Origin: a virus
Virus record (IMG/VR): IMGVR_UViG_3300045988_159123
Location: 1 to 42,023 of that record
DNA length: 42,023 nucleotides
Direction: 5' to 3' (one strand)
Shown here: positions 1 through 42,023 of the stretch, piece by piece
How the letters are laid out: the number at the start of each line of letters is the position of its first letter
Position numbering within the stretch: the first letter of the stretch is position 1
Program-made: the position numbers and the translations under genes
The notes under the pieces: generated by a model
Database searches by the model: none
Seen by the model: only the letters and a program-made list of their open reading frames with translations
What the model was told of the DNA's origin: nothing

Positions 1-99
1 GTGTGTGTGTGTGTGTGTGTGTACAGCGCCAAGGCTTACATGACTTGCTATCATATTTTTTCTCCTTATTTTTTGTATTCTATTTTATCTGCAAAAAAA
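1..99. repeat. Terminal redundancy, identical to 41925-42023 (circular-assembly overlap)
   Basis: The string (gt)11-acagcgccaaggcttacatgacttgctatcat...atctgcaaaaaaa is present at both window ends. Gene order is continuous across the junction. Confidence 0.9.
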
Positions 100-668
100 C
101 CGATTTTATTAAATAAGTCTTCGATTTCATGATCTTCCATGGTTCTAGCTAATTCAGTTACATCAACCAGCATAGGCTCTTTCATATAACCTTTGCCGTT
201 TTTATCAGAAAAACTAGCAACCATGTTGTAGAACAATCTGTATTGTGTTGTTATATCTCTAAAAATATGTGCTATAGTTATTTCGTTAGGACCATTTTGT
301 CCAAAACTATCAGTTAAATTCGGCGAATTTAATTGCTGTTGCCATTGATAAAAAACATCTTCGCTACCTTTAAAAGTAACTCTTCCATAGTAACTATGAC
401 CTTCTATTAGTTCTTTTGTAAATTGAACAATCATAGAAGTTTTAGTGTTGCTCATATCCATCTTGATCCATGAAACGTATCCATCTTCAATTTCATCTTG
501 TACAACCATATTTACAAATTTCTTAAAGCCTTCTGTTCCAAATCTAAAATCAGCATTATAAATAATGTTTTCTAGAATCAAAGATTTATTTTTTTTGTAA
601 ACAATTCGATTATTTAATTTAGCTTCTTCTATTTCTTTATTATTTACTTTCATATCTTTAACTTTCAC
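66..668 (-). CDS. Receptor-binding/tail-fibre-type protein, paralogue A (short conserved N-terminal anchor plus a distinct C-terminal head)
   Basis: GTG start overlaps the upstream TAG stop. The N-terminus KDMKVNNKEIEEAKLNNRIVYKK resembles IKDMRINGRTVVEAKINNKIVYRK of 41082..41891. It lies at the end of the tail module. Confidence 0.55.
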   Translation of the reverse strand: MKVKDMKVNNKEIEEAKLNNRIVYKKNKSLILENIIYNADFRFGTEGFKKFVNMVVQDEIEDGYVSWIKMDMSNTKTSMIVQFTKELIEGHSYYGRVTFKGSEDVFYQWQQQLNSPNLTDSFGQNGPNEITIAHIFRDITTQYRLFYNMVASFSDKNGKGYMKEPMLVDVTELARTMEDHEIEDLFNKIGFFADKIEYKK

Positions 669-829
669 TATTCTTCCACCTTTAAATATAAGACACCTGT
701 TTCTTCTATTTCTGGATATTCTGTAACTATTTTTATTTCTCGAATTTCGGTTGCTAAAACTACTCGTTGTTTTAGTTTTTCATCATAACGCGCTAGTCCA
801 CTTTTATCTAAAAAATTATTTTCTGCCAT
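668..829 (-). CDS. Small fibre-associated protein (53 aa, not in ORF track)
   Basis: ATG at 829. Translation MAENNFLDKSGLARYDEKLKQRVVLATEIREIKIVTEYPEIEETGVLYLKVEE. It shares the FLDKxGL N-terminal motif with the upstream gene 841..1467, and its stop overlaps the next start. Confidence 0.5.
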   Translation of the reverse strand: MAENNFLDKSGLARYDEKLKQRVVLATEIREIKIVTEYPEIEETGVLYLKVEE

Positions 830-840
830 TTTATCAACTC

Positions 841-1467
841 CTAGCTAGCAACAATGTCGTCTATCTCTGAATTTTCAATAGGTTTAAGCTCTTCTTTTGA
901 ATAATACCCACTTAAATCAATATCTATTCCCAAAGGATCCCACACTGTTCCGTTCCATGCAACATTCATGCCTGTATCTTCTAAGTTATATGTATCACCT
1001 ATTTCAGCAGAATCAGGCAATGCCTCTTCGTTAGCAACTGTTCCTTTATATCTATAAACGGTTGACACTTTATTATTTACATATTCTTCTGTTGCTAATC
1101 CTTCTTTAGCTTTATTTATTGCTTGCTGTACGTCCCCAGAGGTTTGATATCCTGAATCGTTTGTAAATTGAGATACATTTGTTGGTTTATTCTGAACGTT
1201 CTCCCAATCTACACTATCTGCTTCTCCACCACCTGTAGCATTTAGTGTTCCGTCTGGCTCTACTTCTAGACCAGTTCCTGGTTTAACACCTCCAATAGTT
1301 GATGAAGTCGCTGCTGGCAATGTGTAATTATTTAAACTTTTTAATTTTTCTTCATATGCACTAGTAAAGTTTTTATCACTTAATACTTTATTTCCATCTT
1401 TTTTTACAAAAAGGCTAGTAATTTTTTGCCATAAATACAATAATCCTTCTTTATCTAAAAACGCCAT
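841..1467 (-). CDS. Tail fibre protein
   Basis: N-terminus MAFLDKEGLLYLWQKI. Contains the motifs TIGGVKPG and VDWENVQNKPT and a C-terminal LKPIENSEIDDI, all typical of Firmicute phage fibre proteins. Sits in the tail module. Confidence 0.6.
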   Translation of the reverse strand: MAFLDKEGLLYLWQKITSLFVKKDGNKVLSDKNFTSAYEEKLKSLNNYTLPAATSSTIGGVKPGTGLEVEPDGTLNATGGGEADSVDWENVQNKPTNVSQFTNDSGYQTSGDVQQAINKAKEGLATEEYVNNKVSTVYRYKGTVANEEALPDSAEIGDTYNLEDTGMNVAWNGTVWDPLGIDIDLSGYYSKEELKPIENSEIDDIVAS

Positions 1468-1479
1468 ATATTTTTCCTC

Positions 1480-1722
1480 CTATATAAAATTTTTAATCAT
1501 TTCTTCTATTTCAGAATTTTTAATTTTTTCCATTTTCCCTTGTAAACCTAATTGTTCACTAGTTTTATTATCTTTTAATTCAATATTATTTATTTTAGGC
1601 TTATTCTCTAAATTGTTATAATTAGTAGTACTACCAATATTTTCTATTCCATAACCTAATTTACCTGTTATGTTCACTTTGGATTTAATTGTTGTATGTA
1701 AAGAGCATCTTTCGTTACACAT
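1480..1722 (-). CDS. Small tail-fibre-associated protein
   Basis: Contains YNNLENKPKINNIELKD. Its C-terminus IKNSEIEEMI echoes the C-terminus of 841..1467. Confidence 0.45.
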   Translation of the reverse strand: MCNERCSLHTTIKSKVNITGKLGYGIENIGSTTNYNNLENKPKINNIELKDNKTSEQLGLQGKMEKIKNSEIEEMIKNFI

Positions 1723-2044
1723 TTGGTATCACCCTTTCCACACTAAATTTATTTGTTTTTATGATCGGAAATATATCTCCGTTTTTTAATTTTATTGTTA
1801 TTCCATAAAAATAACAGCCGTAGTCTAGTTGTTCCGTGTCTTCTGGATTTATTTTAATTTCTACATTGTTTGCTTGCTTATCTATGTGTACTTCTTTTCT
1901 TATTAATTCATTTTTTTCACAAGCATTTTTCTTTACTGCAAATATTATTGTATCTCCAATCTGTAGTATATAATCATCTATTATTAACTCTATTATTCCT
2001 GTTGTTCTTCGCTCTAAATAAATAGTTTCATCTATAATTAACAT
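1715..2044 (-). CDS. Hypothetical structural protein
   Basis: Tightly packed ORF inside the fibre cluster. No recognisable motif. Confidence 0.4.
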   Translation of the reverse strand: MLIIDETIYLERRTTGIIELIIDDYILQIGDTIIFAVKKNACEKNELIRKEVHIDKQANNVEIKINPEDTEQLDYGCYFYGITIKLKNGDIFPIIKTNKFSVERVIPNV

Positions 2045-2056
2045 TGTTAATCTCCT

Positions 2057-2806
2057 TTAAATTAATTTAAATTCAATACTTGCTTCATTTCCACTCATAT
2101 CTTTTAAAATTAAAATATTGTTACCTTCTTTACAGCCTTTAAATTCTTTTGTAATATTATTAATATCTCCCCATTGACTTTGTGAAACAGTTCCGCCATT
2201 TACTCCATTTACTGTATATCCAGCCAAAGCAACATTGTCATAAATCTTAAAACTTATCTTACTGTAGCCGTTTGTAGCATCTCCGACAGTTTCGTTTTCT
2301 CCGTCTTTTATTGTTATGTCTGGATCTATATCGTCAAATATTACATATTCATGAGCTGAATTATTTATATCTGCATTTGTTAGTTTAACACCAACATTTC
2401 CTGCAGTATCAGCATATCCATAAACTTCAAGCTGAATTTCGCCTACATCTAAACCTAAATATTCTGTTAAATCACAATCTGCATAATATGCAGATAAGCC
2501 GTTAGTGGAACTTAAAGGCCTATATGTAGCAACAAATTCTTTGTTTGCAATTTTTACTTTAGGCTCAACTGCTAATTGTTCTGAAAAATATATAAGAACT
2601 CGAACGCTATCTCCAATTTTTGCATAATGTGTATCTCTAGTTTCTCCAGCATTATTGTTTCTAACAATTCCAAGCGAATTGTAAACAGGAGCTACTGCAT
2701 CTCCTTCTCGTTTAAATACAATTTCTCCATTTTTGGCAAATCCATTAACTTTACTTCCGTTTATATAAAAATTATTTACTTTTGTTCCATTTATTACTGT
2801 TCCCAT
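2057..2806 (-). CDS. Receptor-binding/tail-fibre-type protein, paralogue B with Ig-like domain
   Basis: The preferred start is ATG 2806, with RBS AGGTG just after the stop of the upstream gene. The N-terminus is MGTVINGTKVNNFYINGSKVNGFAKNGEIVFKRE. The central Ig-like segment (EVYGYADTAGNVG) parallels KIYGYADLDGNIG in 41082..41891. Confidence 0.55.
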   Translation of the reverse strand: MGTVINGTKVNNFYINGSKVNGFAKNGEIVFKREGDAVAPVYNSLGIVRNNNAGETRDTHYAKIGDSVRVLIYFSEQLAVEPKVKIANKEFVATYRPLSSTNGLSAYYADCDLTEYLGLDVGEIQLEVYGYADTAGNVGVKLTNADINNSAHEYVIFDDIDPDITIKDGENETVGDATNGYSKISFKIYDNVALAGYTVNGVNGGTVSQSQWGDINNITKEFKGCKEGNNILILKDMSGNEASIEFKLI

Positions 2807-2814
2807 TTTAACAC

Positions 2815-3084
2815 CTACCAATAATAAATATTATTAGGATTTGCTGCACTTTGAGATATTGCGGTTTGTTCATCTGTTACTTTTACACAATTTATACTTG
2901 TTCCTGCTGGACCAGCTGGACCTTGTTGTCCATCTTGTCCATTTTCACCTTTATCGCCTTTGAATTTTGCTCTTGCATTCGCTACTGTAATTCTTTTAGT
3001 TTCGGAATTTTGAACAATTGGAAAAATGTCATTATCTTGTAATTGAGTAGCTTCAGTTAATTCAGTTATTTTTTTATCTGCCAT
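2815..3084 (-). CDS. Collagen-like repeat tail fibre protein
   Basis: Gly-X-Y run GDKGENGQDGQQGPAGPAGT. Lies in the fibre cluster. Confidence 0.65.
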   Translation of the reverse strand: MADKKITELTEATQLQDNDIFPIVQNSETKRITVANARAKFKGDKGENGQDGQQGPAGPAGTSINCVKVTDEQTAISQSAANPNNIYYW

Positions 3085-3095
3085 ATTTTTCTCCT

Positions 3096-3281
3096 TTATT
3101 CTAAAACTAATTTTTCATTATTTTCTGTATTTAAAACATTATTATCTTCTGTTAATATTCTAGAAGTTCCTATAACTTTTATTTTCAACTTAAATTTAGA
3201 GTTTGTATAAATTTTAGAAGGCTCTATATTTATTGATTCGAAAAAAATATCTCTTTCTTCCATTAAATACACTTCCTCCAT
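3096..3281 (-). CDS. Hypothetical small structural protein
   Basis: Packed ORF overlapping its upstream neighbour by 19 nt. Confidence 0.35.
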   Translation of the reverse strand: MEEVYLMEERDIFFESINIEPSKIYTNSKFKLKIKVIGTSRILTEDNNVLNTENNEKLVLE

Positions 3282-4354
3282 TTTCCATCTTTTTTAATTA
3301 CAAAAACTGCTTTTTTTGGTGTTGCATCTGCTATGTAATATATTACTTTTGCTCTTTTACTTGTTTTGTCTTGAGTATAATAATGTGCTGTTAATTGATT
3401 ACCGTTAAATGTACATTGTACTTTTTTTGAGATTGACCAATCTTGATACTCATTATTTGTTATTAATATAAATTCTACAGTTGTTTTATTAAAACTAGTT
3501 AAAGCTTTGTACAACTTGTCTAAATCATCTTGTGTAAAAGTAAATACTAAATTGTTTGATTCTAAAGCTCTACGTTCTACAATTACATTTTCTCCAACTT
3601 TAATAGTAAGATAATTCCACCAGTTTGATTCATTTGTCTTTGTTATATTAACAACATCTCCAAAAAAGAAATCGCTTAGATTGGTAAATCTAGCGATATC
3701 TAATGTTCTTACGTTGTATACAGAAGAATAACTATCTATTCCATTAACTGTGGCCTTTAATTGTATTGAATAATTTGTGTTAGGAGTTAGTCCTTGCACT
3801 GCAAACGTTGCTTCTTTATTCCAGTTTCCCCAATAAGGATTAATATTTTGCCAAGCTCCATTATTTACTTTATATTGTATTGCATCTACTGTTTTATCTA
3901 AATTATAATAAACATCAAAATGTTCTAATGTTGTATTTTGTATGTCAACAGATGCAAAATTTGCTTGTCTAGCAATTTGTGTAAGCCATACAGTTTGTTT
4001 AGCTTCACCCCAAAGCGGTCCATAACCAGATCCACTAGGTAAATCTCCAGATGCTGCAATTTCAATACTTAAGCTTCCGTCCCAATTATGTCCGATGTTA
4101 TCTACTGTAGCACTTACAAGTTGTACAACGGCACCTGGGCTTAAGCTTATATTTAATGTATTACTAAACTCTCTTCCTGCAATCCACAATCTTTGTGTTT
4201 TATTGTTTGCCCATGAAGTATGTTTACACCTTATGTATGAAGTAGCTCTTACAGAAGAAGTATTAGCTTGTTGATTTATATTAAATTCTTCCCATTCAAT
4301 ATAGTATTCGTAAGCTTCATTGTGCTGTGTTACATAACCGTTTATTCTAGCCAT
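3263..4354 (-). CDS. Minor structural protein (DUF859-like siphovirus protein with FN3-like segment)
   Basis: The N-terminus MARINGYVTQHNEAYEYYIEWEE...QQANTSSV and the segment LTPNTNYSIQLKATVNG recall the DUF859 family. This comes from memory only. Confidence 0.45.
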   Translation of the reverse strand: MARINGYVTQHNEAYEYYIEWEEFNINQQANTSSVRATSYIRCKHTSWANNKTQRLWIAGREFSNTLNISLSPGAVVQLVSATVDNIGHNWDGSLSIEIAASGDLPSGSGYGPLWGEAKQTVWLTQIARQANFASVDIQNTTLEHFDVYYNLDKTVDAIQYKVNNGAWQNINPYWGNWNKEATFAVQGLTPNTNYSIQLKATVNGIDSYSSVYNVRTLDIARFTNLSDFFFGDVVNITKTNESNWWNYLTIKVGENVIVERRALESNNLVFTFTQDDLDKLYKALTSFNKTTVEFILITNNEYQDWSISKKVQCTFNGNQLTAHYYTQDKTSKRAKVIYYIADATPKKAVFVIKKDGKWRKCI

Positions 4355-4363
4355 TTAAGCCTC

Positions 4364-5002
4364 CTAATCAAAATAAACCAAGCCGATATCTCCCTCTTTT
4401 CCTTGAGAATCGTCGGCTTGGTTATGAAATATTTTTAATCTAGAATTTAAGAAATAAGCACTACCATCTTCTACTTTAGCTAATAATTCTTCCAATTCTG
4501 TTAACTTTATATTCCACTCTTGTTCTATAAAGTCCCATATCGTATCAAAATCTAAAAATGTCCTTCTATCTTGAAAATCTGTAATACCACTTGAAGAAGT
4601 TCTAAATCTAGCTAATTCATATTGATATGTTCCAGCATTATTTTTAACTATGTTATTTTGTGTTAATACTGGATAATTGCTAGCATTTTTAATTATTTTA
4701 TAGTCTGCCTGCAAGAAACTGCCTGATGTATTAACTGCATCTAAATTTATTTCTAAAACTAACGAACAATATTGACTATCTGTATCTGTTACAATATCTC
4801 TACCAGAATCTTCTTCTAAAAATCTTCCTTGTATGCAGATAGCCCCAGAAGCGATATGTATATTACTTCCAGTTGTTGTTATTTCCATTCCTTCTTTATA
4901 ATTATTGCTAACTCCATTTCTTCCGTGTAAGAAAGTATTAATAAAAAGAGCAAATATTTGATTTCCAAATATCTGCTCCGAAAAAACATGTCCTTTTAAC
5001 AT
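4364..5002 (-). CDS. Baseplate/tail-fibre-associated protein
   Basis: Lies directly downstream of the Tal-like gene. No diagnostic motif. Confidence 0.4.
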   Translation of the reverse strand: MLKGHVFSEQIFGNQIFALFINTFLHGRNGVSNNYKEGMEITTTGSNIHIASGAICIQGRFLEEDSGRDIVTDTDSQYCSLVLEINLDAVNTSGSFLQADYKIIKNASNYPVLTQNNIVKNNAGTYQYELARFRTSSSGITDFQDRRTFLDFDTIWDFIEQEWNIKLTELEELLAKVEDGSAYFLNSRLKIFHNQADDSQGKEGDIGLVYFD

Positions 5003-6696
5003 TACTTATTTTTCCTTTCCTTTTTTAGTTTATCTATAAAGCTTATTCTTATATTTCCACAAGTATATTTATACATTTTGCTTCCTTTTTGTTTAGTAAC
5101 TGCAGAAATATATGTATCATAAATCAAAGATTCTTTTGTCTTAATCGTTATCGGTGTTCCGACTTTAATTTCTCTATCGTAATAATCGAATGTAACATTG
5201 TGATTATATGCATTTCCTTTGAATGTATCTAAAGCTTTTTGTTTTGCATCTTCTACGTTTTCTGCATACACTACTTCTGTTTTCCCTTCTGCTCTATTTT
5301 CATCTAACATATCTTCTGTCGTTGTTCTATCTGTTTTTAGATATAATGTATATCTACTACCGTCTTTTGCTATTACTACTACTTTAGAAACTACGTCTAT
5401 TTCAAAAACTTCTGTATAATTAGAAATTGGTTGAGCGTTTACATCTATTAACTCTTTTTTTATTTCTTTATTTTCTATTTCAATTACTAGCTTTTTATTT
5501 TCTAAAAAGACGTTATATGTAATATTGTAATTTTGAGTACAATTTGTCATGAATGTATGCAAATTGTATATATCGTTTTGAACATCTACTATTGTAGAAA
5601 CAGACACATCTAATTTAGTATGTGTTTTTACTCTAATTTCTAAGTAATCTCGATTCATTAATATATCTTCATTATTAACAAAATTCTTATTAATTTGTTC
5701 TGCTATATAATCCTCTATTCCTTCATATCTTATAAGTTCTTCATCAATTTTTTCTAATATCCATAATTGTTGCTGTCCGTTTTCTACATATTCCCATATT
5801 TGTATATTCCCACCATTAGAAGTGTTACTATTTTGTAAATCAATAACGTAATTAGTATTAGCCAAATATATTGAATAAGAATTATTATCTCTTTTTGTGA
5901 ATGTCCATTTTTGAGCTACATTATCTGTATCGCCCCACATCTGTACATTAGTACCATTTTCAAATACGGCTCCTTGTACATCTGCTACCATTCCAGAACC
6001 AACATTAATTATTTTATATGTTCCATCTGCTCTTTTAGTTATTTTAAATTTTTGTGCATTTGTGTTATTGTTTTCATATACTTGTAAATTTGCTCCTGCT
6101 TCTAATGAACCATTTAATACATCAAATACGAAATTATAATTTAGTTTACTATGTATTCTGTAATATCCTTCTTCTATTTCATTTGTAGTTAATATATTCT
6201 GATTCAAAATGACGTTCTGATTAAACACATTAGTAATATATTTAATAATATATTGATATAGTTTAGATCCATTTTCGTTTTGTATCTCTTGAATAATTCC
6301 CCAGTATTTTATTTCTTCATTTTCTTTTATCATTACTATGTCATTTGCTTTTGCTGTTGTTTTCTTTAATACATTTACTGTAGTATTTGCATTTGTTTCT
6401 TCATCTATATTAATCTCGTAATTAGATAATTCAACAATGTCTTTAACGCTAAAGTCTTTATAGTCGAAGATATACATATATGTATCGTCTGTTGTTATTT
6501 TTATTTTTTCTTGCTTTAAAACTCTAATATCTATATCTGTTGTATTTGTTGTATCTCCATCTACGCAAGAAATTTGTGCGTTATATATTCCACCAGTTGC
6601 AGGTGCAGTTAGCTCTACTTCATATTCATCAGTCGTTTCGTTATATGTTGCATTATACAATTTATTATTAAATTTAACTGTTACAATTCTTGCCAT
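5002..6696 (-). CDS. Tail-associated (Tal-like) baseplate protein with internal ricin-type beta-trefoil lectin domain
   Basis: Lies immediately after Dit. Residues about 178-316 contain three QxW-type repeats: AQKFKI, AQKWTF and QQQLWIL. Confidence 0.6.
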   Translation of the reverse strand: MARIVTVKFNNKLYNATYNETTDEYEVELTAPATGGIYNAQISCVDGDTTNTTDIDIRVLKQEKIKITTDDTYMYIFDYKDFSVKDIVELSNYEINIDEETNANTTVNVLKKTTAKANDIVMIKENEEIKYWGIIQEIQNENGSKLYQYIIKYITNVFNQNVILNQNILTTNEIEEGYYRIHSKLNYNFVFDVLNGSLEAGANLQVYENNNTNAQKFKITKRADGTYKIINVGSGMVADVQGAVFENGTNVQMWGDTDNVAQKWTFTKRDNNSYSIYLANTNYVIDLQNSNTSNGGNIQIWEYVENGQQQLWILEKIDEELIRYEGIEDYIAEQINKNFVNNEDILMNRDYLEIRVKTHTKLDVSVSTIVDVQNDIYNLHTFMTNCTQNYNITYNVFLENKKLVIEIENKEIKKELIDVNAQPISNYTEVFEIDVVSKVVVIAKDGSRYTLYLKTDRTTTEDMLDENRAEGKTEVVYAENVEDAKQKALDTFKGNAYNHNVTFDYYDREIKVGTPITIKTKESLIYDTYISAVTKQKGSKMYKYTCGNIRISFIDKLKKERKNK

Positions 6697-6698
6697 AT

Positions 6699-7556
6699 CT
6701 AAACCACCTTGTAATATGCATAAACACTAACTTCTGCATTTAATATTTCGTTATCTGCCGACATAATTAGTTCACAAGATTTTCCTTTTGGAAATTTAAT
6801 AACATTATTGTTTGAAGGATCTATATTGTCTAATTCGAATAAGTCTGTATAAGTTCCATCTGTATTTTCTTTTCTAATATAGAAATTATTTTCTTGTGTA
6901 CAATATTCAAACGTTTCATATTCTTTTAAATCTACATTTACTACTACTTCTTGATATACTTGTCCTTCAACTTTTAGAGTCAGTGTCGGATTTTCAACTG
7001 GACCCTTAATTTTAATTAAAACTGGAGCTGGCACATGACCTTGGTTAATGTATTCTAATGTTCTATTGTTATAATCAACAAACTTGCTATCCCATTCAAA
7101 GTCCCATCTAATTTCGTTAGCTTGTGCAGAAGTAGAATATATAGTTTTATTTTCCTCATACCATAGACTCAAACAGTCAAATGTAACTGGACATTTTAAT
7201 ATTCCATCTGTGTCCATTTGTCCTTTGCCAATGCTTTGAATGTTTATATCTTTTAAATATTCTTTAATTGGAAGATTTTTATACGGTATTTTGTATCCAA
7301 ACCTTAATTTTTCAGAACTTTCTATATAATCTACAAAGCTCTTACAATTATCATAGCAGCTAAAATTAGCTGTTCCAATTATTTGTCCTTGCTGAACATT
7401 TCTAAGAGTTTCAAAAAAAGAATTTCCTACTTGTTCATATGTAGTATTATAAGAATATCCTAATCCATCGGGTTCGGATAAAAAACAGGAATTATATAAA
7501 TCCATTAAGTTAAATTCTTGTCCTTTTTCATTTATAAGTCTAAATTGTCTTACCAT
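6699..7556 (-). CDS. Distal tail protein (Dit)
   Basis: 285 aa. First gene of the baseplate block after the tape measure region, as in the canonical siphovirus order TMP-Dit-Tal. Confidence 0.6.
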   Translation of the reverse strand: MVRQFRLINEKGQEFNLMDLYNSCFLSEPDGLGYSYNTTYEQVGNSFFETLRNVQQGQIIGTANFSCYDNCKSFVDYIESSEKLRFGYKIPYKNLPIKEYLKDINIQSIGKGQMDTDGILKCPVTFDCLSLWYEENKTIYSTSAQANEIRWDFEWDSKFVDYNNRTLEYINQGHVPAPVLIKIKGPVENPTLTLKVEGQVYQEVVVNVDLKEYETFEYCTQENNFYIRKENTDGTYTDLFELDNIDPSNNNVIKFPKGKSCELIMSADNEILNAEVSVYAYYKVV

Positions 7557-7576
7557 TTTTTCCTCCAGTTAAGAAT

Positions 7577-7602
7577 AAAAAAAGAACAGTTTAAAACTGC
7601 TC
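7577..7602 (-). terminator. Rho-independent terminator (minus strand)
   Basis: The minus-strand RNA gagcaguuuuaaacuguuc forms an 8-bp stem with one G-U pair, followed by U7, just upstream of the Dit RBS. Confidence 0.6.
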
Positions 7603-7636
7603 TTCTATCGTATTTTTAAAGCATATAATTAGTCTA

Positions 7637-7685
7637 ATAAAAAAATAAAATGGCTTAAAATCTATTCTCGTAAGCCGCTTTTTTG
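7637..7685. terminator. Bidirectional terminator hairpin immediately after the moron stop codon
   Basis: GGCTTA (7652-7657) pairs with TAAGCC (7671-7676). The hairpin is flanked by T-rich runs on both strands. Confidence 0.5.
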
Positions 7686-7691
7686 ATGCTT

Positions 7692-8657
7692 TTAATTTAT
7701 TTCTATATATTTTCCTTTTATATAAGGTAATGTAACAGAAGCACCTATTGTACTTGTATAAGTATATTCTCCGTCAGAAGTTCCATATATTGTTATTATA
7801 TCATCTTCTAAAATTTTATCTTCGCCTTCTTCTGGAGTATATGTAACATATATTGTATCTGTATAATATGTAGTATAATTTCCTTCTTTTGTAATATTTA
7901 CTCTTAAACTAACACTACCATAGCCATAAAGTGCTTGAATTACTTCTCCAGTAACTTTAACGTTTGTTCCTTTGAAGTTATCTGGATTCCTTGCCATTTG
8001 TTCAAACGTGTATGTTTGACAACTAGATTTAAAATCTTTTTCTTCTTGTTCTTTTGCTATTCTTTCTTGTTCTTCTTTATTCTTTTTTTCTTCATTTACT
8101 ATTTTTGAAAAAGCTACATTTAAATCGTTTTGTACATCATTTACATATTTTAACTCTAATTTACTATTTGTACAACCAGCTAAATCATATTCGCTTTTAA
8201 GTTCGCACACTAAATTTTGCTCATTCTTTGTTACTTTGTATTCATATCTATCAATATTGTGTTCATCTCGTATTAAAAAATAATAAGCTCCATTGTCTGT
8301 TTCGTTATATCCACAAATTCCTTCATACTCGATAGGTGTTGTCGAAGTATTAAATTGACTTGATCTATTATATTTTATCTTACATACTCCGTTTTCAAAT
8401 TCTATAGCACCAGTTGCATTATAAGTATATCCTGCTCCATTGTCACTATCTAAAATAAAAGTATATATTCCATCATAATCTTGAGTTGCTTGATATTTTT
8501 TTTCTTCTGTTTTATTTGAATCTGTTAAATTATTCTCTACTATATTGTTGTCTAAATTTTCATTTTTTTGTTGTCCAAAAATCAATGCAATAATTATTAT
8601 GATTACAAATATTATCCAAAACCACTTCTTTTCATAAAATTTCTTTTCTTGTTCCAT
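7692..8657 (-). CDS. Membrane-anchored extracytoplasmic protein (moron; superinfection-exclusion candidate)
   Basis: Single N-terminal TM segment (WFWIIFVIIIIIALIFG), a coiled-coil middle, and a beta-rich C-terminal domain. It has its own promoter and terminators and is inserted between TMP and Dit. Confidence 0.6.
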   Translation of the reverse strand: MEQEKKFYEKKWFWIIFVIIIIIALIFGQQKNENLDNNIVENNLTDSNKTEEKKYQATQDYDGIYTFILDSDNGAGYTYNATGAIEFENGVCKIKYNRSSQFNTSTTPIEYEGICGYNETDNGAYYFLIRDEHNIDRYEYKVTKNEQNLVCELKSEYDLAGCTNSKLELKYVNDVQNDLNVAFSKIVNEEKKNKEEQERIAKEQEEKDFKSSCQTYTFEQMARNPDNFKGTNVKVTGEVIQALYGYGSVSLRVNITKEGNYTTYYTDTIYVTYTPEEGEDKILEDDIITIYGTSDGEYTYTSTIGASVTLPYIKGKYIEIN

Positions 8658-8675
8658 ACAATCCCCTCCGAAGGA

Positions 8676-8704
8676 ATTATATACAACTTTAAGTTATTTG
8701 TAAA
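8676..8704 (-). promoter_or_regulatory. Near-consensus sigma-A-type promoter for the moron
   Basis: The minus strand reads TTTACA (8704-8699), a 17-nt spacer, then TATAAT (8681-8676), followed by RBS GGAGGGG and ATG 8657. Confidence 0.6.
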
Positions 8705-8706
8705 GT

Positions 8707-11700
8707 TTAATATTTGCTTCCAAATTTTCTATTAATATAATTAAAACATTGTTCAAGTTTCGCTTCATCTAACTCTTGTACATTAAAAACAATTTGAGGA
8801 GTGGTAAATATCATTTTTGATTCATCGGCTACTCTACTTATTATTCTTCCTTGTTTTGATTGAATAGCATTAAATAACTCTGCATACTTGCTTTTTACAT
8901 TTATATTTTCCAACTTGCTTTTTATTTTTTCACTCATATTATCTATTTGATTATAAATATTTTTTTCTTCATCTTCTAAACCTTTTTCAGATCCTAGCAT
9001 TACCATCTTAAATATTTTTCTTGTTTCTCTAGAAGGTGAGTGTATATCAAAGGATTTTTTTAGTCTAGATAAAATTCCATCTGCAATTCCTTGTGCTTTT
9101 GCAAATAGTGTTGGTTCTTTTGATTGCATTTCTGTTAACATTGGCTCCATTGCGTTTTTCATTGCTTCTTGGGTTTCTTTTGGCATACTATCATAAGAAG
9201 CAATTATTTGGTTTACTAAATTACTTGTTTCTTCGTCTATTTCTCCACCATACATTTCAGTTTGTGCTACCATTGCTAGCCAAGTTCCTAATTCTTTTTC
9301 TTGCTCTTCAGACATGTTTTTATACATATCTTTCCAAATATCTTTCATGTTTTCTTTGTATCTATAATTTTCATTTGATATTGCTTGGTTCTTATTTGAT
9401 GTTGTAAGTAATTTATTGTTTTCAAAACTTTCTATTGCTCCGTTATGTCTGTTTGTTTCCTCTTCTACCTTACTGTTATACTCTTGAAGTTTTGTATAGA
9501 ATCCTTCATTTTGTTGAGCTCTTTGTAAATATCCATTTGCATATGCTGCATTTACTTGTGCAACCTCATCATTTGCTTCTTGTATTGCTGTATTTTTTTG
9601 TTGCATAATTCTATTATATTCATTTGCATATGCTTCATTATCTAATGTAGCTTTTTCTCCATATCTTTGTTGTAATAAAGCTATCTCTTGAGTAGTTCTT
9701 TCATTTATTATTCCAATCTCTTTTGAAGCTTGTTCTTGAGCTGTTTTTATCCATTCTTGCGAATTTACTTTATATTCTTCTAAATTTCCTTGAAAACTCT
9801 GTGCATTTTGCACAGCTTGTTGAGTAATAGCCGAAGAAATATTCGTTTGTATTTCTAGTTCTCTATCTTTTAATTCTTTTAATTTAGCAAAATATTCGTC
9901 TAATTGTGTTATTTCTTCTTGAGTGTAATCTCTACGTTCATTTGATGCTGTTTTACATATTTCAGTTATTCCATTTTGTACTTCTTGCATATTTTGCTCT
10001 AGTTTCGTTTGCTCCTCTGAACTAGCAAATAATGTTGTATTAAATTCATCTAAATGAGATTTTGCACTAGAAATTCCTGTAACAAAATCTGTTGCACCAC
10101 TTCCAACATTAGATAAAGAATTTTTCGTTTCCTCTTCTGCTTTGTTTATTTGATATATAATTGCTGCAACTCCAGTAGTAATCGCTGCCACTGCAATTCC
10201 CATAGGACTTGCTATTGCACCAATTCCTTTCGCTAACATGTTTGCGCTGTTATTAGTAGATTCAACACCTGTCTTTAATACACCTACAGCTTGTGAAAAA
10301 GTTCCTATAGATTTTACAACCGTTCCTACTCCATTTCCTAATTTACTTATTATTTTTACAGCTGGACCAATTGCTGCAACTAAAGCAACTGTTTTTATTA
10401 CGTTTTTCTTTTCCTCGTCCGATAAATTTACAAATTCATCAACTAAATTTTGTATCCAACTTGCTAAATCTTTAATGTATGGAGATAATTCCTTTTGAAT
10501 TGCAATACCTGCGCTTTCTAATGAACCACTTAAGCTTTCTAATGCTCCTGCAGTATTATCTAACATAGTGTCAGCCATTTCTGAAGCTGCTCCATCAGCA
10601 TCTTCAAAAGATTTTGTCATATTAGACAATTCGTCAGAACCTCTATTTACAAGAGCTAGCATTCCAGATAATGCTTCTGTACCAAATATTTGTGCAAGGG
10701 CTTGATTTTTTGTTTCATCTGTTAATCCTGCTGTACTCTTTTGCAATGCTTCCACTATTTCTGTTAAGGATTTCATTGTACCATCAGAATTATAAAATTC
10801 TATATTTAATTGTTCCATAGCCTCTTTCACTTGCTTTGTTGGTTTTACAATTCTAACTAATCCACTTCTTAATGTTGTACCTGCTTGACTTCCTTTTATT
10901 CCAGCATCAGACATAATACCTATGGCTGCTGCTGTTTCTTCAATTGATAGTCCAACTGTCTTCGCAACTGGTGCTACATATTTCATTGCTTCTCCCATGT
11001 CTTCTGTTTGAGCATTTGTCCTTGCTGCTGCTTCTGCAAATACGTCTGCTACATGTGCTGATTCATTAGCTTCTAGTCCAAATCCTCTAATTGCACTAGC
11101 CGCAATTTCTGATGCTGTTGCAAGTTCTGCACCACTTGATGCTGCTAAATCTAGTAAGCCAGGCATTGCTTCCATTATTTCAGATGTTGTAAAGCCTGCA
11201 CTTGCTAAATTTTCCATTCCAGATGCTACTTCTGATGCACTGAAACTAGTAGAAGCTCCTAAATCTATAGCTTGATTCGTTAATTGTTCTAATTCGTCTT
11301 TAGTTGCACCTGATATAGCTTGTACTCTTGACATTTGTTTTTCAAAGTCATTTCCTGTAGTTACTGCTGCAGTTCCAATTGCCAATATAGGTAATGTTAA
11401 GGATGTTGTTAATTTACTTCCTACATTATCTATTTTACTTGATATGTTAGTAAATTTATTTCCAAACTCTTCTAGCTTTTTCCCTGCTTCGTTCCATTTG
11501 CTTGCTTGTAATTGTAGTTGTTTTAGTTTATTTTCTGTGCTTGCAATTTCTCTCTGAAGGTTTCTATAATTTTCTGGAGAAACTTTGCTCATATCTTTGT
11601 TAGCTTCTTCTTGTATCTTTTTTAATTGCGATAATTTTTCAGAAGTTGTTTCTATTGCTTCAGATAATATTTCTTGTTTTTGGCTTAATAATTCTGTGTT

Positions 11701-11847
11701 TTTTGGATCTAGCTTTAATAAGGAATTTACTCCTCTTAATTCTTTAGTTAAACTAGATGTAGCAGAATTTACTTTACTTATTGCTTTTTGTAAGCCTGAT
11801 GTATCTCCACCTATTTCAACGATAATGCCTTTTATACTGCCTGCCAT
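8707..11847 (-). CDS. Tape measure protein
   Basis: 1046 aa with coiled-coil ends and an Ala/Gly-rich hydrophobic centre. It lies after the tail chaperone pair. Confidence 0.85.
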   Translation of the reverse strand: MAGSIKGIIVEIGGDTSGLQKAISKVNSATSSLTKELRGVNSLLKLDPKNTELLSQKQEILSEAIETTSEKLSQLKKIQEEANKDMSKVSPENYRNLQREIASTENKLKQLQLQASKWNEAGKKLEEFGNKFTNISSKIDNVGSKLTTSLTLPILAIGTAAVTTGNDFEKQMSRVQAISGATKDELEQLTNQAIDLGASTSFSASEVASGMENLASAGFTTSEIMEAMPGLLDLAASSGAELATASEIAASAIRGFGLEANESAHVADVFAEAAARTNAQTEDMGEAMKYVAPVAKTVGLSIEETAAAIGIMSDAGIKGSQAGTTLRSGLVRIVKPTKQVKEAMEQLNIEFYNSDGTMKSLTEIVEALQKSTAGLTDETKNQALAQIFGTEALSGMLALVNRGSDELSNMTKSFEDADGAASEMADTMLDNTAGALESLSGSLESAGIAIQKELSPYIKDLASWIQNLVDEFVNLSDEEKKNVIKTVALVAAIGPAVKIISKLGNGVGTVVKSIGTFSQAVGVLKTGVESTNNSANMLAKGIGAIASPMGIAVAAITTGVAAIIYQINKAEEETKNSLSNVGSGATDFVTGISSAKSHLDEFNTTLFASSEEQTKLEQNMQEVQNGITEICKTASNERRDYTQEEITQLDEYFAKLKELKDRELEIQTNISSAITQQAVQNAQSFQGNLEEYKVNSQEWIKTAQEQASKEIGIINERTTQEIALLQQRYGEKATLDNEAYANEYNRIMQQKNTAIQEANDEVAQVNAAYANGYLQRAQQNEGFYTKLQEYNSKVEEETNRHNGAIESFENNKLLTTSNKNQAISNENYRYKENMKDIWKDMYKNMSEEQEKELGTWLAMVAQTEMYGGEIDEETSNLVNQIIASYDSMPKETQEAMKNAMEPMLTEMQSKEPTLFAKAQGIADGILSRLKKSFDIHSPSRETRKIFKMVMLGSEKGLEDEEKNIYNQIDNMSEKIKSKLENINVKSKYAELFNAIQSKQGRIISRVADESKMIFTTPQIVFNVQELDEAKLEQCFNYINRKFGSKY

Positions 11848-11856
11848 ATTATCCTC

Positions 11857-12129
11857 CTACATTCTTGCAACTAATTGATTAATTTCTTCTTGCGTAGCTT
11901 TTCTTACTCCATTTGTTGTTTTATCTTTATCTTTTTGTAAAAACGATATAAAAATTTTTAAAATATCTACATATGTCAATTCTTTTAAATCTTCTATAGT
12001 TATCCCTATTTTTAATGCTGTAGCAAAAAAATCGTGTTCTGGAAATTTTAAATTTATTTCTTCTTCGCTTTTTACTAATTTTTTTAATTCCTTAATAGCT
12101 TCTTCATCCACAAAAGTTATCGACGGCAA
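11857..12129 (-). CDS. Tail assembly chaperone, distal part (gpT-like region)
   Basis: Overlaps the 3' end of 12104..12499 in the +1 frame, with a TTG start. This is the typical position upstream of the TMP. Confidence 0.5.
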   Translation of the reverse strand: MPSITFVDEEAIKELKKLVKSEEEINLKFPEHDFFATALKIGITIEDLKELTYVDILKIFISFLQKDKDKTTNGVRKATQEEINQLVARM

Positions 12130-12499
12130 ATTCCGTTACCTCGACAATCCAATCATCTGTTGTATTGATTCTTTTAATTAATTTAAGCCAATCTTCATAT
12201 TCGCCAATTTTTGGATTTGCTGTGTAGCAACAAATATAGGCAATTCTTGTTACTGCTTCTATATAGTTATCAATACTTTTAAGCATTAATCGAGATAACT
12301 TTGTTGTTATCTCGACTTCTGTTATTTTTGGATTTTCTTTCTTTAATTGATTTGCCATCAAAGTTTGCATAGTTATAAAATTTTGTATTATTTCAAAATC
12401 TTCGAATATCCCTCTATTAAATTTTTTTCTATATTGAATATAAGTTAATGCATTGCAATCTATATCAAACTCTCTATCACAAATTTTTACTTTTTTCAT
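12104..12499 (-). CDS. Tail assembly chaperone (gpG-like)
   Basis: 131 aa, between the major tail protein and the TMP. Confidence 0.55.
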   Translation of the reverse strand: MKKVKICDREFDIDCNALTYIQYRKKFNRGIFEDFEIIQNFITMQTLMANQLKKENPKITEVEITTKLSRLMLKSIDNYIEAVTRIAYICCYTANPKIGEYEDWLKLIKRINTTDDWIVEVTEFAVDNFCG

Positions 12500-12541
12500 T
12501 TTGCTATTTTCCTTTCAAAATCAAAAATCAGTATAGCTTAA

Positions 12542-13126
12542 CTATACTGATGGTATCTCTGTTGGTTCATATACTTTTTCAAAGAATTTTTCATAAATTT
12601 CTTTGTTTTCTTCTGAATAAGGTAATTTTATTCTTACATCTCCAGTATCTGTTCTAGCAGATGTTGTAATAGATAATGTATTTGTGTTTGGTGTTTTAGT
12701 ATCTTCTGTTGTGTTTGCTTCTGTGCTTGGTCTAGAAACTGTTGTGTTATAATAACAGAATCTAGTTCCTGTTTGATCTCCTTCGACTTGATACATAAAT
12801 GCAAATGGAGATATTTTATCATTTACGTTTTCGATTATTGCTCCATTAGCATCTTTTCTTTGCCCTAATATTTCTGTTTCAAATTCTTCAGGTAGCTTTG
12901 CAATTTCCAAATCTCCACTATATCCATTATTAGCAAAACTCTCCCAGAATTTTATATTATCTGCATAAAAAGGCTCACTATCTCCTTCTGCATCCAATGA
13001 TAAATTTACTGCACCTGGTACCTTAAAAGGCGTTCCAAAAGTTATAGAACCATCCTCTCCAATAATCATTTTAGCAACATGTACATTACTTAATCCAAAG
13101 TAAACTCTATTTCCATCTTTACTCAT
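12542..13126 (-). CDS. Major tail protein
   Basis: 194 aa, after the head-tail joining genes and before the chaperones. N-terminus YFGLSNVHVAKM. Confidence 0.65.
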   Translation of the reverse strand: MSKDGNRVYFGLSNVHVAKMIIGEDGSITFGTPFKVPGAVNLSLDAEGDSEPFYADNIKFWESFANNGYSGDLEIAKLPEEFETEILGQRKDANGAIIENVNDKISPFAFMYQVEGDQTGTRFCYYNTTVSRPSTEANTTEDTKTPNTNTLSITTSARTDTGDVRIKLPYSEENKEIYEKFFEKVYEPTEIPSV

Positions 13127-13144
13127 ACTTTTTCTTCCTCTCTT

Positions 13145-13459
13145 TTAAATTTCAAAAAAATAACTTATCTGCCAAATTTTTTCATCTGACAGATAAGTCA
13201 TTTCTGATTTGTTCCAACAAACATCATATAAAATTTTGTTTTCAATCGTATTAATTAAATTTAAATCTATATAATTCATAGTTATATCTAATTGAATATT
13301 TCCTACTCTGTGATAAACTTTATTTTCTGCAAAAAAATTAGTTGTTTCTGTTTCCAATGCTACAGCATGTGGAGGATTGACCTCTTCTTGAAAATTACCA
13401 TAAGCATATTGTATTTTTTGTTCTTCAAATCTTTTTGCTAATTCTTGTAGGTTCTTCAT
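13145..13459 (-). CDS. Tail completion/tail terminator-like protein
   Basis: Called on position only. Confidence 0.35.
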
Positions 13460-13872
13460 GTTTTAGAACTCCTTATAATTGTTTCTTTTATTTCTTTTTC
13501 ATATAATTTGTTATATTTTTCTTCTACTGGCTTAATATGTGGTTGAGCTTTTGTATGTCCTCCGTTTTTGGTAGCATGTCCATTTTCCAATAAATGAGTT
13601 AACTGATAATTTGTTTTATTGTATATATCTACTATATATCTTCTCTTTGACTTCGTATATTTCTTTCTGCTCCATCCTTTCCAGTAAGGATTTTCTCTTG
13701 GTCCTTTTTTACTTGGTTTTCGTCTTGGAGATTCTTTTTTTAACTCTTTGACAGCTTCTTTAGATAATTTTTCTGTTGCTTCTTTTACTCCGTCTTCTAT
13801 ATCTTCAACATAATTTGTTAAATATTTTTTAACTATTTTAGACAAATTATCTATTTTTATGGAATTAGACAT
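13456..13872 (-). CDS. HK97 gp10-like head-tail joining protein
   Basis: Called on position, size and a basic central segment. Overlapping stop/start with neighbours. Confidence 0.45.
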
Positions 13873-14173
13873 TATTAATTTTCCTTTCGCATATTAATAT
13901 AAGTTCATCAAGATTTTTCTTTTGAATACGAATTATCGTATATTTTACATCCATATAAATTAATTCTTGTTCATTATTATAATTTAAACTACTAATTACT
14001 AATCTCAAAGTAGGTTTATATCCGTTTTGATTTGCTTGATAATATTCATTTGCATATATATCTTCTTCATCTATAATCGGTACTTCTTTCTCTTCTATTT
14101 TGTCTATAGTTTGAATGCCATTTGTATCTTTTTTATATGTTGTAGATAACAACTTGCAACTTACATCACGCAT
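13865..14173 (-). CDS. Head closure / head-tail adaptor protein
   Basis: Called on position and size (102 aa). Confidence 0.45.
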
Positions 14174-14492
14174 TGTTATCTACCTCCTCATTATTTTGTT
14201 TTTGATATTCTTCAGAAAACTGTAATTCTCTTAAGTTAGATTTATAGCGTTTTAGATATTCTGTTCTTTTATTAATATCTCCATCTCCAAAATGAGCCTT
14301 AACATATATTATTATTGTATTTTGTATTAAATCATCTTCTATGTTTTTATCGACATCTATATTTACTCTTTTTAAGTCTGATATTGCAGATTCGATAAGC
14401 ATAGTAATTTCTTTATCTTTTAAAGATGATGAATCTACTATACTCAAACATTCTTTAGCAATTTTCAAGAGTTTTTCTACTTCTTGTTTCAT
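14166..14492 (-). CDS. gp6-like head-tail connector protein
   Basis: 108 aa, immediately after the capsid gene. Contains LKIAKECLSIVDSSSLKDKEITMLIESAISDL. Confidence 0.5.
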   Translation of the reverse strand: MKQEVEKLLKIAKECLSIVDSSSLKDKEITMLIESAISDLKRVNIDVDKNIEDDLIQNTIIIYVKAHFGDGDINKRTEYLKRYKSNLRELQFSEEYQKQNNEEVDNNA

Positions 14493-14503
14493 TTATATCC
14501 CTC

Positions 14504-15676
14504 CTACACAGAAGGAGTTGTACTAATATATCCATTTACAAAAGCTTTATTATCTCTTATTTTACAATCTTCTCTTTCAATACCTCTAAATAATGTTAGA
14601 TCTTCTTCGAAAGCATTTAATTCTCCAATAGCTGCAACATTAGATGTATTAAGTGTTAATCTTTTTCTATCAAAGAATCTTATTCCTTCTTTTAAATCTC
14701 CAATTATAATTGGAATTTTATTTGAACTTGTTGGTAAATCTTCATTAGGTATTACTTTTACAGGAACTGTAGTTGCTCCTGCGCATAATCTTAATTGCAT
14801 AGGTTCAGCTGGATTAGGTTGTAATATATAATTGCCTTCGTTATCTTTTAATGTGTCTAAATATTGTAAGCCATCATCGTTAGTTACAATTACAGATGTA
14901 GATTTGAAAGCACTTCCTAATGTAACATTTAAAGTTTTCTTAATATCATCTAATCCATTTAATTCTTGTTCACTTTGTGTTTTAATTAAATCTAGAATTA
15001 TTTTATTTCTTGTTACTCTAGATTCATCTCCAAGCCATTCAACAATTGTATTAACAATGTTTGTATCTGTATCTTCTAATAATTCATTTGTAATTGGTAA
15101 ATATCCTGCATATTTAGATATTTCAAAATCCATTCTCTCAAATTGAGGTGTTGAAGATTTTGTTATTTTTCCTCCTTCACCAACTTTAGTAAATCCTGTT
15201 TGTTGGCTTCTTTTCTTAAAAGTTCTACTTCCTTTATTTGTAGAAACAATTTCTACACTTACTAAATCTATTAATGAAGCTTTTGCTTCTCTTCTTTGTT
15301 CTACTAAAGTAGAAATGTCTTCTGGAACTGTATATCCACCATCTGCTGGAGTTCCTTCGTCTAATCCTTTTGCAATATTTTTTATTTCTTTTGCAAATTT
15401 TTCTATTGAGCTTTCTTCTTTTATTTCTTTATTATCTTCTTTTTTGTTAGCTATATTTTTTTCTATTTCTTCTATGTCTTCTTCATTTAGTTTAGCAACT
15501 TTCTTTTCGTTTTCGAATAATCTTTTTTCAACTTGATATTCTTCTTGTAATTTTTCTATTTCATCTAAAAGTTCTTTTGCTTTTTCTAAATCTTTATTTT
15601 CACCATCTGTATATCCTTTCACTAAAGCTTGTTTGCTTTCAATTTTTGCTAAAAGTTCTCTCATTTTTTTATTCAT
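14504..15676 (-). CDS. Major capsid protein (HK97 fold) with N-terminal coiled-coil delta domain
   Basis: 390 aa. About 100 N-terminal residues are Glu/Lys-rich coiled coil. It follows the protease gene. Confidence 0.8.
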   Translation of the reverse strand: MNKKMRELLAKIESKQALVKGYTDGENKDLEKAKELLDEIEKLQEEYQVEKRLFENEKKVAKLNEEDIEEIEKNIANKKEDNKEIKEESSIEKFAKEIKNIAKGLDEGTPADGGYTVPEDISTLVEQRREAKASLIDLVSVEIVSTNKGSRTFKKRSQQTGFTKVGEGGKITKSSTPQFERMDFEISKYAGYLPITNELLEDTDTNIVNTIVEWLGDESRVTRNKIILDLIKTQSEQELNGLDDIKKTLNVTLGSAFKSTSVIVTNDDGLQYLDTLKDNEGNYILQPNPAEPMQLRLCAGATTVPVKVIPNEDLPTSSNKIPIIIGDLKEGIRFFDRKRLTLNTSNVAAIGELNAFEEDLTLFRGIEREDCKIRDNKAFVNGYISTTPSV

Positions 15677-15680
15677 AGTT

Positions 15681-16451
15681 TTATTCCTCCATTTTTTCTT
15701 TTTCTAAAAATAAAAAAGAATCCAAATTCTTGATTTTTAAATCAATCTCGGATTCTTCATTATTTTTATTTTTTTCTTTGCCACCATAATTTTTAGTAGT
15801 TCCTGCTCGTGGCTGTGCTGGAACTGCTACAAAAGACACTTCATAAGCTTCTTTTGCTCCATCTAGTGTAAAATAACATATCTTTTTGCCATCTTTTGTG
15901 TCATATTCCTGTCCCCAATAATGAGTACAATAATGCTTCATATTGTCTTCACCGCAAATTGAACAGTATGCATGTTTTGCTCTACAGCTTGTAGAAACTT
16001 CTTTCTTTATTCCTGCCTTAATTTCTGCAATTAAATCTGCATTCTTGTCTGTTTTAATCATATAGCATTTAGCAATCAACTTTGTGAAAATTTCTCCAGC
16101 TTCAGTTAGTTTACTTGAATCTTGTTGCAATTCTGTATCATAAACTCGAGCTATTTGATTATCTGCTGTTCTTTTGTGGTCTTTTATCATTGTTTTCCCA
16201 ATATAAAGTTTCTTTAAATCTTTTAGGGCGTTTAAGTTAAATGGTTCATAATTTCTATCATCTAAACCGTTATCTCCTAATATTAATTTAAATGTAAATA
16301 CTTCTTCTGCTTTTAGAGGAGCAAGAGTAAATTTATTGATTTTTTTAAGTTCATCATCTGTTACATCTTGATTTTCTACTTCTGCAGATTTACATATTAT
16401 TCCTTCTTCAAGAACTTTTTCAGTACTTTCTCCATACTCTTCTCTATCCAT
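15681..16451 (-). CDS. Prohead protease / scaffold-like protein
   Basis: Lies between the portal and capsid genes. The preferred start is ATG 16451 with RBS GGGGGAGG. No clear catalytic motif was recognised. Confidence 0.45.
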   Translation of the reverse strand: MDREEYGESTEKVLEEGIICKSAEVENQDVTDDELKKINKFTLAPLKAEEVFTFKLILGDNGLDDRNYEPFNLNALKDLKKLYIGKTMIKDHKRTADNQIARVYDTELQQDSSKLTEAGEIFTKLIAKCYMIKTDKNADLIAEIKAGIKKEVSTSCRAKHAYCSICGEDNMKHYCTHYWGQEYDTKDGKKICYFTLDGAKEAYEVSFVAVPAQPRAGTTKNYGGKEKNKNNEESEIDLKIKNLDSFLFLEKEKMEE

Positions 16452-17712
16452 TTTTTTCCTCCCCCTTTCCTTCTGAATTATTTGTATATTGTGTTCCCGC
16501 CAATTCAACAGGAATACTAGCCCCATTGCCAAGAAGTCTATCTCCTCCTGCAACTGCAGGTTTATCTAGATATGCTCTTGCTTCATTTGGTGTGTAAATA
16601 AAATTAGACACAGCTTGACTTAATGTATCTATCTGTGTCTTTTGATCTGCTCTTAACAGAACTGCTATATTAAATTTGAAATAAAATCCATCATCTATTT
16701 CTTCTCTTGAAAGAAGTTTGTAATTTAGTTCCTCTTCATATTGTTTTAAAATATAAAGCAATGTATCTTTATAAAAACTTAACTGTTGTGATTCAGAACT
16801 TGCATAGCTAGATTTTTCATAGTCTCCAATCTGGTTTGGTTTAATTCCAAATGCAGATGCAATTTGTAGAGCACTATATTTTTTCACTTCAACAAATTGG
16901 CTATCTGCCAACTTTACATTTAAAGGTGTTAGTGTTGTTCCAACTGGAATTGGAATAATATTTTTTACTTCTTCATCATTTAAATCACTACCAGCAAATT
17001 CTTCTATTTTGTTTTTAAATTTGATTAAATTTGGTTCAGACAAATCGGATGTGTATTGAACTACTGCTTTTGCAGTAAAACCACTTTTATACATTTGATT
17101 TAACATCTTTTGTGCTTTTACATTTCCATCTATTGTTAATTTAAGTTGATCTTTTACTGCTATTCCTTTTATTCCATCAAAACTCATAGAACTTTTTACA
17201 TGTATTATCTCTTCAGAAGAGAACTTATATAGCTTTCCTCCATGAGAATATATGTAGTAGATATCAGGTATATCAGATAAAACTTTTTGATCATCATACC
17301 AGATTTCTACCTCGTCAGAAGGAAGAATCCATAATGTCATTTTTTTATCTGCACCTTTTATCCATGCATAAGCATCACCAAAATGGTTTCTATTATTCTC
17401 CATCGTTCCCCAAAAAGTTGTTGCGGTCATATATGGATTTGGTCTATCGTGAATTGTAAAATATAATGGATGTCCTCTTGCTGTTACAACTCCACCGTCA
17501 GAATTATATTGAAATATTTTTAATGGTACTTTACCAACAGATTCACAAAGTAATTTCAAACAAGTAAAATATGTTACTTCGGATAAAGCTTTCTCATTTT
17601 TTCCATCTATTCCTAGAAAATTAAGCAATTGTTGTAATGCACTATCCTGATTTTGCTTATTTCGTAATACTTTTATTGCCTTTTTTATTCTATCTTTAAA
17701 TTTTATTTTCAC
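16444..17712 (-). CDS. Portal protein (HK97 family)
   Basis: 422 aa, directly after the large terminase. Confidence 0.8.
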   Translation of the reverse strand: MKIKFKDRIKKAIKVLRNKQNQDSALQQLLNFLGIDGKNEKALSEVTYFTCLKLLCESVGKVPLKIFQYNSDGGVVTARGHPLYFTIHDRPNPYMTATTFWGTMENNRNHFGDAYAWIKGADKKMTLWILPSDEVEIWYDDQKVLSDIPDIYYIYSHGGKLYKFSSEEIIHVKSSMSFDGIKGIAVKDQLKLTIDGNVKAQKMLNQMYKSGFTAKAVVQYTSDLSEPNLIKFKNKIEEFAGSDLNDEEVKNIIPIPVGTTLTPLNVKLADSQFVEVKKYSALQIASAFGIKPNQIGDYEKSSYASSESQQLSFYKDTLLYILKQYEEELNYKLLSREEIDDGFYFKFNIAVLLRADQKTQIDTLSQAVSNFIYTPNEARAYLDKPAVAGGDRLLGNGASIPVELAGTQYTNNSEGKGEEKNG

Positions 17713-17720
17713 TTTTCCTC

Positions 17721-19436
17721 CTAATTCCAGCCCATACTATTTAGGTAATCTTCCATTTCTTTGTTATAATCTATTGTCTCTTCTTCTTTAAATTTCATTT
17801 GTGTAATATGAGCATCTATCATTGCATCGACTGGATCTATTCTTTTATGTATTTCTTTCTTTTCCTTATCTATTTTCTTTTCACCAAAACTATTTTTTAC
17901 TATTTTTGCATTAGAAACACTATATCCTAGTAATTCTTCTTTTTTGTTATATTTTATTTTTCTGGATTCAATATTCAATTGCATATCTTCAGTTCCATCA
18001 TGTAAAAATCTTGCTGATTGTTTTATCTCTAAAAGAGGAACTCCAAATTCTTCTAAGTCGGATAAAAATCCATCTGCATTATGTGGATCGTATCCTATTG
18101 CTTGTATCTCAAAATCATATTTTTCAATAATATCTTTTAAATACTTAACAATAAATTTGTAATCATTCTTAAATGTTGCTAGTCCACCAGTTACTGTTAT
18201 TAAACCTTCTCTTTCCCATAAATCATACGGTGCTATATCAGTATTTACATGTTCTTCCATTCGTCCTCTTGGCATAAAAGAGTGTGTTGAAATAAAGAAC
18301 TCTTCAGCTTCTAATGGGATTTCAATAGCTATTGTTGTTAAATCACCACCACTAGACAAATCTAGACCTACATAGCATTTTTTACCAACAAAATCTTTTA
18401 GCTCTAATTCAGATTCACATTTTTTCCATTTTTGAGGACTTATGAATCTATCTTCTGTATTTTGAACCCATAAATTAAGGGACTTCGTCATAAAATCTCT
18501 TAATTCACTACCTCCCATGTCTCTAGCAGTTTGCATATCTGTAATTAGGTTTTCTAGCCCTTGTGGTGTTGAAGCTAAAAATGGATTTGCTTTTATCAAA
18601 TTTTTAGGATCAAATATATCATCTTTTTCATCTAATGCATATATATCAACAAAAAAATCATTTGCTGTAACAATTCCTTTTAATATATTTATACAGTATT
18701 GATCCATTTCAAAACAAGCACTATTTAGTTTGTCTCCTCTTGTTGTAATAATACTTATTAATGTTTCTTCTAATGCTCTTGTACCATTGTATATAGCCTT
18801 ATATGTTTTTGCGTCTGGATGTTGGTGGTATTCATCTATAGAAGCAAATATTGCTCTAAATCCCTCATCTAATCCACCTTCTCTTGATAAAGCTTCAATT
18901 GTACACTTTGTATCATTCGAAATTATTAAAGATTTGTAATCTTTAATTTCAAAAAGTTCTTGTAAGTCTTTATCTGCTTCAATAAACTTTTTCATTTCTT
19001 CCCATGCAATTCTTGCTTGTCTTTTCTTTGTAGCAACTGTGAACAATTTCCCATAATTATAACCGCTAAAACCTGCTATGTATGTTCCTTTAATACCATT
19101 TTCAAATGATTTTCCATTTTGTCTAGCCATACTTTTATATGAACGTCTAAATCTTCTTTTACCATTCAACTTTAACCATCCGAATGGACAACCAAAATCA
19201 AAAATCTGACCTCCAACAAGTTTAACTGGTCTTTTTTCAAAACCTTCTCCAATTGTTAGTGTTTCTGCATATTCTATTATTCTCTCAGAATATTCTGGTT
19301 TCCAAATATATGGAAAATCTTTTGTTCCTTGCCTTTTCAAATCTTCAAGATGTCTTTTGCATGCTAGAATATGCAATTCTCCCATTTTGTTTTCATCTAT
19401 TGTTTTCTTTGCATATTCTGTTACTCTGTCAATCAT
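17721..19436 (-). CDS. terL: Terminase large subunit
   Basis: 571 aa. Walker A-like SMARQNGKSF. Overlaps the TerS stop. Confidence 0.85.
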   Translation of the reverse strand: MIDRVTEYAKKTIDENKMGELHILACKRHLEDLKRQGTKDFPYIWKPEYSERIIEYAETLTIGEGFEKRPVKLVGGQIFDFGCPFGWLKLNGKRRFRRSYKSMARQNGKSFENGIKGTYIAGFSGYNYGKLFTVATKKRQARIAWEEMKKFIEADKDLQELFEIKDYKSLIISNDTKCTIEALSREGGLDEGFRAIFASIDEYHQHPDAKTYKAIYNGTRALEETLISIITTRGDKLNSACFEMDQYCINILKGIVTANDFFVDIYALDEKDDIFDPKNLIKANPFLASTPQGLENLITDMQTARDMGGSELRDFMTKSLNLWVQNTEDRFISPQKWKKCESELELKDFVGKKCYVGLDLSSGGDLTTIAIEIPLEAEEFFISTHSFMPRGRMEEHVNTDIAPYDLWEREGLITVTGGLATFKNDYKFIVKYLKDIIEKYDFEIQAIGYDPHNADGFLSDLEEFGVPLLEIKQSARFLHDGTEDMQLNIESRKIKYNKKEELLGYSVSNAKIVKNSFGEKKIDKEKKEIHKRIDPVDAMIDAHITQMKFKEEETIDYNKEMEDYLNSMGWN

Positions 19437-19936
19437 TCCAATACCTTGAATTTATTAAATTTATTTTCTTTTGGTGTTTCTTTTGGCTTTGGCATAACTA
19501 ACTTTGCTCTTGAAGATATTGACAATCCCATATCGTTTGCACAAGCTCTACATTGTTTTAATGCTCTTGCTTGATATTGCAAATATAAATCTATATCAGA
19601 CAATATTTGGTTCTTTTTGTCTTTTCTTTTTGCTTTCGCATACTCATCTTCTAAATCTCTTATTTTCTTAGTATATTTAATGTAACTTGTATTTGAAATT
19701 AAATAATGAGCTAGACAATCTTCATCTAGCTCAGTTATTATTCCAATATCTAATAAGATTTTAGATATTCTATTAAATTCTTTCTTTTCTTTCTCATTTA
19801 GATATTCTGGTGGTTTTACATCTATATAGTCTGTTGTTATTTCTGATTCCATTCTTTCTTTAATTTCTGCTTTACTTAAATGCTTCTTTCCTTTAGCCAG
19901 AATTAGATTTATAGGTTCTTTTGGTCTCCCAGCCAT
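19433..19936 (-). CDS. terS: Terminase small subunit (P27 family)
   Basis: The N-terminus MAGRPKEPINLILAKGKKHLSKAEI is characteristic of P27-type small terminases. Confidence 0.75.
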   Translation of the reverse strand: MAGRPKEPINLILAKGKKHLSKAEIKERMESEITTDYIDVKPPEYLNEKEKKEFNRISKILLDIGIITELDEDCLAHYLISNTSYIKYTKKIRDLEDEYAKAKRKDKKNQILSDIDLYLQYQARALKQCRACANDMGLSISSRAKLVMPKPKETPKENKFNKFKVLE

Positions 19937-26798: not shown

Positions 26799-26948
26799 TT
26801 ATTTTTCCTCCTCAAAATTTAAAATAATATCGTTAAGTTTTATAAGATTTTTTGTTTCTTCTTTTAAACCATCATACTTTTCTTTGCTTATATTTATTGA
26901 CTTTACTCCCATTGCTATAAGCTGTTCTATCTTTTTATCTTCTGTCAT
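26799..26948 (-). CDS. Small early protein (49 aa, not in track)
   Basis: Translation MTEDKKIEQLIAMGVKSINISKEKYDGLKEETKNLIKLNDIILNFEEEK. Its stop abuts the next ATG. It shares the M(T/S)EDKKIEQ start with 27142..27318. Confidence 0.45.
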   Translation of the reverse strand: MTEDKKIEQLIAMGVKSINISKEKYDGLKEETKNLIKLNDIILNFEEEK

Positions 26949-27141
26949 ATATATCTCTCAACTCCTTTAAATAAGGTAATACCCAGTCTGTAGGTATCAT
27001 TATAATTCCATAGGCATATTCTCCTATTCCTACATCATTTCTTGTCAAATATCCATGTTCTGATAAATAATTATCTGATAGTCCTCTTGCTTTATCTTTA
27101 TCTTCAATTTCTTTAATTAATTGATTTAATCTTTCTTTCAT
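26935..27141 (-). CDS. Hypothetical early protein
   Basis: Packed ORF of 68 aa. Confidence 0.4.
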   Translation of the reverse strand: MKERLNQLIKEIEDKDKARGLSDNYLSEHGYLTRNDVGIGEYAYGIIMIPTDWVLPYLKELRDIYDRR

Positions 27142-27318
27142 TTAATATAAAACTATCCTCCCTTTTTCGGTTTGTTCTAGTCCTATTACTCCTTTAATTG
27201 CTAATGCTGTTATTAAGCAATAATTACAATAATATTTTTTATTAAATACAAACAAATCTTCTATATTTTCTTTGTTCTTACATTCACAACATTGTTCTAT
27301 TTTTTTATCTTCACTCAT
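27142..27318 (-). CDS. Small Cys-rich protein (58 aa, not in track)
   Basis: RBS AAGGAG. Translation MSEDKKIEQCCECKNKENIEDLFVFNKKYYCNYC... Confidence 0.5.
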   Translation of the reverse strand: MSEDKKIEQCCECKNKENIEDLFVFNKKYYCNYCLITALAIKGVIGLEQTEKGRIVLY

Positions 27319-27490
27319 CTTTATTCTCCTTCTTAAATTTAACGTTAGAAATAAATAATATTGCGAAAAATACTATCCACCAATGCTTAAAAACTATTGC
27401 TAATGTTGTAAAGCAAATTAATGCAATACTATTTTCTATAAATACTAATATATTCAACCATTTGCAATACTTAATCTCTTCTTTTGTCAT
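27311..27490 (-). CDS. Small two-TM membrane protein
   Basis: The preferred start is ATG 27490, in a TAATG overlap with the upstream stop. Hydrophobic segments WLNILVFIENSIALICFTTLAIVF and WWIVFFAILFI. Confidence 0.5.
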   Translation of the reverse strand: MTKEEIKYCKWLNILVFIENSIALICFTTLAIVFKHWWIVFFAILFISNVKFKKENKDE

Positions 27491-27639
27491 TACTTGTCCT
27501 CCCAATATTTACATTCTTTAAAATTGCCTATCCAGATTTCTCTAGCTTTATATTCTATTTCAGGTATGTTTTTTTGATTTCTTTGGCATTTTAGATTTTT
27601 ACAATCTTTTTTTCTACAAAATGTTATATCGTAATCCAT
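27490..27639 (-). CDS. Small Cys-rich protein (49 aa, not in track)
   Basis: RBS AAGGAG. Translation MDYDITFCRKKDCKNLKCQRNQ...KECKYWEDK. Confidence 0.5.
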   Translation of the reverse strand: MDYDITFCRKKDCKNLKCQRNQKNIPEIEYKAREIWIGNFKECKYWEDK

Positions 27640-27816
27640 TTATTTCTCCTTATTAATTATTTTTATTCCTTGAAATTTTGCTATTTGTAGCTCTTGCTTT
27701 GTTATCCATTTCTGCCACTTTCCACATTCGCCACAGTATAACCCTCTTCTATTTCCTTGTATTTCTACAAATAAACTTCTTTTACTTGCTCCACATTTAT
27801 TACATTTTAAATTCAT
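27640..27816 (-). CDS. Zinc-ribbon protein (58 aa, not in track)
   Basis: RBS GGAGG. Translation MNLKCNKCGASKRSLFVEIQGNRRGLYCGECGKW (CxxC...CxxC). ATGA overlap with the upstream stop. Confidence 0.55.
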   Translation of the reverse strand: MNLKCNKCGASKRSLFVEIQGNRRGLYCGECGKWQKWITKQELQIAKFQGIKIINKEK

Positions 27817-28217
27817 ACTATTTGTCCTCCAATAATTTTTTCTAAAATGTCTAAAATATGATTAACTCCTACTATGCCAAAATATGCTTTATCTTTTTTA
27901 TTTGAAAAATTTTTATTAAATCTATTTTTAATTTTTTCTATATTTTCTTTTACTTTTTGTTTTGATATAAACTTTTCTTCAAATTCTGGTGTATCTACAT
28001 ATACTATTCTTTTATCCTTTAAATCATCTTCTAATACTTGTAATTTATCTATTTTCTTTTTATCTGCTTCTCTTTCTGCTAATATGTGGTCTATTGCGTC
28101 TATTATTCCATTTGTATTTATTTCTCTATATAAATCTGGAATCCAACCGTGCGTTTTAAAAAATTTTAATAAATTATTTAGCTCTTTTACTTTCTTTATA
28201 TCCTCTTCTATCCCCAT
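27813..28217 (-). CDS. Hypothetical early protein
   Basis: Packed ORF of 134 aa. Confidence 0.4.
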   Translation of the reverse strand: MGIEEDIKKVKELNNLLKFFKTHGWIPDLYREINTNGIIDAIDHILAEREADKKKIDKLQVLEDDLKDKRIVYVDTPEFEEKFISKQKVKENIEKIKNRFNKNFSNKKDKAYFGIVGVNHILDILEKIIGGQIV

Positions 28218-28235
28218 CCTAATTCCTCACTTTTC

Positions 28236-29078
28236 TTATATGTGGCAATCAACAATAACTAAATATTTATCTTGATTTTCTGGCTTTTGTATTGTTTCTG
28301 TAAATTTTTCTATAAATAATAATTCACTATCTTTTGTATCATTTGCCATTGCAAACCATCCCATTTCTCCTTTTTCATGCCATCCTTTTTCATCTAATAA
28401 TGCCCAAGTAGTAAATATACTATTTATTTTTGCATAATTTTCTTTTGTTTCATACCTTTCAATATAATATTCTTTTTTATATATTTCCCATTTAATCATT
28501 TCTTTTTCTTCTTCATTTTGAGGTTCTTGACCTTCAACGTATAATTCCCAAAATCTAATTGATTTATTATATGTATTATTAAATTCTATTGCTTTTTCAA
28601 ATTCAATATCTTTAATTTTTGCACCTGTAACCCATTTAAATCCTTCTGGTGCTTTTTTATTTATACTATCTAAATTTCCCCAAGATGGTGTTCCTTCTTC
28701 AATATCTTTAACTTCTTCTTTAACTAATAAAATTTTGTTCCATCGACCTCCTATCTCATACCAATCCCATTTTGAATTTGGATTATACGTAGTTAAATGA
28801 TTTCCATTTTTATCATAACTTTCATCCTCGTATATTTGTAATTTATATAATTCTTCATCTGTATTTGCATTTAAATATTCTATATCATATTTATCTAGTT
28901 CTTCTCCTTTTTCTTTTCTTTGTAATACTCTTTCTTTTCTTTCTTTTGCACTATTAATTATTGCTTCTTTCGTTTCATCTACATATGGTTCTACTTCCAT
29001 ATTCTCACTATATGGAGCTAGCATCTCTCCTATTTTATTTAATTTATCTGTTATTACAGCTACTGTATAATGACTCAT
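28236..29078 (-). CDS. Conserved-looking hypothetical early protein
   Basis: 280 aa, acidic, containing NPNSKWDWYEIGGRWNK. Function unknown. Confidence 0.45.
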   Translation of the reverse strand: MSHYTVAVITDKLNKIGEMLAPYSENMEVEPYVDETKEAIINSAKERKERVLQRKEKGEELDKYDIEYLNANTDEELYKLQIYEDESYDKNGNHLTTYNPNSKWDWYEIGGRWNKILLVKEEVKDIEEGTPSWGNLDSINKKAPEGFKWVTGAKIKDIEFEKAIEFNNTYNKSIRFWELYVEGQEPQNEEEKEMIKWEIYKKEYYIERYETKENYAKINSIFTTWALLDEKGWHEKGEMGWFAMANDTKDSELLFIEKFTETIQKPENQDKYLVIVDCHI

Positions 29079-29097
29079 CTATTCTTCCTCCCCTTAA

Positions 29098-29226
29098 TTA
29101 TTCTTTCCATCTCACTTCATCAGCCTCTAACAATTTAGCTAACTTTTCTCTGTTTACTATTGTTATTAATTTTCCTTCTTCATCATAATAGCTGTACTCT
29201 ATTAATTCTTCTCTTTTTACTTCCAT
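29098..29226 (-). CDS. Small early protein (42 aa, not in track)
   Basis: Strong RBS GGAGGAAAAAAGT before the ATG. Translation MEVKREELIEYSYYDEEGKLITIVNREKLAKLLEADEVRWKE. Confidence 0.5.
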   Translation of the reverse strand: MEVKREELIEYSYYDEEGKLITIVNREKLAKLLEADEVRWKE

Positions 29227-29241
29227 ACTTTTTTCCTCCGT

Positions 29242-29553
29242 TTAATCTAATCTTGGTAAATGTCTGCTATATTCTTTTTCGTAGTTTTTCTCTTCTTCTT
29301 TTCTGATTCTTGTTTTTTGTTTTGGTTTTAATTCTGGATGTATTTCTAAAAACTTTCTTCTATGTCTTGTTATACTCTCAAAGCTTATTCCTGCATTTGT
29401 TAATGTTTGCAATGCCGTTTTGAAATATGTTTCTGCTAGTCTTGGAAATAGTTCTTTAACTGTTTTATATATTAAATAATTATCATCTTCTCTTGCTCTT
29501 GTATCTGCTTCTAGTATCTTATAAACTATATCTCTCACTCTACTTCTTCTCAT
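29242..29553 (-). CDS. Hypothetical basic protein
   Basis: The second ATG (29553) is better spaced from AGGAGGAG than the track start. No family recognised. Confidence 0.4.
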   Translation of the reverse strand: MRRSRVRDIVYKILEADTRAREDDNYLIYKTVKELFPRLAETYFKTALQTLTNAGISFESITRHRRKFLEIHPELKPKQKTRIRKEEEKNYEKEYSRHLPRLD

Positions 29554-29662
29554 TTGCATCTCCTCCTACAAATTTTGCTTGTCCTAATATAATTTGCTTT
29601 ATAAATTGTATCTTCTCAATATCATTTAATTTTAGTAGTTCTTCTGTATTTATAATTTTCAT
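29540..29662 (-). CDS. Small early protein (40 aa, not in track)
   Basis: RBS AGGAGGTAGTT before the ATG. Translation MKIINTEELLKLNDIEKIQFIKQIILGQAKFVGGDANEKK. Confidence 0.4.
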   Translation of the reverse strand: MKIINTEELLKLNDIEKIQFIKQIILGQAKFVGGDANEKK

Positions 29663-29664
29663 AA

Positions 29665-30897
29665 CTACCTCCTGATTATATTTACAAATTCGCTATATAC
29701 TTTTCTGAATATCATGTTTACTTTTCCTGTAGAGCCTGCTCTTTGTTTTGCTAATTTTATTGTTACAACTGGCGCTGCTGCATCAGTTTCTTCTTCTTGA
29801 TATATAAAAATAACATTGTCTGCATCTTGTTCTATTGCTCCAGATTCTCTTAAATCAGATAGCATTGGTTCTTGTCTTGTTGCATTTCTATTTAGCTGGC
29901 ATAATCCTATTATTGGTATTTTCAACTCCAATGTTAAAAGCTTTAGTGTCCTTGTTATGTCTGCTACTTCTTGCTCTCTTAAATTGAATTTTTGAGAACT
30001 TTTAATTAACTGTATATAGTCAATTATTATTAGACCTATGTTTTTCTTGTTTTTCATTTTTCTTGCTTCTACTTCTATTTGCTGTATTGTTCTTAAATTA
30101 CTAGTAATATATAAAGATTTTTCTTCTAATTCTGCTCCAGCTTCATATACTTTTACTGCTTCTTGGTCAGTTAATGTTCCTAATCTCATTTTTGTACTAT
30201 TTATTCTTGTATCTTTCGCTATTAATTTTGTTATAATTTGTTCTTCTGACATTTCTAAACTTATAAACATTACTGGTATTTTCTTTTTAGCTATATAGTC
30301 TGCTATTTGTAATGCAAATGTTGTTTTTCCCATTCCTGGTCTAGCGCCAATTATTGTTAACTCTTCATTATGTAGTCCGCAAGTTAATTGATCTAAATCT
30401 AGCATTCCTGTATACAAGCTATAATCATTTTTGTTTTTCATATTTTTCTCTATCATGTCTAAAGTATCTATAATCTGCTCTTTTAAACTTTCTTCTTTAA
30501 CTTCTCTTTCTTCAATTTTATTTAACTCTTTTATTACTTTTTCTATGTCTATATCTATATTTTCAGCATCTTTTATTTTTGTTACTGACTCATTTAATAG
30601 TGTTTGCATTTGTCTTTTTTTAGTTAATTGAATTAACTTTTTATATACACTCTCTGCAGTTGTGCTGTATATATTCTCACTTAATGTTGCTAAATAACTT
30701 AATATATTTTTTTCATCTGTCAACTTATTTTTTACAGTTAACATTGTAATTTCTTCTTTTGCTCGTTTTAAACTTTGTATTGCTTTAAATATTTTTTTAT
30801 TTAATCTAGTTGTAAAATCTGCATCTATGAGCTCACATTCATAATTTTCGAAAATTAGATAATATAACATTGCCTTTTCTATTTCTTCATCCTGCAT
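29665..30897 (-). CDS. dnaB: Replicative DNA helicase (DnaB family)
   Basis: Walker A GARPGMGKTTFALQIA, Walker B LIIIDYIQL, and RESGAIEQDAD. Confidence 0.9.
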   Translation of the reverse strand: MQDEEIEKAMLYYLIFENYECELIDADFTTRLNKKIFKAIQSLKRAKEEITMLTVKNKLTDEKNILSYLATLSENIYSTTAESVYKKLIQLTKKRQMQTLLNESVTKIKDAENIDIDIEKVIKELNKIEEREVKEESLKEQIIDTLDMIEKNMKNKNDYSLYTGMLDLDQLTCGLHNEELTIIGARPGMGKTTFALQIADYIAKKKIPVMFISLEMSEEQIITKLIAKDTRINSTKMRLGTLTDQEAVKVYEAGAELEEKSLYITSNLRTIQQIEVEARKMKNKKNIGLIIIDYIQLIKSSQKFNLREQEVADITRTLKLLTLELKIPIIGLCQLNRNATRQEPMLSDLRESGAIEQDADNVIFIYQEEETDAAAPVVTIKLAKQRAGSTGKVNMIFRKVYSEFVNIIRR

Positions 30898-31678
30898 TGC
30901 TTTTACCTCTAAGTAGTTTTAAATATTCGTCTTCGCTCAACTTCGATGTGTCTATTACTTCTACGTCCTCAGTTTTAATATTATCTTTCTTTTCGTTTTT
31001 GTTTTGATTTTCATTTTTAGCTTCTGCTAATGTTTTTATGTTAGCTCTAGACCAATTATTGAGAATTGCCTTTATATAACTGATTGTTCTTTTATTGTTT
31101 TCTATGCTAATTTGCATTGCATAAATAACTAGATCTTCTCCTAATTCATCTGTAAAATCTTCTAAAACTTTTGATGTATAAGGTGTTAGTAGATTAATAT
31201 TTTCTTCGTAAAATTTTGAAACTTTTTGAAAACCGTCGCCACAACTTTCGCTTTCTTCTTGTTCTTTTTCTTTACTATTCTTATCTATACTAATCTTATC
31301 TAATCTATTCTTATCTATACTGTGTATACACTCTGTATCCAAGTTGTATACATTGCTTTTATCTATTGTCAATCTTGCTTTTTCATCTTTATATATTGTT
31401 TCTTTATATCTATCTTTCTGAAGATAATTATTTAATCTCCAATGCCTTATAACTAAAACTCCTGTATCAAAGGGAATTACAAAAGATTTAGCTATTAATA
31501 TTTTTAAATCATCTTCTTTTTTTCCAGTCATTCTCATTATAGATTTCCATTTGTCTACAAAACCATCATCATCTGCTTGCATAGATAAATGAAAATATAA
31601 ATTTTGAGAACTATCTGGCATTTCTAAAAACTCATCACTCCCAACTACGGAGTTATTAAACATTCTTTTTTGTGCCAT
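30887..31678 (-). CDS. Phage replisome organiser / DnaD-domain replication initiation protein
   Basis: The preferred start is ATG 31678, with RBS AGGAGG. The N-domain reads MAQKRMFNNSVVGSDEFLEMP...FVDKWKSI. The C-terminal DnaD-like segment reads RTISYIKAILNNWSRANIKT. Confidence 0.75.
   Translation of the reverse strand: MAQKRMFNNSVVGSDEFLEMPDSSQNLYFHLSMQADDDGFVDKWKSIMRMTGKKEDDLKILIAKSFVIPFDTGVLVIRHWRLNNYLQKDRYKETIYKDEKARLTIDKSNVYNLDTECIHSIDKNRLDKISIDKNSKEKEQEESESCGDGFQKVSKFYEENINLLTPYTSKVLEDFTDELGEDLVIYAMQISIENNKRTISYIKAILNNWSRANIKTLAEAKNENQNKNEKKDNIKTEDVEVIDTSKLSEDEYLKLLRGKSNAG
31274..31352. repeat. Iteron/palindrome cluster inside the organiser gene (candidate ori)
   Basis: CTATTCTTATCTATACT occurs twice (31275-31291 and 31305-31321), with a third TCTTATCTA between the copies. 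It is followed by the palindromes GTGTATACAC and TGTATACA. Confidence 0.5.
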
Positions 31679-31740
31679 TTGTTTTTTCCTCCTATGTAAA
31701 AATAAGGTATAACATATGTTGTCATACCCCGTTGTCCACA

Positions 31741-32547
31741 CTAATTAACATTTATAAAAGGAATTGCATCTGAAGTAGTTGTTGGTAATTGTCCATTCCA
31801 TTTTTCTATTGCCTTTTGTTCGTTTTCAATTTCTTTTAACCTTAAGTAATTATCTGTAATTTGCTCATTTTGTTGTCTCATTACTTCAGCATCTGCCTTA
31901 GCGTTTTCTATTTTTTTCTCGTTTTCTACTTTTGCTTTTTCTAATTCATATTGTGCTTTTTGTGTTTCTTGCTCTACTATTTGTTTTTGTTCTACTGCTG
32001 TGTCAAATTCTTCTGAAAAACTTAAATCTGTTATATTTAAAGCTGTTACTGTTACACCTTTATTTTCTAATTTATTTTTTAATAAATTAATAATTACATC
32101 TGCCACTTCACTTCTTTTTGTTATTGTTTCTTCTGCTGTATATTGACTTATTCCTTGTTTAATACTTTCTAATATTGCTGGTTCTATTAATACTGTTTGA
32201 TAATCTTTTCCCACTTCTTTATATAAATTATTTGCATTGTTTTTATCTACGTTATAATTAACTACTACTTTTAAATTGCTTATTTTTTGTAAATCTTTTG
32301 AACTCGCTTCTGTTGCTATCTCATATTTTTGTGTTCTACAGTCTATCTTTACAATGCTTTCTATAAATGGTGCCTTTAAATTAAATCCTTCTTGAATCAC
32401 ATCATCTTGTACTTGTCCGAATCTCGTTTTTACTCCTACATATCCAGTTGGTACAGTTGTTATACTAGCAACAAGTATGATCATTGCTATTACAATTACT
32501 CCTACAATACTTCCTATAATAATTTTAGTTTTTGTTTCCATATACAT
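31741..32547 (-). CDS. SPFH/Band-7 (prohibitin-family) membrane protein
   Basis: N-terminal TM segment IIIGSIVGVIVIAMIILVASI, then TVPTGYVGVKTRFGQVQDDVIQEGFNLKAPFIESIV, and a C-terminal coiled coil. Confidence 0.8.
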   Translation of the reverse strand: MYMETKTKIIIGSIVGVIVIAMIILVASITTVPTGYVGVKTRFGQVQDDVIQEGFNLKAPFIESIVKIDCRTQKYEIATEASSKDLQKISNLKVVVNYNVDKNNANNLYKEVGKDYQTVLIEPAILESIKQGISQYTAEETITKRSEVADVIINLLKNKLENKGVTVTALNITDLSFSEEFDTAVEQKQIVEQETQKAQYELEKAKVENEKKIENAKADAEVMRQQNEQITDNYLRLKEIENEQKAIEKWNGQLPTTTSDAIPFINVN

Positions 32548-32550
32548 TTT

Positions 32551-32919
32551 TTACCTCCCAAATTCTTTAATAAATTTCTCTTCACTATATTTTTTTATAA
32601 ATTTTTGTTTTGCTTCTTCTTGAATTGCTTTCTTTTTTAAAGGATTATCCGTTAACTCTCTGTGACATTTAAAACATATTGGTATAACTAGTCCATACTT
32701 CATACTAGTCTGTCTGTTTCTTCCACCAAAAACTTCGTCAAAGTGATCCTTTTTATGCTCTTGACAGATATAGCAAATATCTAAATTGTATGTAATTATG
32801 CTGTACCTTTTGCGCTCTAATTTTGCCAGTTTGCTGCTTTTCTTCTTTATTTTCTTGTGTTCTTTTTTTTCTGTTTTCGGTGGTTTAGGCACAGGATGAA
32901 ATTCTTTTGATAAATCCAT
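32551..32919 (-). CDS. Zinc-binding nuclease-like protein (NinG/HNHc-like, tentative)
   Basis: Basic N-terminus, then CYICQEHKKDHFDEVFGGRNRQTSMKYGLVIPICFKCHRE. Confidence 0.35.
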   Translation of the reverse strand: MDLSKEFHPVPKPPKTEKKEHKKIKKKSSKLAKLERKRYSIITYNLDICYICQEHKKDHFDEVFGGRNRQTSMKYGLVIPICFKCHRELTDNPLKKKAIQEEAKQKFIKKYSEEKFIKEFGR

Positions 32920-32984
32920 TTGTCCCTCTTTTCTTGCATTTCATTAGCATTTATGCTAAAATAATCTAAATTGATTTATTTAAA

Positions 32985-33272
32985 TTAATTATTTATAGTG
33001 GTTGTTGATGTGTCAGCATTAGCAATCACTTTTTTTATTCTTTTATAACTTTTATACAATTCTAAATAACTTGTTTCTGCCAAATCTGTGTTGTCTACTT
33101 CATTCTTTATTAATCTTAATTTATTAGATTTTTCACTTAACTCACGTTCTACTTCGTAAATTTCTTCTTCTAAATTATTTACTTTATCGTTATATATCTC
33201 TGTAGATACTATTGCATAGGCTACTAACATTCCTATAATAACTAACAATAAAAATATTATTATTGCTTCCAT
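32985..33272 (-). CDS. Membrane-anchored coiled-coil protein
   Basis: The internal ATG 33272 gives MEAIIIFLLLVIIGMLVAYAIV. The track's TTG start has no RBS. Confidence 0.4.
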   Translation of the reverse strand: MEAIIIFLLLVIIGMLVAYAIVSTEIYNDKVNNLEEEIYEVERELSEKSNKLRLIKNEVDNTDLAETSYLELYKSYKRIKKVIANADTSTTTINN

Positions 33273-33420
33273 TTGTTCTCTATTCTCCTTTTTTCTAATT
33301 TCATTTTTGATAACGTAACAATATGCCAAATATATATTTTATCTAATCTATCCATCTTTTTTATCACTTCCTTTATATAAGATTTTGTATTATAATAACC
33401 TTGAAAGTGAGGTTATTTTT

Positions 33421-33699
33421 ATGGATAAGTCATTTAATAAATTTATAAAGTTTTTTAATAAACATTCTGAAGTTTCGTTTGATGAATTGCAAAATACTTT
33501 TAATCTTGAGTTTATGGATGCTGTAGAAATTATTAAAACTTTAAGTAAAAATCAATATATAATTTCTCTTGGAGATAACAAATATAAAAGTACTTATAAA
33601 GCTAAAACTTTAACAAAATCTTTAATTTTAAGTTGGTTATGTAATAATTGGCTTTCTATTATAGCAACAATTATTTCTATAATTGCTTTATTTAAATAA
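33421..33699 (+). CDS. C-tail-anchored small protein with winged-helix-like N-domain (plus-strand gene inside the minus-strand early region)
   Basis: RBS AGTGAGGT before ATG 33421, and TATAAT at 33391-33396. The C-terminal TM segment is WLSIIATIISIIALF. Confidence 0.5.
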   Translation: MDKSFNKFIKFFNKHSEVSFDELQNTFNLEFMDAVEIIKTLSKNQYIISLGDNKYKSTYKAKTLTKSLILSWLCNNWLSIIATIISIIALFK

Positions 33700-33774
33700 G
33701 ATCGCTATTAAAGAAGCTATTGAAAATCCTAAAGCGAACCAACTTAACCCGTTTGGTTTATTTTCTTCTTTCAT
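33688..33774 (-). CDS. 28-aa hydrophobic peptide (not in track)
   Basis: RBS AAGGAGTG. Translation MKEENKPNGLSWFALGFSIASLIAILFK. It converges on and overlaps 33421..33699 by 12 nt, at the palindrome TTATTTAAATAA. Confidence 0.4.
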   Translation of the reverse strand: MKEENKPNGLSWFALGFSIASLIAILFK

Positions 33775-33785
33775 ATTTTCACTCC

Positions 33786-33914
33786 TTATCCTATAAAAAA
33801 TTTCATTATTACTAATGCTCCTGCTGCTATAACTGCTGCTGTAGGTATTACATAACTTGTAAAATTACATACTGCTTTTCCAATTATGCAATATTTTTTC
33901 ATTTGTTTACTCAT
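33786..33914 (-). CDS. 42-aa hydrophobic peptide (not in track)
   Basis: RBS AAGGAGTG. Translation MSKQMKKYCIIGKAVCNFTSYVIPTAAVIAAGALVIMKFFIG. Confidence 0.45.
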   Translation of the reverse strand: MSKQMKKYCIIGKAVCNFTSYVIPTAAVIAAGALVIMKFFIG

Positions 33915-33930
33915 TTTATTTCACTCCTTT

Positions 33931-34182
33931 CTATATAATTTGTTTTGCTATTTCTTTTAAAACTGTTTGCAAGTTTTCTCCAGTTAACCCTAAATCATAT
34001 AAAAGAACTATTCTTTTATCCGCTAACTGTTTTACTCCTGTTCCTTTAATTCTAGGAAAGTCAGGTCTATTAAATATCTCTCTTGCTTTATTCTCTCCTA
34101 TTCCTCTCCAGTCTGCATAATCATAAGGTGTTATTGTTTCTGGTAAATTTTCATAATTAAGAATTGACTTCTTTTCTTGCAT
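33931..34182 (-). CDS. Small DNA-binding protein (HTH, excisionase-like candidate)
   Basis: 83 aa, second gene of the early operon after the cro-like gene. Contains ITPYDYADWRGIGENKAREIF. Confidence 0.35.
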   Translation of the reverse strand: MQEKKSILNYENLPETITPYDYADWRGIGENKAREIFNRPDFPRIKGTGVKQLADKRIVLLYDLGLTGENLQTVLKEIAKQII

Positions 34183-34218
34183 TTTTTATCACCTCTTCTG
34201 ATTTATATTTGTTTAGTT

Positions 34219-34446
34219 TTACTGAACTTTAAAATTAAAAAAATTTGTACATGGCTTTTTTAAAATTTTACTTATTTTGTTTATATGCGAAATTTTAGGT
34301 TCTACTAATCCATTTTCGATATTATAATAAGTTGCAGGACTTTTAAATCCCATTAATTTAGACATATCTCTATAAGAAAGATGCCTAAACTCTCTTTCAT
34401 TCTTAAGTTCTTCTGTTTTTACATATTTTTTATAATCTTTTTCCAC
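34219..34446 (-). CDS. Cro-like XRE-family HTH regulator
   Basis: GTG start at 34446, 6 nt after AGGAGG. The HTH reads LSYRDMSKLMGFKSPATYYNIENG. It is divergent from the repressor gene. Confidence 0.65.
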   Translation of the reverse strand: MEKDYKKYVKTEELKNEREFRHLSYRDMSKLMGFKSPATYYNIENGLVEPKISHINKISKILKKPCTNFFNFKVQ

Positions 34447-34468
34447 ATCGCACCTCCTGTTCAGTTTT

Positions 34469-34506
34469 ACTGTACCGATTATATACAGTGTTTTTGAACT
34501 TGTCAA
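34469..34506 (-). promoter_or_regulatory. Early (PR-like) consensus promoter with overlapping operator
   Basis: The minus strand reads TTGACA (34506-34501), a 17-nt spacer, then TATAAT (34483-34478). The inverted repeat ACTGTA-N9-TACAGT (34469-34489) encloses the -10 box. Confidence 0.7.
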
Positions 34507-34576
34507 TATGTTTTTTAAAAAAAGTTTTTTATTTCTGTACATTTATTGATATTCTAAGCAAAAAAATATATTTTCG

Positions 34577-34605
34577 TTTACTTTCTCTGAACATTATGTT
34601 ATAAT
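34577..34605 (+). promoter_or_regulatory. Repressor-gene promoter (PRM-like)
   Basis: TTTACT (34577-34582), a 17-nt spacer, then TATAAT (34600-34605), about 30 nt upstream of ATG 34638. Confidence 0.5.
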
Positions 34606-34637
34606 GTTTATAGTTTTTGAACGGAGTGTGGATTTTA

Positions 34638-35012
34638 ATGAGCAATGAAGAACTAAAAAAGAACATAGGAAATAGAATAAAGCAACTTAGAATTGAAGCT
34701 AATTTAACTCAAGAAGAATTAGCTAACAAATTAAAATCTGTAAAAGGGAAAAGCAGTATAGCTAATTATGAGAATGGTTCCAATCTTCCTAGCGATGAAG
34801 TAAAATTTCAATTATGCAATATTTTTAATTGTTCTTTGGATTACTTGATGTGTAAAACAGATATACGCAATTCAGAAGAGCAAATAAAACAAGAATTTGA
34901 ATTTGCTTATCATAAAGAAATGGAAGGATTAAGTGATGAAGAAATTGCAGATGCTCTAAGGTTTTATAAACAAATCAAATATGGTAACAAAGAAAATAAA
35001 TCTGATAATTAA
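34638..35012 (+). CDS. CI-like XRE-family repressor
   Basis: RBS GGAG before ATG 34638. The HTH reads IKQLRIEANLTQEELANKLK...SIANYENG. Confidence 0.8.
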   Translation: MSNEELKKNIGNRIKQLRIEANLTQEELANKLKSVKGKSSIANYENGSNLPSDEVKFQLCNIFNCSLDYLMCKTDIRNSEEQIKQEFEFAYHKEMEGLSDEEIADALRFYKQIKYGNKENKSDN

Positions 35013-35030
35013 TTTATTTTGGGGGCTATA

Positions 35031-35440
35031 ATGAATTTAAATAAATTATATGAGATTGCTGATAAAGAAAATATTACAATAATTAACTTTAAAATGAAAA
35101 ATAAGGCAATTATTGGTAGGATTGATAAAAAATATTGTATTCGGTTTAAATTACTCTCGAATCAAAACCTCGTGTGAAGAAAAGGAACTTTTAGCAGAAG
35201 AACTTGGACATTATTATCATAATGCTTTGTATAATGCTAATACAGATAAGCTAATAATAGAACAAAAAGAATATAGAGCTAATAAGTGGAAAAATACAAT
35301 ATTAATTACGATAAATGATTTTAAAGAGGCTTTTAATAAACGGAATGAGCACTGTTTATGATATTGCAGATTATTTTAGCTTATCTACTAATACTGTAGA
35401 ATTTGCTTATAATTATTATAAAGAAAATGGATATCTATAA
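35031..35440 (+). pseudogene. ImmA/IrrE-like metallopeptidase gene broken by two +1 frame changes
   Basis: Three consecutive frames read MNLNKLYEIADKENITIINFKMKNKAIIGRIDKK, then IVFGLNYSRIKTSCEEKELLAEELGHYYH...EAFNK, then GMSTVYDIADYFSLSTNTVEFAYNYYKENGYL. The first shift is at an A6 run (about 35125-35130). The zinc motif reads EELGH rather than HExxH. Confidence 0.6.
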
Positions 35441-35456
35441 CTTTTAAACAAAAGAT

Positions 35457-35486
35457 AAATGCTATTTTTTAGCATTTAATTTTTAT
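35457..35486 (+). terminator. Rho-independent terminator
   Basis: AAATGCTA-ttttt-TAGCATTT followed by aattttta. Confidence 0.6.
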
Positions 35487-35510
35487 CACTATAACGAAAG
35501 GATGTTTTGT

Positions 35511-36668
35511 ATGGCAAAAAGAGGTAATGGAGAAGGCTCTATTTTCTATTCTGAAAAATTAAATCGTTGGGTAGGCCAATTTACTGCTGGAAGAAAAGTG
35601 GATGGTAAATTGAATCGTAAATCTGTATATGGTAAAACCCGTAAAGAAGTAAAAGATAAAATGAATAAAGCTCTTGTAGATGTTAATAAAGGGCTTTTTA
35701 TTGACAAACAAGATATAACATTCAAAGAATTAATTGAAAACTATATAAGTTACAAATATGATACTAATCAGATTAGTGATAGAAGTTTTTTGAGAAATCA
35801 AGAAACTTTAAAACAAATAATAAAATGCGACTCTGCTTTTGCCAATAAAAATATACAAAAAATAACTACAGAAGATATAAAACATTTTTTGACTACCATT
35901 ACTATTTATTCTGATAGCTCTATAAAGAAAATGTATTCAATGATGAATAAAGCTTTTAAAATTGCAATGTCTGAAAAATATATAATATTCAATCCAACTA
36001 ATAGCGAAATTATAAAAAAACCAAATTCAGACAAAGAAAATAAAAAAATTGAAGCGTTAACCGTAGAAGAACAAAGAAATTTAATAAATGTTTTAGATTT
36101 AAATAGTAAATATGATTTAATTATTCTAATGCAATTATATACTGGTATGAGAATTGGAGAAGTTTTAGCATTAAAAAAAGAAGATATTGATATTAATAAT
36201 AATAAAATCTATATTCAAAGAACTTTAACAAGAAATAAAAATGATAAAGTTATATTAGGCAATAAAACAAAAACTGAAAATTCTGTTAGAAATATAACAA
36301 TTAATAGTTCTATTCATATTATACTATCAAATGCCTTTAAAATTGATTCTCATAACAAATACGGATTATTATTTTATGATGACGAAGAAGATAATTTTAT
36401 ATCTCCTAATGAATTAAATTCCTATTTACAAAGACTAAATAAAAAGTATTCTATCGCTAAACATATTCACACACATATGTTAAGACATACTTATGCTACA
36501 CGATGTATAGAAAGTGGAATGTCTGCAAAAGTTTTACAGAAAAAATTAGGCCATAAAAATATAACAACAACAATGGACACCTATGCATCTGTTTTCGAAA
36601 AATTTCAATTACAAGAAGACGACAAATTTAATGCATATTTAGATAAAGAAAATATTGGGTTGCATTAA
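35511..36668 (+). CDS. int: Tyrosine integrase
   Basis: Start MAKRGNGEGSI, with RBS AAAGGA. Catalytic-region motifs YTGMRIGEVLAL, HMLRHTYAT and LGHKNITTTMDTY. Confidence 0.9.
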   Translation: MAKRGNGEGSIFYSEKLNRWVGQFTAGRKVDGKLNRKSVYGKTRKEVKDKMNKALVDVNKGLFIDKQDITFKELIENYISYKYDTNQISDRSFLRNQETLKQIIKCDSAFANKNIQKITTEDIKHFLTTITIYSDSSIKKMYSMMNKAFKIAMSEKYIIFNPTNSEIIKKPNSDKENKKIEALTVEEQRNLINVLDLNSKYDLIILMQLYTGMRIGEVLALKKEDIDINNNKIYIQRTLTRNKNDKVILGNKTKTENSVRNITINSSIHIILSNAFKIDSHNKYGLLFYDDEEDNFISPNELNSYLQRLNKKYSIAKHIHTHMLRHTYATRCIESGMSAKVLQKKLGHKNITTTMDTYASVFEKFQLQEDDKFNAYLDKENIGLH

Positions 36669-36908
36669 AATTGCATTAAAAGTAAAATAAAAAACTATGT
36701 AATAAGCTATTTAAAGGCGTTACATAGTTTTTATTCTTGGTACCGATGGTGGTTTTTTACTTTTTTATAATTTCTCTTCTTTTTTTATAAATTTTTATAG
36801 CATGCTATTTTAGGCACTTTCCCAGCTTTTAAAACTTTTACACTTCTTACAATTTCACTTCATTTTTTACAACTTTTCTTTGGCGTTGCATTAAACGTTG
36901 CATTAAAA
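36660..36908. repeat. attP region: two tandem pairs of TTGCATTAAA arm-type repeats flanking about 215 bp
   Basis: Copies at 36660-36670, 36671-36681, 36886-36896 and 36898-36908, all in the same orientation, immediately 3' of int. Confidence 0.55.
36693..36735 (+). terminator. int terminator
   Basis: 10-bp stem, AACTATGTAA with TTACATAGTT, followed by tttatt. Confidence 0.6.
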
Positions 36909-37012
36909 TTATATCTTGCAAATTTTACTTATATAACATATCTATGTTCTTTCTTTATTATTTTGATACATTAAATATTTTTCAAAAAAATTAAAAAATA
37001 TTAAAAAAAGCG

Positions 37013-37042
37013 TTGACAATATACGTACGTATATTGTATAAT
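37013..37042 (+). promoter_or_regulatory. Consensus promoter with embedded 16-bp perfect palindrome (operator)
   Basis: TTGACA (37013-37018), an 18-nt spacer consisting of ATATACGTACGTATAT (37019-37034) plus tg, then TATAAT (37037-37042). Confidence 0.7.
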
Positions 37043-37074
37043 ATATACATACCAAGAAGAGAGGTGGTGATAAT

Positions 37075-37182
37075 ATGAAAAAATTAATAAAAAAAGTGCT
37101 TTCCTATCTAGCACATAGAAAAGCACAAAACACTAGAAAAAAAGAAGTTAAAGCGATGTTTGATATGCTAAACAATCTTTAA
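37075..37182 (+). CDS. 35-aa basic micro-ORF
   Basis: RBS GAGGTGGTGA. Translation MKKLIKKVLSYLAHRKAQNTRKKEVKAMFDMLNNL. Confidence 0.45.
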   Translation: MKKLIKKVLSYLAHRKAQNTRKKEVKAMFDMLNNL

Positions 37183-37187
37183 TCTAG

Positions 37188-37212
37188 GCAAGAGAGGAGC
37201 AATCCTCTCTGC
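37188..37212 (+). promoter_or_regulatory. Intercistronic hairpin with GCAA tetraloop
   Basis: GAGAGGA (37192-37198) pairs with TCCTCTC (37203-37209), extended by A-T and GC pairs around a bulge. There is no adjacent U-run. Confidence 0.45.
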
Positions 37213-37258
37213 ATATTAATTATAATATATTTTATTTTAAAATTCAAGGAGGTTAAAT

Positions 37259-37453
37259 ATGAAAGATAAATATGCAAACCAAAAAAAATATATGAAAAAA
37301 AATTTAGTAAAATTAGGTATTGATATAAAACCAGAAATTAGAGAAGAATTTAGAAAATGTTGTGAATTAAATAATACTTTGCCTTCACGTGTTCTTAAAG
37401 AATTTGTAAATAAATATATAGAAGAAACGCAAAAAAGAGGCAATAGAAATTAA
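37259..37453 (+). CDS. Ribbon-helix-helix (CopG/Arc-like) DNA-binding protein
   Basis: RBS AAGGAGG. The segment KKNLVKLGIDIKPEIREEFRKCCELNNTLPSRVLKEFVNKYIEE fits a beta-alpha-alpha RHH pattern. Confidence 0.5.
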   Translation: MKDKYANQKKYMKKNLVKLGIDIKPEIREEFRKCCELNNTLPSRVLKEFVNKYIEETQKRGNRN

Positions 37454-37471
37454 TCTACTGCCTCTTCTTTA

Positions 37472-37645
37472 TTATATATTATTTGCCAACTTTCTAATTT
37501 TTCTAAAACTTTTGGTTTGACTTATGAACCTTAAACTTTCTAAATTTAAAATTCTATAGTCTCGTACTAATTTAATGTATTCCTTTTTATTTTTTACATT
37601 TAGATTTTTTATCATTTGTAGAGATTTAATATACAGTTCTTTCAT
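37472..37645 (-). CDS. 57-aa hypothetical protein (not in track)
   Basis: RBS AAGGAGATG. Translation MKELYIKSLQMIKNLNVKNKKEYIKLVRDYRILNLESLRFISQTKSFRKIRKLANNI. Confidence 0.4.
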   Translation of the reverse strand: MKELYIKSLQMIKNLNVKNKKEYIKLVRDYRILNLESLRFISQTKSFRKIRKLANNI

Positions 37646-37712
37646 ACTATCATCTCCTTATTGATAGTATAGCATTTTATGTTTACTTTTGTCTCGCGAA
37701 ATTTGTCGAAAC

Positions 37713-37750
37713 AAAAAAGTAATTAGAATTTAATCTAATTACCTTTTTTT
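37713..37750. terminator. Bidirectional terminator after the toxin-candidate gene
   Basis: 9-bp stem, GTAATTAGA (37719-37727) with TCTAATTAC (37734-37742), flanked by A6 and T7. Confidence 0.7.
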
Positions 37751-38174
37751 ATTCTGGACATATTCTATGGTTTCTATCTAACCAACATATAAAAAATACT
37801 GCATTTTGTCTAAATCCAACTACTCTTGCTTTTTGGCTTACTCTTAATTCATAAAAACTAATATCTTTGCTAATTTTTTCTTTTATTGAATTTTCTGGTA
37901 ATCCTTTTGCATTATCTATCATTTTATATCTCAAACCAGTATGACGTTTTATGTCATTCCATGTCAAATTATTAATCTTGTCTATAAAATTAGAAAAACA
38001 TGCCAATTCATCTTTGCTCCATTCACTAAAACATTCAAAATTTTTATCAAAATATTTTAATGCAATATATGCTTGCTTTTCATCTGAATTTTCTCCATTA
38101 TTTGCTAGCCCTAATATTTTTATATCTTTATTTTCATTATTGTTTAATTTAGTCTGTGCTTTTATTCTCTTCAT
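37749..38174 (-). CDS. Uncharacterised 141-aa partner of the PanA-like antitoxin (toxin candidate)
   Basis: Its start shares the A of the upstream TAA (TAATG). The C-terminus FYELRVSQKARVVGFRQNAVFFICWLDRNH faintly resembles RelE/ParE-fold strands. Confidence 0.45.
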   Translation of the reverse strand: MKRIKAQTKLNNNENKDIKILGLANNGENSDEKQAYIALKYFDKNFECFSEWSKDELACFSNFIDKINNLTWNDIKRHTGLRYKMIDNAKGLPENSIKEKISKDISFYELRVSQKARVVGFRQNAVFFICWLDRNHRICPE

Positions 38175-38635
38175 TAAGCTTCCTGCATTTCTGTATAGAA
38201 ATTTTTCATAGTTTCTAATGAAATTGTGTTCTCACATCTAGCTTCTAATGGCAAGTCTCCTCTGGCTTCTTTCCAAGGTTTTTCTTGATGTGTTAATCTT
38301 TCTAAATACTTCGCTTCATAAATACCATAAATTTGCATTACTTGTTCTAAAACATCCTCTGTTTCTTTACTTAAATTAGGACATTCATCTGGCTGCGGTA
38401 TTTCTGAATAATGGTATTTTGAATATTCATCATAAACTTCTGGTACAACTGGTCCATGCGTCCATGCTTGAATTTTTTCATAAAACATAGGCTTACCTAA
38501 CAATACTAGACTCCAAGCTTGTGCATAATATAATAATTTTTGTAACTTCAAATGTGTAATACTATCCCCAGAATCTCTATCTACTGCACATAGAAACCAT
38601 TTTGCTATATCTTTTGCACTATATTCTCCTTTCAT
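38174..38635 (-). CDS. DUF4065 / Panacea (PanA, GepA/SocA-like) antitoxin-domain protein
   Basis: Contains THLKLQKLLYYAQAWSLVLLGKPMFYEKIQAWTHGPVVPEVYDEY. The preferred start is ATG 38635, after a GGGGGG run. Confidence 0.7.
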   Translation of the reverse strand: MKGEYSAKDIAKWFLCAVDRDSGDSITHLKLQKLLYYAQAWSLVLLGKPMFYEKIQAWTHGPVVPEVYDEYSKYHYSEIPQPDECPNLSKETEDVLEQVMQIYGIYEAKYLERLTHQEKPWKEARGDLPLEARCENTISLETMKNFYTEMQEA

Positions 38636-38735
38636 AAAATCGCCCCCCATAAATACAAAAAAAGCTTATTAATTTTGTAAAAATTTCAAAGCCTTCTTCT
38701 TGTATATTATTCACCTATTGTTTATTTCTGATACT

Positions 38736-38764
38736 ATTTTACTACATCATTTTAAATTTGTAAA
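38736..38764 (-). promoter_or_regulatory. Promoter for the PanA operon
   Basis: The minus strand reads TTTACA (38764-38759), a 17-nt spacer, then TAAAAT (38741-38736). Confidence 0.5.
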
Positions 38765-38782
38765 CAAAATTTTTAATCACAC

Positions 38783-38823
38783 AAAAAAAGAGGTGTAGCA
38801 TAACTAAATTACACTACACCTCT
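38783..38823 (-). terminator. Lysis-operon terminator
   Basis: 10-bp stem, AGAGGTGTAG with CTACACCTCT, followed by U7 on the minus strand, just after the endolysin stop. Confidence 0.75.
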
Positions 38824-38830
38824 TCTAATT

Positions 38831-40342
38831 TTATTTATAAACATTATTTTTAACATAAGCATATCTACCAGTTTTAACTACATAGACATAATCTACTGTA
38901 CTTGATACATTTTTTATAATTTTTACTTGTGTTAGCGGTAAATATGTATATTTAGTTCCTGTTAAATTTGATTTTGAATATAAATATGTTTTTGATTTTA
39001 ATCTTTTATACTGCCCTACAGTATTGTTTGTAGCTGTAGAACTAGAACTTGTATAATTAGAAATATTTATATATGCAATTCTTCCCGTTGAGTTCACTCT
39101 TACTTTATCTACATTAGAAGATATATTCTCTAATATAGTTACTGTTGTATTTGCTTTGTAAGTATATTTGGTTCCAGATAAATTACTTTTACTATATAAA
39201 TAACAAGCTTTTATCTTTCTTGTTTGTCCTATTGTATTATAAACATTTGAATTTGTATATGTAGATACTAAATAATCAGAATATACCCATCTATTTGTAC
39301 CTATTCTAGACCAATTTCCAGATGTTTCATACACTATAACACTTGTTCCATCTGCTAGTGCTCCTACCTTACCATATCCTGTACCTGGACCACTTCTTAC
39401 ATTTACCCCTACACCTGTGCTTGTTTTTACGTATCTAGTATAAGTAGATGTTGTTATATTACCTGTATTTTCTTGTACATTTCCATCGTGCTTATATGCA
39501 AAAAATCTTGTATAGTTTGCGTATCTTCTAAAATTATCTACAGAACAATACACAGTATTTCCACTAACTGTTACATTACCTCTTCTTGTAGAAGTATCAA
39601 ATTTGCCACTATACAAATATGGATCGTATATCCTTAGCGTATCTCCATCTATTCCAGTAATAACCATTAAATGTCCACCTGTTGTAAATAAACCATTACC
39701 ACAACTTACTATTAAATAGTTATTATCTTTTAATAAATCTACTGCTGTATCTAAGCTATATGTCTCTTGATATCCAATATCAAAGACATCTGCAACCCAT
39801 CTAAAAGCTGATAAATATGTACCATTTGATGCACTTCTATATCCATTATTTACGAATAAGTCAGCCATTTCAGGTGGTGTTATAGTTCCTTTTATAGCTG
39901 TAACAATCATTGCAGCACTCGTCGGTCCACATCCACTAGTTCCAACAGTTTGCGAACTATCTCCTACAGAACTATACATATGATTCTTCCATCTAGCATC
40001 AATTTGTGAGTAATATGTTAAACCTGAATAACTACCTAAATTTACACTAGGAAATTGACTAGAGCCTTCATAAGCTATTTGTCCTTGTAATTCAAAATCT
40101 TCGTTTTCTACTTCTTGTTCTTTTCCTATTTTTTCTTCTTCTGCTTCTGTTTGCTCTGTTATTTCTGTTGTACTTAATGCTTCTATATCCTCATTAGTCA
40201 TCTTATATGTTTGTATATTATTTTCTTCTGCATTTCCTTGTGTTGTTTCTGTTATTCTTGTCGACAAGCCAAAGTAAACACCTAAGCATAATATTATAAC
40301 TATAACTATTGCTACAAAAATCTTATACTTTTTATTGTTCAT
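38831..40342 (-). CDS. Endolysin: N-terminal signal-anchor, C39-like cysteine peptidase domain, and SH3b-type wall-binding repeats
   Basis: TM segment KIFVAIVIVIILCLGVYFGL. Peptidase region YYSQIDARW...GTSGCGPTSAAMIV. SH3b-like VNVRSGPGTGYGKVGALADGTSV plus two repeats of the form YLYSKSNL(S/T)GTKYTY. It follows the holin. Confidence 0.7.
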   Translation of the reverse strand: MNNKKYKIFVAIVIVIILCLGVYFGLSTRITETTQGNAEENNIQTYKMTNEDIEALSTTEITEQTEAEEEKIGKEQEVENEDFELQGQIAYEGSSQFPSVNLGSYSGLTYYSQIDARWKNHMYSSVGDSSQTVGTSGCGPTSAAMIVTAIKGTITPPEMADLFVNNGYRSASNGTYLSAFRWVADVFDIGYQETYSLDTAVDLLKDNNYLIVSCGNGLFTTGGHLMVITGIDGDTLRIYDPYLYSGKFDTSTRRGNVTVSGNTVYCSVDNFRRYANYTRFFAYKHDGNVQENTGNITTSTYTRYVKTSTGVGVNVRSGPGTGYGKVGALADGTSVIVYETSGNWSRIGTNRWVYSDYLVSTYTNSNVYNTIGQTRKIKACYLYSKSNLSGTKYTYKANTTVTILENISSNVDKVRVNSTGRIAYINISNYTSSSSTATNNTVGQYKRLKSKTYLYSKSNLTGTKYTYLPLTQVKIIKNVSSTVDYVYVVKTGRYAYVKNNVYK

Positions 40343-40352
40343 TTTAGACCTC

Positions 40353-40637
40353 CTATACTATAAATTTTTGTATAGCTTCTTTTACTTTATCGTAACCTAA
40401 TTGACTTACTAAACTAGATGCTAAACCAATTAAAACAGCATAGATTACATTGTTAGTTGAAAAATGTATGCTTCCTAACTGATAATATAATAATGTTCCT
40501 ACTAAACCTATTACTATTGCTACTACAAAAGCTGTTATATTTCCATCTGCACTAAATAACTTCTTTATTGCTTCTGTTACTAAACTAGCTAATGTAGAAA
40601 AGCCAAGTAATAAAGCTAAAAAAATCTCTACTGTCAT
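40353..40637 (-). CDS. Holin
   Basis: 94 aa with three hydrophobic segments and a charged C-terminus, immediately upstream of the endolysin. Confidence 0.7.
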   Translation of the reverse strand: MTVEIFLALLLGFSTLASLVTEAIKKLFSADGNITAFVVAIVIGLVGTLLYYQLGSIHFSTNNVIYAVLIGLASSLVSQLGYDKVKEAIQKFIV

Positions 40638-40652
40638 CTCAATTTCTCCCTT

Positions 40653-40991
40653 CTATAATAATCCTAATTTTTTTACTTCTTCCCATTTATCATGCACATA
40701 TGAATTTCCACCATTTTTTACATATCTTTCATATATTTCATATGTACGTTTAATTTGTACTTCTGTCTTTGGTACTCCATTCTCTAAGTCACTTAAGAAA
40801 TTAATTAGATATGTTTTATCTGCATCTATTGTATGCTCTAACATATCTTCCTTACTTTCTTTTCGCATAAAATCAAGTTTATTATTTATATCATTTATGT
40901 TTTCTATTTTTTTATTAGTTTTTTTACTTATTACTGTATTGATTATGGTTCCTAATGCAGTAATAAATGCTACTATTATTGTACTTTCCAT
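40653..40991 (-). CDS. N-terminally anchored lysis-cassette protein
   Basis: TM segment IIVAFITALGTIINTVI followed by a soluble domain. First gene of the lysis block. Confidence 0.4.
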   Translation of the reverse strand: MESTIIVAFITALGTIINTVISKKTNKKIENINDINNKLDFMRKESKEDMLEHTIDADKTYLINFLSDLENGVPKTEVQIKRTYEIYERYVKNGGNSYVHDKWEEVKKLGLL

Positions 40992-41018
40992 AATTTCTTC
41001 CTTTATATAAACAAATTA

Positions 41019-41054
41019 AAGAACATTAACAGCATTAAGCTTATTAATGTTCTT
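41019..41054 (-). terminator. Hairpin between the fibre genes and the lysis cassette
   Basis: 11-bp stem, AAGAACATTAA with TTAATGTTCTT. The U-tract on the minus strand is only modest. Confidence 0.45.
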
Positions 41055-41081
41055 TTTACAATTCTTAATATCTTCATGTTT

Positions 41082-41891
41082 TTATTCCTCTATAAATAAA
41101 TACGGATAAATTATACTTGTTTTATCAACATACGTTACTATAAAATCACTTTCATTTGCATTTTCATCTGGTTTAATATATATTTGTTTCCAATTTTGAT
41201 TTATTTGTGTTTTATTTTTACTAAAGAAAGTTATAGAACTAATAAAATCGTCATTTTGTGTTTTTCCGAATGTTGCTAATTTTCCATTGCAATTAACAAA
41301 ATTATCTTCCAAATCAAACTGTACATTTATTGCAAAAGCTTTACAATTTAACATATCTCCATACTCTTCTTTTTCAATTGATATATTATTTGGAATATCT
41401 ACATATAGTATTTTATTGAATAAGTTATCTCCTTTTTCAATATTACGTTTATTTATTTTTTGTATAACAATAAAACTTCCGTCAGTTGTTTGTGTTACTG
41501 TTTCTCCAATATTTCCATCTAAATCTGCGTATCCATATATTTTAAATTCTATATTTCCATCTGGCATGTCTTCTGTAATCTTTATCTCTCCTGCATATGT
41601 CGTCGAAGTATCCGCATTAACGTTTATAAAAACCCTAGCTTGTACTCCTGCTATTGTCATTTCTGGTGCTTTACCAATTTTATTTGATGGTAAATTCACT
41701 CTAGCATATACCCATATAGTATCTCCAACTTTTGCAGGGTCATTTTGTGGTCTTGAATTATTTTGAATACGTACAAAAGTTAAAGTTGGTGGCTCTGCTT
41801 TTCTGTATACAATTTTATTATTTATTTTTGCTTCTACTACTGTTCTGCCATTAATTCGCATATCTTTTATTCTAATTTGAGATGCCATCAT
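41082..41891 (-). CDS. Receptor-binding/tail-fibre-type protein, paralogue C with Ig-like domain
   Basis: RBS AGAGGTG before ATG 41891. The N-terminal anchor is IRIKDMRINGRTVVEAKINNKIVYRK. The Ig-like segment reads KIYGYADLDGNIG. Confidence 0.55.
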   Translation of the reverse strand: MMASQIRIKDMRINGRTVVEAKINNKIVYRKAEPPTLTFVRIQNNSRPQNDPAKVGDTIWVYARVNLPSNKIGKAPEMTIAGVQARVFINVNADTSTTYAGEIKITEDMPDGNIEFKIYGYADLDGNIGETVTQTTDGSFIVIQKINKRNIEKGDNLFNKILYVDIPNNISIEKEEYGDMLNCKAFAINVQFDLEDNFVNCNGKLATFGKTQNDDFISSITFFSKNKTQINQNWKQIYIKPDENANESDFIVTYVDKTSIIYPYLFIEE

Positions 41892-41916
41892 AGACACCTC
41901 TTTTCTCTAGAACTAG

Positions 41917-42023
<107 letters not shown>

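Follow-up and report, generated by a model that had tools for sequence, protein, structure and literature searches.

The question raised by this locus is whether a Panacea-domain gene and the gene that follows it, close to one end of a prophage, form a toxin-antitoxin module, and what the second of the two genes encodes. The window, i.e. the whole stretch of DNA analysed here (IMG/VR record IMGVR_UViG_3300045988_159123, 42,023 nucleotides), carries the two genes on its minus strand. The product of the first has the DUF4065 core of a putative antitoxin, while its 141-aa partner was left without a family name in the initial annotation and was treated as unknown. This last point has to be revised: the two genes are a new example, carried by a phage, of PanAT class T1, apparently the commonest class of such pairs already catalogued, and the partner is neither unknown nor novel.

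The pair is encoded by minus-strand open reading frames at 38174..38650 and 37749..38174, which have base 38174 in common; in the TAATG found at this position, TAA is the stop codon of panA and ATG the start codon of panT, so that the overlapping two-gene unit described at the outset stands. Two start codons come into question for panA. The ATG at 38650 would lead to a protein of 158 aa and has T-rich sequence on its 5' side, with no ribosome-binding site; the ATG at 38635 has a GGGGGG run ending 8 nt away on its 5' side, and in metagenomic contigs with an identical panA gene the gene calls give the 153-aa form. For these two reasons the shorter form, which had also been annotated originally, was taken as panA (Table 1). 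The ATG of panT is preceded by AGGAAG.

The unit is limited upstream by an intrinsic terminator which closes the endolysin gene (38831-40342), and this structure, the lysis terminator of the initial annotation, was called by the terminator scan. At the other end, the AT-rich hairpin thought to close the unit has a folding energy of -19.2 kcal/mol (z = -6.57), with none of 200 shuffles as stable; it was skipped by the consensus terminator scan because its stem is nearly pure A-T and has fewer than three G-C pairs. The claim that the unit has a promoter of its own is only partly upheld. The motif TTTACA-N17-TAAAAT is present and is plausible as the promoter of panA and panT, and it sits within a block that recurs almost unchanged in another phage backbone. 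Promoter-like matches around the unit, a region of 28% GC, are not enriched over shuffled sequence (26 compared with 20.5 ± 4.6), so the match taken alone is weak evidence and rests on its position. An Rfam scan of 36600-39000 returned sub-threshold chance matches only, with no known leader RNA or riboswitch. A repeat search for an operator palindrome in the panA leader found only short AT-rich repeats, among them TTTACAAAWTTAA, which occurs twice; these are not claimed as operators.

Table 1. Features of the panA-panT unit and its surroundings, in positions of the window
Feature	Coordinates	Strand	Description
Lysis terminator	38786..38826	-	Intrinsic; 19-pair stem with 5 G-C pairs and T-run (terminator scan)
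Candidate sigma-70-type promoter	38736..38764	-	TTTACA-N17-TAAAAT; 10/12 positions; ~100 nt 5' of panA
panA	38174..38635	-	153 aa; Panacea/DUF4065; putative antitoxin
panT	37749..38174	-	141 aa; cluster T1 / MAG6450 family
AT-rich hairpin	37713..37750	.	A-run and T-run at flanks; putative bidirectional terminator of the unit
Att-proximal block	36737..38832	.	99.86% identical over 2097 nt to prophage L002

The genome that carries the unit is a circularly permuted phage genome, as both ends of the window are contiguous in prophage copies. The genes beside the integrated prophages are those of Clostridium sp. CAG:354 and of MAGs labelled "Clostridia bacterium"; the phage is temperate, and its host is the uncultured human-gut Clostridium sp. 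CAG:354. Homology of the window to the integrated copies ends at 36737, shortly past the integrase gene (35502-36668) on its 3' side, so that panA and panT have the lysis genes on one side and attP on the other, as had been proposed. The same position marks one end of a block that holds the lysis terminator, the candidate promoter, panA, panT, an ORF of 57 aa, an Arc-like ORF of 64 aa and the DNA up to the att crossover. This block is the only part that the window has in common with prophage L002, which has other tail genes and other lysis genes (holin_4_1 and Amidase_2). Near-identity confined to this block in a different backbone implies that the block is exchanged between phages as a unit. 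In its base composition the block is unremarkable (20-32% GC compared with 27.8% for the genome).

The product of panA is a stand-alone Panacea protein. The DUF4065 core recognised earlier was recovered by HMM search as a full-length match to PF13274 (SocA_Panacea) at model positions 1-113 (4.2e-23, 82.8 bits with a Pfam cut-off of 25.7), and the protein also matches phrog_1281 (6.5e-51); a phmmer search of PanA against PDB sequences returned nothing. In the survey of Kurata et al. 2022, a two-gene architecture is defined by a partner gene within 100 nt and by conservation of the pair in at least two species. Here the two genes overlap by 1 nt, and the pair is kept in at least two species.

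That panA and panT are neighbours by chance was rejected, as the pairing is kept at all sampled loci. On the contigs of seven PanT homologues the gene immediately upstream encodes a SocA_Panacea protein in 7/7 cases; the two usually overlap, and the flanking genes are unrelated. These loci are a Sinorhizobium meliloti prophage, a Desulfobacteraceae restriction-modification island and a MAG, whose PanT homologues are 42-47% identical to PanT of the window, together with a Sutcliffiella mobile element, a chromosomal site beside an HPPK gene, a Clostridium phage and a JGI metagenome contig. Scanning a single genome from each species added 12 further loci, including those of Clostridium cuniculi, Raineyaceae, Parabeggiatoa, Chitinophaga and Flavobacteriales. 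By tblastn, a PanA homologue (41-61% identity to PanA of the window) ends just before the toxin homologue in all 11 of the species-representative loci with upstream DNA. Altogether, more than 15 distinct loci spread over several phyla carry the pair, and panA and panT are co-inherited in a fixed order, usually overlapping, in Bacillota, Bacteroidota, Pseudomonadota and Desulfobacterota.

The family of the partner follows from several sequence models. PanT passes the NCBIfam model NF046006 "MAG6450 family protein" at residues 39-139 (58.9 bits with a cut-off of 40), matches phrog_8366 from end to end (9.2e-25) and matches the C-terminal part of the PADLOC profile for NsnC (4.4e-14, profile positions 191-280 of 284). 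An exhaustive profile search returned 684 clusters (50% identity) at E <= 1e-3, nearly all of them with proteins of 120-180 aa, and the sub-clade at 59-99% identity to PanT was found in metagenomes only. At the DNA level, a distant-mode search of GenBank phages with this region returned nothing. In GenBank phages, tblastn with PanT found a match in gp16 of Salmonella phage Emek (YP_006560566.1), which lies downstream of gp15, a "DUF4065 domain-containing protein" (YP_006560565.1).

It is this protein, together with a homologue in C. cuniculi, that connects the window to a published cluster. Dataset S1 of Kurata et al. 2022 (PNAS, PMC8832971) contains a pair from C. cuniculi strain 1 with PanA WP_133014905.1 and PanT WP_133014904.1, classed as pT1/T1, in the order A then T and with a gap of -8. 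The C. cuniculi homologue retrieved here is WP_133014904.1 itself, it is 46-51% identical to PanT of the window, and the two ORFs at its locus (2532..3002 and 2995..3447) overlap by 8 nt, matching the listed gap. The Emek gp15/gp16 pair is likewise listed as T1, as are the C. cadaveris pair WP_074844973.1/WP_074844970.1, with a gap of -1, and a pair from Mycoplasma agalactiae (PMC8832971); the last of these fits the NCBIfam name MAG6450. T1 is the first cluster in Dataset S1, where it fills many pages and is labelled "mRNase" (PMC8832971). Through the accession identity of its homologues and the match to NF046006, the window pair is assigned by sequence to cluster T1. It resembles the listed pairs in having a stand-alone ("noNTD") Panacea protein encoded upstream of a homologous partner of ~140-160 aa, in the antitoxin-then-toxin order, in a short overlap (a gap of -1, as in C. 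cadaveris) and in its occurrence in a phage; it differs in coming from a new host lineage, a phage of Clostridium sp. CAG:354, and from a sub-clade found only in metagenomes.

The RelE/ParE-like character that the initial annotation had seen at the C-terminus of the partner is borne out by structure prediction of the 141-aa protein alone and by its match to the BECR domain of NsnC. An AlphaFold model built from 63 homologues (pLDDT 83.8, pTM 0.74) begins with a disordered N-terminal tail of ~30 residues, followed by a strand, two helices, a short strand with an inserted helix, and a three-stranded sheet. In a Foldseek search of this model against the PDB, the 46 best matches all belong to the RelE superfamily or contain a domain of this kind (RelE, YafQ, YoeB, HigB, HP0892/0894, GraT and ParE, as well as Txp40), with RelE of P. 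horikoshii as the best match (1wmi_A; E = 8.2e-4, probability 1.00, TM 0.69 on the target). The Foldseek outcome was alike for a shallower model from 20 homologues (pLDDT 70). In the predicted model, PanT has a RelE-superfamily (BECR) fold at about residues 33-138, and it is classed here as a putative RNase.

The sequence of PanT on its own does not lead to this superfamily. With Pfam at E <= 1, no RelE, ParE, YafQ or HigB model matches it and only a chance match to CYNS_N appears; phmmer against PDB sequences returned chance matches to snake lectins, and the profile of 63 sequences, searched against PDB sequences, returned nothing relevant and no solved RelE-family structure. As no RelE-superfamily sequence model matches, the assignment as an RNase rests on the fold and on the NsnC profile. 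Across the 63 PanT sequences (the window and 62 relatives) C48, S50, W52, W72, E109, R111, R117, G120, F121, F127, L132, D133 and H136 are invariant. In the model, strand 107-111 carries E109 and R111 and strand 117-123 carries R117, with D133 and H136 near the C-terminus. The invariant Glu, Arg and His residues look like a Glu-Arg-His RNase site, for which we take E46, R65 and H83 of YoeB as the presumed counterpart. PanT is like RelE, YoeB, YafQ and HigB in its predicted fold and strand order, in being basic and in the conserved Glu, Arg and His on the last strands and at the C-terminus. It differs from them not only in the missing sequence-model match but also in an N-terminal extension of ~30 residues that contains a conserved Leu-Gly motif, in an invariant C-x-S-x-W motif and in its antitoxin, which is a Panacea domain and not RelB, YefM, DinJ or HigA.

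The reading that we consider probable is a PanA-PanT module of the T1 class, carried in an accessory block at the att end, in which PanA would block a RelE-like RNase and the pair would aid prophage retention, phage exclusion or both. Both genes would be transcribed together and their translation coupled. [quoted passage not shown] In the pair from B. choladocola, Panacea contacts the N-terminal unstructured region of the toxin (PMC10440598), and by analogy the conserved Leu-Gly in the N-terminal tail of PanT may, as a speculation, be a handle for PanA. Loss or displacement of PanA, through loss of the prophage, stress or possibly an incoming phage, would free PanT, which would then cleave RNA and arrest translation. 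Catalysis could depend on a YoeB-like Glu-Arg-His set of E109, R111/R117 and H136, with D133, and by analogy with RelE, YoeB and YafQ the most likely target would be ribosome-bound mRNA. The phage would benefit through retention of the prophage, exclusion of rival phages or both. What counts against this module as regards autoregulation is that PanA has no DNA-binding domain. Among the published T1 tests, the toxicity of the C. cadaveris toxin in E. coli speaks for the module, while the failure of its PanA to neutralise it and the two non-toxic T1 toxins speak against it (PMC8832971).

The strongest competitor, which we hold as a possibility of the second rank, overlaps with this explanation and differs in the trigger and the biological role: the module would serve abortive infection or superinfection exclusion, with PanA sensing an incoming phage and releasing or activating the RelE-like RNase, and with addiction as at most a secondary role. 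The evidence comes from Menshen, an experimentally validated antiphage system with NsnC as its effector (Li et al. 2025, NAR, PMC12065111). [quoted passage not shown] This does not turn the window pair into a Menshen system. The profile match covers only the C-terminal end of NsnC, and nsnA (ParB-DUF262) and nsnB (ABC ATPase) are absent beside panT, where the neighbours are panA, the endolysin gene and small ORFs; membership was rejected on both grounds. PanT, moreover, has no N-terminal inactive-PIN domain, its invariant set is E/R/R/D/H as opposed to H-R-H, and it is partnered with PanA whereas NsnC is controlled by an ABC ATPase. The setting of the genes agrees with a role in defence in that the pair is part of an accessory block, exchangeable and situated at the end of the prophage, and many homologues are found in prophages, in a type I restriction-modification island and in a conjugative element. 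Against this stand the homologues in plain chromosomal contexts and the lack of a significant match of PanA to the PADLOC profiles. Taken together, the effector domain shared with Menshen and the position in the accessory block weakly favour a defence role.

A further reading, which we regard as unlikely, denies that the pair is a toxin-antitoxin system: PanT would then bind RNA or ribosomes without being toxic, or be a RelE fold that has degenerated, with another phage function exerted together with PanA. This reading draws on the published tests of T1 toxins in E. coli, in which those of E. coli MOD1 and phage Emek were non-toxic and that of C. cadaveris was toxic and not neutralised by its PanA (SI Table S1, PMC8832971); two of the three tested toxins were thus without effect, and the third was not rescued. 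T1 is a predicted PanAT class, none of whose pairs has been validated as toxin-antitoxin; no T1 accession is found among the entries listed in the NetFlax supplement, and in the later literature on PanAT T1 or on DUF4065 in prophages nothing was found that settles the function. The residues of the putative active site argue the other way. E109, R111, R117, D133 and H136 are kept throughout PanT of the window and its 62 relatives, whereas in Emek and the related E. coli phage EC.P3 the alignment shows E109 replaced by Ala, R117 by Ala or Pro and H136 by Phe; PanT of the window and the members from Clostridium, Sinorhizobium and Desulfobacteraceae keep all three residues. This suggests that the loss of these three residues may account for the non-toxicity of the Emek protein, an explanation that covers Emek and not E. 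coli MOD1. As it keeps the putative catalytic residues that are replaced in Emek, PanT of the window is predicted to be an active form and is probably an active T1 member. A further argument against a non-toxic PanT is that, in the archetypal Menshen system, no domain other than this one comes into question as the toxic one (PMC12065111).

If PanT is a toxin, its fold alone does not fix its biochemistry, as proteins of the RelE/ParE fold can be gyrase poisons (PMC10440598). PanT could then be ParE-like and poison DNA gyrase in place of cleaving RNA as RelE, YoeB and YafQ do, and the ParE entries 6n90 and 8c26 are indeed among the Foldseek matches. We consider this improbable, since the best structural matches are the RNases RelE, YafQ, YoeB and HigB, the invariant Glu, Arg and His lie on the last strands and at the C-terminus, the homologous domain of NsnC is classed as an active BECR RNase, and Kurata et al. 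labelled T1 as "mRNase". Least likely is a type VI system like SocAB of Caulobacter, with PanA as a proteolytic adaptor that delivers the toxin to ClpXP and not as a stoichiometric inhibitor: SocA does carry the same Panacea domain, but the NCBIfam SocA equivalog model gives only a partial match to PanA (63.2 bits, far below the cut-off of 190), which makes PanA a PanA-type protein and not a SocA orthologue, PanT is unrelated to SocB and has a predicted RelE fold, and 5/5 of the PanAT pairs examined by Kurata et al. gave stable complexes, as expected of type II behaviour (PMC8832971), so that membership in SocAB was rejected.

For the annotation of this phage, the PanA-PanT module of the T1 class, which remains the preferred reading, means that a partner formerly listed as unknown can be named as a PanT of T1 and of the MAG6450 family, a putative RNase of RelE fold, and that the locus can be annotated routinely as an accessory module of PanAT type in a temperate phage whose host is a gut Clostridia species. 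For the family, T1 is a large predicted class without a validated pair, and intact members such as the window pair are better test cases than Emek. The homology between the T1 toxins and the effector domain of Menshen NsnC is a link which is stated neither in PMC8832971 nor in PMC12065111. It leads to the more far-reaching proposal, put forward here tentatively, that a catalytically intact, phage-borne T1 pair may be a prophage abortive-infection system in which the Panacea protein senses phage and unleashes a Menshen-family RNase of RelE fold. If the abortive-infection reading is true, it would give PanAT T1 its first function and would connect PanAT and Menshen through a shuffled effector domain.

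The two ends of the window are contiguous in the prophage copies L003 and L006 (junction 42023/1), and positions 1-42023 are a circularly permuted genome of a temperate phage, which is apparently complete. Judged from the genes that flank the related prophages, the host is Clostridium sp. CAG:354 or one of the related human-gut Clostridia MAGs. At four loci, the homology between the window and the integrated prophage copies stops at 36737, about 70 nt past the integrase stop codon (36668), and this endpoint probably marks the attP core. Two prophage loci differ from this pattern: in L001 the homology endpoint lies at window position 37001, while in L005, which carries a remnant of the integrase 5' end (77% identical), the homology runs on to 36685.

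The 2.1-kb att-proximal block, which holds the putative antitoxin and toxin genes panA and panT, is 99.86% identical to positions 9343-11439 of the prophage locus L002. By contrast, the tail and lysis genes of L002 are unlike those of the window, with holin_4_1 and Amidase_2 replacing the C39-peptidase/SH3 endolysin. Phage backbones appear to exchange this accessory block as well as the att region. In the window, two small holin-like genes precede the endolysin, whose Peptidase_C39_2 is an unusual catalytic domain in a lysin.

Features of the att-proximal and lysis regions and T1/MAG6450 members of enterobacterial phages
Feature	Position	Strand	Description
Sigma-70 consensus	37013-37042	+	TTGACA-18-TATAAT, perfect (12/12)
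64-aa ORF	37259-37453	+	weak Arc-like repressor match (phrog_582, 1.5e-4)
57-aa ORF terminator	37471-37430		G-C-rich
57-aa ORF	37472-37645	-	strong AAGGAG ribosome-binding site
57-aa ORF promoter-like site	37695-37666		TG-extended
att-proximal block	36737-38832		terminator, panA, panT, 57-aa ORF, Arc-like ORF
TTTACAAAWTTAA copies, panA leader	38752-38764; 38669-38681	-	spacing 83 nt
Endolysin, 503 aa	38831-40342	-	Peptidase_C39_2 and SH3_3 domains, hydrophobic N-terminal segment
Holin-like genes	40353-40637; 40653-40991
Phage Emek gp16	L026 2366-2851		T1/MAG6450 member
Phage EC.P3 protein	L027 2501-2923		T1/MAG6450 member

The 57-aa ORF has a promoter-like site and its own terminator. All six prophage loci retain it along with the block, and searches of Pfam, NCBIfam, PHROGs and PADLOC gave no match for it. 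In the panA leader, TTTACAAAWTTAA (read on the minus strand) occurs twice, and the proposed -35 hexamer falls inside one of the copies; the repeat could be an operator or second promoter, or it could have arisen by chance in AT-rich DNA.

The sigma-70 site lies about 220 nt upstream of the Arc-like ORF. The homologous PanA/T1 pair of Salmonella phage Emek (L026) likewise has a neighbour of the Arc kind, the mnt-arc-ant immunity region. In the T1/MAG6450 proteins of the enterobacterial phages Emek and EC.P3, three family-invariant residues differ: E109 (window PanT numbering) is replaced by alanine, R117 by alanine or proline, and H136 by phenylalanine, and these replacements may explain the reported non-toxicity of the Emek protein.
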